DNA of 64,000 nt from Candidatus Oxydemutatoraceae bacterium. Its GTDB lineage: Bacteria; Pseudomonadota; Gammaproteobacteria; Poriferisulfidales; Oxydemutatoraceae. A model generated the notes under the pieces. The model ran no database searches, was not told the origin of the DNA, and worked only from the letters and a program-made list of their open reading frames with translations. Shown here piece by piece: positions 1 through 64,000 of the stretch (its first letter is position 1; every line of letters starts with the position of its first letter). The stretch is from contig OZ244779.1 of the NCBI GenBank assembly GCA_965219575.1, positions 524,769 through 588,768 on the forward strand. Reading direction: 5' to 3'. A program made the position numbers and the translations under genes.

Positions 1-2
1 GC

Positions 3-1058
3 ATGCCGCATGTGTTTGCGATATTTCTAATCGTTGCAGCATCGGGTGCGTTGAATGTAGCGTCGATCGCTTCGGTTTTCGGCAAGGCGGATTACAAACC
101 GTTGGCGCGCTTTTCCGGTCTGCTCGCGGTTGCGTTGCTGAGCGGTGGGCTTGCGGTGTTGGTATTGGACTTGGGTCGCCCCGACCGTCTCATCGTTGCG
201 ATGACCTATTACAATTTCAAATCCATATTTGCATGGAACATATTTCTTTATAGCGGTTTCTTTATAGTCGTTGCTATTTATCTATGGACGATGTCTGAGC
301 GCAAGATGGCACCGTACATCAAATCGGCGGGTGTATTCGCACTGTTATGGCGTTTGACATTGACGACCGGCACCGGGGCTATTTTCGGGTTCTTGGTTGC
401 CCGCCAAGCCTACGACGCTGCAGTAATGGCACCGATGTTTATTATCATGTCGTTCTCTTACGGGCTTGCGGTTTTTATTTTGGTGCTGACGACGGCGTGC
501 TATCTAACGAAGCGTCCGCTCGGCGACTATATCTTGTTTAAGCTCAAAGACTTGCTCGGAATATTCGTTGCGGTCGTGCTGTATTTTGTAATCGCCTATC
601 ATGTGTCTAATCTCTATGTTGCCGAACACGAAGGCATACAATCTTTTATATTGGTCAGTGGCGGTATTTATACCTCATTATTTTGGGGAGGGCAGATAAT
701 CCTCGGCAGTTTGGTGCCGTTGGTGCTCTTTTATAGTCCGCCGACTCGGCAATGCAGGGCTGCCACATCGATCGGTTGTGTTTTGGTACTGCTGGGTGCG
801 ATGGCTCAGTTGTATGTAATCATCATCGGCGGTCAGGCGTATCCGCTGGTGATGTTTCCGGGGATGGTGGAGCAAAGCAGTTTTTATGACGGTGTCGTTG
901 CCGAGTATATTCCGAGTTTGCCCGAAATCGTACTCGGTGTAGGCGGCATTGCGCTGGCGTTGGCAATTTTGGTTTTTGCGCTTGCAGTTCTGGATTTTCT
1001 GCCCGATGATTTATCCGATAAACAGTTTGGTGTAGACACCACGCCGCAACCTAAATAA
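3..1058 (+). CDS. dsrP: NrfD/PsrC-family membrane subunit, DsrP of the DsrMKJOP complex (5' part lies outside the window)
   Basis: Polytopic membrane protein with DLGRPDR motif; PHVFAIFLIVAASGALNVAS and NFKSIFAWN segments resemble DsrP of sulfur-oxidising Gammaproteobacteria. Confidence 0.8.
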   Translation: MPHVFAIFLIVAASGALNVASIASVFGKADYKPLARFSGLLAVALLSGGLAVLVLDLGRPDRLIVAMTYYNFKSIFAWNIFLYSGFFIVVAIYLWTMSERKMAPYIKSAGVFALLWRLTLTTGTGAIFGFLVARQAYDAAVMAPMFIIMSFSYGLAVFILVLTTACYLTKRPLGDYILFKLKDLLGIFVAVVLYFVIAYHVSNLYVAEHEGIQSFILVSGGIYTSLFWGGQIILGSLVPLVLFYSPPTRQCRAATSIGCVLVLLGAMAQLYVIIIGGQAYPLVMFPGMVEQSSFYDGVVAEYIPSLPEIVLGVGGIALALAILVFALAVLDFLPDDLSDKQFGVDTTPQPK

Positions 1059-1071
1059 AGGAGCGTTATTT

Positions 1072-2463
1072 ATGTATCAAACAATGGCCGATGTAATCGG
1101 CTCAATCAACAGTATCGTATGGGGCGCACCGATGCTGATTATTATCGTAGGGGTCGGGTTGTTTCTAACCGTAGGATTATCTTTGCTACCGCTAAGGAAA
1201 ATCGGTCATGGCTTTGTTTTGATGTGGCAGGGACGGACCTCGGAAGGTAAGGGAGATATCAGTGCTTTTCATGCCTTGATGACTTCGCTTTCGGCAACCA
1301 TAGGTACTGGAAATATCGCCGGGGTTGCAACCGCAATCGCAATAGGTGGTCCCGGTGCAGTTTTCTGGATGTGGATTACCGCATTGGTCGGCATGGCAAC
1401 CAAGTACAGCGAGGCTGTCTGTGCGGTGCATTTTAGAGAAACCGACAGTACCGGCAAGCATATAGGCGGTCCTATGTACTATATTAAGAACGGTCTCGGT
1501 TCCCAATGGAAATGGCTGGCCGGAGTTTTCGCTGCGATGGGAGCGATCGCCGCATTCGGCATAGGCAACATGGTACAGTCAAACTCGATCGCCGCCGCAT
1601 TGGATGACCAGGGTGTTTATCCTCTTGCTACCGCAGCCGTATTATTTGTGTTGATATCATTGGCACTAATCGGCGGCATCAGCCGCATTGCGGTTTGGGC
1701 GGGAAAATTGGTGCCGTTTATGACCGTTCTCTATGTGGCAAGTTCCCTAGCCATTTTGATAATCAATTACGACGCAATACCGTCTGCGCTTAATCTGATA
1801 GTGACAACTGCGTTCACCGGCACCGCTGCGACCGGTGGTTTTACGGGTGCGGCGGTTGCTATGGCGATTCAGTTCGGAATTGCAAGGGGTGTGTTTTCCA
1901 ACGAGGCGGGGTTGGGTAGTGCGCCGATCGCGCACGCTGCGGCGAGAACCAAAGGCCCGATCACTCAAGGGCATATCGCGATGTTGGGTACTTTTATAGA
2001 CACCATCATTATATGTTCTATGACGGCACTTGTGATTGTCAGTACCGGCGTATGGTCCAGCGGCGAGACCGGGGTTGACCTAACCGCGATGGCGTTCAAT
2101 GAGGTATTAATGGGCGGAAATTACATTGTTATATTTTCTTTAGTGATATTCGCTTTTACGACGATACTGGGATGGAGTTATTACGGCGAAAAGTGCTGGC
2201 AATATCTATTCGGTGTTAAGGGTGTGCCGATATACAGAGTCGCATGGGTTATAGCGGTTTTCATAGGTCCTTGGGCATTGACTTGGGAAGAAACCGCCCG
2301 CGCCGGTATAGACCTGATTTGGCTGATTGCCGACACGCTGAATGCGGCAATGGCATTGCCTAATTTGATCGCACTAGTGCTGTTGGCACCCATCGTAATA
2401 CGCCTGACCCGCAAATATTACGACAAACAATCCGTAGGAAAGGGCGAGACCGAACTCACATAA
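1072..2463 (+). CDS. Alanine/glycine:cation symporter (AGCS family)
   Basis: GTGNIAGVA, GGPGAVFWMW, GGPMYY and FSNEAGLGSAPIAHA motifs; AAGGAG RBS upstream. Confidence 0.95.
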   Translation: MYQTMADVIGSINSIVWGAPMLIIIVGVGLFLTVGLSLLPLRKIGHGFVLMWQGRTSEGKGDISAFHALMTSLSATIGTGNIAGVATAIAIGGPGAVFWMWITALVGMATKYSEAVCAVHFRETDSTGKHIGGPMYYIKNGLGSQWKWLAGVFAAMGAIAAFGIGNMVQSNSIAAALDDQGVYPLATAAVLFVLISLALIGGISRIAVWAGKLVPFMTVLYVASSLAILIINYDAIPSALNLIVTTAFTGTAATGGFTGAAVAMAIQFGIARGVFSNEAGLGSAPIAHAAARTKGPITQGHIAMLGTFIDTIIICSMTALVIVSTGVWSSGETGVDLTAMAFNEVLMGGNYIVIFSLVIFAFTTILGWSYYGEKCWQYLFGVKGVPIYRVAWVIAVFIGPWALTWEETARAGIDLIWLIADTLNAAMALPNLIALVLLAPIVIRLTRKYYDKQSVGKGETELT

Positions 2464-2468
2464 CCATT

Positions 2469-2755
2469 ATTCCCCTCCTTTGGCGAGGTGATTGTGAAAG
2501 TGGGGCTGTTGAAAAAGTGCAGATATCGCACAAATCCAAACGCTTGCGCCGTTTGGGTTTGGTTTCCATAAATGGGATGGATAAATGTATAAATCATGCA
2601 GATACGACACAACCACCCCGTCAGGCTTCGCCTGCCACCCCTCCGAAGGAGGGGAATGTACCGCTCCTCAGGTTCGTGGATACTTTTTCAACAGTCGCCA
2701 AGGTTCTGCACAATGTCACGCCGATTGACCTACAAGTTCAATCGGCGGTTCTATT
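2469..2755. repeat. Composite REP/MITE-like repeat
   Basis: CTGTTGAAAAA (2506) ... TTTTTCAACAG (2694) inverted ends enclosing the AACCACCCCGTCAGGC..GCCTGCCACCCCTCC..GGAGGGGAAT module, followed by a GCCGATTGA..TCAATCGGC palindrome. Confidence 0.85.
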
Positions 2756-3681
2756 GCGCTTGCGTGATAGGAAGAACGAACCAAAGGTCCGCTCTGCACT
2801 CGCTTGAAACCCATCGCATAGCCGAGTTCCTCCAGCTCCTTGAATTCACTGGGGCTTAAATAGCGTTGCACCGGCCAATACCCGGCACCGGGTTGCAGAT
2901 ATTGTCCTAGGGTGAGGTGGTCTACGCGATGTGCGATCAAATCGTGCATGACGGCTTTTATTTCGGCTATGCGCTCTCCGAGTCCGAGCATCAAGCCCGA
3001 CTTGGTAAAGATATCGGGAAAACGGGTCTTATGTGCGCGCAATAGTTTCAAAGAACCCTCGTAATCGGCTCCGCGGCGCACATTTCTATAGAGGCGCGGC
3101 ACCGTCTCTAGGTTATGGTTAAAGACATCGCAAGGTGCTTTGCTCAATGCCGAGAGCGCATGGTCTACACGCCCTCTGAAATCGGGCACCAGTATTTCTA
3201 TTTTGATATGCCTGACTTTTTGCCTGATCGTAGAGATACAAGAAGCGAAGTGATTGGCACCGCGATCGTCAAGGTCGTCTCTATCCACCGAAGTGATGAC
3301 GACATAGTCTAAACCTAAGTCGGCAATCAGTTGTGCCAAGCGGCGAGGTTCCTCGGGGTCGAGTGGCGAGGGACGACCGTGTGCAACATCGCAAAATGCA
3401 CATCGCCGGGTGCAAATATCGCCTAAGATCATGAATGTTGCCGTGGATTGCGCAAAACATTCAACGAGATTGGGGCACTTTGCTTCCTCGCAAACGGTGT
3501 GTAGTTTTTGCTTTCTTATCAGGGTGCGCATCGCATCGACGCGCGGGTTATCTTGTAGCTTGATACGCAACCAAGACGGCTTTTTTTTGATAGCTTGCGG
3601 CTGGACCGAGGCGATATAACGAGCGGGTATTTTATCAATGCCACGGCGGTGGGTTATCGGTTCAAGGCGCGAACGAATCAT
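2716..3681 (-). CDS. lipA: Lipoyl synthase
   Basis: [12 protein letters not shown] and CTRRCAFC cluster motifs; RSSYHA near the C-terminus. Confidence 0.97.
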
Positions 3682-4322
3682 GGTTTTGATAGTTCACGAT
3701 TTAACTCTTGTGCCAAGATGTCGGCTAATTGATAGCAGACATCCGAGACATTTGCCCGAATGCCGTAATCGGACATTTGGGTCATTTTGATTCCGGCAAG
3801 CCCACACGGAACGATCGAATCAAACGGCATTAAATCCATATCTACATTGAGTGCGATCCCGTGATAACAACATCCTTTATAGACGCATAATCCCAGCGAG
3901 GCAATTTTTGCTTTTGATACATACAGTCCCGGCGCACCGTGAATACGCTCTGCTACTATGCCGTAGCGTGCGAGCAGAATAATAACCGATTCTTCCAGTA
4001 AGTCGATATAGGTTCTTAATGCGATGCGCAGGCGTCTTAAATCGAGCAGAGTATACAAGATTGCCTGACCGGGTCCGTGATAACTCGTCAACCCACCTCG
4101 ATCGCTACACACCACGGGGATAGAACGATTACTCTTTATCGGATCAGATTTTGTTTGTCGGCGGCCTTGGGTGTAGACGGGTTCGTGCTCCAATAACCAG
4201 AATTGATCGCGGCTTTGCGCATTGCGGTTGTGTGTATACCGATGCATCTCACGGTAAATCGCGTTATATTCACATCGCCCTCGGTAGAGGTAATCGAAGT
4301 TTGGAGGATTAATAGTCATCAT
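3678..4322 (-). CDS. lipB: Octanoyltransferase
   Basis: [35 protein letters not shown] and IVPCG motifs; overlaps lipA. Confidence 0.96.
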
Positions 4323-4364
4323 TACATATTAAACTATTAGCCGGGTTTTGCCACATAATGTTTA

Positions 4365-4520
4365 CCGACCACCTCGTTAGGTTATGCCCGCCCTTGATGT
4401 GGAGAAGGGAAAATACCGTTTTGCACGAACAGTGGGGCTGTTGAAAAAGTATTTCATAAAGTTGTAGGGGCGGACTAAAATTAAATTGCCGATTGACCTA
4501 CCGGCTCAATCGGCAGTTCC
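4365..4520. repeat. Partial composite REP/MITE-like repeat
   Basis: GGGGCTGTTGAAAAAG, GTAGGGGCGGAC and GCCGATTGACCTACCGGCTCAATCGGC modules. Confidence 0.75.
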
Positions 4521-4583
4521 ATAAGTTGATTTTCTTGTCTATCATTGTATATAATTTCCCCAATTATATAATCATCTAAAAGC

Positions 4584-5516
4584 ATGGATTCAAAACGGGC
4601 ACAAGGCAGGTTTTATACATTGGGCAATCCTTTTGTATTAAAGCCTTTCAAACAATGGGCGGAACTAGCGAACATATCTCAAACTCGTATATTAGAACCG
4701 TTTGCCGGTGCCAATCACATCGTAGATGCGCTGATTGATTTAGGGTTGTGCAGAGAATTTATCTCCTACGACATCAAGCCTAACCACAAGGAAGTCAAAG
4801 AGAGAAACACGATAGCCGATTTTCCTGAAGGGTACGATGTCTGTATCACTAATCCGCCATGGCTGGCGCGGAACTCGGCAACCCGCAGAGGCTTGCCTTA
4901 TCCCCAAACAAAACACGACGACCTCTATAAACACTGCTTGGAATTATGTCTAAACAACTGCAAAAGTGTAGCCGTGCTGATCCCTGCCAGCTATTTGCAG
5001 AGCGGACTGTTTAGGGAACGACTCGGTAGCTATATCCTTTTACACGACACGATTTTCAGTGACACCGAAAACCCCGTATGTCTTGCATTATTTAATGCCG
5101 AGGCAAGCGACGATATCTCAATCCATTACGGCGATAAACCTATAGGGATGCTGAATGCACTCGAAGAGCAATTACCCGAACCCAAACGGGATCGGCGGGT
5201 GCGTTTCAACGATCCGAACGGCAAATTAGGATTTATATCTTTTGACAATGCCAAAGAACCCAGCATCAGGTTTTGCGATGCCGAAGATATAAAAGACTAT
5301 CGGATTAAACATTCGTCCAGATTTATCACGCGCATAAGCGGAGACTTCGGAGACTTATCGGTATTGATTAAAAAATTAAACGATGCGATAGAATCATTCA
5401 GACACAATACGGAGGATATTTTTCTTACCCCCTTTAAGGGCATACGAGAAGACGGACGCTATCGTCGTAGAATGGATTTCAACTTAGCGCGAAGATTTAT
5501 CAACAGCACTTGTTGA
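4584..5516 (+). CDS. Amino (N6A/N4C) DNA methyltransferase, gamma-type motif order, no adjacent restriction gene
   Basis: GRFYT, ILEPFAG (SAM-binding motif I) precede TNPPW (motif IV) and DLY. Confidence 0.8.
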   Translation: MDSKRAQGRFYTLGNPFVLKPFKQWAELANISQTRILEPFAGANHIVDALIDLGLCREFISYDIKPNHKEVKERNTIADFPEGYDVCITNPPWLARNSATRRGLPYPQTKHDDLYKHCLELCLNNCKSVAVLIPASYLQSGLFRERLGSYILLHDTIFSDTENPVCLALFNAEASDDISIHYGDKPIGMLNALEEQLPEPKRDRRVRFNDPNGKLGFISFDNAKEPSIRFCDAEDIKDYRIKHSSRFITRISGDFGDLSVLIKKLNDAIESFRHNTEDIFLTPFKGIREDGRYRRRMDFNLARRFINSTC

Positions 5517-5518
5517 AA

Positions 5519-6352
5519 TCAAAAAGATACCTTTATGCTGCGATGTTGCGAGCAAGGAAAACTCTGTCGCAGTTTCGCTTGTTGCTTGCAATCCGTCTCG
5601 GCGATTACCACTTGTTCGGTATCTTCTTTGGCATCGGCTACTACATATCCCCACGGTTCTACAATCGCGCTATGTCCATAAGTACTGCGGTCATTCGCAT
5701 GCCGGCCTACTTGATTCGCACCGATAACCCAGACTTGGTTCTCCACCGCTCGGGCGCGTAGCAACAACTGCCAATGCGCTTTGCCGGTATGCTGGGTGAA
5801 CGCAGAAGGAAACGCAATAATCTCGGCACCTTTAGAAAGCAGTAGCCTGAACAACTCGGGAAACCTCAAATCGTAGCAAACCGCAAGTCCGATACAACCC
5901 AGCGGTGTCTGCACAACAACCGCCTCGGTTCCCGGCTTGAAAACAGACGATTCCCTATAGCTTTCGCCTCTTTCGGGTAGGTCTACATCGAACAGATGTA
6001 TCTTTTTGTAGGATGCCACGCATTCGCCTTTGTCGTCATAAAGCAGGCACGTCCCATGAACACGTGCCTCTCCTCTTATCAGCGTAGGTACCGTGCCACC
6101 TGCTAAATAGACTTGATGCTGTGCCGCTTGGTGAGAGAGAAAATCCTGTATCTTGCCCTGTCCCTCTTCCTCGGCAATGTTCAACTGTGCCTTTAAGGAC
6201 TCACCCATAAAAGCGAAAGTCTCGGGTAGTACGATCAACCGTGCGCCTCGATCAGCCGCCTGTTTGATTAAGTCTGCACAGCGTTTTAAGTTGTCCGCCA
6301 AGTCCGAACTGCTGTTCATTTGCAGTGCGGCGCATTTGAATTTTTCCACCAT
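5519..6352 (-). CDS. Carbon-nitrogen hydrolase (Nit1/deaminated glutathione amidase-like)
   Basis: LPE, YKKIHLFDV and VCYDLRFPE triad motifs; RARAVENQ. Confidence 0.93.
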   Translation of the reverse strand: MVEKFKCAALQMNSSSDLADNLKRCADLIKQAADRGARLIVLPETFAFMGESLKAQLNIAEEEGQGKIQDFLSHQAAQHQVYLAGGTVPTLIRGEARVHGTCLLYDDKGECVASYKKIHLFDVDLPERGESYRESSVFKPGTEAVVVQTPLGCIGLAVCYDLRFPELFRLLLSKGAEIIAFPSAFTQHTGKAHWQLLLRARAVENQVWVIGANQVGRHANDRSTYGHSAIVEPWGYVVADAKEDTEQVVIAETDCKQQAKLRQSFPCSQHRSIKVSF

Positions 6353-6555
6353 TTTTATCCTGAATAATTAATAAGAGCGATATATGATAGCCTGATTTTT
6401 GTGATATCTTTATTTTGGGAGTTATATAGGTAAATGGTATTTGATTGTTCTATGGGTTTGCATTGATATAATTTAACATTTCTTTGTCAAGTTAACTATA
6501 TAATTCCCTTTATTTTTATGGTAAATTATCATTAAAAACACATAAGGAGGGAAAC

Positions 6556-8046
6556 ATGCTTAAATCTAAAATTTTATCGTTTACCGTTATATCATTTGTC
6601 ATGATATATTTTTCGGCTTATAGCAACCAGGGCTATGCTCAACCGAATGATCCATTACCGCTATACGCAACATCGAAACCCACGCATGGTGGTGGACGAG
6701 GCATGGAACTCGGAGAGGGTAATTTTATACTCAGGGGTTCTCTGGAGGCGCAAATGGATTTTTTTCAAGGACACGACAACCGGCCGTTTATTGCCGGCGA
6801 AGATGCAACCAGCGTATTTAGTCGTCCGACACCCGGCACCGACACCGAACGTTTTCATATTCCCAGAGGGCGATTATCTCTGGACTGGTCTATCACTGAG
6901 AATACGAAACTGAGTCTAGGGTGGGGAAGTGATTTAGCGCGTCGTAAGAACCGCTACGGTCAGCGGCTTGAATATGTCGATAGACTTTTTATAGAGTCCG
7001 AATTTCAATACGGAACTTTAAGATTAGGATACGACAAAGCACCTTTCGGGCTGGAAAAAATTGCCGCCTTAGATACACAACCGGTGGTCGAGCGGTCTAT
7101 TGCAACCTATTATTTCAACGGCTATACTCACTGGGATAATGGCATCGGACGGCCGACAGGTTATGTTTGTAATCCCCTCGGTATAGGCACTCGCAGACAC
7201 GGAATTTATTGGTACGGCGACGGCCCGAAATACAATACGGGTTCGTTTTCCTATCACCTCGCTTACACGCGCGATCCGTATAACCCTTTCTTTAGCTACC
7301 GTAGTGCATACAGCAGACCACAAGGTCCTAACATATTCGGCGGCATTAGCTACAGCACCGATACCCGACAGGATCAATGGTGGCGACTCGGCATTAATAT
7401 GTCTTATCTGCGTTACGGCCTCGCCTATTTCCCGATACAAGGAAGAAACTACGAGCCACTGCATGCGTTCAATCCATACTTTATCTACAACACCGAAACT
7501 TCCACTTGGAGCGCAGAACTGTTTGCAAGTCACGCCAGACACGGAGAGATACAAGTGGGTAATTTTATAGATAGACCTCGGGCTGCAGAACGCACTGCGC
7601 GTACCGATTCATCACAGGCACTGGGGGCTAATCTAAGCTGGACACGCAGGCTGCCACAAGATTGGAGTATTAGCTCGAGGCTCTCGTATCTCGATACCGA
7701 CGGCGCAGGAGGCACGAGTGCTTTTATACGCGACATCGTCGCCGGCGACCGCACACCTATATTTACGGGTAACTTTGAGCGAGCCGCCTCTTTTTATATA
7801 GGTTCCAAAAAGCGCATCAACGACCACATGGAGTTCTTGGCAGGCTACGAGTACATCACACTAATGGACGATTTAGATTTCAACTTTTTCACCCAAACCG
7901 AACATCGTGGCGGTGGCAACCCTCTGAACGATATCGGCTTAGACCCGAGCGGCAATGTCATCGAACCGTCCAGAGCCTTTGCACTCAGAGGGGATGCCGA
8001 GCGAGATATACATGTGTGGCGTTTCAAGCTACGGTTTTTATTTTAA
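6556..8046 (+). CDS. Outer-membrane porin, OprO/OprP-like
   Basis: Signal peptide, G.DKAPFGLE...ERS motif, amphipathic beta pattern, C-terminal Phe; AGGAGG RBS. Confidence 0.7.
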   Translation: MLKSKILSFTVISFVMIYFSAYSNQGYAQPNDPLPLYATSKPTHGGGRGMELGEGNFILRGSLEAQMDFFQGHDNRPFIAGEDATSVFSRPTPGTDTERFHIPRGRLSLDWSITENTKLSLGWGSDLARRKNRYGQRLEYVDRLFIESEFQYGTLRLGYDKAPFGLEKIAALDTQPVVERSIATYYFNGYTHWDNGIGRPTGYVCNPLGIGTRRHGIYWYGDGPKYNTGSFSYHLAYTRDPYNPFFSYRSAYSRPQGPNIFGGISYSTDTRQDQWWRLGINMSYLRYGLAYFPIQGRNYEPLHAFNPYFIYNTETSTWSAELFASHARHGEIQVGNFIDRPRAAERTARTDSSQALGANLSWTRRLPQDWSISSRLSYLDTDGAGGTSAFIRDIVAGDRTPIFTGNFERAASFYIGSKKRINDHMEFLAGYEYITLMDDLDFNFFTQTEHRGGGNPLNDIGLDPSGNVIEPSRAFALRGDAERDIHVWRFKLRFLF

Positions 8047-8134
8047 GCGACACCGGTTCTCGGGTTTTTAAGCAAACTAATCGCTATTTGATATTAAAAT
8101 AGCTTATACTTTACACTTTCCCACAAAGCTAAAC

Positions 8135-9328
8135 ATGGAATCTATGCAAATTACATCGGAACGAAGTTCAAAAATTAGTCCCTCTAAAACCCTCAGCATT
8201 TCTGCGCTTTCCAATAAATTGCGGGCGCAAGGGAAAGACATCGCCAACCTTGCCGTAGGTCAACCCGACTTTCCTACCCCCGAACATATCAAACAAGCTG
8301 CATGCGAAGCGATTGCGCAAAATAAGACCGGCTATACCGCCGTCGACGGCGTTAGCGAACTCAAAGAGGCTATCGTAAATAAAACGAAACGCGACAACAG
8401 ACTGGATTATGAAAGCAACCAAATTATCGTTTCGTGCGGAGCCAAACATAGCCTCTACAACCTATGTCAAGCCACTCTGAACGAAGGCGACGAAGTTATC
8501 ATGCCTGCCCCCTTCTGGATTAGCTACCCCGACATCATCAAGCTCGCAGACGGCGTGCCGGTTAGTGTGGCAACCACTATGGAACGAGGCTTCAAAATCA
8601 CCGCCGAGCAATTAGAACAACACATCAACGAGCGCACGCGGATGCTAATCTTAAACAGTCCGAATAACCCCTCGGGCAGTGTCTACGATGCAGATGAATT
8701 GAGCGCACTTGCCGAGGTATTGGTCAAACACCCGCAGGTTGTTATTTGTAGCGACGATATCTACGAACATTTTGTATTTGACAATCATACTTTCTCCAAC
8801 ATTCTAAATGTATGTCCCGAACTCTATTCTCGATGCGCCATTGTCAACGGTGTCTCCAAAGCCTATTCCATGACCGGTTGGCGAATCGGATGGACTGCCG
8901 GCCCTTCCGAATTGATTGCCGCAATGAAAAAAATACAATCGCAGAGCACCTCCAACCCCTGTTCTATTTCGCAAGCGGCATCGCAAGCGGCACTGGAGGG
9001 ACCTCTGGACGATGTCTATACGATGCGAGATGCCTTTGCCGAAAGACGCGACTACCTAATCTCCGAATTGAACAATATAGACGGGGTTACGGCACCTACA
9101 CCAACGGGTAGTTTCTATGCCTTTGCCGATTTCTCCGAAGCCATCGCCCGCCACCCCGATGTCTCCAGCGACCTGGAACTTGCCGAGCAACTACTCAACC
9201 AAAGCTATGTCAGCACCGTACCGGGCATCGCCTTCGGCATAGAAAACCAATTAAGACTTTCTCTCGCAGTGAGCCTCGAAGAACTACAAAAAGCCGTTGA
9301 CAGAATCGGAAAATTTATAACCGGATAA
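8135..9328 (+). CDS. Class I PLP-dependent (aspartate) aminotransferase
   Basis: GQPDF, NSPNNPSG, DDIY and SKAYSMTGWRIG motifs. Confidence 0.95.
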   Translation: MESMQITSERSSKISPSKTLSISALSNKLRAQGKDIANLAVGQPDFPTPEHIKQAACEAIAQNKTGYTAVDGVSELKEAIVNKTKRDNRLDYESNQIIVSCGAKHSLYNLCQATLNEGDEVIMPAPFWISYPDIIKLADGVPVSVATTMERGFKITAEQLEQHINERTRMLILNSPNNPSGSVYDADELSALAEVLVKHPQVVICSDDIYEHFVFDNHTFSNILNVCPELYSRCAIVNGVSKAYSMTGWRIGWTAGPSELIAAMKKIQSQSTSNPCSISQAASQAALEGPLDDVYTMRDAFAERRDYLISELNNIDGVTAPTPTGSFYAFADFSEAIARHPDVSSDLELAEQLLNQSYVSTVPGIAFGIENQLRLSLAVSLEELQKAVDRIGKFITG

Positions 9329-9339
9329 TATCCATTCCT

Positions 9340-9606
9340 ATGGAAAAAGCGGTCTTAAACCAACCACAGTTTCCATTGCCAAGAGAAACTAACAGTCTAG
9401 CCGAGCTAGTAATGCTAATAATACTAGGAGGCTTCGCCGTGCTAGCAACGCTATTCGGTTCATCGTTAGAGCATCCAATTCTTTCGGCTATCATTACCGG
9501 ACTTGGTTTGCTCGGTTTATTAGCTTCCGTCATATACATCATATTAAAATCAATAAACGCTTTCATAGACCTTAGAGACCGTTTAAGAAATAAAAGCAAA
9601 GAATAA
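9340..9606 (+). CDS. Small two-TM hypothetical protein
   Basis: Two hydrophobic helices and a basic tail; directly follows the aminotransferase. Confidence 0.6.
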   Translation: MEKAVLNQPQFPLPRETNSLAELVMLIILGGFAVLATLFGSSLEHPILSAIITGLGLLGLLASVIYIILKSINAFIDLRDRLRNKSKE

Positions 9607-9646
9607 AAAGATAATCGAGGCATGTTAGAATACCCACATCCGGCAT

Positions 9647-9722
9647 TCCTCGGTAGCTCAGTTGGTAGAGCGGGTGGCTGTTAACCACTAGGTCGGCGGT
9701 TCGAGCCCGTCCCGAGGAGCCA
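9647..9722 (+). tRNA. tRNA-Asn(GTT)
   Basis: TCCTCGG/CCGAGGA acceptor stem, anticodon loop CTGTTAA, GGTTCGAG T-loop, CCA end. Confidence 0.97.
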
Positions 9723-9752
9723 CTCTCCCCGACGATTTCAGAGGAACAGACT

Positions 9753-9857
9753 ATTCCCCTCCTGTGGAGGGGTGGCAGGCGCAGCCTGACGGGGTGGTCG
9801 CTGGGGTCTTGCACAATGTCACGCCGATTGACCTACCGGCTCAATCGACGGTTCTGT
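9753..9857. repeat. REP-like repeat between convergent tRNAs
   Basis: ATTCCCCTCCTGTGGAGGGGTGGCAGGCGCAGCCTGACGGGGTGGT plus the GCCGATTGA palindrome. Confidence 0.85.
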
Positions 9858-9884
9858 GCTTAACGACAATAAATGGTATCGACA

Positions 9885-9961
9885 TGGGGTGGACGATGGG
9901 GATTGAACCCACGACCTCAGGAGCCACAATCCTGCGCTCTACCGACTGAGCTACGCCCACC
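9885..9961 (-). tRNA. tRNA-His(GTG)
   Basis: Reverse complement folds as a cloverleaf; anticodon loop TTGTGGC, G-1, CCA end. Confidence 0.96.
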
Positions 9962-10030
9962 ATGTCTAAAGCCATTATAATTTGCGTCATCGTAGTTGCT
10001 CGCATCAACATAAACGACGGCAATTCTCTA

Positions 10031-10107
10031 TGGCGCGCCTGGCAGGACTCGAACCTGCTACCCTCGGCTTAGAAGGCCGATGCTCTATCCAAATGAGCTA
10101 CAGGCGC
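10031..10107 (-). tRNA. tRNA-Arg(TCT)
   Basis: Cloverleaf; anticodon loop CTTCTAA; CCA end. Confidence 0.96.
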
Positions 10108-10136
10108 ACATACAGATTTCAATCATTATATATAAA

Positions 10137-10213
10137 TGGTCGGGGTAAGAGGATTCGAACCTCTGACTTCCTGCTCCCAAAGCAGGCGCGCTACCAGACT
10201 GCGCTATACCCCG
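10137..10213 (-). tRNA. tRNA-Pro(TGG)
   Basis: CGGGGTA acceptor start; anticodon loop TTTGGGA; CCA end; TATAAT just upstream on the minus strand. Confidence 0.96.
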
Positions 10214-10360
10214 AGCACTCGGGTATTATATCGCGTTGACACGAATATAGGGTATGAAGTATGGCGGTTGGATTTGCATACTTGTTATGTAAGCCTTATA
10301 CTTAAAAATCAATAACTTGCCGAATTTTCAATGTAAACCAAGCGGACTAAAACGATAACA

Positions 10361-11695
10361 ATGCTAGAAATTAATAAATTTATACTAAAAGATGTACGTT
10401 GCTTCAAAGGCGCAAAGGAATTCAATATACGGCCGTTGACTTTTTTGGTCGGAGAAAATAGCACCGGCAAATCAACCGTCGTGGGTTGTTTCCAAGCGAT
10501 GGCACAACATCTCAGAGAAAATAATTACTTCTCTATAAGTGGGGCTTCAATAAACTTTAACTCAGAGCCTTTTCAAATGGGAAGCTTTGAAAATATTGCA
10601 AGAAGAGCAAGACCCAAAAACAAGGAATTTGAATTGGGTTTTGAATTCATTGACAACAGAAATAATGCCTCAAAATTTCAATTGTTGGTTACTCTTGCTC
10701 AGCAAGCGAATAGTGCGAATTCTATCGTAAAACAGGCATACTTCATTTTTGACGATGGCGAAATAATATTTCTTGATGCTGGCACCACCGAGAGTAATAC
10801 AACATGGGAAATCAAAATTGAAGAGAGAAACTCCAAGAAAATTTTCGCTATTGCATTAAAAGAAGACCAAAATCACTCCCTTTTTCGTAATGTAATAGGT
10901 TTAATAGCTCACTATGAATCAGATTTTAACTCTGAAGAAGAACTTAGCTCTGAAGAAAAACAATTTATTGAATTTATTAAGGATAAGAATTGGGCGAGAT
11001 TTTTAAGTTTATACTTTAGATGTTTTTCTTTTCCCCCTACCCAACCAAAACCTAAAAGAACCTATGATCCCTTGGGCAACATCGCAACCTCAAGCGGTGG
11101 CAATATTTTTCTAATACTTAAAAATTTTAGCATCAAAGAACCCAAAGATTGGAAAAAACTATACAAAAACCTTAAAGATTTCGGCACGGCATCAGGCTTA
11201 TTCACCGATATTAAAGTAAGAAAACTTGGTGGTTCATTAAGCGACCCGTTTCAATTAGAACTTAAAATCAGAAAGGGGGCGGCTACGAATCTGATAGATG
11301 TAGGTTATGGTATCAGTCAGATATTACCCTTGTTAGTGCCCATACTAGCAAAGGAAAAGCATACTTTTTTAATGCAACAACCGGAAGTGCATTTACATCC
11401 CAAAGCTCAAGCGGCTTTCACATCATTATTGGCGACATTAGCAAAACAAAAAGATCATACTTTTATTATAGAAACACACAGCGACTACATGGTTAATCGA
11501 GCCTGCATTGATATCATGAAAGGCAACATAAAGCCGGAGGATATCTCGTTGATCTATTTGGAAGCACAGGGTAAAGATGTAGAAGTCCACAATCTATGTT
11601 TTGATAAACAAGGCGACTTTGAGGGCGACCCGCCCGATAGTTATCATGATTTCTTCTTATCGGAAAGTCATAAATTATTGGGCTGGAAAGATTAA
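10361..11695 (+). CDS. ABC/AAA-type ATPase (AAA_15/AAA_21, DUF3696-like), probable defence/TA ATPase
   Basis: GENSTGKS Walker A, VGYGISQ signature, QQPEVHLHPKAQ, ETHSDY; AT-rich. Confidence 0.85.
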   Translation: MLEINKFILKDVRCFKGAKEFNIRPLTFLVGENSTGKSTVVGCFQAMAQHLRENNYFSISGASINFNSEPFQMGSFENIARRARPKNKEFELGFEFIDNRNNASKFQLLVTLAQQANSANSIVKQAYFIFDDGEIIFLDAGTTESNTTWEIKIEERNSKKIFAIALKEDQNHSLFRNVIGLIAHYESDFNSEEELSSEEKQFIEFIKDKNWARFLSLYFRCFSFPPTQPKPKRTYDPLGNIATSSGGNIFLILKNFSIKEPKDWKKLYKNLKDFGTASGLFTDIKVRKLGGSLSDPFQLELKIRKGAATNLIDVGYGISQILPLLVPILAKEKHTFLMQQPEVHLHPKAQAAFTSLLATLAKQKDHTFIIETHSDYMVNRACIDIMKGNIKPEDISLIYLEAQGKDVEVHNLCFDKQGDFEGDPPDSYHDFFLSESHKLLGWKD

Positions 11696-11697
11696 CT

Positions 11698-11838
11698 ATG
11701 TGCGTGATTATAGATACTAATATGATTGTAAATTATATTAACGAGACCGAGGACATGAAACCACGCTTGTTCAGATTGAGCGGCTTCTTCAATATTATCT
11801 GCCAACACGCCGGCGATTGCCCGCATCGCAGGCGATAG
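11698..11838 (+). pseudogene. Truncated PIN-like gene partnering the ATPase
   Basis: MCVIIDTN.. start 2 nt after the ATPase stop; becomes unrelated GC-richer sequence after ..EDMKP (~11763). Confidence 0.55.
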
Positions 11839-11914
11839 CTAGCCACCGCGAACGCGCCCAAAAGTTTAATGCTTACAGTGCCTTCTTGTCTTTGATTTTA
11901 ATATCTATTCTCAT
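11762..11914 (-). pseudogene. Relic of a Mu-like phage virion morphogenesis (gpG-type) gene 5' end
   Basis: MRIDIKIKDKKAL* then, in another frame, LSPAMRAIAGVLADNIEEA; contains stops and a frameshift. Confidence 0.6.
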
Positions 11915-11925
11915 TGTGATATACT
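11915..11925 (+). promoter_or_regulatory. Extended -10 promoter motif TGTGATATACT
   Basis: TRTGn+TATACT, 5 nt upstream of the conserved structured element; conserved at the same position in the second copy. Confidence 0.55.
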
Positions 11926-11930
11926 TCAAA

Positions 11931-12029
11931 TGAGGGCTTTGCGAGTTGGATTATCAGAGTTAGGTCGCTTACATAATCTCGCTACTACCAAATGCCTAAC
12001 CATTTGGTTTAGACGTCCCATAGCCCTCA
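11931..12029 (+). ncRNA. Candidate 99-nt structured RNA convergent on a PBECR2-like nuclease gene (copy B)
   Basis: Outer stem 11931-41/12019-29, hairpins 11949-78 and 11988-12007, loop-loop GTTAGG/CCTAAC, following T-run. Confidence 0.55.
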
Positions 12030-12548
12030 CTTTTTATACAACAGCCTTCCTTCCCTTCTCCCATCAATATAGCCTATTCTGCTTGCCGGTATTGCGTTCC
12101 AAAATAAGCTGCCGTCTAGGTTCTCCCGAGCAATCACCAGCATATTTTTTTTATCCTTAAAGAGCTTAATAAAGTGACAGCGGAAACCATTTTTATATTC
12201 AGTCAACCAAATTTCATTCGGGTCAGTCAATGTGGGTATTATCCAGTTAATAAACCTTTCTCTCCGATGGCTTCGCTTCATCAATATATGGCGAATATAT
12301 TGCCGGTGAATAATAACCGGTTCAAGCGGTGTATTAACTCTTCTCCATTCTTGTCCTCTTAAAAGAAATTCATCAACTTTTTCTAGCGCACTTTCTAAAG
12401 ATTTTGCACCAACTAAAACCTTAGGTGCTTTGTCTAACAATTCATGAGGATAGTCTTTTACACCGAGTAACCCGTAGTCTTGATAATCTGGCTGACCGGG
12501 TCTTATTCCGGCGACACCTCTACCATGACCGCCGACTTGCTTAGACAT
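12027..12548 (-). CDS. Stand-alone PBECR2-like (BECR-fold) ribonuclease domain protein, copy B
   Basis: RERFINWIIPTLTDPNEIW and YIDGRREGRLLYKK resemble PBECR2 domains found on phage MuF proteins. Confidence 0.7.
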   Translation of the reverse strand: MSKQVGGHGRGVAGIRPGQPDYQDYGLLGVKDYPHELLDKAPKVLVGAKSLESALEKVDEFLLRGQEWRRVNTPLEPVIIHRQYIRHILMKRSHRRERFINWIIPTLTDPNEIWLTEYKNGFRCHFIKLFKDKKNMLVIARENLDGSLFWNAIPASRIGYIDGRREGRLLYKK

Positions 12549-13343
12549 TCACAGGAGGGGAATACTATGTATTACCACTCTATGCTGAATAGGTAGCGAC
12601 CGCTTCTAGGGATACAGCATTTATATTTTTGCCAGAAGTTATAGCCGTAGGCTGCCTCTGCGGAGGCTTTGCCTGCCGACCAGTCATCTTTTTGTTGTGC
12701 GCGTTCGTCAAACGAGCTACATTCGTTTTCTACTCGAGGGTAAATCATTTGCCAGCGGTCGGTTGCTTCGTCGCCGACATCGCGTTGTTGAACCGAGCGT
12801 TGCTGCACACATCGGCCGGTTATCGCCAGTGTCGTATCTCGCATCTCTTGTTGCCATTGCCCACCCGAGGCGTGGCATTGTTGATAGCTTTTTGCATCGG
12901 AATCTCCCCACAGCTCCCATTGTTCGTCGTCGTGAACTTCGGCGGAGGTGATATTGTGATAGCTGTCGGGGTTGCCGCCGACTGCTTTTGCGGCGAGTTG
13001 AGAGACGATGTTCACCGGTGACTTCAGCGACAGCAATGTTGCTTCTTGCCAGGGACACTGACCGGCACTATTGGTAACCGTGAGGTCGGGTAGATAGTGC
13101 GATATTTTAGGAGTGACTCTGATACTGCACTTGGGGCTACACTTCAACCAAAAGCACAAACCGATGATTTGCCAATCCAAACACTGGACTTGCATGGATC
13201 TATATATCAACTGTGCGGTATTAAAACCCGCTAGGCTCTGCGCGGGCAATGCGCAGCATAACCACACGCAAGCGATTAACATATATTTGCTTATCTTAAT
13301 GAAGGATTTAGGGGTGTAGATGCGACGCGTTTCGGGCGGACTA

Positions 13344-13354
13344 TGTGGTATACT
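13344..13354 (+). promoter_or_regulatory. Extended -10 promoter motif TGTGGTATACT
   Basis: Same motif and spacing as 11915-11925. Confidence 0.55.
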
Positions 13355-13359
13355 TTCAG

Positions 13360-13458
13360 TGGGGGTTGTGTGAGTTAGATTGCTAGAGTTAGGTCGTTTA
13401 AGTAATCTTGCTGCTAACAAATGCCTAGCCATTTGGGTTAGATACCCCGCAACCCTCA
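13360..13458 (+). ncRNA. Candidate 99-nt structured RNA convergent on a PBECR2-like nuclease gene (copy A)
   Basis: Outer stem 13360-70/13448-58, hairpins 13377-408 and 13418-35, loop-loop GTTAGG/CCTAGC, following T-run; compensatory changes relative to copy B. Confidence 0.55.
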
Positions 13459-13977
13459 TTTTTTATATAACAACACACCCTTCCTTCTCCCATCAATATA
13501 ATTTATTCTGCTTACCGGTATTGCGTTCCAAAACAAGCTGCCGTTTAAGTTTTCTCGCGCAATAATAAGCATATTCTTTTTTCCTCTGAACACTTTAATA
13601 AAACGCCTGCGAAAACCGTCATTATATGCAGTTAGCCAAATTTCATTCGGCTCAGTTAATGTCGGTATTATCCAATTAATAAACTTCTCTCTCTGCTGTC
13701 CCCGCTTTATTAATATATGGCGAACATGATGCTGATGAATAATAACCGGTTCAAGCGGTGTATTAACCTGTCTCCGTTCTTGTCCCCTCAAAAGAAATTC
13801 ATCAACTTTTTCTAGCGTACTTTCTAAAGATTTTGCACCAACTAAAACTTCAGGTGCTTCATCTAACAGTTCACGAGGATAGTCCTTTACGCTGGGCAAT
13901 CCATAGTCTTTATATTTTTTTTGATTCGGTTCAACGATTGCGATGCCTCTACCATGACCGCCGACTTGCTTAGACAT
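13456..13977 (-). CDS. Stand-alone PBECR2-like ribonuclease domain protein, copy A
   Basis: Same length as copy B with about 40 of 173 residues different (manual count); PTLTEPNEIW and YIDGRRKGVLLYKK. Confidence 0.7.
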   Translation of the reverse strand: MSKQVGGHGRGIAIVEPNQKKYKDYGLPSVKDYPRELLDEAPEVLVGAKSLESTLEKVDEFLLRGQERRQVNTPLEPVIIHQHHVRHILIKRGQQREKFINWIIPTLTEPNEIWLTAYNDGFRRRFIKVFRGKKNMLIIARENLNGSLFWNAIPVSRINYIDGRRKGVLLYKK

Positions 13978-14000
13978 TCACAGGAGGGGAATACTATGTA

Positions 14001-15167
14001 CTACCACTCTATACTGAATAGGTAGCGACCGCTTCTAGGGATACAGCATTTATATTTTTGCCAGAAGTTATAGCCGTAGGCTGCCTCTGCGGAGGCTTTG
14101 CCTGCCGACCAGTCATCTTTTTGTTGTGCGCGTTCGTCAAACGAGCTACATTCGTTTTCTACTCGAGGGTAAATCATCTGCCAGCGGTCGGTTGCTTCGT
14201 CGCCGACATCGCGTTGTTGAACCGAGCGTTGCTGCACACATCGGCCGGTTATCGCCAGTGTCGTATCTCGCATCTCTTGTTGCCATTGCCCACCCGAGGC
14301 GTGGCATTGCTGATAGCTTGTCGCATCGGAATCTCCCCACAGCTCCCATTGTTCGTCGTCGTGAACTTCGGCGGAGGTGATATTGTGATAGCTGTCGGGG
14401 TTGCGGACGACGATTTCAATCGCTCGTTGAGCAATCACTGCCCCGGCCTTGACATCGTTCGGGTTTAACACGGTGCCTCGTCGCGGATAGATACTTCCCC
14501 AGCCGTTGTCGAGTATCGGTAGGTTGTCGGTGATTCCATTGTTCGGCAACTCGCTTCTACCGACCATGCGGCTACCCGGTTTCCAGCTTTCTATCCTGTC
14601 CAAGTCGGTGCCGCCCATGCCTTGCAGTGAACTTATGTCGATGCCGCGCCAGGTCAGAACATTGAGTCCCTGTCTGGAATTGAAATAGATGTGCATCGGC
14701 TTGCTTTGGCTTTTACACAAAAAGCGCACATTAAATCTAGACCCTAGTGAGGCGGTAGGGTTGCCTATCACCATAGCGTCTTTGAACTTCATCGCATAGC
14801 GACCCAACCGTCCACCTTGTCCGGGGTTGCCGCCGACTGCTTTTGCGGCGAGTTGAGAGACGATGTTCACCGGTGACTTCAGCGACAGCAATGTTGCTTC
14901 TTGCCAGGGACACTGACCGGCACTATTGGTAACCGTGAGGTCGGGTAGATAGTGCGATATTTTAGGAGTGACTCTGATACTGCACTTGGGGCTACACTTC
15001 AACCAAAAGCACAAACCGATGATTTGCCAATCCAAACACTTGACTTGCATGGATCTATATATCAACTGTGCGGTATTAAAACCCGCTAGGCTCTGCGCGG
15101 GCAATGCGCAGCATAACCACACGCAAGCGATTAACATATATTTGCTTATCTTTTTGATTGCTGCCAT
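14001..15167 (-). CDS. TraU-family ICE protein (PFL_4710/TIGR03756-like)
   Basis: Signal peptide, CLDWQIIGLCFWLKC, WGSIYPRRG, AQRA, WQMIYP and YKCC motifs. Confidence 0.85.
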   Translation of the reverse strand: MAAIKKISKYMLIACVWLCCALPAQSLAGFNTAQLIYRSMQVKCLDWQIIGLCFWLKCSPKCSIRVTPKISHYLPDLTVTNSAGQCPWQEATLLSLKSPVNIVSQLAAKAVGGNPGQGGRLGRYAMKFKDAMVIGNPTASLGSRFNVRFLCKSQSKPMHIYFNSRQGLNVLTWRGIDISSLQGMGGTDLDRIESWKPGSRMVGRSELPNNGITDNLPILDNGWGSIYPRRGTVLNPNDVKAGAVIAQRAIEIVVRNPDSYHNITSAEVHDDEQWELWGDSDATSYQQCHASGGQWQQEMRDTTLAITGRCVQQRSVQQRDVGDEATDRWQMIYPRVENECSSFDERAQQKDDWSAGKASAEAAYGYNFWQKYKCCIPRSGRYLFSIEW

Positions 15168-15874
15168 CTTAGAAATCCTTGATAGACATCGTTGCCTTTA
15201 TATAAAGAGAGAGTTTTGTTTTGTTCGAAAACAACCACCGGAAGATCGTCAATCTCAACATCATACCGAGTCTGCAAATCAAAAAGGTTCATTTGTGCGT
15301 CGGCTAGTGCTTGTAGCTGTGTGCGCGGCAACCGCGCAATCGAGGCTTTAATCTCGGCGATAGACGAGTCGTTCATGTCGTTGTTTGCATACGCACCGAA
15401 CATAGCATCCAGCTCGGGGATCACGGATAGATCTACGACCCGTATATCGGAGATGGACGGTTCTTGCTTCAATCTCGAAATACCCGAGATTTCATTCGGT
15501 TTTACGCTATAGATACGAACAGTTGCCGATGCCGAGATAGTGTCTTGCGCCGAACCCGCACCGCCGGCAGCAGTTGCGCACAGCATCAACGCACTCAATA
15601 TATAACCGGGGGGGCGATGGATGAATGTATAAATTGTGCAGATACGACGGGGCTGTTGAAAAAGTATTTCATAGAGTGGTAGGGGCGGACTTATATGTCC
15701 GCCCGTAACAACGCGTTGACCGGTACAATTTATACATTCATCCATCCAATTTATGGAAGCCAAAACCAAATGGCGCAAGCGATTGAGGTTGTGCAGAACG
15801 GCACTTAAGGGCAGACATATAAGTCTGCCCCTACGCAGGTAAACATAAATTTGTCGGGTAAACATAATATTCAT
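15146..15874 (-). CDS. ICE protein DUF1525 (PFL_4709/TIGR03757-like); repeat element in frame in its 5' part, true start uncertain
   Basis: C-terminal IDDLPVVVF..LYKGNDVYQ resembles the family; position next to traU. Confidence 0.6.
   Translation of the reverse strand: MNIMFTRQIYVYLRRGRLICLPLSAVLHNLNRLRHLVLASINWMDECINCTGQRVVTGGHISPPLPLYEILFQQPRRICTIYTFIHRPPGYILSALMLCATAAGGAGSAQDTISASATVRIYSVKPNEISGISRLKQEPSISDIRVVDLSVIPELDAMFGAYANNDMNDSSIAEIKASIARLPRTQLQALADAQMNLFDLQTRYDVEIDDLPVVVFEQNKTLSLYKGNDVYQGFLRWQQSKR
15617..15835. repeat. Composite REP/MITE-like repeat
   Basis: GGCTGTTGAAAAAG, GTAGGGGCGGAC..GTCCGCCCGTA and AGGGCAGAC..GTCTGCCCCTAC modules. Confidence 0.85.
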
Positions 15875-15899
15875 GCAAAACGCTATTTTGTCAACAGCC

Positions 15900-17312
15900 T
15901 CATGTGACTGCCCGATGATGTTCTATAAGTGCCGAACCTTTTTTGATTGCCAAAACCAGCACTATGAAATAGGCAATAGAAAAAATCAGTGGTAAATACG
16001 AAAAGACATAAGCGATAATCAAGCGATCCATATTGACATTGAACAGACCGATCCCTTGATAAAGGCTCTCGGTCACCTTGGCATCCAATGCTGCCACCAA
16101 AACATAGATCATCGGCATCGCTTGGATGCCCAAAATCCACGCCGCATAATACAGAACACCTATCAACCTTAAGCCAGTTGCGAGCAAAAACAAAGGGATA
16201 AAAAAGTACAGTGCCAGCAAAACAATCGGTTGTATGTATGAAGCGATACGCTCGAGTAAATAAGTGTAGTTGAAAGCTGCCGACACTTGCTCGGACAACC
16301 CTGCCAAACCCGAACCCGACATATAAGCCGCATCCCCGACATGTAAAACCTTAGCCGAAGATTGAGCCGAGTTGGCGGCAGCGGAATACGCCGCACCCGA
16401 ATGACCGAGTTCCAGCGGATTTGATTTGAGCATCGCTTTGACAATACGATCTTCTACATCGCGTGAACCCGACCCTAAAATACCTGCCGTTTCTACAGGC
16501 GGTAGTTGTGCCGTTGCCTGCGCCAACAAAATCTCCTTCAACCCTTTATTCGTCCCGTCTCCCAGCCACCACGCCGAGCAGCTTCTCACCAAATTGGGTT
16601 GCCAACGTTGCAATCGGGTCGGTAATAGAAAAGCGTCGTAATAGCCCGGTGTGTCTAGATAATAACGGCTGCCCAAATAGGCAAGGTCATCCGCCGAAGG
16701 CGGCATACCGCCGCCTTCATAGCCTATGGTTTGATATTGATAGCGCGCCTGCCCGTAGCATTTGGATGCAAATTGATAGTATTCGTTCAATATCGCCGGG
16801 TCTTGTATTTTGTTCGTCCTGATAATAGTCTCTACTGCGCGCCAATCGGTGAAGCAATCCAACCCGTCAAGTATTTGATAATAAATGCCGGCACCTACTT
16901 TGTGTATCAATGCCCAAAACAGCGGGATTTTTACACCGTCGGTCTCGGCGATCAATTCTTGTTTTAAGTCCTCAAAGACGGTCATCTCCTCGAATGCCGT
17001 ACCTTTGCCGTATTCTTGACAGCCGCCCGATAGATCCAAAACCTGTACTGCATCAATCCTGAAGATCGGGAAAAAAGCGAACAGCAAAACAAGCGCGGCA
17101 ATCACCGTGCGTATTTCCAGCGAGCGATTGGTGTCTTTATCTCCGTCGCCCGCACCTGCCGTCTTATACCAAGCGGAGAACAATGCGACGATCATAACCG
17201 CCAACACGATGCCCGACGAAAATAAAATGTCGGTAAAAAAGTTATTGAGCAACCAACCGTACAGTGTGAATGCTCGCTCCCATTCCGAGAATACCGACAG
17301 GCTGACACCCAT
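15900..17312 (-). CDS. TraG N-terminal-domain mating-pair stabilisation protein
   Basis: TLYGWLLNN N-terminus, KIPLFWALIH, F..KCY..AR, YLGSRYYLDTPGYYD and C-terminal TM helices. Confidence 0.85.
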   Translation of the reverse strand: MGVSLSVFSEWERAFTLYGWLLNNFFTDILFSSGIVLAVMIVALFSAWYKTAGAGDGDKDTNRSLEIRTVIAALVLLFAFFPIFRIDAVQVLDLSGGCQEYGKGTAFEEMTVFEDLKQELIAETDGVKIPLFWALIHKVGAGIYYQILDGLDCFTDWRAVETIIRTNKIQDPAILNEYYQFASKCYGQARYQYQTIGYEGGGMPPSADDLAYLGSRYYLDTPGYYDAFLLPTRLQRWQPNLVRSCSAWWLGDGTNKGLKEILLAQATAQLPPVETAGILGSGSRDVEDRIVKAMLKSNPLELGHSGAAYSAAANSAQSSAKVLHVGDAAYMSGSGLAGLSEQVSAAFNYTYLLERIASYIQPIVLLALYFFIPLFLLATGLRLIGVLYYAAWILGIQAMPMIYVLVAALDAKVTESLYQGIGLFNVNMDRLIIAYVFSYLPLIFSIAYFIVLVLAIKKGSALIEHHRAVT

Positions 17313-17327
17313 TGCACATCAAACCTG

Positions 17328-18641
17328 TTAGGGTTGTAAGGGCGTGCGCAGCACATCGGGCGAGATATCGTTGCGTGCGCTTTGTCTTCGCTCCGCTCTT
17401 TCCAGAATACGGATGACCAAATCCGAGACAACTTTGCCGCGCGCTTCGGCTTCCATTAACAACTGATCGATCTCGGCTTCCAAACGTTTTATCGCTTGAC
17501 CCACTTCTTCGGAGATAAATCTCTTGTGCTTATAAAGGTTGGGTTCTTTAGAACCTATCAGCAATAACCGTCGGGCAAGCAGAGCCTCGTCCAAAACCTG
17601 TGCAGATGCGATTTCATTGGCAAGCCGTTCCGACAACCACTCCTGATCTAGGTCAACCTGCAAAGCTGCCACTATTTGCGGCAACATTTCCTGCGAGCTT
17701 GAACTTAAAAACTCCAGATCCTTCGGATCTATATCGTAGATTTTGTTCGCCGGTGTTTGTATTAACTGTTCCAGCTTTGCTTTGATCAACGGTTCGCGTT
17801 CGCTGACTTTGGCGTTGAGACCCAAACCCGGATAGCTTTGTGGTGCCGGCGCGCCGCGATAAATCCAAAAGCCGATATCGCCGACGATATCGGTAATCCA
17901 TTGCTTCAATTCGGTAACCACACGCCAGGTTCTGGTGTATTGATTTTCCGCCGCCGAGGTCTCGCAATCGGTGCGGGTCTCACCGTTGGCAATGCACCAA
18001 CCGGCGGCGATGGTGTGCCTCACCGGTCTAATTTGACGTTGCCCACGCCCGCCGTGTTTTTCGTCGCCGACCCAAGTAATGCCTTTATCCTTAGCCTCGG
18101 ACATCTCCTCCTGCACTTGCGCCGGCGTTTTATTTGCTTGTTGCCCTTGGTTCCATGCGTTTTCAACGGTCGCATTAAAGACATCTTGATACGGGTTGCG
18201 CCCTTGCGTTGCATCGGCAATCATCTGCTCGCAGCTTTTAACGGCAAGATTAAAACGATTTTCAAAACGCGCGGTATATTCTTGTGCCAATTCGCAAACA
18301 CCCGGCAACGCGCGACAAAACACCACGCCCGGCAACGACGAGATTACCGTTTTGGGTATGGACTCTACCGTGCTCATCGTTTCTTTAAGCCCGGTGAGTG
18401 CATAATCCACCGACAGTTTGGGATCGAATTTACTACACGCAAGCCGTGCATCCAGATTGAGTTCGGCACCCATATAAAGACTGCTTTCTCTAGGCGGTGC
18501 CGGCGGCGATCGGTTCGAGCTAAACTCTATGTAATCCTTGAGGTTGTCAATCAAGTTGCTCTGTGCGTTTAAGTCGGCGGTTGCAAACAGCAACGGCACA
18601 CAGACCCCGCAAACAAACTTCCTTAAAATACTCGCTTTCAT
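17328..18641 (-). CDS. ICE protein PFL_4711/TIGR03755-like
   Basis: Signal peptide; CSKFD, SLPG..FCRALPG, KSCEQM, GITWVG..GG.GQ..I, RLANEIA and RRLLL.G..EPN. Confidence 0.85.
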   Translation of the reverse strand: MKASILRKFVCGVCVPLLFATADLNAQSNLIDNLKDYIEFSSNRSPPAPPRESSLYMGAELNLDARLACSKFDPKLSVDYALTGLKETMSTVESIPKTVISSLPGVVFCRALPGVCELAQEYTARFENRFNLAVKSCEQMIADATQGRNPYQDVFNATVENAWNQGQQANKTPAQVQEEMSEAKDKGITWVGDEKHGGRGQRQIRPVRHTIAAGWCIANGETRTDCETSAAENQYTRTWRVVTELKQWITDIVGDIGFWIYRGAPAPQSYPGLGLNAKVSEREPLIKAKLEQLIQTPANKIYDIDPKDLEFLSSSSQEMLPQIVAALQVDLDQEWLSERLANEIASAQVLDEALLARRLLLIGSKEPNLYKHKRFISEEVGQAIKRLEAEIDQLLMEAEARGKVVSDLVIRILERAERRQSARNDISPDVLRTPLQP

Positions 18642-21433
18642 CGTATACCTCCGTTGGCACGTTTCTGTTTAATAGCCGCTGCGATTCGGTGAACCGCATC
18701 CAACTCGCTACAACGATGCTGCTTCATCAATTCGGCACGCACCGCTTTCTCGGATTTTTCGGTTTGTGCCAATGCCAACGACAAAGCAGGCACGACACTC
18801 CTAAACAAAGTCAGCAATATGTCGGAGACAACCACACCCTCGACATAGTCGCCCGACGCTTTTTTTGCTGACAATAGTAGCGACCTCTGGTCTTCGGATA
18901 AATGCTTAAAGCGAGCAACCTGCTCGACTTCACCTTGATCCATAGAGAGCGCAATCAACCATTCCGGTTGGTTCAACATTTCTCGGGCATTCTCCGGAAA
19001 TTGTGCCAATGTCTGCGTTGCCAACCATAGCCAAGCTCCGAAAGTCCGCCACATTGCCATAATGTTGTTGAGCGTCGGAGCAACCAACGGGTTCTTGAGC
19101 AATATGTGTGCTTCGTCTATTACGGTGAGTAGCTGTCGGTCTTCGTATTGACTACGCTCGGCAGTCTCGTTGATTTGGTTGAGCAAGCTCAAAATCGCAA
19201 CCGACAGCTGTGCTTGATAATCCTTTTTGGCAAAGCATCCCAACTCTATCACTGTAACATCGGCATCCGGCCACAAGCTGCCTTTGCGATTAAATATCTG
19301 ACCGGTCATGCCTTGACAAAACAGATCCATCGCATTGGCATACGCAATGAGTTTGTTCGCGGACGAAGCGTCCAGTAACATCTCACCTCCGCTTTGTTCA
19401 CCGCTTGCCAACGCGCGCATCGCAGCGACCACATCGGAGGTTCTGGTTTGCCGGTTTTGGCGTTGGGTGGTCTCGGCGGCGATGATGATTGCGCGTCTAA
19501 TCATGTTCATATCGGCGCGTCTCAGATCCGCCTCCTCGCGTGCATCGCCCCCGGTGATCATCAGCTTGGCGATGCTTTCCATTTCGGCTAAACGATCGCG
19601 CGACACATCGTCTGCATCGCCTCCGTCGGCACCGTCGTCGTCCACCGCAAGCAACAATTTGTGCGCATCCGCAAACGGCGGCAAGCTCACATCCATCTCG
19701 CCGATACGCACATAGTTGACGCGCACATCCAGACTTTTTAGATATTGCGCGAACAAACCGAAAGCCGGCAACGAAGTAATGACGAAAAGCCGTGGACGGT
19801 GTACCGCAATCAACTGTAGCAACATATAGATCAGGGTTGCCGTTTTGCCCGACCCGGTCGGTCCCAACATCAATAAGTGCGCGTTGCGCTTTCTATCGTC
19901 GGGGTTCAAAATATCAAAAGTGAGCGGTTGCGCACCTCTATTCCAAAACAAAAAGCCGGGGTTGCCGGTGCCGGTGCTACGCCCCCAAACCGGTGCGGTG
20001 CGTTGGATATGCTCGCTATACCAAAGTCGGCTACGGCGTATATAAGGTCTACGATCGTGGTTGCGGTCGTAAGAAAAAGGCAGGGCGCGTAAAAAACAAT
20101 CCTGCGCAATCAGGTCGTATTGCGGCGACACGACACGCAAGCCGTGCGCACTCAGAATAGATGTGGCTTGTATCGCGTTGGATTTCAATCGTTCCAGATC
20201 CTCGCCGCGCACGAAGACACCACCGTAGACCCTATAAAGTTTATGACCGGCTGCCATATATTCTTGTGCGCGGTGTGCCATCTCGTATTTGGCATTGGCT
20301 TCCGCCGAACCCCCTTTGGAGTTTTGCATCAGTTGTTGTATATGCTCGGAAATCTCCGTTTGAGAGCAGAACTGTATCGTCAAAGACAAGGTGGTGCCGG
20401 GCGGCATATTGTCCCACAGCACGCGCCGTTGCATCCCTACCTTTTGTTCGGCGGTCAACACGCCGATGGCAGGTTCGTCGACCAAGCCGTCAAAGCAAAC
20501 GAAGCGCGTCGCCTGCTTGCGAAAATACCAGTTGCCGTCGGCATCGCTACCCGGATAAACTCCCTGACACGCGCGTCTCACCAAATCACCCATGTCGTCG
20601 TCTAGTAAACCGAATCCGACTTGTGCCGTCTGCCACTGCGAAGGCTGAACATCGGCGGCGGATGTCGGAGCAAACCATTGCGTCAACCAACGACACAAAC
20701 CGGCCGGCGTATCGGCAACCAACTTGATGTTCGCCTGCGCCAGAGCATTTTTTAATTTCTCGGATACTTCCGCTATCGCATCGCCTTCTTTGTCGTTGCC
20801 ACCGTCGCGCCACAAACAAAGACGCACTCGGCGTATGCGGGCGCGCCATACACCCCCGGAAACCTGCCGGTCAAAGAACAAACCCTGCGGTTGACTCGCT
20901 TGCTCCAAATGCACACGCAACTGCTCCAGCCAACTCTGCGTAAAGCGATTTTCAGACAACCGTTTGCCGGCATAAGCCTTTAGCTGTTCGTGAACCGAAT
21001 CGAGCGAGGCTTCGTCTTCTAAGAAGAACTGCAGAAACCATAAATGCTTCTCGTTCTCCGGTATCACATTGGAAAATGCCGGCACCGCCTTATTGAATAA
21101 TGCCTTCACATAGGCATCCGATTGTCCTTCGACACCCGCCGGTATCAGCTCGAAAAATCGCCCCACATTGCTTAAGTTTCTCAGCAAAATATCGCAGCCG
21201 TTGAGGTCGGCACGCGGACCTAGATAATCCAAAAACCCCGGCGCCGAATAAAGACATCGGCTTTTCTGTCCGGGGTCGGCAACCTTCAGATAATCTCGCT
21301 GCTTGAGATGAGATTGCCCGCTACCGTCCCAGTAAAAATAAGGGGCTATATCTTTAGGAACATAAGCGGGCATCTCTTCCCTGTCGCCTCTATAAAGACC
21401 GAAATGCTTTTCCCACAAATTAAAAATAGACAT
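18638..21433 (-). CDS. VirB4/TraC-like conjugative ATPase (PFL_4706/TIGR03744)
   Basis: GRSTGTGNPG..FWNRG, GPTGSGKT Walker A, DEAH Walker B, WLWLATQ, LAQTEKSEKA.R. Confidence 0.93.
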   Translation of the reverse strand: MSIFNLWEKHFGLYRGDREEMPAYVPKDIAPYFYWDGSGQSHLKQRDYLKVADPGQKSRCLYSAPGFLDYLGPRADLNGCDILLRNLSNVGRFFELIPAGVEGQSDAYVKALFNKAVPAFSNVIPENEKHLWFLQFFLEDEASLDSVHEQLKAYAGKRLSENRFTQSWLEQLRVHLEQASQPQGLFFDRQVSGGVWRARIRRVRLCLWRDGGNDKEGDAIAEVSEKLKNALAQANIKLVADTPAGLCRWLTQWFAPTSAADVQPSQWQTAQVGFGLLDDDMGDLVRRACQGVYPGSDADGNWYFRKQATRFVCFDGLVDEPAIGVLTAEQKVGMQRRVLWDNMPPGTTLSLTIQFCSQTEISEHIQQLMQNSKGGSAEANAKYEMAHRAQEYMAAGHKLYRVYGGVFVRGEDLERLKSNAIQATSILSAHGLRVVSPQYDLIAQDCFLRALPFSYDRNHDRRPYIRRSRLWYSEHIQRTAPVWGRSTGTGNPGFLFWNRGAQPLTFDILNPDDRKRNAHLLMLGPTGSGKTATLIYMLLQLIAVHRPRLFVITSLPAFGLFAQYLKSLDVRVNYVRIGEMDVSLPPFADAHKLLLAVDDDGADGGDADDVSRDRLAEMESIAKLMITGGDAREEADLRRADMNMIRRAIIIAAETTQRQNRQTRTSDVVAAMRALASGEQSGGEMLLDASSANKLIAYANAMDLFCQGMTGQIFNRKGSLWPDADVTVIELGCFAKKDYQAQLSVAILSLLNQINETAERSQYEDRQLLTVIDEAHILLKNPLVAPTLNNIMAMWRTFGAWLWLATQTLAQFPENAREMLNQPEWLIALSMDQGEVEQVARFKHLSEDQRSLLLSAKKASGDYVEGVVVSDILLTLFRSVVPALSLALAQTEKSEKAVRAELMKQHRCSELDAVHRIAAAIKQKRANGGIR

Positions 21434-21816
21434 CAGAAATGCTCCGCAGGTAGTGCGTAATGATCTTTCTCGTACAAGCTGAAACCGGTTGCATAACCCG
21501 GCACCGGTGCGCCTTTGACGATATGCGGGAATACGAATAAAACGATCTTGGGGTTGGGCAACAGCGGGAAAAGCACTTCCAGTTCGTTGTTTGCGTCTCT
21601 GGTGTAAGCGGTTAAATCGGCAGAACCGTGGCGTAGCTTGCCGTCGATGCCGTCGGCACTCGCACTATGCGCCCTATATAATTCCAACATCGGGCGACGG
21701 TTGCCGTCGTGGCCCGGCAATTTGGAACCGCACCCTTCAGTCAAGGCGAGTGCCAGTATCATCACCAACCTCAAAAGCAAAGGTTGAAACATCGTATAGC
21801 TTTTTATTACTGTCAT
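21433..21816 (-). CDS. Conjugative transfer lipoprotein (TIGR03751-like)
   Basis: Lipobox-like EGC; YTRDANNE..LFP.LPNP..FVFPH..PVPGY.T..YALP. Confidence 0.88.
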   Translation of the reverse strand: MTVIKSYTMFQPLLLRLVMILALALTEGCGSKLPGHDGNRRPMLELYRAHSASADGIDGKLRHGSADLTAYTRDANNELEVLFPLLPNPKIVLFVFPHIVKGAPVPGYATGFSLYEKDHYALPAEHF

Positions 21817-23053
21817 AAATAAACTCCAACGGTTGATCTACATTGATTACTACTTCCCGCTCGGGAGGCACATAAATCGCATCCCATACATCGTATCTGG
21901 ATGCCAAATAATTCCTGACATTGCCGGCCGACTTGGCAAAGCCTTCACCGATGAGCACCCGCACTTCTTCACCGGTAACACTCTCTATGGTGTTACCTTC
22001 GGGGCTGACCGTACGAGTACGCTGGTTGTCGGCATAACCTTCGCCTATGCCTTGCGCAATACCCAAAATCGCCTCGGCGGTTATTTGTTTTGCGGCGTTG
22101 CTAACGAGCTTGCCCTTAAGACAAGGATGACCGTAAGCGTCGCTCAAATACCCCAAACCTTTTTCGCTGTCGGAGGCTTCCACAAAACCGACTACCTTGC
22201 CCGGCAAAACCGCCGTGACCCGCGTCAAAACAACTCGCACACATTCAAAATTAGCGTCGCCGAATGCCCTGCCGTCCCAAATCATCTGCGCGGTATCGAC
22301 GGCATAACCGTTGGGTGCATAACCTTCCATCGTGCTGATAACTTTGATAGGCCAAGGTTCGTTCAACTGTCCGCGCACCGGCAGACGTCCTATCGCTGCG
22401 GTCAATGTAACACCTTGTATGATCGTGGCAGGCGGGATGGTGTGTGCCACCGCCTCGTCGTCGGCTGCCGCGACTGCCGATATCGCATCTATATCCAAAT
22501 ACTCGGACACACCACCGGCAAGATGTTCCGACCCATCGTCATCGGGTGTTATCACGCTTTGATCCTCTATCCACAACCAAGCAGGTTGCGCCGGAACACT
22601 CGACGGCGAATAATCGGGCACCTCCTCGTGGTACGGTGCGATCGGTTCATCCCCCGGTTTCGATATATCGAGTTGTCGGTTGCCGACACGCTCGGGTATA
22701 TTCGTTTGTTGTGCATCGGTTTGACGGGCGGTGCTGTTCTGCCGGTTCGCGAGTTTTTTAATCTCGCCGTGCAGTGTTTGCAACTCGCTATGAATTTGAC
22801 TCACCGTTCGGTTAATTTGTTCCTTAAAAGCCGATTGGTCTTCGCGTATTTCATTGATCCGAGAACCCACGGCTTTAACGGCTTCCGAAGGACTGTCGCT
22901 ATCCTGCGCCGGATAACCGGGCGATTGCGACGGCTCGGACGAAGTGGTTTGCGAGTCCGAAAAATTATCGTCTTGACCGTTTGCCAGCAACATCAGCAGT
23001 GCGACAATGCCGATGACCGCAATCAGAATATAAACTAAAGGATTGGTCTTCAT
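21737..23053 (-). CDS. VirB10/TrbI-like ICE protein (PFL_4705/TIGR03752)
   Basis: N-terminal TM and coiled coil; TIP..T..IGRLPV.G, G.AFGD...CVR, LGYLSD.YG.PC..G, AIYVPP. Confidence 0.88.
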   Translation of the reverse strand: MKTNPLVYILIAVIGIVALLMLLANGQDDNFSDSQTTSSEPSQSPGYPAQDSDSPSEAVKAVGSRINEIREDQSAFKEQINRTVSQIHSELQTLHGEIKKLANRQNSTARQTDAQQTNIPERVGNRQLDISKPGDEPIAPYHEEVPDYSPSSVPAQPAWLWIEDQSVITPDDDGSEHLAGGVSEYLDIDAISAVAAADDEAVAHTIPPATIIQGVTLTAAIGRLPVRGQLNEPWPIKVISTMEGYAPNGYAVDTAQMIWDGRAFGDANFECVRVVLTRVTAVLPGKVVGFVEASDSEKGLGYLSDAYGHPCLKGKLVSNAAKQITAEAILGIAQGIGEGYADNQRTRTVSPEGNTIESVTGEEVRVLIGEGFAKSAGNVRNYLASRYDVWDAIYVPPEREVVINVDQPLEFIYDSNKKLYDVSTFAFEVGDDTGTRLD

Positions 23054-23060
23054 CGTATCG

Positions 23061-23912
23061 TTAAAGTTCAGGTTCGAGCGCATCGTTCGGTGTTCTATAC
23101 AACCAGCGCGATTCGGGAATGGAACGGCGCAACGGTTTATTGCCGATAACGACCAACGCAGTCACCGACTTCTCGGTATTCGCAGGTTCCAGTTTCGAAT
23201 GTGCGAGTGCTGCCGCTTTGAAGTTTCCGACGATTGCGCGAGGGTCTAAGGCAACGGTAGTTTGCAAGGTGTTTTTAAGTTCCAACAAAGTCGCATAGAG
23301 TTCGGTCGTGCGCCACGCCGCAATCGGTTTGGCAAACACTCCACCACCGCAAATAGGTTCGTTGACCCTCAAGCAACGCATAATGTCTATCAGGTCTTCG
23401 GGGTAATCGGTTGCGGTGATACACGGGTTGCCGGTTAATAACCGGCGCGGCGCATAAGCCCATTGCAACGCATAGCGGGCGAGTTCGACCATACCGATAT
23501 CGCAATTTGAATCGGCAACCGCAACTTGAGATATTGCGGTGTCCGTATCGCTACTTAACAAAATAGGTTCGCCCGGTGGATCGTCATAGCCGGCACCGAG
23601 TATCAGCACCATCTTGGTATCGGGCATCTCGGTGTCGGATATTTTGAAAATGACTTTCTGGTCTTCAAAACTTTGCTCGGCAAGCAACCAAACCTGTGAG
23701 CCTATCGTGGTTACCGATAATTTCTTATGCAACGACTTGGGTATGCCGACCTTGACCGACGCTGCCGATTTGAGCATAAAACGTCGCTCGCTCCCGACTC
23801 GCAGCTGCACTTGAATAGGCTCGTCTCTATAAACCAGTTGTAGTGTCTCATCGGCGTGCAGATAATTGTTTGCCAATAACAGTAGAAAGATAAAGAAGTT
23901 TTCGCGTATCAT
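23061..23912 (-). CDS. ICE protein PFL_4704/TIGR03749-like
   Basis: PIQVQLRVGSER, LARYA.Q..YAPRRL, PIAAW, LDPR. Confidence 0.85.
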   Translation of the reverse strand: MIRENFFIFLLLLANNYLHADETLQLVYRDEPIQVQLRVGSERRFMLKSAASVKVGIPKSLHKKLSVTTIGSQVWLLAEQSFEDQKVIFKISDTEMPDTKMVLILGAGYDDPPGEPILLSSDTDTAISQVAVADSNCDIGMVELARYALQWAYAPRRLLTGNPCITATDYPEDLIDIMRCLRVNEPICGGGVFAKPIAAWRTTELYATLLELKNTLQTTVALDPRAIVGNFKAAALAHSKLEPANTEKSVTALVVIGNKPLRRSIPESRWLYRTPNDALEPEL

Positions 23913-24565
23913 TACTTGCCTCTTTCGCTCTGTTGTATCTGCTCGGCATTGCCGACAGGAATACGAATCGACGGCTTTGACGGCGCATCGAGCAGCAGAC
24001 CCCATGGGTTATACGCCGAGTTGATATCTTTGTAGACCACCGGAATATGCTCACGAATGGTGATGCCGTCTTTGATTTTGATGCCGTTCAAGCTCTCGTT
24101 CAATATCAAGTCCAACTGCACGAGCCATGCATTTCCGGCAGTCCGGCGGACCAAGCTGTGCTTGTAGACACTTGCCGGTTGCAAACTGCGCTTGCGTCCC
24201 TTGAGCTCTCCGCGCTTAGCCAAATCACTGTTTTTCTGCATTAAGAAACGGTAAAAATCATCGGTTATCAAATAACGAAGCCTTTGTATGTTGGCGGTGA
24301 AATCGTTACTGCCGTCTTCCAACCATAAATAAATTTGCTGATAAACCGAACCGGCGAATAAATAAATCTCGTGTGCTTCTATCGTGCCGGTGGTGAGCTT
24401 GGAACCAAAACGCAACTCGGGGGGTAGCGATAAACGATGCTCTCTCGCAACCCAAAACACTGCAGCGAGTAGGAGCAGACAAACGGCGAACAAACCCGCA
24501 CCGATCAGCCTCAAGGTTTTAATGTGTGCAACCAAATTGGCTTCTGCCGAATGATAACGATTCAT
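23912..24565 (-). CDS. ICE protein PFL_4703/TIGR03746-like
   Basis: HIKTLR, LPPELR.G, FA...YQQ...W..DG, ELKGRKR, NPWGL.LD. Confidence 0.88.
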   Translation of the reverse strand: MNRYHSAEANLVAHIKTLRLIGAGLFAVCLLLLAAVFWVAREHRLSLPPELRFGSKLTTGTIEAHEIYLFAGSVYQQIYLWLEDGSNDFTANIQRLRYLITDDFYRFLMQKNSDLAKRGELKGRKRSLQPASVYKHSLVRRTAGNAWLVQLDLILNESLNGIKIKDGITIREHIPVVYKDINSAYNPWGLLLDAPSKPSIRIPVGNAEQIQQSERGK

Positions 24566-24569
24566 TTGT

Positions 24570-24899
24570 CTAAGATCCGGTGGCTTTGAAATTGCCGATA
24601 TGCCGACATTGGTGAAAATAGCCGGTCCAATAAAAGCGATCCGCCAAGTATTGCAAGTGCCAATGTCTAGGACGGCTACGCTTGAGACGGCTGTAGCAAA
24701 CGGCAACCAACCACACCGTGAAAGGTGTCATCACCATGAACACGATAAGCCCTATAAATATATTCCAAAATACGAAGCTCAGCAGAGCCGATAGCAACAG
24801 CCAAACGATGACGGCAACTACGATCACAAAGCTCAGTTCGGAACCGGTGCAACCTTTTAACATCAACGGTTCGTCGTCTAAAAAATCGGCAGGCTTCAT
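24570..24899 (-). CDS. Conjugative transfer region membrane protein (TIGR03750-like)
   Basis: EPLMLKGCTGSEL, two TM helices, RLKRSRP. Confidence 0.85.
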   Translation of the reverse strand: MKPADFLDDEPLMLKGCTGSELSFVIVVAVIVWLLLSALLSFVFWNIFIGLIVFMVMTPFTVWLVAVCYSRLKRSRPRHWHLQYLADRFYWTGYFHQCRHIGNFKATGS

Positions 24900-24925
24900 A
24901 TCGATCTCCACGCTAAATCCACGCT

Positions 24926-25279
24926 TTATATTTCGTTGACATACTGAACAATCTGCACCGTGCCGAAGATAATCAGCACCAGAACCAAAATCGTTGCAAT
25001 AACCGTGACCGCGAAATGCCCCCACTCGCCCTGTTCGCGTCCTTTTTTCAGCGCATTCAATAATCCGCCGCTCGCACCCAGCACCGCAATAATCAGCATA
25101 GCTACCGCAGCCACCGTGAAAATGGCTATCAGCGCATTTCTGAAATACTCCCAGAAATCACCGCCACTACCGCCGCCGAAACTCGGCGGTGTCGGCAGTT
25201 GCGCTTGCGCCACCGACCACAGCGACAACAGCACAATCGTGCCGAGCGTGGTTCGAAGTAATAATTTAATCTGTGACAT
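24926..25279 (-). CDS. ICE membrane/pilin-like protein (TIGR03745-like)
   Basis: Signal peptide, LPTPP, two TM helices separated by G.WG.F. Confidence 0.75.
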   Translation of the reverse strand: MSQIKLLLRTTLGTIVLLSLWSVAQAQLPTPPSFGGGSGGDFWEYFRNALIAIFTVAAVAMLIIAVLGASGGLLNALKKGREQGEWGHFAVTVIATILVLVLIIFGTVQIVQYVNEI

Positions 25280-25287
25280 AAAAACAC

Positions 25288-25545
25288 CTATAGTCGGGTT
25301 GAAACCAAATAATGAACAAAAGCCATAACCAAAATGATCAGGGTCAGCGCACGCAACACCCCGAACAAAAAACTCGCCTCGGACAACACGCCGTTTTGTA
25401 ATCCTCTGCGCAACCTCATCAACCTAGCAACGAACCCTATAAAAATTAAAATGCTCAACACCGTAGAGAACAACAACTCCAAGTCGCCCATCGAAATGCC
25501 ACTGGCGGATAAAAAAGCGTCGCCGTTATAATTGCTATTCAACAT
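25288..25545 (-). CDS. ICE small membrane protein (TIGR03758-like)
   Basis: AFLSASG motif, two TM helices, synteny. Confidence 0.7.
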   Translation of the reverse strand: MLNSNYNGDAFLSASGISMGDLELLFSTVLSILIFIGFVARLMRLRRGLQNGVLSEASFLFGVLRALTLIILVMAFVHYLVSTRL

Positions 25546-26050
25546 CGGAGTAACGAGCCTTTAATCGAGTCGGTGGCAGTGCCTGAAAGCCGCGCGGCGT
25601 ATAATCGTCTGCTGCAAGGTAGCGTTTGATCGCAAAGATGACGGTATCGATGTCTACTTCAAAAGCGTCATAGTTGAATACCTTGCGTTGCTGCGGTTGC
25701 ACCTGTCGTTCGGCATTCGCTGCCAGCATTTTGGATTGCTCCAACAGCTGCACGATGTTTTTTAGATAGCTTTCCTCTTCGGTATAATCCGCTTGCAAAA
25801 CGCGATCGGACTGCAACTGCATCACCGCCTGTTGCGGCACCAGCGGTTGCCGAAAAAAATCTTGTTCTGCGTTCGTGCTCATGTTCATATTCATCGGTCT
25901 ATCTTGTTCGAAGGACATGCCGTGGTGCGCGTGGCAACCGACGATCGTTATCGGTGTTAGTAGCATCGCCGGCAACACGATGTGCGTGCGAATAGTCGCC
26001 GTTATTCTCTTTGCAAGGTCTCTTGGGTGAAACCACGGTGCGCAACGCAT
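25535..26050 (-). CDS. RAQPRD-family ICE protein
   Basis: R..FNY..F..DI..V..AI.RYL....TPR pattern; synteny. Confidence 0.75.
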   Translation of the reverse strand: MRCAPWFHPRDLAKRITATIRTHIVLPAMLLTPITIVGCHAHHGMSFEQDRPMNMNMSTNAEQDFFRQPLVPQQAVMQLQSDRVLQADYTEEESYLKNIVQLLEQSKMLAANAERQVQPQQRKVFNYDAFEVDIDTVIFAIKRYLAADDYTPRGFQALPPTRLKARYSDVE

Positions 26051-26131
26051 AAAAACGATTCCTATTTCTAAAGCCCAAGCCGGAACGCACTATCAACATC
26101 CGCCGATAAAATAACGGAGCGCAATGCCGTC

Positions 26132-26722
26132 TCATCGTGCTACCACCGGTGCATCCCATATATAAACCTTTCGGCTCATGGTCTTATGACCACATCGGGT
26201 TTGAAGATTCACCATCGGCACCCACTCGTGCCAGCAACTCGCAAAGCTCTCTCCCATCAACAAACCGCTTAAGGTCAGTTCGTAATAGCTATCTTTATAA
26301 CCGGTACACGATTTAGCCCCTTGGGGAATCACACACATTATCGAAGTGCGACCCCCGAATTGCTTATCATCCGCAAAGCACAACGTTTTGAACTTTGAGT
26401 GACCCATTGCAGTGCAAGTCGCCCTCGGGGTGTATTTTTGGATAGCCAGATTGCCGGAACGCTCTACAACCGTATACAATAAATCCTCTTTATATCCGCT
26501 GTAAGCACCGCTGTTATCTACCGTGACTTTCATCCCTTTGAAAGTTTGTTTCATATTTCCTTTCGTTAAGACGACCACGGATTTTTCCGATTCTATCGCT
26601 TTGAAATCACTCTCTTGCATCTTCGGCAGGTCGGTAGAATCCCGTATCGATTGCGCCTCTATCGGTACCGTCATCAAAAAAGCACATAAAGCAACGATGT
26701 ATAGATTTAATTTTGAAAACAT
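26132..26722 (-). CDS. Secreted Cys-rich hypothetical protein
   Basis: Signal peptide, six Cys in the mature part, GAGGAGG-like RBS. Confidence 0.7.
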   Translation of the reverse strand: MFSKLNLYIVALCAFLMTVPIEAQSIRDSTDLPKMQESDFKAIESEKSVVVLTKGNMKQTFKGMKVTVDNSGAYSGYKEDLLYTVVERSGNLAIQKYTPRATCTAMGHSKFKTLCFADDKQFGGRTSIMCVIPQGAKSCTGYKDSYYELTLSGLLMGESFASCWHEWVPMVNLQTRCGHKTMSRKVYIWDAPVVAR

Positions 26723-26748
26723 AATAGCCTCCTCTAAGTTATGCCGAG

Positions 26749-27135
26749 CTAGCCCGGGGTTGATAAACGAGACACTTCCTGTAAATAAAGCGTCTCAAAA
26801 TTTCTGGTGTCGTCTATCAGCCGTGAACGGATACGCGCCGCAGCACGCGCGTATCGCCGCCGTTCGGCTTCGTCCTCGGATAGAATCCCTAATATTTCGT
26901 GTGGCGACAGTCTATCGGTGTCCATATAACCCTTGTATATCTCTCGCTTGAGCAGAAACTCGCGCATCTCGGACTCTTGCAAGCCCAGATGATGCATTTG
27001 ATTTTTCTGCAAAGGGCTCAATTCCAAACTGCGGAAATTGACGGTGCTGTATGATGCACCGAACATAAAGAGCAACATGCCCACAACGGATAGCCCGACG
27101 GTTAAATAGAGTTTGGTGTGGTGCTTTATTTTCAT
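26749..27135 (-). CDS. Short TIGR03759 (PFL_4693)-like ICE protein
   Basis: GL..SE...F, LSP.EILGI......ERRRYA motif. Confidence 0.7.
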   Translation of the reverse strand: MKIKHHTKLYLTVGLSVVGMLLFMFGASYSTVNFRSLELSPLQKNQMHHLGLQESEMREFLLKREIYKGYMDTDRLSPHEILGILSEDEAERRRYARAAARIRSRLIDDTRNFETLYLQEVSRLSTPG

Positions 27136-27905
27136 TGCCCGTGAACCTCCTTATAAACGATTGCGTCGGCATAAAGCGTGTAGAGCCTATCGGTGGCAGG
27201 TTCGTATAAGGTCAGCGATTGCTCGGCAACCGATATGTCTTCAACTTTTAGACCGGCGAAAAAATTACCGACCGACAAACCGGTTTTTCTATTGCCCAAA
27301 GACACGATTGCCACCGCGCCGTCGTCCCAAATAGAAACGCTTAATAACTTCAACCCGACAACCGGCAACTCGTCCCGAGAGTCTTGACGCTGATCTACTT
27401 GCATTTTTTGCATGACGGTTTCGATCTGCTTCAAGGAGTCATCGAAAGTGTCGTCGGCACTTGCCAACGCCGCAACCCGGCCCGTTAAGGACTGCACCTG
27501 CGAATATAAACCCTGCAATGTTTCTGCATTGAGTGCTTTGTCGTGCGATAACTCCGACCGCATTTGTGATACCGATTGTTCGATCGAACTCAAACGCTCG
27601 TCTGCGGCATCCAAACGGCTGCCGAAATCGGAAATACTCACCGTGTTATCGGTCTCTATGTCGGCACTGCTGTCGAAGCCGTCGTACGGATAAACCGTCG
27701 GTGTGTCGTTCATAGCCTCAAACCCGATATCGGTGTTGCCGTCGGTAGACGGTCGTATCTCCGATTGAAAGCCGATAAAAATAGCAACGGTTGCAACTAC
27801 GAAAATAACGAGTGCGCCGCCTAAAGCGATCTTGGCTTTCGAGATAGACCCTGCACGAGGTGTTATGACTCCCATACTCATTTCCACTATCCCACTCGCA
27901 TACAA
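27132..27905 (-). CDS. Single-TM coiled-coil ICE-associated protein
   Basis: N-terminal TM, central coiled coil, C-terminal beta-rich segment; co-oriented with the tra genes. Confidence 0.65.
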   Translation of the reverse strand: MYASGIVEMSMGVITPRAGSISKAKIALGGALVIFVVATVAIFIGFQSEIRPSTDGNTDIGFEAMNDTPTVYPYDGFDSSADIETDNTVSISDFGSRLDAADERLSSIEQSVSQMRSELSHDKALNAETLQGLYSQVQSLTGRVAALASADDTFDDSLKQIETVMQKMQVDQRQDSRDELPVVGLKLLSVSIWDDGAVAIVSLGNRKTGLSVGNFFAGLKVEDISVAEQSLTLYEPATDRLYTLYADAIVYKEVHGQ

Positions 27906-27915
27906 CCGGTCTGCT

Positions 27916-28425
27916 TCATTGCGTGCTTCGGCTGTCTAGCTCTTCGCCCAAAGACCACTTGAGCTTATTTAATTCGTCCCAAACCGCCTTGACTTTGTCT
28001 CTATATCTTTGCGACAAGTGCGGCGTATTTGAATGGTACGAACCCACGCCCTCCCAGATACCCTTTTGCCTAATCTTGTTTGCCAATATCCACGCACCCA
28101 CTGCGATATTTTTGCAAGGGATTTTCAAGTCTGCAGAACTGATGCCGTGCCGATCGAGTGTGTCTTTCCATACCGTATTGATTTGCATCAAACCGATGTC
28201 CCACGAACCGTTTTTGTTGTAGCGAATAGGTGTATCGGTTCTATCGGCAGTCTCTACATATTTAACCGCCAACAGCAACAACGGGTCTAATTCATACTGG
28301 TGTGCGGCGGTTGCGATGCAGACGGCAATATCCGTAGACACATCCACTTTAGTGTTGACATTGGCAGCAACGGAATGTGCAGCCAACACGATAAAGGTCA
28401 ATATATATTTAATATAGTCGTTCAT
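27916..28425 (-). CDS. Lytic transglycosylase (SLT domain)
   Basis: AVKYVE, NKNGSWDIGLMQIN, NIAVGAWIL, VGSYHS. Confidence 0.92.
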   Translation of the reverse strand: MNDYIKYILTFIVLAAHSVAANVNTKVDVSTDIAVCIATAAHQYELDPLLLLAVKYVETADRTDTPIRYNKNGSWDIGLMQINTVWKDTLDRHGISSADLKIPCKNIAVGAWILANKIRQKGIWEGVGSYHSNTPHLSQRYRDKVKAVWDELNKLKWSLGEELDSRSTQ

Positions 28426-28589
28426 ATTTATACTCCTGTGCAATTTGAAATTACTCATGCGAACAGAGTATCCCAACCCGTATAACGAGTTCCGGACATT
28501 CCGACGAACGGTAGCGAATATCCGACGGAAGGTACCGGCACTAGATATTTCGGTGCTTTGCGGTGCGGCTCATTTCGGGGTAACCGACA

Positions 28590-29335
28590 TGTGTAGGGGC
28601 GAACCATTCCCCTCTCCGTAGGGGTGACAGGCGCAGCCTGACGGGGTGGTCGCCGCGTAGGGATTGTTGAAAAAATATCGTTCTGCACGACACCAACCGC
28701 TATGTGCTGTGAATTTATAATAACCACCAAGCCGTAGGGGCAGTATAAAGCCGTCGATTGAGCCGGTAGGTCAATCGGCAACTCTGATGTCCGCCCTAAA
28801 GTACCGTTCCAGAATAGCCGCAACCGCTTGCGCCATAAATTTATAATAATCACCAAGCCGTAGGGGCAGTATAAAGCCGCCGATTGAGCCGGTAGGTCAA
28901 TCGGCAACTCTGATGTCCGCCCTTAGGGTGACAGGCGCAGCCTGACGGGGTGGTCGCTAAGGGGGGCTGTTGAAAGAGTACTGTGTTTGCAAAATTGCAA
29001 CCGCTTTGCGCCACGAATTTATAATAACTACCAAGCCGTAGGGGCAGTATAAAGCCGCCGATTGAGCCGGTAGGTCAATCGGCAACTCTGATGTCCGCCC
29101 TAAAGTACCGTTCCAGAATAGCCGCAACCGCTTGCGCCATAAATTTATAATAACCACCAAGCCGTAGGGGCGGACTAACATGTCCGCCCGTAAATGCATT
29201 GCGTCTGTACGATTTATACATTTATTCATCCAATTTATGGAAACCAAAACCAAATTGCGCAAGTGATTGGATTCTTGCGATACCTACACTTTTTCAACAG
29301 CCCCGCGTATCTGCACTAGTTAATTCCCCTCCTCG
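28590..29335. repeat. Large composite REP/MITE-like cluster with a tandem ~124-bp sub-unit
   Basis: Repeated GTAGGGGCAG..GCCGATTGAGCCGGTAGGTCAATCGGC..GTCCGCCCT units; TGTTGAAAA and TTTTTCAACAG ends. Confidence 0.9.
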
Positions 29336-29390
29336 TCAATTAACATCGCTCACCATCCGTACGACACCTAAATAATGTATAATCGCTCTT

Positions 29391-29930
29391 ATGGCTAAGC
29401 TAACGATAATCACTTACCCCGACCCGCGCCTTCGCAAAAAGGGCGCGCCCGTCGAGGTATTCGACGAAGAGATCATACGCATCAAAAACGATATGCTGGA
29501 AACGATGTATGATGCCGAAGGTGTCGGTTTGTCGGCAACACAAGTTGATATTCAAAAATCTATACTGGTTGCGGATACCTCGCAAAATCAAGACCAACCC
29601 ATCTGCTTGGTCAATCCCAAAATTACCGAAACAAACGGACAAGAAATAATGAACGAAGGCTGTCTCTCGGTGCCCGGCATCTTCGCCGATGTGCAGCGCG
29701 CCGAACACATTGTCGTCGAAGCACAAGACGAGTTCGGAAAACCGATACGAATTGAAACCGAGGGCTTGCTTTCCGTCTGCATACAACACGAAATGGATCA
29801 CCTGCAAGGCAAACTCTTCGTCGATTACCTCTCTGCCGAAAAACGCAGACTGGTTCTGGAAAAAGTCAAAGAAATCAAACGCACCGGTGAAATACCCAAA
29901 CGAGATAAAGTTCCTTATGCGCTTGGTTGA
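29391..29930 (+). CDS. def: Peptide deformylase
   Basis: GVGLSATQ, EGCLS and QHEMDH motifs. Confidence 0.97.
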   Translation: MAKLTIITYPDPRLRKKGAPVEVFDEEIIRIKNDMLETMYDAEGVGLSATQVDIQKSILVADTSQNQDQPICLVNPKITETNGQEIMNEGCLSVPGIFADVQRAEHIVVEAQDEFGKPIRIETEGLLSVCIQHEMDHLQGKLFVDYLSAEKRRLVLEKVKEIKRTGEIPKRDKVPYALG

Positions 29931-29962
29931 CGCAGAAGTGTTGCATCAAGCAAGCGTACCCC

Positions 29963-30895
29963 ATGAGAATTATCTTTGCCGGAACACCCGAGTTTATACT
30001 GCCGGTATTACACGCCGTCGTATCGTCTAAACACAACATCGCCGCAATTCTCACCCGACCGGATCGACCCGCCGGCAGAGGCTTGAAACAAAGCCAAAGC
30101 CCCGTCAAACAAGAAGCCCTAGCACACGGCTTGCCGGTAATACAACCCGAAGCCTACACATCGCAAACCATAAATAACATCACCGCCCTGCAAGCAGACC
30201 TGATGATCACGATGAGCTACGGCATGCTATTACCCGATGAAATTCTCGCAAGCCTACCCGTAGGCTGTGTCAACATTCATACCTCGCTACTACCGCGTTG
30301 GCGCGGTGCCGCACCCATCGCCCGTGCTATTGAAGCCGGGGATACCGAAACCGGAATCAGCCTGATGCGCACAATCCCCGAACTCGATGCAGGCCCCGTT
30401 ATCAACCAATACCGATGTTCAATTAGCGAGGACGATACGACCCACAGCTTGGAGAAAAAACTCGCCGCATTAAGTGTCGAGAAAATTGCCGACTTGCTAC
30501 GCCATGACGACGACGAGATACACACACATATAAAACAAGCCCGCAAGCAACCCGAAACAGGCATCACCTACGCTCCCAAACTTAAAAAACAAGAAGCATG
30601 GATAGATTGGAACAACTCGGCGCAACATATCGCACGCAAAATCCGCGCCTATAATCCATGGCCTATTGCACAAACCTATTTAGGCAAACGCATATTGAGG
30701 ATATGGTCGGCACGCAGCTGCGACAACGATATGGAAACCGCACGGCTCAAAACTACCAAGCGAAAAGTCTACGCAGGATGCGGCAAAGGTGTTTTGGAAC
30801 TTTTAGAAGTGCAATTAGCCGGCGGCAAACCCATGCCCGCTGCCGCCCTCGCAAACGGATATGACATTAATAACGCCTCGCTGGGCATGATTTGA
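29963..30895 (+). CDS. fmt: Methionyl-tRNA formyltransferase
   Basis: FAGTPEF, PDRPAGRG, NIHTSLLPRWRGAAPI; follows def. Confidence 0.96.
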   Translation: MRIIFAGTPEFILPVLHAVVSSKHNIAAILTRPDRPAGRGLKQSQSPVKQEALAHGLPVIQPEAYTSQTINNITALQADLMITMSYGMLLPDEILASLPVGCVNIHTSLLPRWRGAAPIARAIEAGDTETGISLMRTIPELDAGPVINQYRCSISEDDTTHSLEKKLAALSVEKIADLLRHDDDEIHTHIKQARKQPETGITYAPKLKKQEAWIDWNNSAQHIARKIRAYNPWPIAQTYLGKRILRIWSARSCDNDMETARLKTTKRKVYAGCGKGVLELLEVQLAGGKPMPAAALANGYDINNASLGMI

Positions 30896-31220
30896 GCCAC
30901 TGCCCTCCTCGTAAGGGTGGTCGTGTCGTGGGACTGTTGAAAAAGTATCCACATCGCACAAATCTAACCGCTGTGCGCCACATAATTATCCCAACCACCT
31001 GTAGGGGCGGACTGGCATGTCCGCCCGTAACGCGTTGTCCCTGCACGATTTATACATTTATTTATTCAATTTATGGAAACCAAAACCAAATGGTGCAAGC
31101 GGTTACAGTTTTGCAGAACAGTGTTTTTTCAACAGCCTCTAAGGGTCTGCAAAAAGTGCAGTGCCGGTACATTCCCCCCTGCGAAAGGGTGGCAGGCGAA
31201 GCTCACCCGCCCTCCCGTAA
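30895..31220. repeat. Composite REP/MITE-like repeat
   Basis: CTGTTGAAAAA..TTTTTCAACAG enclosing GTAGGGGCGGAC..GTCCGCCCGTA. Confidence 0.85.
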
Positions 31221-31284
31221 AAATATAATGTACAACTGTTTATTCAGCTATAATCTCTTATTTCTGTTTGCCATTAAATAATTC

Positions 31285-32388
31285 ATGATGAAAAAAATAC
31301 TTTTGTTCTCTTTGCTGGTTTGTACCTGCGCAGAAGTCTTTGCTCAAAATCAAGATTCTTTCGCCTGTACCTATGGCCCTAAACCCTACTGGTTTGATGA
31401 CTATTGCTCAGATGAAAACAGAGCCGGGAACAATTGTCTAAATCGACTTACCGGTATTCATAAAATCCTTGATTGGAATAAAGAGAACTTCCGTATCTAT
31501 GGTGAAACTACTACTACCATGTTTTCTCTTGAAACTAGTGGTGGTATATATGGACACCCGGCATTTCAAAGAAGTATATTAAACCCCCTTGTCGCCGGTG
31601 AGGTTTTTCAATATCTAGGAATAAGTAGAAGAGATGTATATGACAACCTCTTCCCCGGGGCTGTGGCTACTGTGGCGAATACTTTCAATTTTATGAATCG
31701 TTTTCCAGAAACTCCGTTTGACTTTGAAAATGTTCAAGCTGTTGTTGTCACCGGTACGGGAAACAGAGATCGAAATTCTCCTAGTAAAACACTTAGAGGT
31801 CTTGTAAGTGAAAATCATGACTATAGAAATCTACCTTTTCCTTTAGCGGCTGGTGGGTATGATTATAGTGGATGGCTTCGTGCCTGCAAATACCCCGACC
31901 CGGATAATGTATTCCCCTCTGATTTGTGTAGAATATATAGAGCAAGTCGGTATTCTTGCCCGGGTGCTAGTGCAGTACGAAGTATACAAGGAGCCAGTGT
32001 CTGCGGGACACAAGCAAAAAATCTATGCTTACTCGGACCATACCAAGTTCCAAATGTACCAGGTGCAGGAACATCACTTGCAACTGCATACATGGGTGGT
32101 GTCATTTGGGCAGTTTCATACTTCATAAGAAACTACCCCGAGTATGAGTGGCAAGAACCCATGACGGATCTACAGGCTGCAGTCACTGCTGTGGCAATAG
32201 TTAAAAGCTGTGCAGTGGACATGGGACCCGCCGGTCCTGACTTTGAGCATGGTTTAGGAAGACTATCTGTTGAGTGCTTAAATAAATATAACGAAGAAGG
32301 AGAACATATAGGTTTCATCGAAAATCCATTAAGTGTGATAAAGGATGAACTATATCTTGTTCCAAATGCAGACTATGTCAGACCTTGA
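31285..32388 (+). CDS. Secreted divergent subtilase (S8)-like protein
   Basis: Signal peptide; VVVTGTGN, GTSLAT and AVDMG..GPD..HGLGRL motifs; canonical Asp/His motifs not evident. Confidence 0.55.
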   Translation: MMKKILLFSLLVCTCAEVFAQNQDSFACTYGPKPYWFDDYCSDENRAGNNCLNRLTGIHKILDWNKENFRIYGETTTTMFSLETSGGIYGHPAFQRSILNPLVAGEVFQYLGISRRDVYDNLFPGAVATVANTFNFMNRFPETPFDFENVQAVVVTGTGNRDRNSPSKTLRGLVSENHDYRNLPFPLAAGGYDYSGWLRACKYPDPDNVFPSDLCRIYRASRYSCPGASAVRSIQGASVCGTQAKNLCLLGPYQVPNVPGAGTSLATAYMGGVIWAVSYFIRNYPEYEWQEPMTDLQAAVTAVAIVKSCAVDMGPAGPDFEHGLGRLSVECLNKYNEEGEHIGFIENPLSVIKDELYLVPNADYVRP

Positions 32389-32455
32389 TTAGGATGCACT
32401 TTAATACAAGTACGGGTAAGAGTATTGTTTGAGGGACTAACCAACTAAACCAGCC

Positions 32456-32590
32456 TATTCCCCTCCTTCGGAGGGGGCAGGCGTAGCCTGACGGGGTGGT
32501 CGTCAAGGCTTTGCACTAGCTAATTCCCCTCCTTCGGAGGGGTGGTTAACAAACCCACCACACCAACATAATTTATACATTCATCCATTG
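32456..32590. repeat. REP-like repeats
   Basis: Two ATTCCCCTCCTTCGGAGGGG hairpins plus GGCAGGCGTAGCCTGACGGGGTGGT. Confidence 0.8.
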
Positions 32591-32655
32591 AATTCATAGT
32601 AGAATTTGATGTTTATAAAACCACAACAGCCCCAAACGACACCAATAAATTAAAC

Positions 32656-33654
32656 ATGAATCCTCCACTCGACAAAATAAAAAAAATCCTAATCGTGCGA
32701 ACCGAAATTAGGATAGGCGATGCCATTTTAACCCTACCTCTAGCAGGGATATTAAAAGCCAATCTGCCGAATGTCAAAATCGCATTTCTAGGGTCTACCG
32801 AATACGCCAAAGCCATTATCGAAAAAAGCACCTTTATAGACGAGTTTTATAACTGGAACAAATTTAAGGACTTGAGCAAAGCCGATGCGGACGCGATATT
32901 ACTGCTCTCCCCGAGATTGGAGATAGCAAAAGCTGCGTGGAAAGCAAAAATCCCCGTTCGCGTCGGTGCTGCAAGGAAATGGTTTCATTGGTTATATGCA
33001 AATCGCAGAACCTTCCTAAAAAAACGTGCCGTCAACCTACACGAAACGCAATTGGTTACCTCTTTTTTGCCGGCATTAGGAATCGAAGAACCCACCGACA
33101 TAGATGGACTATATCGCTATTACGGATGGCACAAAGAACAAAACCGCCCCGTCCCCGATGTTATCTCCGACACCAAACACAACATCATCTTGCATCCCAA
33201 ATCAAAAGGCTCGGCACCGGAATGGCCTCTGGAACACTACCATCGGCTCGCCGATATACTGAATCCACAACACTTCAATGTGATATTAAGCGGCACGCAA
33301 GTCGAAAAAGAATATATGCAGAAAACCTGCCCCCAGCTGTTTGAACTCCCCCATGTCACCGACTTTACCGGGCAACACAATTTAGCCGACTACATCAACA
33401 TCGTCGAACAATCGGACTGCCTCGTGGCAAACAGTACCGGCCCGCTACACCTCGCCGCCGCCGCCGGCATCAACACCATAGGCCTATACGCACCCGTCCG
33501 CCCTCAACACCCCGGGCGCTGGAAACCCATAGGCAAACGCGTAACAGTACTTTGCAAAGGACAACCCACCGACGACAAAAACGACCTGAACAAAATTGCC
33601 GAGATCACACCGGCGGATGTGAAGGCAGCGATTATAGAGAGGTTGGGGGAGTAA
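32656..33654 (+). CDS. Glycosyltransferase family 9 (LPS heptosyltransferase-like)
   Basis: IGDAILTLP, LHP, EWP, NSTGPLHLAAA..G.Y, RWKP. Confidence 0.9.
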   Translation: MNPPLDKIKKILIVRTEIRIGDAILTLPLAGILKANLPNVKIAFLGSTEYAKAIIEKSTFIDEFYNWNKFKDLSKADADAILLLSPRLEIAKAAWKAKIPVRVGAARKWFHWLYANRRTFLKKRAVNLHETQLVTSFLPALGIEEPTDIDGLYRYYGWHKEQNRPVPDVISDTKHNIILHPKSKGSAPEWPLEHYHRLADILNPQHFNVILSGTQVEKEYMQKTCPQLFELPHVTDFTGQHNLADYINIVEQSDCLVANSTGPLHLAAAAGINTIGLYAPVRPQHPGRWKPIGKRVTVLCKGQPTDDKNDLNKIAEITPADVKAAIIERLGE

Positions 33655-33738
33655 TCCTTAAAGCGAAAACATTGTAATATCTGCTGAGCCAGCCAAGTAT
33701 AATGGCAAACAATTATCTGATGCTTAACAATCTTAAAC

Positions 33739-34446
33739 TTAATCTTTTTCTTTTGCCTTTCTTATTTTTTCTAGTTCAAGTTCTGCTTCTATTTTTCTTG
33801 CTTCAGCTTTGCTTGCTTCAGCCTTAAAGATTTCCCCAACAGTTTTCCGGAGTTCATTTAGCTGATATTCAAATTCACTTATACACGGTTTTTGATTATA
33901 TATTGTGTCTCTAGACTTTGATACTTGTTCTGCTGCGGCGATATCAAAAGACTGATATGACTGCATCTCAATTTTAAGCAAAGGTTTGAGTAATAATTCA
34001 TTAACTGTATCATCACACTCTTTATCTCCAGGCTTTGTATTTACCCAGTCATTCATCGCTCCTTGACATAGTGCGAAAACACCATCCCTATAAAACTTCA
34101 CGGCAGGATGAACGCTAAAAGGAATGCTTGTAGCAAATTTAAGGCTGTCCTCCATTTCCGTCGTTTGCTCTCTCGCAGTTAAATTATATTTACGCAATGT
34201 TTCAAGTGCCGACGCTCCTTCTGGAAAAGGTTCTGCGCAAATAGAAGGTAGTTCTTTACCTACCTTAATTGTCGTTAAAATCAACCGGCGATCAGCTTGA
34301 GTTGCTGTACCTCTATATATTCCCTCTTTTGGAGACATATCAACAGGTATTATTGGCTGATATTGATTATCGCTGGCACATCCTCCGATTAATATGATTA
34401 TTAATACAGAAAAAAATAGTTGTGTTATTAATCTAGCTTTATTCAT
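33739..34446 (-). CDS. Hypothetical lipoprotein
   Basis: Lipobox IGGC; CAEP.P and RDG.F.LCQ..MN; GAGGAGG RBS. Confidence 0.75.
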   Translation of the reverse strand: MNKARLITQLFFSVLIIILIGGCASDNQYQPIIPVDMSPKEGIYRGTATQADRRLILTTIKVGKELPSICAEPFPEGASALETLRKYNLTAREQTTEMEDSLKFATSIPFSVHPAVKFYRDGVFALCQGAMNDWVNTKPGDKECDDTVNELLLKPLLKIEMQSYQSFDIAAAEQVSKSRDTIYNQKPCISEFEYQLNELRKTVGEIFKAEASKAEARKIEAELELEKIRKAKEKD

Positions 34447-34592
34447 TTTTCCTCCTCGTTATGTATTATTTGTTCAAACCACCAAAAATCGATAGATTTT
34501 TACACTATTAAGCATACGCTATAAGCGTTTTGTAACAATACCCAAAAACCAATTTTTGCCAATGGTAACGACAAGCGGTAAAATGGTCAAGC

Positions 34593-35456
34593 ATGAATCC
34601 CACTCTCAGTAAATATACTTTCGGTCGCCACGGTTCTTTCCAGCTACGCTACGGCTGGCTCACCAAAGGATTCAGGGCGTTTAGGCAAAATCCTGATATT
34701 TTTTCTTTGAATGATGCAACCGTTACTTTAGGTGTCGGGAAAAATATGGTCGACTCCATTTCTTATTGGTTAAAAGCAACAGATATTATCAATCATAAAA
34801 ACATTACTGATTTCGGTGAAAAATTACTCGGAGAGTTTGACCCCTACTTAGAGGATGATGCAACACTATGGCTATTACATCTAAAACTTTCACAAAATAA
34901 GGAACTATCGACTTCTATTTATTGGCTGTTTAATCATTTTCATAAGACAAATTTCACAACCAACGAAGCGTTTATTGCGTTACAAGAATTCATAGCAACG
35001 AACCCGAATATACAAGCGTCGGAGAATACCGTGAAAATGGATATTAGCGTTATTTTAAGAATGTACGCACCGCATAAATCAAATCAAACTAGAATAGACG
35101 ACATGTTGGAGTCACCGTTATCCTTGCTTAAGCTAATAGAGTACCATGACGGTAGGTATCATTTTCTGCAGCCTAAAAAAAAGCAAATCCCTATAGAAGT
35201 GATCGCCTACGCCATCAGAGAATATTTCCCGGGTAAAAACATCATCCCGGTTAAGGAATTAATGTACGGAAACCAATTAGCACTAAACAAAGTACTGAAA
35301 ATATCGGAGGATGACTTGATTAGTTTCTTAGAGGATTTGATATGCAAATATCCCAAAGACTACCAACTAAGAGAAGATGCCGGCATCTTTCAACTACACA
35401 TTTCAAGTAAGAAAAAAGCATTAGCTTATCTAAAAAAATACTATGGACAAACTTGA
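34593..35456 (+). CDS. DUF4007 protein, SspB-like
   Basis: FGRHGSFQLRYGWLTKG, LGVGKNMV.SI.YWL, DPYLED..TLWLLH. Confidence 0.88.
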   Translation: MNPTLSKYTFGRHGSFQLRYGWLTKGFRAFRQNPDIFSLNDATVTLGVGKNMVDSISYWLKATDIINHKNITDFGEKLLGEFDPYLEDDATLWLLHLKLSQNKELSTSIYWLFNHFHKTNFTTNEAFIALQEFIATNPNIQASENTVKMDISVILRMYAPHKSNQTRIDDMLESPLSLLKLIEYHDGRYHFLQPKKKQIPIEVIAYAIREYFPGKNIIPVKELMYGNQLALNKVLKISEDDLISFLEDLICKYPKDYQLREDAGIFQLHISSKKKALAYLKKYYGQT

Positions 35457-38400
35457 TCAATTTATAAGTATCAAATCGGAATTATCCCGCTCGGTTAATA
35501 TAGAAAGGGATTGTTTGAATGAAGAGACACTCAACCATTATATTCTGACCAATAATGCTACACAGGCGATCCGTAATGTGATGAATGTTTGCCGGAATGG
35601 TGCCAATAGCGACAAAGCCTTTTCAATTATCGGACCATACGGATCAGGGAAATCATCGTTTGCCGTCTATTTATCTCACTTACTCAATAACGATCAAAAA
35701 GCAATTCAAAAAGTACCGTCAACACTAAAAAAATCAGTTGAAACACACCTTAATAATTCACAAGGTTATTGCAATATATTGCTATCCGGCACACCGGCTC
35801 CGCTTAATAGATCCTTTTTAGAGGCACTGAAGATCAGTATTACACCTTACTATGAAAGCCTAAAACTTAAACATCAAAATCACCATAGAACTATCAACCG
35901 GCTATTAAAATCCGATGAAATAAGCACTAAGGTAATTTTGAATCTAATAAAAAAAATACGCATGGAACTTGCACAAGCGGGCAGCAAAGGCTTGTTGATT
36001 ATCATTGACGAATTCGGGAAATTTTTAGAATATACAGCTCGGCACGAAAACGATGACATTTTTTTGCTACAAGTGCTAGCGGAGGAAACACATCAAACCG
36101 GTGATGCAAACATCCTATTATTTGTTTTGCTACACCAATCTTTTGAACAGTATGGGAAAAACCTCAGTAGCAAATTAAAAAACGAATGGATAAAAATACA
36201 AGGCCGTTATCAAACCTTATCGTTTGTTGACACAACAGCAGAATCTCTACCGATTATCGCCCAAGTTTTTAATCAAAAGCTCTCGTCTAAAACCCAAAAA
36301 AAGATTACCAGCGATATTCAAGCTATCACTAAAAAACTAAAAAAATATGAGATTCTCCCTCCCTCTCTCACTGAAAAAACGGCAAATGGGCTATTTGTCA
36401 AATGCTATCCTTTGCATCCGCTAACATTGTTATTACTTCCTATATTGTGTCAGAAGATTTCCCAAAACGAACGCACATTGTTTAACTATCTAGGAAGTGA
36501 TGAACCATTTTCACTAACACAAACCATGCGCAATCTAGCACCGGGAGATTTTATTTACCCTCATCATATTTACGATTACTTTATCAATAGTGAAACACTA
36601 TCTAATACCTTTCACACGAGTAGAACATTATCCGAAGTGTGGATCGCATTAGAGAGGATAGCAAACGCCTCTGCAAAGGAAATCCAACTACTAAAAACAA
36701 TCGCCTTGTTTAATATCGCCAATAGTCACATCATCGCTTCAAAAACCATATTGGAACTGTGCGATAAAAATTACACCAAAAACACTAAACTCTTATTAGA
36801 TAAATCAATCATTACTTATCGTAAATTTAACGGTGAATATAGAGTCTGGCAAGGCAGCGACTTTGACTTGAACCAAGCTATAGAGGAACAACTAACCCAA
36901 TTAACAACCTTCAATATTGCAGAACATCTAAACAAAAACCAAGTGTTCTTACCTTTTGTTGCCAAACGCTATTCCATAGAAAAGCATAGTCTGTTTTATT
37001 TTGAACCTGTTTTTATCTACGCCGATCAATATGCCAACATAAATCCCCAAAACAACAAACCAAGAATAATCTTTTGCTTTAACTTTAATAACGAAGACAA
37101 GAATATATTTCAAAATAAAATTATCAAGCATTTCGGTGAACAAGATATTTGCGTCCTGATTGATAATAGCAAAAACATACGAACCGCTGCCCAATACCGT
37201 ATTGCTTTAGAAAATATAGAAAGGCAGAACGATATCATTCAAAACGACCCTATTATTCATCGTGAATTTATTCAGTACTTTATTGATGCAAAACAAAAAG
37301 AACATACCCAATTTAATAAGATATTAGAAAACCCTGAGAAGTGTCTATGGTATAACAAAGCAAAAAAAATGAAGTGCAACAATAAAAGAGCGGTACAAAC
37401 ATTATTATCGGAAACTTTAGAAAGCGTCTACCCCGATGCACCTACTATAAAAAATGAATTAATCAATCGCGACAATCCATCGGCGCAGGCAAATGCAGGG
37501 CGCAGAAAATTACTACTGCATCTGTTAAATCATCACGACAAAGAAGACTTAGCCATTGAGAAATATCCGGCAGAGAAAGGCATGTATGTTGCAATCATTA
37601 AAGAAAACGAGATACACAAAAAGATAAATGGCAAATGGCAAATCCGTCGTCCGGCAAATGGAAAATGTAGAGGGGTCTGGAACGAAATAGATAGATTCTT
37701 CGAACAAACAAAGGAACAACCAAAGTGTTTATTAGAATTAGATGAAATCTTGACCGCACCGCCATTCGGTATAAAAAAACCAGTCTTGCCTATTTTTTAT
37801 ATAGCAAATTATCTGTATAACAAAAATGAAATAGCAATTTATGAAGATAGAATTTATGTTCCCTTTTTTACCGAGCAACATTTAGAGAGATTACTGAAGC
37901 GCCCGGATACTTTTACTTTTCAGCAGTTTAAGATTAAAGGACTAAATCAAGAATTGATGCAAGAGTACGAAACACATTTACTAAATGGTTCCGCCCCTAA
38001 CGCACAAGCTATATTTCGAGCCATTGCTCTATTTATCCAAGAACTTCCGCCATATACACGACAAACACAAGAAATATCAGATATAGCAAAAAAAATTATA
38101 GTTGCATTTAAGAATAATAAAAGCCCACAAGACCTGCTGTTCAAGAAGTTGCCGTCAGCTTGTGGCTTCACCGGCAAAAAAACACAAGGCTTTGGAGCTA
38201 AATTAAGAATAGCATTGCAGGAGATAAAAGATGCCTATCCTAAAATGCTTGACAAGCAAATTAATTTAATGGCGCAAAAACTAATGATAAATACACAAGA
38301 CAAAGAACAAATTAAAAACGAACTTGTTAAGCATGGCAACACACTAAAAAACTATGATTTAGATAAAGAAACAAAAAGATTTATCCGAGAAATTGCAACT

Positions 38401-38733
38401 GATCATAGCGATACTAATAATTATTTTGAGAGAATCTTAACCCATATCGCTTATACGCAACCGACGAAGTGGAATGATGACACTATTGCCACCGTCCAAC
38501 AAAAGATACTGGAGCATAGTAAATTATTACTAAACTTATATAGGATAGAGCAATACCACCGTAAGGGTAAACTTAACCACGATGAGGAGAAAATTAAAAA
38601 CCTAATGAAAGAGAATCTAAATAATGTGTCAGCCGAGCAACAATATCGTATTGTCGTTGATTTACTGCAGGATTTAGCCAACAATACAACTCTGAATAAG
38701 AACCAAACTAATCACCAAAAGAAAAAAAACTAG
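35443..38733 (+). CDS. Large ATP-binding protein, SspC-like
   Basis: RSVNIERD, GPYGSGKS, IIDEFGKFLE, EW.KIQGR, YPLHP, QNERTLF. Confidence 0.85.
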   Translation: MDKLDQFISIKSELSRSVNIERDCLNEETLNHYILTNNATQAIRNVMNVCRNGANSDKAFSIIGPYGSGKSSFAVYLSHLLNNDQKAIQKVPSTLKKSVETHLNNSQGYCNILLSGTPAPLNRSFLEALKISITPYYESLKLKHQNHHRTINRLLKSDEISTKVILNLIKKIRMELAQAGSKGLLIIIDEFGKFLEYTARHENDDIFLLQVLAEETHQTGDANILLFVLLHQSFEQYGKNLSSKLKNEWIKIQGRYQTLSFVDTTAESLPIIAQVFNQKLSSKTQKKITSDIQAITKKLKKYEILPPSLTEKTANGLFVKCYPLHPLTLLLLPILCQKISQNERTLFNYLGSDEPFSLTQTMRNLAPGDFIYPHHIYDYFINSETLSNTFHTSRTLSEVWIALERIANASAKEIQLLKTIALFNIANSHIIASKTILELCDKNYTKNTKLLLDKSIITYRKFNGEYRVWQGSDFDLNQAIEEQLTQLTTFNIAEHLNKNQVFLPFVAKRYSIEKHSLFYFEPVFIYADQYANINPQNNKPRIIFCFNFNNEDKNIFQNKIIKHFGEQDICVLIDNSKNIRTAAQYRIALENIERQNDIIQNDPIIHREFIQYFIDAKQKEHTQFNKILENPEKCLWYNKAKKMKCNNKRAVQTLLSETLESVYPDAPTIKNELINRDNPSAQANAGRRKLLLHLLNHHDKEDLAIEKYPAEKGMYVAIIKENEIHKKINGKWQIRRPANGKCRGVWNEIDRFFEQTKEQPKCLLELDEILTAPPFGIKKPVLPIFYIANYLYNKNEIAIYEDRIYVPFFTEQHLERLLKRPDTFTFQQFKIKGLNQELMQEYETHLLNGSAPNAQAIFRAIALFIQELPPYTRQTQEISDIAKKIIVAFKNNKSPQDLLFKKLPSACGFTGKKTQGFGAKLRIALQEIKDAYPKMLDKQINLMAQKLMINTQDKEQIKNELVKHGNTLKNYDLDKETKRFIREIATDHSDTNNYFERILTHIAYTQPTKWNDDTIATVQQKILEHSKLLLNLYRIEQYHRKGKLNHDEEKIKNLMKENLNNVSAEQQYRIVVDLLQDLANNTTLNKNQTNHQKKKN

Positions 38734-38777
38734 ATATGTGTTACAATCTTTTGAAAAATTAGCACTGGTAAAATGTT

Positions 38778-39584
38778 ATGACTGAACAAACTAGACACCT
38801 GCTAGGACTCTCGGGAGGAAAAGACAGTGCAGCACTAGCGATTTATCTCAAACAACAAGATAAGGTGCCGGATATAGAATATTTCTTTTGCGACACCGGT
38901 ATGGAACTGCCTGAGGTCTATACCTTTTTGGATAAATTAGAAACCTATCTCGGCAAACCAATTAAAAGATTAGGCGGCGATAGAGATTTCCTACACCTTC
39001 TCAAAATGCACGATAATATGCTCCCTCAAGCAACAAGAAGATGGTGCACCAAAGATATGAAAATCAAACCATTAGAAGAATTTATCGGTAATGATGAAGC
39101 AATCACTTATGTCGGTATTCGGGCAGATGAATTTAGAGACGGCTATTTAAGCCTTAAAAGCAACATAAAGGCAGCGTATCCGTTTATTGAAGATGGCTTG
39201 GTCAGAAAAGATATTTTTAATATACTGGAGGAAACGGTTGGTATCCCCGAATATTACGAGTGGCGTTCCCGTTCCGGCTGCTTTTTTTGCTTTTTCCAAC
39301 GCTACGAGGAATGGCTGGGACTCCACGAAAGACATCCGGATTTATTCCAAAGAGCCGTAGAAATGGAAAAAGATGTGAACAAAAGATTTGACGGACTCAA
39401 AAATAGATATACATGGATTAGAGGAATTAGCTTGGAAGAATTACTGGAACGGAAGGACGAGATTTTAGCCAATAGCGCAAAACGAAAAGCATGTAGTAAA
39501 AAAGACACTCGTTCATGGCAAGAGATTTTAATAGAAGACGGACAAGACGATGAAAATCAATCTTGTACGATATGTAGTTTATAG
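38778..39584 (+). CDS. PAPS-reductase-family protein, SspD-like
   Basis: SGGKDS PP-loop, RWCT..MKIKP, GIRADE, RSRSGCFFCFFQ, C-terminal CxxC. Confidence 0.88.
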   Translation: MTEQTRHLLGLSGGKDSAALAIYLKQQDKVPDIEYFFCDTGMELPEVYTFLDKLETYLGKPIKRLGGDRDFLHLLKMHDNMLPQATRRWCTKDMKIKPLEEFIGNDEAITYVGIRADEFRDGYLSLKSNIKAAYPFIEDGLVRKDIFNILEETVGIPEYYEWRSRSGCFFCFFQRYEEWLGLHERHPDLFQRAVEMEKDVNKRFDGLKNRYTWIRGISLEELLERKDEILANSAKRKACSKKDTRSWQEILIEDGQDDENQSCTICSL

Positions 39585-39599
39585 AAAGTAGGATGGATT

Positions 39600-41657
39600 A
39601 TGAGTGAGAGAAAATATAAATATGATGAGCGTACATTAAAAGATTTCCTTAAAGATTCTAGAAAATTTTCATTGGTACTCCCACACTTTCAAAGAGACTT
39701 CGTATGGGATAAAGAAAAGCAAAAATCCCTTCTACAATCAATGCTTGCCGGAATACCAATTGGTAGCATCTTATTACTAGAGGACACAAAAAAATCTTAT
39801 GCTAGCCGACCACTTTGCTTTAGAGAATTTGAACCAAAAATAGAGGGAGATAAATGCACATTTCTACTAGATGGACAGCAAAGAATATCAACTCTAAAAT
39901 CCATGTTTTGTGACTTGTTTTCTGAAACAGAGATTGAAAAACTACAAAAAGATAGCTGGCAAGATTTATGGGAGGATTTACCCTCAAAACTACGTTATAG
40001 ATGGTGCTTGAAAATTGACCTAGATAGTGAAGACGAAAATGATATTTGGGGTATTAAAAACCTAGATTTTAAGGAAACTCATGAGAATGACAAATCATTT
40101 AGCCCGACAGATTTTCAAGAATACATAGTGTGTGAGAGAGTACATAAAACAAAAAAGACACCATACCATCCTAATAGTTCAAAAGAAGATTTAGTAAAAT
40201 GGGCGATCTCTGAGAAGTTAGTACCATTATATCTTTTAGGTACAAACCCATATCTGTTGAAAAAAATACTAACACATATTGCAGATCATAAATATTTTGT
40301 GGAACAAGAAAATGAAGAAAACGAAGAAAACAAAGAGAAAATAGAGATGTGGGTATCAAAAGTTACGACTTTTTTGGAGGATATGACATTAAAAACTGGA
40401 ATTTCCAGCATCATATTAGAAGGGCAAACTGGAATGGAAGTTGGTATATATATCTTTGAACAAGTCAATAGAGGCGGGGTTCAATTAGATATTTACGATT
40501 TACTAGTAGCCAGAATGGCACTTTGTCATAAAGACACTAATAAAAATGTAAATTTAACAAAAAAAATAGAGCAGCTATGCAAAGACACACAGAGCATAAA
40601 TGAGAAAATATATCATGGCGAGAAAGATGGCTTTGATCCTAGAAATATGGACATTTGGAATAAGGAAGATAATATTCCTCAAAAAATATTCAAAAAAGTA
40701 TTTAAAAATTGTCTAGCAATTTGCAACCTAAAAAATACGTATGGACTTCGCGATCATCTATCTGATAAATATATCAAAGAAAATCACTTGCTTAAGTTAA
40801 CTGATGAAGAGATATATGACAACTACGAAGAGACAGTACTAACCCTATTTTCAGTATTACAATTTTTACATTTTCGCTGCGGAGTAGTAAAATTAGAAGA
40901 TATACCTTATGAGCTACTAGTTGTTCCATTATTTGTGTTTTTTATTGAAAATGAGAATAAGCCTACCAAAGAAGATGTAGATAAAATAGAGTTTTGGTAT
41001 TGGGCATCAATATTTTGTGGACGTTATCGTGAAAAGCAATCAACTAGGGTGATTAAAGATAGTAACACAATCATTGAAAACAAAGACTTCCATGAAAAGT
41101 TTCATGATAGATTTGACACAATCTTTCAAGCCATAGGCTATTCCGATAAAGAATCTCTAATTAGAACAAGAGAATATAGCAGGCAACCACAATTGGATAA
41201 AGCTATTACTCAATATGTATTGTCACAAGAGCCTTGGGATTTAAGAACAAACAGAGACCGCTATCAATTATCAGCTTATTATTTTGCAAAAGAGGACATT
41301 AATCTTGAGAAAAATATACATCACATTATTCCACTTAATGAAATAGCAAAGCAAGAAGGTATGGAGACTAAAAAACTTAGAGAGAATAAAGAGCATCCTG
41401 TAAACAGTATGCTGAATAAAGTCATCATCAGCCAAAAAGCAAACTGGCAAATACTAAGAGTAAATGATTATAAAGATAATCAGAATCAATTAAATTGTGA
41501 TAAAAATATGATCCCTGTACCAACGGAAAGAAAGTTTATAAATCCAGATAAATCTTATAATCTAAATAGATTTTTAGAGGTCAGATTTGAAATGATAAAA
41601 CAAAAGGTCAAAGATGAGCTACAGATATTAACTACGAAACCCCCGACTAAGGAATAA
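39600..41657 (+). CDS. DUF262 (ParB-like) plus HNH-like nuclease, SspE/GmrSD-type
   Basis: LPHFQRDFVW, LLDGQQR, IFEQVNRGG; C-terminal HHIIP..N..N. Confidence 0.82.
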   Translation: MSERKYKYDERTLKDFLKDSRKFSLVLPHFQRDFVWDKEKQKSLLQSMLAGIPIGSILLLEDTKKSYASRPLCFREFEPKIEGDKCTFLLDGQQRISTLKSMFCDLFSETEIEKLQKDSWQDLWEDLPSKLRYRWCLKIDLDSEDENDIWGIKNLDFKETHENDKSFSPTDFQEYIVCERVHKTKKTPYHPNSSKEDLVKWAISEKLVPLYLLGTNPYLLKKILTHIADHKYFVEQENEENEENKEKIEMWVSKVTTFLEDMTLKTGISSIILEGQTGMEVGIYIFEQVNRGGVQLDIYDLLVARMALCHKDTNKNVNLTKKIEQLCKDTQSINEKIYHGEKDGFDPRNMDIWNKEDNIPQKIFKKVFKNCLAICNLKNTYGLRDHLSDKYIKENHLLKLTDEEIYDNYEETVLTLFSVLQFLHFRCGVVKLEDIPYELLVVPLFVFFIENENKPTKEDVDKIEFWYWASIFCGRYREKQSTRVIKDSNTIIENKDFHEKFHDRFDTIFQAIGYSDKESLIRTREYSRQPQLDKAITQYVLSQEPWDLRTNRDRYQLSAYYFAKEDINLEKNIHHIIPLNEIAKQEGMETKKLRENKEHPVNSMLNKVIISQKANWQILRVNDYKDNQNQLNCDKNMIPVPTERKFINPDKSYNLNRFLEVRFEMIKQKVKDELQILTTKPPTKE

Positions 41658-41844
41658 CGCCATGGGATGATGGTTCGCTGTATTTTGCTGCCTTATCATT
41701 CTTTATTATCAAAATCCCATCACTACATGTTGATTGAACCAAGGGCGTAATTTTCTCTTTATTTGCGCAAGCAATAGCATGAAAACTAACTTTACAGGTG
41801 ATTCTAAAAATTGAGGGACGTCAAACCCTCCATTGGTATATAAA

Positions 41845-41964
41845 ATGGCAGCAGCGAATCAAATTAAATCTTTAATAGAGCTTCATCTACTGAATGAGGA
41901 CGAGCAGTTTTTGACTATCGCTTTGCAGGTTGAGGCTTCCGAAGCGGTGCAGATTTCTATATGA
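41845..41964 (+). pseudogene. 5' relic of an IetA-like AAA ATPase gene
   Basis: 39-codon ORF MAAANQIKSLIELH...F.TIALQVEASEA resembles the N-terminus of subtilase-paired AAA ATPases. Confidence 0.5.
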
Positions 41965-42004
41965 GTTATCATAGCCTGAAAGCAAATTTATAAGAGTTTC
42001 CATA

Positions 42005-43431
42005 ATGAATGAAGAAATTAGAAAAAGAAAGGAAAAAGTAGAACAGCTTTTTAAGGATAAAAGTGGGATGAATTAATTCAGGTAGCTAACGAAATTATTG
42101 ATCTTAAAGCAGAGCCTTATGAGCAAGCGATAACAAACTTTTTTCTCGGTCGTGCCTATGAAGCAAAGGGGGACGATAGCCGTGCACTTGAAAATTATAC
42201 TCAAGCCATAGATCTGGAGCCTAGTTTCCCGCTTCCATACCTCGGTAGTGCCCACATATATGACAAAAGAGAAAAATATGAGTTTGTGCTGGAGAACCTT
42301 AGTAAAGCTATAAAATGTGATACATCTCTAAAATCTCATATTCCATTTGCTTATATTGCCTCACAAATTTTAGCGATAGATAAACTAGGGAAAAGCCAAC
42401 AATCCAAGGCTTTTAAAATTTATAGTAACTTATGGGGTACAATTATTCAGATACAGCACAAACTTTTTTGTAAAGAAGAGTCTAAAGCTGCCCATTACAC
42501 TTCTCTTGATACCCTTATAAACCTCTCTGAAATAGAAAGCCGCTTCCGGCTTTATAACGCAGACTATATGAATGACCCGGAAGAAGGACAAGTTTTTTTC
42601 AAAATAATGAACGAATATCAGACAAACATAAAAAAGCGGATAGACATAGAGGAATGGTTTTACAAGGATAAAGATAAGTCTTATCGCTCACCTGCTTATA
42701 TCGGTAGTTTTGTTCAGTTTGAAGAGGGAAACAAACAGAAAGACAAACTGTTTTTGTGGCGAACCTATGGAAAACATGATAACGAAGAAGCGGCTGGTGC
42801 TTGCTTGATTTTCAATAATAAGCAATGCTTTGCGGAAGATATGCGATACCAATTCGGTACTATGGCAGAAATGCAACTGGTCAATATAACGAGGAGTGAT
42901 GAAATAAAAGAGCACAATAATGTGAAGAAACCTGAGTTATATAAAATTTATTACCGAGGAGAAACAAATAATAAACTAGAGAAAGAATTAGAAAAACTAG
43001 CAGGTCAACTCATGAATATAAACCAATTTATAGAAAAAGTACATGCAGAGAAAATAAAAAGTGTGTGGCAACAAATGGAGGAAAGAAAAAAAACAGAAGA
43101 TGCATTGCGGCGACTTGTTTGCGAATTACTGGACAGTATCCGCTTTCTCTTCAAAGAAAGCCATTATCGTGAAGAAAATGAGGTGCGCGTTATCCAGTGG
43201 AATTATGGTGAGAAGGATGAGTCCTCAGAATCTAAAGTTGAGGTTGACGCGGAAAGTATCCCGCCGCGTCTCTATGTGGAAGCTCCGGAAAATTTCCAGT
43301 TTAGCGAGGTTATACTCGGGCCAAAAACGGAGCGTTATCAGGAGTGGGAGCAGTGGCTCAAGGAACAGGCGAAGAAACAGGACAGGAGTATTGAAATAAA
43401 ACGATCAGGAATCAAGTACGGAAAATCATAA
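42005..43431 (+). pseudogene. TPR plus DUF2971 protein with a one-base frameshift near 42060 (or 381-aa CDS from 42286)
   Basis: TPR-like LGRAY..KG...RALENYTQAIDLEP upstream in frame; HYTS, YMNDPEEG, LWRTYG, FKESHY.EE.E.R, VILGPK. Confidence 0.7.
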
Positions 43432-43476
43432 CCATACACGGGGACGCAAGCAGTTGGGTTTGTGCAAGCATGTTCA

Positions 43477-43630
43477 CAACCACCCCGTCAGGCTGCGCCT
43501 GCCACCCCTCCAAAGGAGGGGAATTGATCAGTGCAGATACGTAACCACCCCGTCAGGCTGCGCCTGCCACCCCTCCAGAGGAGGGGAATGATGGGTGAAC
43601 ATTTTAATTGTGCGGTTTTTTTAACAGCCA
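43477..43630. repeat. Two tandem REP-like units
   Basis: AACCACCCCGTCAGGCTGCGCCTGCCACCCCTCC..GGAGGGGAAT x2. Confidence 0.9.
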
Positions 43631-43695
43631 GATATTTCTAGGCTCTGTTACAATACTCAAGGAGCCTATCCTCTAAACACAATCGGGAGTTTACT

Positions 43696-43905
43696 ATGAG
43701 CAAAAAAAGAGAGAATGAGAATCCCTTTATCAAGGAGGTTGAGTCCGCCGCTTACGGGAATCCAAATGTTGACATGGATTTGTTTAGGCAATGGCTAGAG
43801 GTGGAAAAAATACTCGATAGTCTTCCAAAGATACCTGAACCAAAGCCGAAAAAAGTAAAGCCGCCTCGCTTGCAGCCAATTCCGCTTGAAATATTCGGTC
43901 GGTAA
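43696..43905 (+). CDS. Small hypothetical protein
   Basis: GGGAG RBS, 69-aa ORF. Confidence 0.55.
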   Translation: MSKKRENENPFIKEVESAAYGNPNVDMDLFRQWLEVEKILDSLPKIPEPKPKKVKPPRLQPIPLEIFGR

Positions 43906-44080
43906 ATCCTTTGTTGCCCTGCCTGTGTTAGTAGCGGAATGTCCCTCTGCTTGGGTAAACGAGCTGCAAAAAGCAAGACACTTTTCCTATAATTACACAA
44001 GACCAGCGATATTATCCTGAATGCCTTTTTGAGGATTGTAAAATAGAAGGGGAAATTGAAGAACAACAGGAGATGTTCTA

Positions 44081-44863
44081 ATGAATACAGAATCAATACA
44101 GAAATCTTTCAAGGAATCCGTCGCCGAGTCGGTTGAACTTTTCCCACATGGGGATAACAACTATCAAATAGCTACCCCTTTTCATTTTGATGACGGAGAC
44201 CACTTTGTTGTTATATTAAAGACAGATGAATCAGGTAGCTGGATTATAACGGACGAAGGACATACCTATATGCACATGAGCTACTATATGGACTTGTCTT
44301 CTCTGGACAACGGAAACCGTAATGAAATTATAGAAAGCTCTTTGGAAAAATATGGTGTTAAAGAAATAGAAGGGGAACTTATTGCTACGATTGATGAAAT
44401 TTCCAATGCAGGGAACACCCTCTACAATTTCATTCAGTGTCTGATGAGTATTATCGATGTTTCTTATCTCAGCCGAGAGATAGTGAGGTCTACATTTATG
44501 GAGGATTTCAAATCTTTTATTTGTGAATCGGTTGCCGAAGAGAGGGTTCAATTTGATTATAAAGAAGAAGCAAATGATCCTGACGGAAAATATAAAGTAG
44601 ATTGCAGAGTCAACGGCATGTCTCGCCCTTTGCACATATATGCCATAGGCAACGACGACAGATGTCGTGATACAACGATTACTATTCTGCAACATGAAAA
44701 GTGGAAACTCGATTTTTTTAGCATGGCAATTTTTGAGGATCAAGAAACCATCAACCGCAAAGTTCTGGCTCGTTTAACGGATGTTTGCGGCCGGCAGTTT
44801 TCTAGTTTGGCAACGAATAAAAAAAGGATTAGGGATTTCTTTGACGAAAAGATTAATGGGTAA
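44081..44863 (+). CDS. DUF1828-domain protein
   Basis: I.TPF.FDDGD, ITDEGHT, F.EDF, VDCR.NG, IFEDQE.I.RKVLAR..D. Confidence 0.8.
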   Translation: MNTESIQKSFKESVAESVELFPHGDNNYQIATPFHFDDGDHFVVILKTDESGSWIITDEGHTYMHMSYYMDLSSLDNGNRNEIIESSLEKYGVKEIEGELIATIDEISNAGNTLYNFIQCLMSIIDVSYLSREIVRSTFMEDFKSFICESVAEERVQFDYKEEANDPDGKYKVDCRVNGMSRPLHIYAIGNDDRCRDTTITILQHEKWKLDFFSMAIFEDQETINRKVLARLTDVCGRQFSSLATNKKRIRDFFDEKING

Positions 44864-44869
44864 CGGCGA

Positions 44870-45250
44870 CTAAATTGGATGAATGAATAAATAGTACAGA
44901 TACAACACAACCACCCCGTCAGGCTGCGCCTGCCACCCCTCCGAAGGAGGGGAATGTACCGGCATCGCACCTTGTACAGACACTTTGACAACCACCCCGT
45001 CAGGCTGCGCCTGCCACCCCTCCACAGGAGGGGAATGTACCGGCATCGCACCTTGTACAGACACTTTGACAACCACCCCGTCAGGCTGAATAGAACCGCC
45101 GATTGAACCAGTAGGTCAATCGGCGTGACATTATGCAGAACCTGAACATGATTGCTAAACGCATGCATTGCAAAATGCATAGGCCACCCCTCCGAAGGAG
45201 GGGAATTGATCAGTGCAGACACTTCGGGGGCTGTTGAAAAAGTATTCTCA
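44870..45250. repeat. Composite REP cluster with tandem ~81-bp units
   Basis: Three AACCACCCCGTCAGGCTG starts, GCCGATTGA palindrome, CTGTTGAAAAA. Confidence 0.9.
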
Positions 45251-45410
45251 AGACACCTTTAGGGTGGATATTCCCCTCCTTCGCGAGGGAATATCACCTT
45301 CTAATATACCGTTCAACATGTATTTACTACCGTTCATCCATTTGTCTCTCCTCCTACTCAATACCGGGTTTAGGGTAGATGTTTTACACCCAATTTATAG
45401 GAGATTTACT

Positions 45411-46359
45411 ATGAATGAAAAACATCTCGGATACTTAGACTTGACAAAAGATATTTCCTTTAAGCGATACTTCTCGATCAATAAGCAGGTACTGTTCTCA
45501 TTGATTAAGAGCTTTCTGCCGACCCCCGATAATGCGCCGGATATGATGATACTCAACCCCGGCATACTCAACCCTGCATCCAAAACCGCAAATCAACAAA
45601 ACCAATCGGGCGATATGCTACATCTGCAGGATAGTTCTATCCCACCGGACACACCGGGTGGCAAACAGGTTGTGCTAGACCTCCATGTCAAGTTACATAG
45701 CGGTGAGAATATCGACATAGAGATGCAGGGCTATTCTCAAAAGGACTTCTTTAGTAGAATGTTGGCTTATTGGGTGCAGTTGCACTCTTATGGTATGAGG
45801 CGTGGACAGAAGTTTGATCAGATTGATCCGAGCTACTTACTGGTGTTTACCCGGTTCACGGTGTTTGATGAAGAGGACTATATAAACGAGACCACAATCA
45901 CTCTGCGTAAGCATCGGCATAAGGAATTGACTAAGGACTTTGGGTTGGTGATAGTGGAATTGAGCAAGTTCAACAAGAGCCACCTTGAGTTGGTTGATAT
46001 GACGGATAGGTGGTGCTATCATCAAGCACTCGGCGGAATTGACGGCTGAGCAAGTAAAGCATTTATCACAAGACGGAGAGACGAAGATGGCATTAAAACA
46101 TTTAGAGGAGATATCAAAAGAGGATATAGATTGCTGGAACGCTATATCCATAGAGAGACGAGAGTGGGAACGGCACTTGAGAGAGCAAGAGATCATGGAA
46201 GAAGTCAAAGCAGAAGGGTTGGCTGAAGGTAAAGTAAAAAGAGAGCACGAAATTGCTTTGAACATGTTGCAAGAGAATTATGAGGTTTCTGAGATTTCAA
46301 AATTGACAGGTTTATCTGCTGACGAGATTAAACAGCTAAAGAGTAGAACTGCCGATTGA
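45411..46359 (+). pseudogene. Rpn-family PD-(D/E)xK nuclease, frameshifted at ~46020
   Basis: D.SFKRYF, LD..V, IDIEMQ, R...YW, VEL.KF, DRWCY; C-terminal EG..EGK..EIALNML..ISKLTGLS in another frame. Confidence 0.85.
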
Positions 46360-46690
46360 GCCGATAGGTCAATCGACAGAGACGAGACGAGCCTTTTAAC
46401 TATTTAGGTGGATAAATGGATAATTGTGCAGACATTTTGGGGGCTGTTGAAGAAGTGAGGGCATCGCACAACACCAACCGCCCTGCGCCAACAAATAATG
46501 GTTTCCATAAATTGGATGGATGAATGAATGTATAAATCATACAGATACGACACAACCACCCCGTCAGGCTGCGCCTGCCACCCCTCCAAAGGAGGGGAAT
46601 GTACCAGCACTATAATTGTGCAGACACTTTTGCGACCACCCCTCCACAGGAGGGGAATGGGCCGGCACTATAATCGTGCGGACACTTCTG
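46345..46690. repeat. Composite REP/MITE-like repeat
   Basis: Same modules as the other copies. Confidence 0.85.
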
Positions 46691-46695
46691 GATGC

Positions 46696-47601
46696 CTAGA
46701 CCATCTCATAGCTCTTGATGATTAAGGCTTTTCTCTGTTCAAAGTCATCGGTAGTTGATATTTTTAATTCTAAGCCGCAGGCACCATAGTGGCCGGTACT
46801 CCCGACATCTTTTAACAATTCATCTTCTAAATTTTCTTTTGCAGGGTCTAGTCTCAAATAAAGCAGAATGTGCCTAGCTTGAGGTTTTATTTTCAGGCGA
46901 ACGAAGGTTTTAATTCTATTGTATGCCTTATAATGTTTCAGTTCTTTTACCTGCACATCATCACCAAGATCCAAGATAAAATTTTCAATAAAATGATACA
47001 AATCCGTTAATTCTGAATCTGCCTGCTCTAGATATTCCCCGAAAATCTTCTGAGTCGTATTCTTTTTTCTATTATCTGTTTCCATGCGCCCGGTTGCGGT
47101 TTGTGAATTAACCAACTCAAATAAAAGCATATCCTCATCGAATTTTCTGTATCTAATCAGCTCTATATTACGGTTTATTTGCTTGACCGCATGCTCGTCA
47201 TATCTCTTAAAATCACTGGCGATACACAAAAGCCTCGGAGCCGACCATTCTATTTTTTCGATATGATCTTTGCCGAGCTTTTTCAGAACCAAAAGTTCAA
47301 ACGCAGCCTTATGATCCATCAGCCAGTCAAGATAAAAGAGTCCTTGATTGATCACATTCTCGGATTGCGAGCGTTTGTATTCAATAATCACGGGGCAATT
47401 ATCCTCGTCTATGCCGAGTGTATCGATACGCCCTCTATGTTCTTTACCCGTAGAATATTCCGTCGCTAAAAATTTGATACCGAATATCTCTTCCAAGTTA
47501 TGCTCTATCAGAGTCTGCAAAGGTTTCTCCAAAGCAAAAGAGACTGTCGTTAATTCTTCAACCTTGTCGTTGTTCAATTTGAAAAGTTTTAGATCACTCA
47601 T
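46696..47601 (-). CDS. NucS/DUF91-like endonuclease domain plus DUF5655 protein
   Basis: LEK.LQ.LIE, GRIDTLG.D...PVIIEYKR, NQGLFYLDWL, GHYG...LE. Confidence 0.82.
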   Translation of the reverse strand: MSDLKLFKLNNDKVEELTTVSFALEKPLQTLIEHNLEEIFGIKFLATEYSTGKEHRGRIDTLGIDEDNCPVIIEYKRSQSENVINQGLFYLDWLMDHKAAFELLVLKKLGKDHIEKIEWSAPRLLCIASDFKRYDEHAVKQINRNIELIRYRKFDEDMLLFELVNSQTATGRMETDNRKKNTTQKIFGEYLEQADSELTDLYHFIENFILDLGDDVQVKELKHYKAYNRIKTFVRLKIKPQARHILLYLRLDPAKENLEDELLKDVGSTGHYGACGLELKISTTDDFEQRKALIIKSYEMV

Positions 47602-47798
47602 TAATATCAATACCCTTTTTAATTTTTCAATATATGATTTCCCCAAAGACTAGGATTTTATGCTGATTATTATACGCAAGCTACAATAGATGCAAGTATC
47701 GCGAGCCGATGCCGTTGCGGCACATTCCTCTGAAAATATCGCTGATTTCTGTTATTATTAACACCTCAACATTTCAATTCGAAACATAGGTAAAAGAC

Positions 47799-47999
47799 AT
47801 GACCAAGCAAGAAAAAATCCAGCAGCTGATAGAGATGCAAAAAAAGTTCATTGAAAAAGAGCAGAATACAGGTGTCTCAATGCAGGAGTATTTCTCTCCC
47901 GATAAGCAATCCGAACTTCATGGTTATAGCGAAAATTATATGAAAATCGCAATGGAGATAGTGGCGGATGCACATCAGGAGGTTGGATCGAAACCCTAG
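47799..47999 (+). CDS. Small hypothetical protein
   Basis: 66-aa helical ORF with AGG RBS. Confidence 0.6.
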   Translation: MTKQEKIQQLIEMQKKFIEKEQNTGVSMQEYFSPDKQSELHGYSENYMKIAMEIVADAHQEVGSKP

Positions 48000-48043
48000 G
48001 CATCTATCGCCGAAGTCTGGCATGTGCGTTGTATCGGCACATG

Positions 48044-48741
48044 GGATTGTTGAAAAAGTACCGTTTTGCACAACTGCGGTGTTGCTACATTCCCCTCCTT
48101 TGGAGGGGTGGCAGGCGCAGCCTGACGGGGTGGTTGCCGAAGGTCTGCAACACCATAACCGCTTGCGCCACATAATTATGATAACCACAAAGTCGTAGGG
48201 GCAGACCTGTGTGTCTGCCCAAAACGATACCGTTCTGCACAGCCGTAACCGCTTGCGCCGTATGGTTTTGGTTTCCATAAATCGGATGAATGAATGTATA
48301 AATCGTGCAGATGCAACGCGTTACGGGCAGAACAGAGCCGCCGATTGAGCCAGTAGGTCAATCGGCAATTTAATTTTAGTCCGCCCCTACCACTCTATGA
48401 AATACTTTTTCAACAGTCCCCGAAGGTCTGCAACACCGTAACCGCTTGCGCCACATAATTATGATAACCACAAAGTCGTAGGGGCAGACCTGTGTGTCTG
48501 CCCAAAACGATACCGTTCTGTACAAACTCAACCGCTTGCGCCAACAAATAATGGTTTCCATAAATTGGATGGATGAATGTATAAATCGTGCAGATGCAAC
48601 GCGTTACGGGCAGAACAGAGCCGCCGATTGAGCCAGTAGGTCAATCGGCAATTTAATGTTAGTCCGCCCCTACGGGTGGTTTGCAAATATTCATGGCGCA
48701 AGCGGTTACGGTTGCACGCTGACGATACTTTTTCAACAGCC
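48044..48741. repeat. Two tandem MITE-like composite repeats
   Basis: TGTTGAAAAA at ~48047, TTTTTCAACAG at ~48406 and ~48729; duplicated internal modules. Confidence 0.9.
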
Positions 48742-49421
48742 TAAATCTGTGTCCACATTCTAAACAGGTTCGTATATAGCCATTCTAGTTCTTTACTCTC
48801 TCGAGAGTCGGGGGCTTTAGCTTTTATGCGGTTTTGCACTTTGCCGATTCTATATATTAGTTCACGGTGTAGAGGATTCGGTATTAGGCTTTGTATCCAA
48901 GTCACAGCAACCAGACGGCAACCGCTTTTAATGGGTTCAACCCGATGGGTGGTTGTTGCCGTGTATAGCACGGCATCGCCGGCGGGATATTTGGCGGTAT
49001 GCGTATCGTCGTCTTCCAGTATGCCGATAAGCAGTTCGCCGCCCTCGTATTCGCCCGGGTTATTTAGAAAAATAGTCATTGCGATATCGGAACGATAGAG
49101 ATGCGGTGGTTGTCCCATCACCGGGTTATCGGTATGATCGCCGTAATAGTCTCCTTGACGATATGAAGCGTAGTAGGGTTCGGCAATTTTATGCGGCAAG
49201 GCAATCGCTTGATACTCGGGGTGGGTAATGAGTTTGGGCATAACGATTGCATTGAGTTTTTCTAGGGTGGCATCGGTGTTTGAGACCTCTTGGTTGTTTT
49301 TATTCGGGCGGGCATATTTGCCTGCCGACAGGCGACCGTCTACGAAACGAGCCTGTCTGAGCAGTTCGTTAATCTTGCTTAAATCGTCGGCAGAGAGTAA
49401 TGCGTTTATTCGGTATATCAT
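48741..49421 (-). CDS. Fe(II)/2-oxoglutarate-dependent dioxygenase (PKHD-type, PiuC/YbiX-like)
   Basis: F.DG..SAG, KNN, YG.HTDN, RSD..MTIFL, YEGGEL, HRVEP...G.R. Confidence 0.92.
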   Translation of the reverse strand: MIYRINALLSADDLSKINELLRQARFVDGRLSAGKYARPNKNNQEVSNTDATLEKLNAIVMPKLITHPEYQAIALPHKIAEPYYASYRQGDYYGDHTDNPVMGQPPHLYRSDIAMTIFLNNPGEYEGGELLIGILEDDDTHTAKYPAGDAVLYTATTTHRVEPIKSGCRLVAVTWIQSLIPNPLHRELIYRIGKVQNRIKAKAPDSRESKELEWLYTNLFRMWTQI

Positions 49422-50173
49422 TATTGGGGGTCAAAGCTCCGCAAGTTATGGCGCAACACGACCTCTATTTGGGAAGCCTTCAGTGCGCTTCCTATTCTTT
49501 GGGCTTGCTCCAGTTCACTGTAGGGACCTAGCCACACTCTATGGTATTGTGCGTCTTTGTAGGCAGCTTGGAAAATATGCACATCTTTATAGCCCAAGTC
49601 GACAATTTTGCGTCGTTGTATTTGTGCTTGTAGCGCAGTTGTGAAAGTGCCGGCTTGTAAGATATAGCGCGTCGGTGATGTGTCTTCGTTATTACCATTA
49701 CCTGCATCGTCTTTGCCTGCCTTTCCATCGACTCTATCGTTTGCGTCATTTCCGGAAAAATCTTCGCCTACCGCGCTTGGAATAATTGTCAGCTCGGTCT
49801 GATCCTGAGGGGGTGTATCGGCGGTGGGTGCCGGCGGCAATTCAAACTCTTCTAGTTCCTTATAGAATTGATAATCTATAGATTGACTATTGGGTCGATC
49901 TTTAGATGCTTCGGTCGAAGCAGAGGCCTCCGGCTGTGTCTTGTTATCGGCTGTGTCGGAAGCAGCCGACTCGGTATATGCACTATTACCACCGGCAGTT
50001 GAATGATAGTTGTTTAGGTATGTTATAAAAAGTGCACCTGCAACAAGCAATCCGGACAAAAAGCCCACCCCGAAAATGCTTGCCGTCTTCTTGAATGTAC
50101 TGTCACCGCTTGTGTTTTTCTTCGTCGGTGGTTGCGTAGCCAATGATTTCTTCTTGTAGTCTTTCATTGCCAT
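49421..50173 (-). CDS. SPOR-domain cell division protein (FtsN-like)
   Basis: N-terminal TM, Y.FY..L, LQAG.F, HRVWLGPY; downstream of argS. Confidence 0.85.
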   Translation of the reverse strand: MAMKDYKKKSLATQPPTKKNTSGDSTFKKTASIFGVGFLSGLLVAGALFITYLNNYHSTAGGNSAYTESAASDTADNKTQPEASASTEASKDRPNSQSIDYQFYKELEEFELPPAPTADTPPQDQTELTIIPSAVGEDFSGNDANDRVDGKAGKDDAGNGNNEDTSPTRYILQAGTFTTALQAQIQRRKIVDLGYKDVHIFQAAYKDAQYHRVWLGPYSELEQAQRIGSALKASQIEVVLRHNLRSFDPQ

Positions 50174-50183
50174 CTATAAATGC

Positions 50184-51923
50184 TTACATACGCTCGGGCG
50201 CGGATGCTCCGAGCATAGTCAGTCCGTTGAATAGTATATGCTTCACCGCCGCAATCAATAACAATCGAGCGTTGCGCAGTTGTTCGTCGTCCACTAGAAA
50301 GCGGTAGTGGTTATAGTAGCTATGAAAATCGGTTGCCAGTCCGCGCAAGTATTCCAATAATACTTGTGGTTCTTTGGTCTCGGCAGCCGCCGGCAATACC
50401 GAAGTATAGCGCAATAGCGACTTCATCAGTGTACGCTCTTCGGCTTCTTTTAAGCGATCGAGTTCGGCAGCAACGATGGTGTAGCTATAACCTTGCTCTT
50501 TCATTTGTCTGAACACGCTACAAATTCTGGCATGCGCATACTGCAAGTAATAGAGTGGATTGTCGTTGCTTTGGGATTTGGCAAGTTCCATGTCGAAGTC
50601 TATGTGTTGGGTATATTTGCGCATCATATAAAACAAGTGCATCGCATCGCTGCCGATTTGTTTTCTAATTGCGGACAGCGGAATGAATTGTCCGCCGCGG
50701 GTAGACATTGCGGTCTTTAGACCGCTCCGGTAAAGGTTGACGAATTGCACCAATATGACATGCAGTTTGTCGGCATCCAACCCTAAGGCTTCAATCGCCG
50801 CGCGCAACCGTGCCACATAACCGTGGTGGTCGGCACCCCAGATATTAATAACGAGGTCGTAGTCCCTTTGGTATTTATCTAAATGGTATGCGATATCGGC
50901 GGCAAAATAGGTGCTTTGTTCGTTGGAGCGCACCAAAACCCGATCTTTCTCATCGCCGAAATCGGTTGAGCGAAACCACCGCGCACCTTCTTTTTCGTAG
51001 AGCATGCCGCGCCCATCCAGTTGCGCAATCGTTTTGTTTATTTGATCCTCGGAACGCAACGAGGACTCGAAGAACCAATTGTCATAGACGATACCGAATA
51101 GTTTTAACTCTGCCTTGATAACTTTCATCATCATGTTCAATGCCTCTGTATAGACGGTTGAATAGCGCGTGGTTCCGAGTTCTTGTTTCATGCAGCTCAG
51201 CAAACAATCCAAATGTTTCTCCTGCGCTTCATCATCGGTATCACTCGCCGTTTCGGGTTGCCAATTTGCGACATAAAATTGTTCGCCTTGTTGGCGATGG
51301 AGCTGGGCAGCCATATCCCAGATATAGTCGCCGTGGTAGGCTTTTGCCGGAAACTCGGACTTGCCACCGCACAGTTCCAAATAGCGTAACCATACGGAGA
51401 GGCTCAGCATTTCCATCTGTCGCCCGCAATCGTTGACATAATACTCACATTCAACGCAATAACCATTTGCTTTGAGTATGTTGGCAAGGGCGGCACCGAA
51501 GGCGGCACCGCGCCCGTGCCCGATATGCAGGGGACCGGTAGGATTCGCCGATACGAACTCCAGTAATGCACGACCTCGGCTGCCGGCCGGCGCACATCCG
51601 TATTGAGCCCCTCGACGAACGATCTCCAAAACCACCTCTGCATAGGCTTTTTCTTTTAAGTGAAAATTGATAAAACCGGGACCTGCGATTGCAACCTGCT
51701 CTATAAAATCCGACTCGGGTAATTCGACAATAATACGGTCGGCTAAATCACGCGCTGCCATCTTTGCCGACGACGCAAGTGTTAGTGCGATATTGCTGGA
51801 ATAGTCACCGTGGGCACTCTCTCGTGTTAGTTGCACCTCGGGTTCAATTACCGTAGGCAGAATACCCGCCCTGTGCAGAGTTATTAGGCTATCGCCGATC
51901 CATTGTTTAATTTGTGCATGCAT
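50184..51923 (-). CDS. argS: Arginine--tRNA ligase
   Basis: HGDYSSN, EFVSANPTGPLHIGHGR, GADHHGY, MSTR.G, YLQYAHAR, APERM. Confidence 0.98.
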   Translation of the reverse strand: MHAQIKQWIGDSLITLHRAGILPTVIEPEVQLTRESAHGDYSSNIALTLASSAKMAARDLADRIIVELPESDFIEQVAIAGPGFINFHLKEKAYAEVVLEIVRRGAQYGCAPAGSRGRALLEFVSANPTGPLHIGHGRGAAFGAALANILKANGYCVECEYYVNDCGRQMEMLSLSVWLRYLELCGGKSEFPAKAYHGDYIWDMAAQLHRQQGEQFYVANWQPETASDTDDEAQEKHLDCLLSCMKQELGTTRYSTVYTEALNMMMKVIKAELKLFGIVYDNWFFESSLRSEDQINKTIAQLDGRGMLYEKEGARWFRSTDFGDEKDRVLVRSNEQSTYFAADIAYHLDKYQRDYDLVINIWGADHHGYVARLRAAIEALGLDADKLHVILVQFVNLYRSGLKTAMSTRGGQFIPLSAIRKQIGSDAMHLFYMMRKYTQHIDFDMELAKSQSNDNPLYYLQYAHARICSVFRQMKEQGYSYTIVAAELDRLKEAEERTLMKSLLRYTSVLPAAAETKEPQVLLEYLRGLATDFHSYYNHYRFLVDDEQLRNARLLLIAAVKHILFNGLTMLGASAPERM

Positions 51924-52107
51924 GGAACGGACATTTTACCAGTTATTCAATAATCGTCGGCATGTTCAAATGGAAATCTTGTTTTATGGGAACCACCATT
52001 CCCTTCCTGCGACGGTGTGGTCGTGGCGTGTCTGCACGAGTAAAGAGGTGCAACATTGAAAGAATACGGCGCGTTTGGCGTAGCTTTATCGAAGGTAAAC
52101 TGAGTTC

Positions 52108-52284
52108 TTACTTTGCCACTATCAACACGACGCTTGCCAAGAACACGCCGATGATCGAGGTCATTGCAACGATGCTTCCGATGAATAGTGCAACTCCCCA
52201 TTTACTAATATTCGCATGAAATGCCGACTGAGCTTCCTTCATTTCAACTATCATTTCGTATAGTTTTTCATTAGTTATTTTCAT
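52108..52284 (-). CDS. 58-aa membrane-anchored hypothetical protein (below the ORF-track cutoff)
   Basis: AGGA RBS; MKITNEKLYEMIVEMKEAQSAFHANISKWGVALFIGSIVAMTSIIGVFLASVVLIVAK. Confidence 0.6.
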   Translation of the reverse strand: MKITNEKLYEMIVEMKEAQSAFHANISKWGVALFIGSIVAMTSIIGVFLASVVLIVAK

Positions 52285-52403
52285 CTGTTTTTTCCTATTA
52301 ATAAATTATAAATAAACATCTTGCTAAAGCAAGATGCTGCTTAGAAAAAGCAGTATATTTCGGTACTGATTAAGCACGACTCGGCAATCCGACGAACGGT
52401 AGC

Positions 52404-52745
52404 ATTCCCCTCCTTTGGAGGGGTGGCAGGCGTTAGCCTGACGGGGTGGTCGCAAAAGTGGGGCTGTTGAAAAAGTGCGGCATCGTACGAATCTAATCAC
52501 TTGCGCCATTTTGTTTTGGTTTCCATAAATTGGATGGATGAATGTATAAATCGTGTAGGCACAACGCGTTACGGGCGGACATGTTAGTCCGCCCCTACAG
52601 GTGGGTTGGATAATTATGTGGCGCAAAGCGATTGCAATTGTGCAAACACAGTACTTTTTCAACAGTCGCAAAAGTGTCTGTACAAATACAGTATCGGTAC
52701 ATTCCCCTCTTTTGAAGGGATGTCAGGCTACACCTAACGAGGCGG
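52404..52745. repeat. Composite REP/MITE-like repeat
   Basis: CTGTTGAAAAA..TTTTTCAACAG flanked by CCCTCC/GGAGGG modules. Confidence 0.88.
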
Positions 52746-52755
52746 TCACAATGCG

Positions 52756-54945
52756 TTAATCTATTTCCAGCGGGTCTACATCAAAATGCCAGCGCATATC
52801 TTTCTGCACGGGCAAGGCTTCCACCTTTTTCATGAGTGCGGCGATGTAGCGGTTTAGCACGGCGGCACGCGGTGCTTCAAACAACATGCACGCACGGTGA
52901 TAGCCGGCTTTTTTCTCCATCGTTGCCGGTATCGGTGGATAAACATGTACCTGCATGTCTTGCGCCAACTGTTTTGCGTATCGTTCAACACGATTGAGAA
53001 ACTCAATGCTCAAGTTCGGCTGCCGCGCTTTCACACGGAGCAATGTTAAATGACAATACGGCGGTAGTCCCACCTGTTGCCGCGCCTCCAACAGCTCTGC
53101 CGATAATGCCGAATAGCCCTTCCGTAATAGGGTACGCAATAAAGGGTGTTCGGGGTGGTGAGTTTGCAAAACCACATCGCCGACCACATTGCCCCTTCCC
53201 GAGCGACCACCGACCTGCGTAATCAGCTGTGCCAATCGTTCGGTGCTGCGGAAATCGGGCGAGAACAATCCTTGATCCACATCCACGATGCAGGTTAGTG
53301 TGATCGCCGGCAGATGGTGTCCTTTGGTCAGTATCTGAGTGCCGACGATAATGTCAACCTGTTTTGCATGAATTTGCTCGAGCTGTCGGGCTAGTACGTC
53401 TTTACGACGGACGGCATCGGTATCTATCCTAACCGTGCGCGCATTCGGGAAAAGTGTTTGTATTTTCTCTTCTATTTGCTGGGTGCCTACCCCGATAGCT
53501 GCTAATGTATCCGATTGACATTTCGGGCATCGTTGCGGTATTGCGAATCTTGCATCGCAATGATGGCAGACGAGTTTATCGATGTGCTTATGATAGACAA
53601 GATAGGCGTTGCAATGTGTACAGGTCAACGCCTCTCCACATTGACGGCACATCATCAGCGGTGCATACCCCCTGCGATTGATAAACAGCAAAATCTGCTC
53701 TTGCTTTTTTATGCGGTCGTCGATCATGCGAATGAGTGGTTCGGACAAGCCACCGTCCAGCCATTTCCCGCGCACATCGATAATGCGGAAGTTCGGCATC
53801 GCCGCATTACCGGCGCGCCGCATAAGCCGTTGGTGTTTATAACGATTACCGAGTGCATTGTGCAAGGTCTCGAGGGCAGGCGTTGCACTGCCCAACAATA
53901 TTGGTATTTCCTCGAGCTGTGCGCGCTTAACCGACATATCACGCGCGTGATAGCGCAACGATTCCATTTGTTTATAAGAGCTATCGTGCTCTTCGTCGAC
54001 AACGATTAAACCCAGTTGCTTGAACGGCAAAAACGATGCCGAGCGTGTGCCGATAACGATTTGCACGGTGCCGTCCAATGCAAAGCTCCAGATACGTAGC
54101 CGCTCGTTATCGCTCAACCCGGAATGAAAAACCTGCACCGATTGACCGAAACGTTCTCTAAATCGCGCCACCGTTTGTATCGTCAACGCAATCTCCGGCA
54201 CTAAAACGAGTACTTGTTTTTTTTGTGCGAGGATAAACTCGCAGAGTTCCAAATAGATTTCTGTTTTCCCGCTACCGGTAACCCCTTCTAGTAAGGTGCA
54301 GGAAAAATTGCCACATTCGGCAAGCATCGCTTTCACCACGCGTTGTTGGTCGGCGTTGAGCTTGTGGCGCAGTGCCGAGCATGGTACGGTGATTTGTTCT
54401 TTTATCTTTACTTGCCGCCTTTCAACGCAACCTTTCTGCTCCAGACTTTTAAGCGAGGCGCGCCAGCCCTTAAACTCTATATCGAGCAATGTTTTATCGG
54501 CACCTTCTATTTTAGCGAGCCATTCAAGCAGTGCGCGTTGCTTGGATGCGCGCTTGGAAAGTTTGGTGTCTTGCGCTCGATCGCGACAAACCCGCCAAAC
54601 TTCTATGGTATCGGCCGGCAAAGATTTATCCGAACGAAGCAAACGCGGCAAAGCGACTTTTAGCACACCGCCGAGCGGATAATGGTAATACCATGATACC
54701 CATTTCAGCAACGACAACAAGCCGACGGGGATTACGGCTTTTTTGTCCACCACCCGAATGATCGGCTTTAGTTTTTCAACCGGCACTTCGGTATTTTGTT
54801 GTTGAGATATCACTATGCCGATACAATCTCTGCCTCGTAAGGAGATTTTTACCCGCATCCCTGGTTGCACCTTCTGCTCATTGGGCAAATAATCGAAGCA
54901 AGCGGGCATCGAGGAAGGGATCGCAATTCGCAGTACGGAAGTCAT
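52756..54945 (-). CDS. priA: Primosomal protein N'
   Basis: GVTGSGKTE, DEEHD, GSATP, NRRGY, four CxxC, GRSGR, DVDP. Confidence 0.97.
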   Translation of the reverse strand: MTSVLRIAIPSSMPACFDYLPNEQKVQPGMRVKISLRGRDCIGIVISQQQNTEVPVEKLKPIIRVVDKKAVIPVGLLSLLKWVSWYYHYPLGGVLKVALPRLLRSDKSLPADTIEVWRVCRDRAQDTKLSKRASKQRALLEWLAKIEGADKTLLDIEFKGWRASLKSLEQKGCVERRQVKIKEQITVPCSALRHKLNADQQRVVKAMLAECGNFSCTLLEGVTGSGKTEIYLELCEFILAQKKQVLVLVPEIALTIQTVARFRERFGQSVQVFHSGLSDNERLRIWSFALDGTVQIVIGTRSASFLPFKQLGLIVVDEEHDSSYKQMESLRYHARDMSVKRAQLEEIPILLGSATPALETLHNALGNRYKHQRLMRRAGNAAMPNFRIIDVRGKWLDGGLSEPLIRMIDDRIKKQEQILLFINRRGYAPLMMCRQCGEALTCTHCNAYLVYHKHIDKLVCHHCDARFAIPQRCPKCQSDTLAAIGVGTQQIEEKIQTLFPNARTVRIDTDAVRRKDVLARQLEQIHAKQVDIIVGTQILTKGHHLPAITLTCIVDVDQGLFSPDFRSTERLAQLITQVGGRSGRGNVVGDVVLQTHHPEHPLLRTLLRKGYSALSAELLEARQQVGLPPYCHLTLLRVKARQPNLSIEFLNRVERYAKQLAQDMQVHVYPPIPATMEKKAGYHRACMLFEAPRAAVLNRYIAALMKKVEALPVQKDMRWHFDVDPLEID

Positions 54946-55045
54946 AACATCGGATTATATAAAAGGGGTATTGTATCGTTATATCATAATCAATAATGAT
55001 GTATGATAGAGATCAATAGTATGCTTAGCTAAATCTCAAATCATC

Positions 55046-55429
55046 GTGGATCCCGTCAAGATATTAAATATAACCATAGGGGAAGACAACTATCCCATCC
55101 AAGTTCCCCGTTATATGCTGGAGGAAGGCGAGAGTTTTTTTGCCAAAGTGGATTCCGACATGGATTGCGGTTGGCAAATGAGCCGCCGGTGGGTAGAAAA
55201 TCCCGACACCGTTCAACGATGTCAAATTCTTGCCGACCGAATGCTCACCGCCATACAAACAAAAAATAATCAAATGGTCGGACTGGCAGCAGCGTATATA
55301 CTAAGTCGTCTGCCCGGCGTAAAGCATATAGACTTGGACACCACCGGCGATATCACCCTAACCCGCTTCGAGGTCGACGGTAAATCAATCCCCGACAATT
55401 CCCCTCCTGTGGAGGGGTGGCAGGCGTAG
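55046..55429 (+). CDS. Hypothetical protein; last codons lie in a repeat
   Basis: 127-aa ORF (DMD.GWQMSR.WV.NP...RCQI.ADR). Confidence 0.7.
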   Translation: MDPVKILNITIGEDNYPIQVPRYMLEEGESFFAKVDSDMDCGWQMSRRWVENPDTVQRCQILADRMLTAIQTKNNQMVGLAAAYILSRLPGVKHIDLDTTGDITLTRFEVDGKSIPDNSPPVEGWQA

Positions 55430-55752
55430 CCTGACGGGGTGGTTGCGGAAGTGGGGCTGTTGAAAAAGTATTTCATAGAGTGGTAGGGGCGGACTTACAT
55501 TAAATTGCCGATTGACCTACTGGCTCAATCGGCGGCTCTGTTCTGCCCGTAACGCGTTTTGCCTGCAAGATTTATACATTTATTCACCCGATTTATGGAA
55601 ACCAAAACCAAATGGCGCAAGCGGTTGAGCTTGTGCAGAATGGTATCGTTTTGGGCAGACACACAGGTCTGCCCCTACGGCTTGGTGGTTATTATAAATT
55701 CACGGCGCAAGCGGTTACAGTTGTGCAGTGATGATACTTTTTCAACAGCCCA
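55398..55752. repeat. Composite REP/MITE-like repeat
   Basis: Same modules; CTGTTGAAAAA..TTTTTCAACAG ends. Confidence 0.88.
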
Positions 55753-55785
55753 TAGCACTTCCCCTATAGATGCTATAATTTGACT

Positions 55786-56574
55786 ATGCAAACAGAAATT
55801 TCCCATACCAACCCCGAACAGTTTACGACAAAAAAAAGGCAACAGATAATATCACCCGACCGAGTGGTTTTAGGGGACTGTATGGAATTATTAAAACAGG
55901 TAGAAGAGGAGACTATAGATCTAATAGCAACAGATCCCCCTTATGAAATCGGCTATTCCAATTACGCATGGGATGCAAAAAACAAATTGAATTGGGATTA
56001 CTTGGCGGAAGAATTTAAGCGAGTTATCAAAACCAACGGTAGTTTGGTTATATTCCAAGGCTGGTCTAATGTTTCAAAAACTATAGCCCACCTCTCTAGG
56101 CATTTTTATCTGAAAAACTGGATTATTTACGACCGAGTCAAAGGTCGCGGAACAAAAACAAACCTTGTTTCTACCAGAGAAGATATATTATGGTTTGTCA
56201 ATGATAGAGACAACTATACCTATAACAAAATATCATCGAACATAAAAAAGAAGACCGGTGGCACCATAGGAAGGAAGAACGGCAACGAGTACAGAGCGAT
56301 GTCTAATGTATGGACGGACATCTCGCCCATTGTCCCTTGGAGTAAGGAAAGAGTTAATCATCCAACACAGAAATCTTTGCAACTGATGGACAGAATATTA
56401 GACATATTTAGTAACGAAGGCAATGTGGTGTTGGATTGTTTTGCCGGAAGTGGTAGCACAATAATATCCGCAATAAATAAAAATAGGAAATATATAGGCT
56501 TTGAGAACAATGCAGAGTATTTTCAAACCATGATAAACAGAATGAAGGAAATCAGAGAGTATAAATTATCGTAG
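55786..56574 (+). CDS. Beta-class N4C/N6A DNA methyltransferase, no adjacent restriction gene
   Basis: GDC, TDPPY, HPTQK, VLDCFAGSGS; TGCTATAAT upstream. Confidence 0.9.
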   Translation: MQTEISHTNPEQFTTKKRQQIISPDRVVLGDCMELLKQVEEETIDLIATDPPYEIGYSNYAWDAKNKLNWDYLAEEFKRVIKTNGSLVIFQGWSNVSKTIAHLSRHFYLKNWIIYDRVKGRGTKTNLVSTREDILWFVNDRDNYTYNKISSNIKKKTGGTIGRKNGNEYRAMSNVWTDISPIVPWSKERVNHPTQKSLQLMDRILDIFSNEGNVVLDCFAGSGSTIISAINKNRKYIGFENNAEYFQTMINRMKEIREYKLS

Positions 56575-56579
56575 ATATG

Positions 56580-56835
56580 AGGCTGTTGAAAAAATACTGT
56601 TCTGCAAAACCGTAACCGCTTTGCGCCATTGAATTTACGATAACCACCAAGCCGTAGGGGCGGACTGGCATGTCCGCCCTAAAGTGTCGTTCTGCACAGC
56701 TGTAATCGCTTGCGCCAACAAATAATGGTTTCCATAATATTAATGGGCGAACGCGTTAATCGTGCAAACATGATACGTTTCGGGCGGACATATAAGTCCG
56801 CCCCTACGGTTCGTGGATACTTTTTCAACAGTCCC
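56580..56835. repeat. MITE-like repeat
   Basis: GGCTGTTGAAAAA..TTTTTCAACAGTC enclosing two GTAGGGGCGGAC-type hairpins. Confidence 0.88.
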
Positions 56836-56877
56836 GATATCAAAGTGCCCTGATCGCCGGGTGAGCATATCAACCGG

Positions 56878-57888
56878 CTAGATATGCTCGTAGAGTTCGT
56901 CAAAAATTACTTTCATCGGAGGGCGTTCTCCCATTGGGAGACGCGTTGCGGTTGTTAGTGGTTGCAGTTCTCCTTCGTCATTGCGCACGGCAACCAAATA
57001 ACGAAACGGGTGCCTGCCGCCGGCCACAAAACGTAAATCGATCCACTTGACCCCTTCGGTGTCTTCTTCATAACGATAAAATCCTTTGGAAAAGCTAATC
57101 AGTTTGGCTAAATCGGAACCGGGGGTGGCAAATGTATTCAGTTTCTCTCGTTCCGGGTAGGCTATGGTTTGATTGAACACTATAGGTTTATTCGGACTCA
57201 CTATCGAATACCAAGCATTAAGGTTTGCATCTTCGGTCATCACCACAGCCCTCCAGATTAGGATATTAAAAGGTGAATTAAAGGTTTTTAGTTGTTGATA
57301 ATCAATTTCTTGCCGATCTAGTGCGGTCTCGAAGCGGTGGTTTGCGTAAGTCTTAAACACGATTGCCGTCATTATATATAAAGAGGTCAATGCGGCTATG
57401 GAGATCAAAACATGGCGACGATGCCCGATAGGTGTCTTTGATAGAGCGAAGTATGCAAGCGCGCCAATCAAAGGGATGGTATAAAAAGGATCTATGATGA
57501 ATAAGCTCGACAATGCATAAGGATAACGGGTGAACGGATAGAAGATTTGCGTGCCGTAAACTGTTACCAAGTCGAGAATGATATGCGTCGTAAAACACCA
57601 AAAGAACAACCAGAACCATTGTTTGGCGGATAATGCGGTTTGCGGCGCGAGCCACACAAACAGTCTAGAGAACAAATAGGCGGCAAAAGGAACGACGATA
57701 AACGAGTGCGTCACACCTCTGTGGGAAACCAGCCTGCTTACATCGTCGGCAAAAAAGCTGTGGATGATATCCAAGTCGGGAAGCGTGCCGGCCAATGCGC
57801 CCCAAAGCAATACTTTTTTAGAGGTCTGCTTGCCGGCACTAATACCGGCCACCGTGGCACCTAGCGCCGCTTGTGTAATCGAGTCCAT
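56878..57888 (-). CDS. Membrane-bound metal-dependent hydrolase (YdjM/DUF457)
   Basis: MDSITQ, LPDLD, HRGVTHS, H..LD....YGT, IIDP. Confidence 0.9.
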   Translation of the reverse strand: MDSITQAALGATVAGISAGKQTSKKVLLWGALAGTLPDLDIIHSFFADDVSRLVSHRGVTHSFIVVPFAAYLFSRLFVWLAPQTALSAKQWFWLFFWCFTTHIILDLVTVYGTQIFYPFTRYPYALSSLFIIDPFYTIPLIGALAYFALSKTPIGHRRHVLISIAALTSLYIMTAIVFKTYANHRFETALDRQEIDYQQLKTFNSPFNILIWRAVVMTEDANLNAWYSIVSPNKPIVFNQTIAYPEREKLNTFATPGSDLAKLISFSKGFYRYEEDTEGVKWIDLRFVAGGRHPFRYLVAVRNDEGELQPLTTATRLPMGERPPMKVIFDELYEHI

Positions 57889-58193
57889 TAAAAGAAAAAA
57901 TTCGGTCTATGTCAAACGATAGAAATAATATCTCTCCATGCGATTGCGGTAATTATATAAATATCCCGTTTTAGATTCATTAATATCTGTCTGAAATGCG
58001 GTTGTCACACAATACGCTACAGATATTTTAATACCAATGAAATAACTTTTCAGTCCGAGGCTGTCAAATTCAAACAGCGATTAGGACTAAAATACTTAAT
58101 ATTTTTACAAAATTACCCTATACTTCGTTATACTTTATACTATAATCCCTCTCGCATGATATTCCGAACAATTATAACCTTATATGGATAGCT

Positions 58194-60530
58194 ATGGCTG
58201 AGAATCTTTTAATCGTAGAATCCCCCGCCAAGTCCAAGACCATTAAAAAGTATCTTGGACCCAGCTTTGAGGTAATGGCATCTTACGGCCATGTCAGGGA
58301 TTTGGTGTCGCAGGAAGGCGCGGTAGACCCGAGCAATAATTTTGCTATGAACTATCAAGTGATCAAAGATAGTGTCAAACATGTTCGTAAAATAGAACAG
58401 ACCTTAAAGAAATCGAAGAATCTTTATCTGGCAACCGACCCGGATCGTGAAGGCGAGGCAATCTCATGGCATCTTTACGAGATACTCAAAGAGAAAGGAA
58501 CAATCAAAGACAAGGGAGTATATCGCGTGGTGTTCCATGAGATTACACAACGAGCCGTCTCCGATGCAATTGCAAATCCCCGCCAACTGTCGGATGATTT
58601 AGTTAATGCACAGCAAGCGCGGCGAGCTTTGGATCATCTGGTCGGCTTCAATTTGTCGCCACTTTTATGGCGTAAAGTGCAACAAGGGCTTTCCGCCGGG
58701 CGTGTGCAGAGCCCTGCCTTGCGCCTATTGGTAGAGCGAGAAGAAGAGATAGAAAAATTTAAGGCGCAAGAGTATTGGACTCTGGAGGCACTCTCCGAAA
58801 AAGAAAACACGCCTTTTAATGCCAAGTTATTCGAACTAGAAGGTCAAAAGCTCAAACAATTCGATATCGACAACGAAGCACAGGCAAACGAAATACGCGA
58901 AACCATTCTTGAAAAAGCACAACACCGCTTAAAAGTTAGCCGTTGCGAAAAAAAGCAACGCAAACGATACCCGTCGCCGCCCTTTATCACCTCCACACTA
59001 CAACAAGAAAGCGTACGCAAATTATATTTTTCGTCGTCGCGCACGATGCGTATCGCGCAGCAGTTGTACGAAGGTATTGATTTAGGTTCCGGCCCCGTGG
59101 GGTTAATCAGTTATATGCGCACCGATTCGGTGACGCTTGCGGATGAAGCGGTTAGCGAACTGCGTGCCTACATCAAATCGCAATTCGGCGCGGATAGGCT
59201 ACCGCCTAAAGCCGTGAAATACAAAACTAAATCAAAAAATGCACAGGAAGCGCACGAAGCCATCCGTCCGACTTCGGTAAAACGCACTCCCGAACAAGTC
59301 AAAGCCTATCTGAATACCGACCAATATAAGTTGTACGACTTGATTTGGAAAAGGACAGTTGCATGTCAAATGATCCATGCAACTTTGGATACCGTGACCG
59401 CCGACTTGTCGTGCCGGGAATACTGCATCTTTAGAGCGACCGGTTCTACTATCAAAGACCCGGGATTTATGTCCGTCTACACCGAGGACAGCGACAAAAA
59501 CAACGATGCAAAAACCGGTAAAACAGTTTCTGCAACGGAGAAGAAACTGCCACCGTTGAACGAAGGAGAGGAAGTGCCGTTGAAAGAATTAACCGCATCG
59601 CAGCATTTTACCGAACCACCCCCCCGCTACAGTGAAGCATCGTTGATAAAAACACTGGAGGAATACGGGATTGGACGCCCCTCTACTTACGCAAGCATTA
59701 TTTCTACGCTACAATATCGGAAATATGCAACTCTGGAAAAACGTCGTTTTTATCCGACATCGACGGGGCGGATCGTCAGCAAGTTTCTAACTAATCACTT
59801 CTCGGATTATGTGGATTATGATTTCACGGCAAACTTGGAAAATGTTCTGGACGAGATATCACGAGGTGAAAAGACATGGATTCCGGTACTCGAAGAATTT
59901 TGGCAACCCTTCAAGCAACTAGTGGACGAAAAAAGAGAGACGGTAACAAAAGCCGAAGCAGCGAATGAACGTGTCTTGGGGGTTGACCCCAAAACCAACA
60001 AGCCGGTGAGCGTGCGTTATGGGCGTTATGGTCCCTATGTTCAAATAGGCACCAAAGACGACGAAGAGAAACCGCGTTTTGCATCGCTCAGACAGGGACA
60101 AAAAGTAGAGACGATCGGTTTTGAAGAAGCGATGGAATTGTTCAAACTCCCTCGTGATTTGGGCGAAACTCCGGACGGAGAGCCGGTGTCGGCGGGGATC
60201 GGGAGATACGGACCGTTTATTAAGTACGGCAAAAAATATGTTTCGCTCAAGGAAGATGATCCGCATGAAATTGACCTTAAACGCGCATTGGTGGTAATTG
60301 CCGAGAAAAAACAAGCGGATGCAGACAAAATTATTGCGGATTTTTCCGAACACAAAATACAAGTATTAAACGGACGCTACGGTCCTTATGTCACCGACGG
60401 TTCTAAAAATGCAAAAATACCCAAAGAACAAGAACCGTCGACTTTGACTCTGGAGCAATGTCGAGAACTTATAGCTAAAGCACCCGAGAAACGCAAGCGA
60501 GCACCGCCAAAGAAAAAAGCTAAAGCCTAA
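58194..60530 (+). CDS. topA: DNA topoisomerase I
   Basis: IVESPAK, ATDPDREGEAI, SAGRVQS, YMRTD, AQEAHEAIRP, GRYGP C-terminal repeats. Confidence 0.98.
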   Translation: MAENLLIVESPAKSKTIKKYLGPSFEVMASYGHVRDLVSQEGAVDPSNNFAMNYQVIKDSVKHVRKIEQTLKKSKNLYLATDPDREGEAISWHLYEILKEKGTIKDKGVYRVVFHEITQRAVSDAIANPRQLSDDLVNAQQARRALDHLVGFNLSPLLWRKVQQGLSAGRVQSPALRLLVEREEEIEKFKAQEYWTLEALSEKENTPFNAKLFELEGQKLKQFDIDNEAQANEIRETILEKAQHRLKVSRCEKKQRKRYPSPPFITSTLQQESVRKLYFSSSRTMRIAQQLYEGIDLGSGPVGLISYMRTDSVTLADEAVSELRAYIKSQFGADRLPPKAVKYKTKSKNAQEAHEAIRPTSVKRTPEQVKAYLNTDQYKLYDLIWKRTVACQMIHATLDTVTADLSCREYCIFRATGSTIKDPGFMSVYTEDSDKNNDAKTGKTVSATEKKLPPLNEGEEVPLKELTASQHFTEPPPRYSEASLIKTLEEYGIGRPSTYASIISTLQYRKYATLEKRRFYPTSTGRIVSKFLTNHFSDYVDYDFTANLENVLDEISRGEKTWIPVLEEFWQPFKQLVDEKRETVTKAEAANERVLGVDPKTNKPVSVRYGRYGPYVQIGTKDDEEKPRFASLRQGQKVETIGFEEAMELFKLPRDLGETPDGEPVSAGIGRYGPFIKYGKKYVSLKEDDPHEIDLKRALVVIAEKKQADADKIIADFSEHKIQVLNGRYGPYVTDGSKNAKIPKEQEPSTLTLEQCRELIAKAPEKRKRAPPKKKAKA

Positions 60531-61571
60531 GTGGTCATCTCGGATCGTTTATTGAAATGGTATGCCCGTGCCGGGCGAACCGATTTGCCCTGGCAACGCA
60601 AGGTGTCGGCTTATCGGGTGTGGGTCTCCGAAATCATGCTTCAACAAACGCAGGTGCAAACGGTCATACCGTATTATCGTCGCTTCATCAATCGTTTTCC
60701 GAGTCTCAGATCGCTAGCCGATGCGCCTTTGTCGGAGGTGATCGAACACTGGGCAGGGTTGGGATACTATGCGCGCGCTAGAAATTTACACCGCACGGCG
60801 CGCCTGATAAGAAAACATCACGGTGGTCGTTTTCCGAAAGATAAAAATACTTTGATGGAATTGCCCGGTATCGGTCGTTCTACCGCAGGTGCAATCCTAG
60901 CACTTAGCTATAACCAAAGGCATCCCATTCTGGACGGCAATGTCAAACGCGTACTCGCCCGTCATGCCGATATTGCAGGGTGGCCGGGAACGGCATCGGT
61001 GAACCGTGCTTTGTGGGAACAAGCGGAGGAATATTTGCCGGAACAAAACATAGCACAATATACGCAAGCACTGATGGATTTGGGGGCAATGATATGCACA
61101 AAAACACAACCTCGATGCGCACTTTGCCCGATCTCGTCGGATTGCCTTGCCAGAAAAGCCGGGCGTATAGCCGAACGTCCTCAGCCACCGCCGACAAAAA
61201 TAAAACCACACCGCCATATATTTATGTTAATGGCAATATACAAAGACCGTCTTTTGCTCGAGCGCAGACCGATGTCGGGAATATGGGGTGGATTATTGAG
61301 TTTCCCGGAGATGGGTAGCGAAAAGGAAGCCAGAGCATGGTGTCGAAGACGGCTCGGATACATTCGAAACGCAAGGTGTCTGCCGTCGTTCAAACATCAA
61401 TTTACCCATTTCTCATTGACCATAACACCTTTAGAGGCAAGGCTTTCAAAAATTCATTCGCAAATAAGCGAGGAAAATCACCTCGTTTGGTGTAAACTTT
61501 TATCCTCAATCAACGGTGTGCCTGCACCCGTTAAGAAACTGATAACACAACTGCAAAAAACTAAAAGATAG
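60531..61571 (+). CDS. mutY: A/G-specific adenine glycosylase
   Basis: WVSEIMLQQTQV, LPGIGRSTAGAI, DGNVKRV, Fe-S cluster Cys motif. Confidence 0.97.
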   Translation: MVISDRLLKWYARAGRTDLPWQRKVSAYRVWVSEIMLQQTQVQTVIPYYRRFINRFPSLRSLADAPLSEVIEHWAGLGYYARARNLHRTARLIRKHHGGRFPKDKNTLMELPGIGRSTAGAILALSYNQRHPILDGNVKRVLARHADIAGWPGTASVNRALWEQAEEYLPEQNIAQYTQALMDLGAMICTKTQPRCALCPISSDCLARKAGRIAERPQPPPTKIKPHRHIFMLMAIYKDRLLLERRPMSGIWGGLLSFPEMGSEKEARAWCRRRLGYIRNARCLPSFKHQFTHFSLTITPLEARLSKIHSQISEENHLVWCKLLSSINGVPAPVKKLITQLQKTKR

Positions 61572-61574
61572 ACG

Positions 61575-61847
61575 ATGACCCGCAAAGTTCACTGTTTGAA
61601 ACTAGGGAAAGAAGCCGAAGGCTTGGATTATGTGCCTTATCCGGGTGAACTCGGACAACGTGTTTACGATAATATCAGCGCGCAAGTGTGGGAACAATGG
61701 GTCAACCATCAAACCATGTTGATCAACGAGTATCGTCTCACCCCGATGGAACCTAAAGCGCGCAAATTCCTCGAGGATGAGATGGAAAAATTTCTGTTCG
61801 GTGAAGGCTCCGAAAAACCCAAGGAGTTTGTCGACCCGAATGAATAG
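61575..61847 (+). CDS. yggX: Fe(II)-trafficking/oxidative damage protection protein
   Basis: [24 protein letters not shown]; follows mutY. Confidence 0.95.
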
Positions 61848-61892
61848 TCGTCTTGGACGATGATGCTAAATATTCGGCAACCATAACGGCAC

Positions 61893-61968
<76 letters not shown>

Positions 61969-62035
61969 TCGTTGTGAAACCCGTTTGCGACTATCCGACC
62001 CGGTGCATTTATAGACTATAAAATGAAGTAAGGAA

Positions 62036-64000
62036 ATGGCAACAAAACTAGTATTGGTAGACGGCACCGCTTATCTATATCGTGCGTATCACGCACTGCC
62101 ACCTTTAACCGGGCCTGCAGGACAACCGACCGGGGCGGTCTTCGGCGTAGGGAAAATGTTAAAAGCACTGATTAGGCAAGAGACACCCGATTATTTTGCG
62201 GTCGTGCTCGATGCGCACGGCAAAACCTTCAGACACGAGCTGTACCCCCCGTATAAAGCGCAAAGACCACCGGCACCGGAGGATTTAATTGCCCAATCGG
62301 ATACCTTGAAATACCTCATCGAAGAGCAAGGTTACCCTTTATTGGAAGTCGCCGGTGTAGAAGCGGACGATGTCATCGGCACGCTGGCTCGCAGTGCCGA
62401 AGCGGCAGGTTGGGAGGTACTAATCTCTACCGGCGATAAAGATATGGCTCAGTTGATCTCCGAGCGTATCACCTTAGTTGATACGATGAAAAATCAACGC
62501 ATCGACTCCGATGCAATACAAAAGAAATTCGGTGTGCTACCGGAGCAGATAATCGACTACCTAGCTTTGGCAGGAGACAGTGCCGATAATATTCCCGGAG
62601 TTGTCGGTGTGGGACCTAAAACCGCGGCGAAATGGCTTTGCGAATATCAAAACCTAGACGAAGTTATCGCACACGCAGACTCCATCACCGGCAAGGGCGG
62701 CAAAGCCTTGCAAGATGCGCTGCCCAAGCTACCTCTTTATAAAGATTTGGTGACCATACGCTGCGATATAACTCTGGATCACACGATTGATCAGTTAAAA
62801 ATTACTGCGCCCGCACACGAACGGTTAATCGCTTTCTACCGTGAATACGGATTTACCCAATGGCTCAAAGAGGAATCCGACGAACCTGTCAACTCGGTCG
62901 CCGAGCCGAGCGCACCGACCGCACATCCTAAATATCAACTGATTTTGACGCAAAACACATTGGACGATTGGTTGAAAAAACTAAAGTCAGCAGACTGCTT
63001 TGCACTCGATATAGAAACGACGAGTCTGGATTATATGCAAGCGCAGATCGTGGGATTATCGTTTGCGGTTGCTGCCGGCGAAGCCGCCTATCTGCCTGTG
63101 GCACACGATTATTGCGGTGCGCCTAAGCAGTTGTCCGTGGCTTCGGTTTTAGCACAACTGCGTCCCTTATTAGAAGATCGAAAAATCGGCAAATTAGGAC
63201 ATAACCTTAAATACGATATGGAAGTACTGCTGAACTACGGCATTTGTTTACAGGGCATCAGACACGATTCTATGTTGGAGTCGTACGCCTATAATTCGGT
63301 TGCAAGCAGGCATAACCTAAAAGAGCTCGCATACAAATACCTCAATATTCGGATGCAAACATACGAAGATATCACCGGCAAAGGTGTCAAGCAGAGGCCT
63401 TTTGCACAGATTGCGGTGAGAACCGCCGCAGAATACGCCGCAGCCGATGCCGATTATAGCTTGCAACTACATGAATATTTTCACCCCCGATTGAAAAAAA
63501 CCGCACCGTTGCTTAAGGTCTACGAGGAAATAGAAATGCCGTTGTTGCCGGTAATCGCCGAGATAGAACGCACCGGCGTGTTGATCGATGCCGACCGCTT
63601 GTCCGAACACAGCCGTGAATTGCAAGAGGCAATCTCGCAAACCGAACGACAAATTTATCAACTGGCAGGACACGATTTTAATATCGCCTCACCCAAACAA
63701 ATACAAACCGTACTGTTCGACGAAGCGAAACTGCCGGTGATTAGCAAAACCCCCAAGGGCCAAGCCTCTACCTCCGAAGACGTGCTACAAGAACTCGCCC
63801 ACGACCATGAACTCCCGAGATTGATCTTGCATCACCGCTCGCTCAGCAAACTAAAATCAACCTACACCGACAAACTGCCGCAGCTGATCAATGCCGAGAC
63901 CGGGCGAGTACATACCTCTTATCACCAAGCGGTTACCTCAACCGGACGCTTATCATCGTCCGACCCCAACCTGCAAAACATTCCTATCAGAACCGCCGAA
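62036..64000 (+). CDS. polA: DNA polymerase I (runs off the window end)
   Basis: LVDG.AYLYRAYHA, EADD, TGDKD, GDSADNIPG, DIETT, TGRLSSSDPNLQNIP; absent from the ORF track because no stop lies in the window. Confidence 0.97.
   Translation, partial: MATKLVLVDGTAYLYRAYHALPPLTGPAGQPTGAVFGVGKMLKALIRQETPDYFAVVLDAHGKTFRHELYPPYKAQRPPAPEDLIAQSDTLKYLIEEQGYPLLEVAGVEADDVIGTLARSAEAAGWEVLISTGDKDMAQLISERITLVDTMKNQRIDSDAIQKKFGVLPEQIIDYLALAGDSADNIPGVVGVGPKTAAKWLCEYQNLDEVIAHADSITGKGGKALQDALPKLPLYKDLVTIRCDITLDHTIDQLKITAPAHERLIAFYREYGFTQWLKEESDEPVNSVAEPSAPTAHPKYQLILTQNTLDDWLKKLKSADCFALDIETTSLDYMQAQIVGLSFAVAAGEAAYLPVAHDYCGAPKQLSVASVLAQLRPLLEDRKIGKLGHNLKYDMEVLLNYGICLQGIRHDSMLESYAYNSVASRHNLKELAYKYLNIRMQTYEDITGKGVKQRPFAQIAVRTAAEYAAADADYSLQLHEYFHPRLKKTAPLLKVYEEIEMPLLPVIAEIERTGVLIDADRLSEHSRELQEAISQTERQIYQLAGHDFNIASPKQIQTVLFDEAKLPVISKTPKGQASTSEDVLQELAHDHELPRLILHHRSLSKLKSTYTDKLPQLINAETGRVHTSYHQAVTSTGRLSSSDPNLQNIPIRTAE

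Follow-up and report, generated by a model that had tools for sequence, protein, structure and literature searches.

Behind each of two RNase-like genes on the minus strand of the window, by which the whole 64,000-nucleotide stretch of DNA analysed from a Candidatus Oxydemutatoraceae bacterium is meant, lies a 99-nt element read from the opposite strand, and the question raised by this locus is what the element is and what it does for the gene that it adjoins. The two genes, PBECR2-A (12027..12548) and PBECR2-B (13456..13977), each encode 173 amino acids, are 77% identical at the protein level and match Pfam PF18810 with E 7.8e-18 (65.3 bits) and E 2.6e-17 (63.6 bits), respectively, both clearing the curated cut-off of 27.1 bits. 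Their positions, strand and family agree with a sequence-only reading of the locus that preceded this analysis, which had however taken them for free-standing toxin genes with an empty immunity slot. That part has to be given up, as the genes are, judged by alignment and domain content, the C-terminal RNase-like domain of the head protein MuF, as found in Mu-like prophages, with the MuF part lost. PBECR2-A corresponds in alignment to residues 272-443 of a MuF::PBECR2 protein 445 aa long; a search for the MuF N-domain within the window found none, both proteins consisting of PBECR2 only, whereas the Phage_Mu_F N-terminal domain is present on the same protein in the relatives L048 and L011. An AF2 model of PBECR2 (pLDDT 79.4) gave zero Foldseek matches at E ≤ 0.001; VIA-align placed the colicin D tRNase domain (5znm_B) at rank 2 with Z 4.0 and rmsd 3.1 over 80 residues, a placement tied with unrelated folds and within noise. 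In the literature found, PBECR2 is a prediction only; Iyer 2017 (PMC5512222) treats Mu's own domain as inactive and its orthologues as active, and proposes that PBECR domains are injected effectors against host RNAs.

The genomic surroundings explain why the gene and its element occur twice, as the earlier reading had observed. Directly upstream of PBECR2-B lies an intact TraU-like gene (14001..15167, minus strand; Pfam PF06834, E 2.4e-19), followed further upstream by a Pfam TraG_N match (15900-17312). Between the two PBECR2 genes lies a traU' remnant on the minus strand (12572..13312, upper limit approximate; Pfam TraU, 295-aa read-through frame) with an internal deletion, which repeats the ends of traU: positions 12511-12810 equal 13940-14239 at 98%, and 12967-13266 equal 14822-15121 at 100%. 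Beyond the first element, the first ~50 codons of a gpG-like virion morphogenesis gene persist on the minus strand (11764..11914) with stops and a frameshift, and are detected by tblastn with the 161-aa gene of locus L051 (E 3.4e-10 and 3.5e-5), an intact Mu gpG-like gene with a Pfam PF05069 match. The traU flanks are thus 98-100% identical, as opposed to cassettes that are 78% alike, a contrast that resembles toxin/immunity arrays, and the repeats found at the window locus comprise two whole cassettes only. The window thus contains two diverged cassettes of PBECR2 plus RNA, captured behind traU of an integrative conjugative element, and the duplication noted before stands and is accounted for as a cassette array.

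The elements themselves occupy 11931..12029 (copy A) and 13360..13458 (copy B) on the plus strand, and each ends on the TGA stop codon of its PBECR2 gene, with a T-run antisense to the Lys-Lys codons (in copy A at 12030..12035, against the last Lys-Lys codons of PBECR2-A), as the earlier reading had it. Similarity between the copies starts exactly at the extended -10-like promoters TGTGATATACT (11915..11925, plus strand, copy A) and TGTGGTATACT (13344..13354, plus strand, copy B, where the adjacent gpG start codon is absent); cassette similarity stops at the promoter even without gpG (copy B and L037). A simple promoter scan listed 8 sites in the region against 5.7 expected, including the TG-bearing site of copy A and not that of copy B. 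A conserved extended -10 is supported within the genus, where a TGTrGTATACT-like motif precedes nearly all RNA sites, with variants in L047, L048, L053 and L040 and none at the orphan L054. Because the TATCCT "-10" of many distant loci is the reverse complement of a possible gpG ribosome-binding site, the promoter reading is secure only in this genus and in E. coli-type loci. The T-run holds up for class 1, to which both window copies belong and in which P1, the outer stem, is followed by U5; in class 2 copies the U-run is broken, and a terminator scan restricted to loops of 3-8 listed neither element. Three small metatranscriptome runs compared with 11850-14050 gave no contig, and a search for RNA runs covering 11700-14100 found none, blanks that are uninformative either way; the DNA run X1 covered all 30 bins.

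The fold is a three-way junction, in which an 11-12 bp outer stem P1 carries two hairpins, P2 and P3, whose loops are mutually complementary (GUUAGG with CCUAAC in copy A, CCUAGC in copy B). A covariance model built from the copies and applied to 61 related genomes found 19 forward sites, which lie in 4 genomes of a single genus. The 3' end of a PBECR2 match adjoins 18 of the 19 sites; conversely, 19 of the 20 PBECR2 3' ends in the genus have the RNA (18 strong, one diverged at 17.3 bits). Under model R2, forward scores of the genus copies are 64.8-108.8 bits (copy A 107.6, copy B 101) and those of the reverse strand 16-23.5 bits. A scan of genome contigs returned only 4 loci. In an alignment of 21 rows, representing 20 distinct copies from the one genus and fitted to the model, so that its counts lean towards structure, pairing holds in 95.6% of 586 pair cells, whereas shuffles give 78.4% and none of 500 attains 95.6%; partners slid along the same model-fitted alignment pair in 35.9-41.9% of cells, far below this. 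Both sides have changed in 17 of 30 pairs. Read on the plus strand, the genus copies contain 70 G-U/U-G cells against 9 A-C/C-A cells, and the folding z-scores are -3.5 (copy A) and -3.1 (copy B) on the plus strand and -3.1 and -0.69, respectively, on the minus strand. The junction, its covariation among homologues and the plus-strand G-U bias had been anticipated from the two copies, and all three are borne out in the genus. The loops GUUAGG and CCUAAC are constant there, CCUAGC occurring in 3 distinct rows and turning one pair into a U-G wobble.

The element is thus, as known from sequence alone, a real gene for a structured RNA of about 100 nt, encoded on the other strand from PBECR2 and a constant neighbour of this domain. 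The RNA, with promoter and pairing, is kept beside PBECR2 genes that are frameshifted or mostly deleted (L041, L043, L045, L039), and also beside the four, among eight class 2 PBECR2 proteins, in which the conserved His is replaced by Tyr. In the PBECR2 tree, RNA class follows protein clade and class 2 represents a single change (support 67/63), a pattern that indicates linkage only and not co-evolution, since the two are neighbouring DNA. Rfam 15 (4227 covariance models) contains nothing that matches the window elements or the RNAs of 9 distant PBECR2 loci; its weak rows, namely SNORD24 at 13267-13324 with E 0.91, and folP and others at sister-RNA loci, are chance. The tRNA model RF00005 matches neither element at E ≤ 1, and ARAGORN calls only the four true tRNAs of the window (9647-10213) and neither element. 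Whatever its function, the element represents a new class of structured RNA, one that covaries strongly and has no entry in Rfam 15.

The native setting of the domain is the head gene cluster of Mu-like prophages, where MuF::PBECR2 and the gpG-like morphogenesis gene that comes next are separated by a spacer of 90-140 nt occupied by the RNA. Of 401 genomes sampled from the phylum, 70 contain Phage_Mu_F and 30 contain PBECR2. In a sample of the phylum, 20 of the 22 MuF::PBECR2 genes with a downstream gpG have a spacer of 89-138 nt, and in the remaining 2 the RNA still adjoins the stop codon. The promoter of the RNA adjoins the gpG start codon, and the RNA spans nearly the entire spacer. PBECR2 is absent from each of the 13 rows whose spacer measures at most 12 nt; five long Mu-F-type proteins that have no spacer, including that of phage Mu, are without the His-bearing segment, and this segment is kept in the spacer-bearing L122, L088, L118, L109 and L139, all of these co-occurrence counts being drawn from related sequences that are not independent. 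Of 28 distant spacers, 24 have the lower folding energy on the strand that does not encode the genes, with a slight bias since the fold window was picked on that strand. With filters off, R2 marks the right site and strand in distant loci at 6.8-17.3 bits (E 0.002-8), values that are not significant alone, and it finds no match in two of 20 small loci (L174, L182). An automatic search for P1 failed on 17 of 41 spacers, including L058-L062, L070, L071 and L080, and tblastn with the MuF::PBECR2 C-terminus against 50,697 phage records gave no match at 1e-5.

Across lineages, the loop sequences change and their complementarity is kept, the pairs being GUUAGG:CCUAAC, GCGGG:CCCGC, ACGGG:CCCGU, UCUGGA:UCCAGA, GGCAA:UUGCC and CGCGAG:CUCGCG. 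At least five loop-loop pairs are formed by the cognate loops of 10 of 25 RNAs as compared with 27 of 524 non-cognate combinations, and 107 of 20000 draws of a group-level permutation reach the observed value; the parse behind these counts is a helix descriptor that mis-assigns L163, L176, L178, L181 and c2b and finds nothing in c2c. It replaced a test on minimum-energy arms, in which a number of folds were plainly in error and bases of the stems had been counted, and which gave a cognate mean of 4.0 against 3.5 for non-cognate loops (p = 0.078, not significant). Purine riboswitch aptamers and the tRNA elbow share this architecture, in which an outer stem closes two adjacent hairpins linked by pairing of their loops. 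The window RNA differs from the purine riboswitch in being a free-standing gene and not a 5' leader, with neither ligand pocket nor expression platform evident, and the Rfam riboswitch models do not match it.

The likeness to tRNA is closer in the RNAs that accompany MuF proteins with other C-terminal domains, which occupy the same slot and strand and are tRNA-like with canonical T-arms. One of them, at L088, scores 35.6 bits on the Rfam tRNA model against a gathering score of 29 (ARAGORN makes no call on it), and the E. coli counterpart, between MuF and gpG of Mu-like prophages, is annotated by NCBI as tRNA-OTHER. The window RNA resembles the latter in slot, strand, abutment on the MuF stop codon, and an outer stem with hairpins whose loops touch. 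It differs in that the tRNA-OTHER genes have both canonical arms, D and T, and attain the Rfam threshold for tRNA, as opposed to an RNA with neither tRNA match nor ARAGORN call, whose loops pair by Watson-Crick complementarity and whose partner domain belongs to the PBECR2 family instead. A strict T-arm is present in 5 of 19 non-PBECR2 spacers versus 0 of 20 PBECR2 spacers, and RNA type therefore follows the family of the C-terminal domain. The idea that the window RNA mimics a tRNA gains weight from these sister RNAs, which share its slot and are true tRNA-like genes. The pairing had been called undescribed; no paper on it or on the sister RNA was found, yet the E. coli sister RNA does carry the NCBI annotation.

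What such an RNA might do is suggested by the slot that it occupies. Jamet 2017 (PMC5576092) describes temperate phages whose MuF head protein ends in a toxin-type domain, with the protective factor to be expected directly downstream, and a small ORF is reported there for 89.4% of 191 MuF toxin genes, which agrees with the earlier placement of the RNA in the usual immunity slot of MuF toxins. Relatives of the window genes are MuF::PBECR2 fusions of this kind. As had been remarked from the two copies, no sizeable immunity ORF follows the nuclease, where there is only a 34-codon frame that is broken in several loci and in all class 2 copies; the slot is filled here by a structured RNA gene on the other strand, not by a small ORF, and whereas MuF polymorphic toxins keep the MuF domain, the window genes have lost it and reside in a conjugative element. 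The reading preferred here, which we place just under an even chance, is that a tRNA-shaped RNA neutralises the PBECR2 RNase, the antitoxin role being drawn from context and co-occurrence. The RNA would be transcribed from an extended -10 promoter of its own, uncoupled from the late or transfer operon, and would fold into a compact body like the tRNA elbow in which loop-loop pairing stands in for the contact of D-loop and T-loop. It would then bind the RNase as an uncleavable look-alike of a tRNA-type substrate and so neutralise it, protecting the carrier cell either against the enzyme that it makes itself or against one that a related element delivers, and RNA immunity would take the slot in which other MuF toxins have a small immunity protein. 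In favour of this reading are the linkage to PBECR2, the tRNA likeness of the slot, a spacer that goes with a seemingly active domain, and RNAs that outlast broken PBECR2 genes; against it count the class 2 proteins with Tyr for His that keep the RNA, and fold searches that gave no clear match. The extension of this reading to a superfamily of tRNA-shaped small RNAs, with either true D- and T-arms or a Watson-Crick loop-loop elbow, that serve as immunity factors for BECR-type RNase domains carried on MuF proteins and captured by conjugative elements, each RNA type being matched to its RNase family and exchanged with it as a cassette, is more tentative and on balance doubtful.

Type III antitoxins offer a near precedent, as they are folded, pseudoknotted small RNAs that bind their toxins directly and are carried on mobile elements. 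In ToxIN, CptIN and TenpIN an endoRNase is neutralised by an RNA encoded adjacent to it (PMC8860590), and the arrangement proposed here would likewise pair a protein endoRNase with a neighbouring folded RNA on mobile elements. The differences are considerable: the type III antitoxin is a tandem repeat array processed by the toxin and lies upstream in the same operon, as against one copy per gene located downstream, convergent and with its own promoter, and the toxin has a ToxN-like fold, as against a PBECR2/BECR domain that natively belongs to a virion protein.

The convergent arrangement also invites the explanation that the RNA is a cis-antisense regulator, which would pair with the spacer or 3' end of the late MuF-gpG transcript, or with the PBECR2 3' UTR in the conjugative element, and, by triggering cleavage or blocking expression, keep late or toxin genes locked. 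Such a role would fit the overlapped stop codon, an RNA that spans nearly the whole spacer with its promoter adjoining the gpG start codon, and the lack of a clear terminator in class 2 copies, from which the RNA might extend into antisense of the coding region. Small RNAs of this type are lambda OOP and RatA and SR4 of the B. subtilis pairs txpA/RatA and bsrG/SR4, each made from its own promoter, convergent to a prophage gene and overlapping its 3' end. They act by long antisense pairing, for which a conserved compact fold is not needed, whereas the overlap in the window is confined to the stop codon and T-run (class 1) and the fold covaries including its tertiary contact. The type I systems differ further in that their toxin is a small hydrophobic peptide, not a 173-aa RNase-like protein, and although pairing with the 3' UTR is possible, the ORF overlap here amounts to the stop codon and a few bases. 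Antisense regulation has no need of complementary loops within the RNA that covary between lineages, nor of canonical T-arms and D-arms in the sister RNAs; it leaves unexplained why loci whose C-terminal domain is absent or without the His segment have no spacer, and why the RNA persists next to PBECR2 genes that are largely deleted. We therefore consider it unlikely.

Equally, the RNA could be a partner of the RNase other than an inhibitor, that is a cofactor, guide or substrate required or processed by the RNase domain, or an RNA packed into the capsid with MuF, or a tRNA-shaped decoy against tRNA-cutting defences of the host. Phage tRNAs are known to counter anticodon nucleases, which speaks for the decoy, but for a decoy directed at host defences it should make no difference whether an RNase domain is adjacent and to which family it belongs. 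Co-occurrence with the domain and likeness to tRNA fit any specific partnership of RNA and protein, and the proposal of injected PBECR effectors acting on host RNAs is in keeping with such roles. For a cofactor, persistence beside dead RNase genes would be unexpected, though the persistence may merely be recent, and nothing in the evidence here distinguishes activation from inhibition by the RNA. This group of explanations we regard as improbable. That there is no RNA gene at all, and that a short peptide coupled to the PBECR2 stop, a sense-strand mRNA structure or a two-way terminator accounts for the element, is very improbable: copies A and B both have the 34-codon frame open, the minus strand of copy A folds well too, and P1 with its T-run is terminator-like in class 1, but the frame, raised as an alternative in the sequence-only reading, has stops or indels in L040, L043, L004 and L039 and is closed in all class 2 copies, the G-U excess and the weak minus-strand fold of copy B point to the plus strand, the calls of tRNA-like sister RNAs fall on the strand that does not encode the genes, and a terminator has no need of two inner hairpins with covarying loops.

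MuF proteins with C-terminal RNase domains are widespread. If the preferred reading, in which the RNA neutralises the RNase, is true, an RNA-based branch would be added to toxin-immunity biology, the orphan tRNA-OTHER genes of E. coli Mu-like prophages would be explained, and a natural, compact RNA that inhibits a family of tRNases would be at hand. Should its more tentative extension to the superfamily hold as well, this would be the first case in which a polymorphic-toxin-like effector has an RNA for its "immunity gene", and a tRNase would be blocked in a new way, by means of an uncleavable look-alike of its substrate.

Both 99-nt elements lie where the sequence-only reading had placed them (copy A at 11931-12029 and copy B at 13360-13458, plus strand), and the similarity between the two copies begins exactly at TGTGATATACT / TGTGGTATACT and extends into the adjoining PBECR2 genes. 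Each element terminates at its gene's TGA stop codon, and its T-run is the antisense of the last Lys-Lys codons. The plus-strand fold has z-scores of -3.5 and -3.1 in the two copies, whereas the minus strand of copy B reaches only -0.69. Pairing was kept in 95.6% of 586 cells in an alignment of 20 distinct rows, compared with 78.4% in shuffles (observed value reached in 0/500) and 35.9-41.9% after sliding the partners; this alignment was fitted to the model and is thereby biased towards structure, yet the difference from the slid control is still large. Both sides have changed at 17 of the 30 pairs. Cells with G-U/U-G outnumber those with A-C/C-A by 70 to 9, a plus-strand bias that had been named beforehand as a check, and of the covariance models, R1 built from three copies and then R2 from 16, the latter scores 64.8-108.8 bits on the forward strand versus 16-23.5 bits in reverse. 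Covariation, wobble bias and strand scores bear out the earlier claim of a structured RNA on the plus strand, and this RNA is real; no family in Rfam 15 matches it. A short peptide coupled to the stop codon was rejected, as its frame carries stops or indels in L040, L043, L004 and L039, four loci compared, and is closed in all class 2 copies, another RNA type in the genus.

The two cassettes, each a PBECR2 gene with its RNA, sit among conjugation genes. On the minus strand, in reading order, TraG_N (15900-17312) is followed by a 242-aa ORF, a TraU-like gene (14001-15167), PBECR2-B (13456-13977; Pfam PF18810, E 2.6e-17), an internally deleted traU' remnant (~12572-13312) and PBECR2-A (12027-12548; PF18810, E 7.8e-18), which together constitute an integrative conjugative element's transfer region. 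The traU' remnant (12572-13312, minus) has lost the middle of the gene, and what is left of its two ends matches the intact traU at 98-100% identity. A 295-aa ORF called there is an artefact whose frame runs through the antisense of RNA B. Beyond the transfer region and beside cassette A lies a plus-strand gene for a 444-aa ABC-ATPase (10361-11695) that matches the defence models NsnB (Menshen, E 8.8e-42) and AriA (PARIS, E 1.5e-25). It is followed by just a 46-codon ORF (11698-11838, plus) without any match, and a partner gene may have been cut away where the gpG remnant and the cassette start. Four tRNA genes at 9647-10213 (Asn on the plus, His, Arg and Pro on the minus strand) lie near the end of the element and may mark its integration site.

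At other loci PBECR2 is the C-terminal part of a longer protein, of 445-459 aa, whose N-terminus is a Phage_Mu_F domain. The gene after this MuF::PBECR2 fusion encodes a 161-aa Phage_tail_S protein resembling Mu gpG; it lies 115-122 nt downstream, and its start codon is the CAT that, read along the RNA strand, comes before the -10 motif. At copy A the first ~50 gpG-like codons remain, broken, at 11764-11914; no such remnant was found at copy B, nor a MuF N-domain in the window. The traU pieces around the cassettes are 98-100% identical whereas the cassettes themselves are 78% alike, which rules out a young tandem duplication diverged in place; the pair is an array of two distinct cassettes, comparable to arrays of toxin/immunity modules.

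A first scan for relatives returned four loci from MAGs bearing the name Candidatus Porisulfidus, plus a single short contig with the label Aestuariivita. In two loci, L002 and L003, the proteins are 49-60% identical and the element stems wholly different in sequence, while loops and -10 motif are shared. Covariance-model searches of 61 related genomes gave 19 forward sites, confined to four genomes of a single genus, and 18 of these sites adjoin a PBECR2 match at its 3' end. The remaining site, L054 (G004:C2:581738-581845), is an orphan class 2 RNA (64.8 bits) without promoter motif or PBECR2 gene; its loop is altered to GUCAGG and it is probably a decaying remnant. Next to the paralogue at G000:813363 lies a diverged element of class 3 (17.3 bits), and at the PBECR2 fragment G001:624185-624313 the search detected no RNA. 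Intact, promoter-bearing RNAs also adjoin PBECR2 genes that are frameshifted or mostly deleted (L041, L043, L045, L039). Genomes of the genus, including G000, carry 4-7 PBECR2 copies or fragments each, many of them frameshifted or truncated, partly in clusters such as G001:622933-624313 and G004:1127794-1133050. The contig labelled as an Aestuariivita sp. MAG (L004, 3.5 kb) holds two cassettes, and one of its RNAs is identical to that at L039:1050-1157 in a genome of the Porisulfidus genus, which points to mis-binning or recent transfer.

Across a sample of the phylum, PF18810 is present in 30 of 401 genomes. Most spacers between the PBECR2-bearing gene and gpG share this layout on the strand opposite the gene: a -10-like motif adjoins the gpG start, the outer stem finishes at its 3' side on the gene's stop codon, and there are two hairpins. 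The -10-like TATCCT at many distant loci may simply be the reverse complement of the gpG ribosome-binding site. Folding is better on the opposite strand in 24 of 28 spacers, with a slight bias from choosing the window on that strand, and an automatic search for the outer stem P1 found none in 17 of 41 spacers. The hairpin loops are complementary to each other, with sequences that differ by lineage: a helix-descriptor parse gave GUUAGG:CCUAAC, GCGGG:CCCGC, ACGGG:CCCGU, UCUGGA:UCCAGA, CCUGGA:UCCAGG, GGCAA:UUGCC and CGCGAG:CUCGCG, and CCCAGG:CCUGGG (L011) and GACAAG:CUUGUC (L022) were read by eye. A first automated test of loop complementarity was not significant (p = 0.078). In the second, based on the helix-descriptor parse, at least 5 base pairs formed in 10/25 cognate versus 27/524 non-cognate loop pairs, and under group-level permutation the observed value was reached in 107 of 20000 draws.

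MuF itself (PF04233) occurs in 70 of the same 401 genomes, and the distance from its stop to the gpG start is bimodal. None of the 13 rows with a spacer of at most 12 nt has PBECR2, whereas 20 of the 36 rows with 66-173 nt do; eight further rows have a longer spacer and 24 no gpG found downstream. Several spacer-bearing MuF proteins with other C-terminal domains face opposite-strand RNAs with canonical T-arms. The RNA of one such locus, L088, whose MuF shares 73% identity with phage Mu gp30 (F), scores 35.6 bits on the Rfam tRNA model (gathering score 29); D-arm and T-arm are present, a UUCG-capped hairpin replaces the anticodon arm, and ARAGORN makes no call on it. Among 5426 complete E. coli genomes, 77 contain a match to this spacer, and the NCBI annotation there reads "tRNA-OTHER"; in E. 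coli FORC_069 (L122) the order is MuF, a tRNA-OTHER on the opposite strand (L122 2524-2603) and the virion morphogenesis gene. A strict T-arm occurs in 5/19 non-PBECR2 spacers versus 0/20 PBECR2 spacers, and thus the RNA type follows the C-terminal domain family. A third RNA type adjoins MuF proteins with a "KQ...H" C-terminal motif (spacers of L097, L102 and L157); these share a conserved 5' hairpin, GUGACACGGU..., and the L097 loops CCAUUC/GAAUGG are complementary.

In phage Mu (L117, AF083977.1) the F and G genes overlap at 1590-1593, leaving no spacer; according to Iyer et al. (2017, PMC5512222), the C-terminal PBECR domain of Mu itself is inactive, whereas its orthologues look active. By alignment, the His-bearing segment is absent from 5/5 long Mu-F-type proteins without a spacer (Mu, L107, L119, L121, L150) and kept in the spacer-bearing L122 (E. 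coli), L088, L118 (Pasteurella phage Pmp9), L109 and L139. The other no-spacer proteins include four long ones with a C-terminal MuF domain and two short MuF proteins. Ralstonia phage RS138 (L120) is an ambiguous row, its annotated F gene seemingly frameshifted near the C-terminal domain; MuF-like matches there are split over two frames, and the annotated F tail is of low complexity. Since the rows are related sequences, the count is suggestive and does not amount to a statistical test. A simple rule equating His with activity is disfavoured by the class 2 PBECR2 proteins of the genus, which have Tyr at the conserved His in 4/8 and still keep the RNA.

The RNA is conserved, compact and strand-specific, it travels with the RNase domain, and its type matches the domain family. 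We propose that it would be transcribed from its own promoter, adopt a fold like that of a tRNA's upper half and bind the PBECR2 RNase as an uncleavable look-alike of the substrate, a binding that would protect carrier cells. Orphan RNAs beside broken PBECR2 genes fit such an immunity role. The present data do not distinguish inhibition from a role as a cofactor, a substrate or an anti-defence decoy. The main rival, an OOP/RatA-like antisense regulator, accounts for the convergent layout, but it leaves unexplained why the tertiary contact covaries, why the sister RNAs have tRNA features, and why no spacer is present at loci whose domain is missing or degenerate. The PBECR2 structure model (pLDDT 79.4) gave no clear match in structure comparison. 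As proposed, an RNA would neutralise a protein RNase, the principle of type III systems, but the PBECR2/RNA system departs from the defining features of type III and of type I systems and from the layout of classic MuF toxin-immunity. In the literature searched, PBECR2 appears in a single paper, as a prediction, and full-text sources, mostly outside subscription journals, report neither an RNA partner of PBECR/MuF domains nor a tRNA-like gene in the MuF-gpG slot. The sole prior trace found of the RNA class is the automatic tRNA-OTHER annotation, and the E. coli gene bearing it is a tractable model for the whole class.
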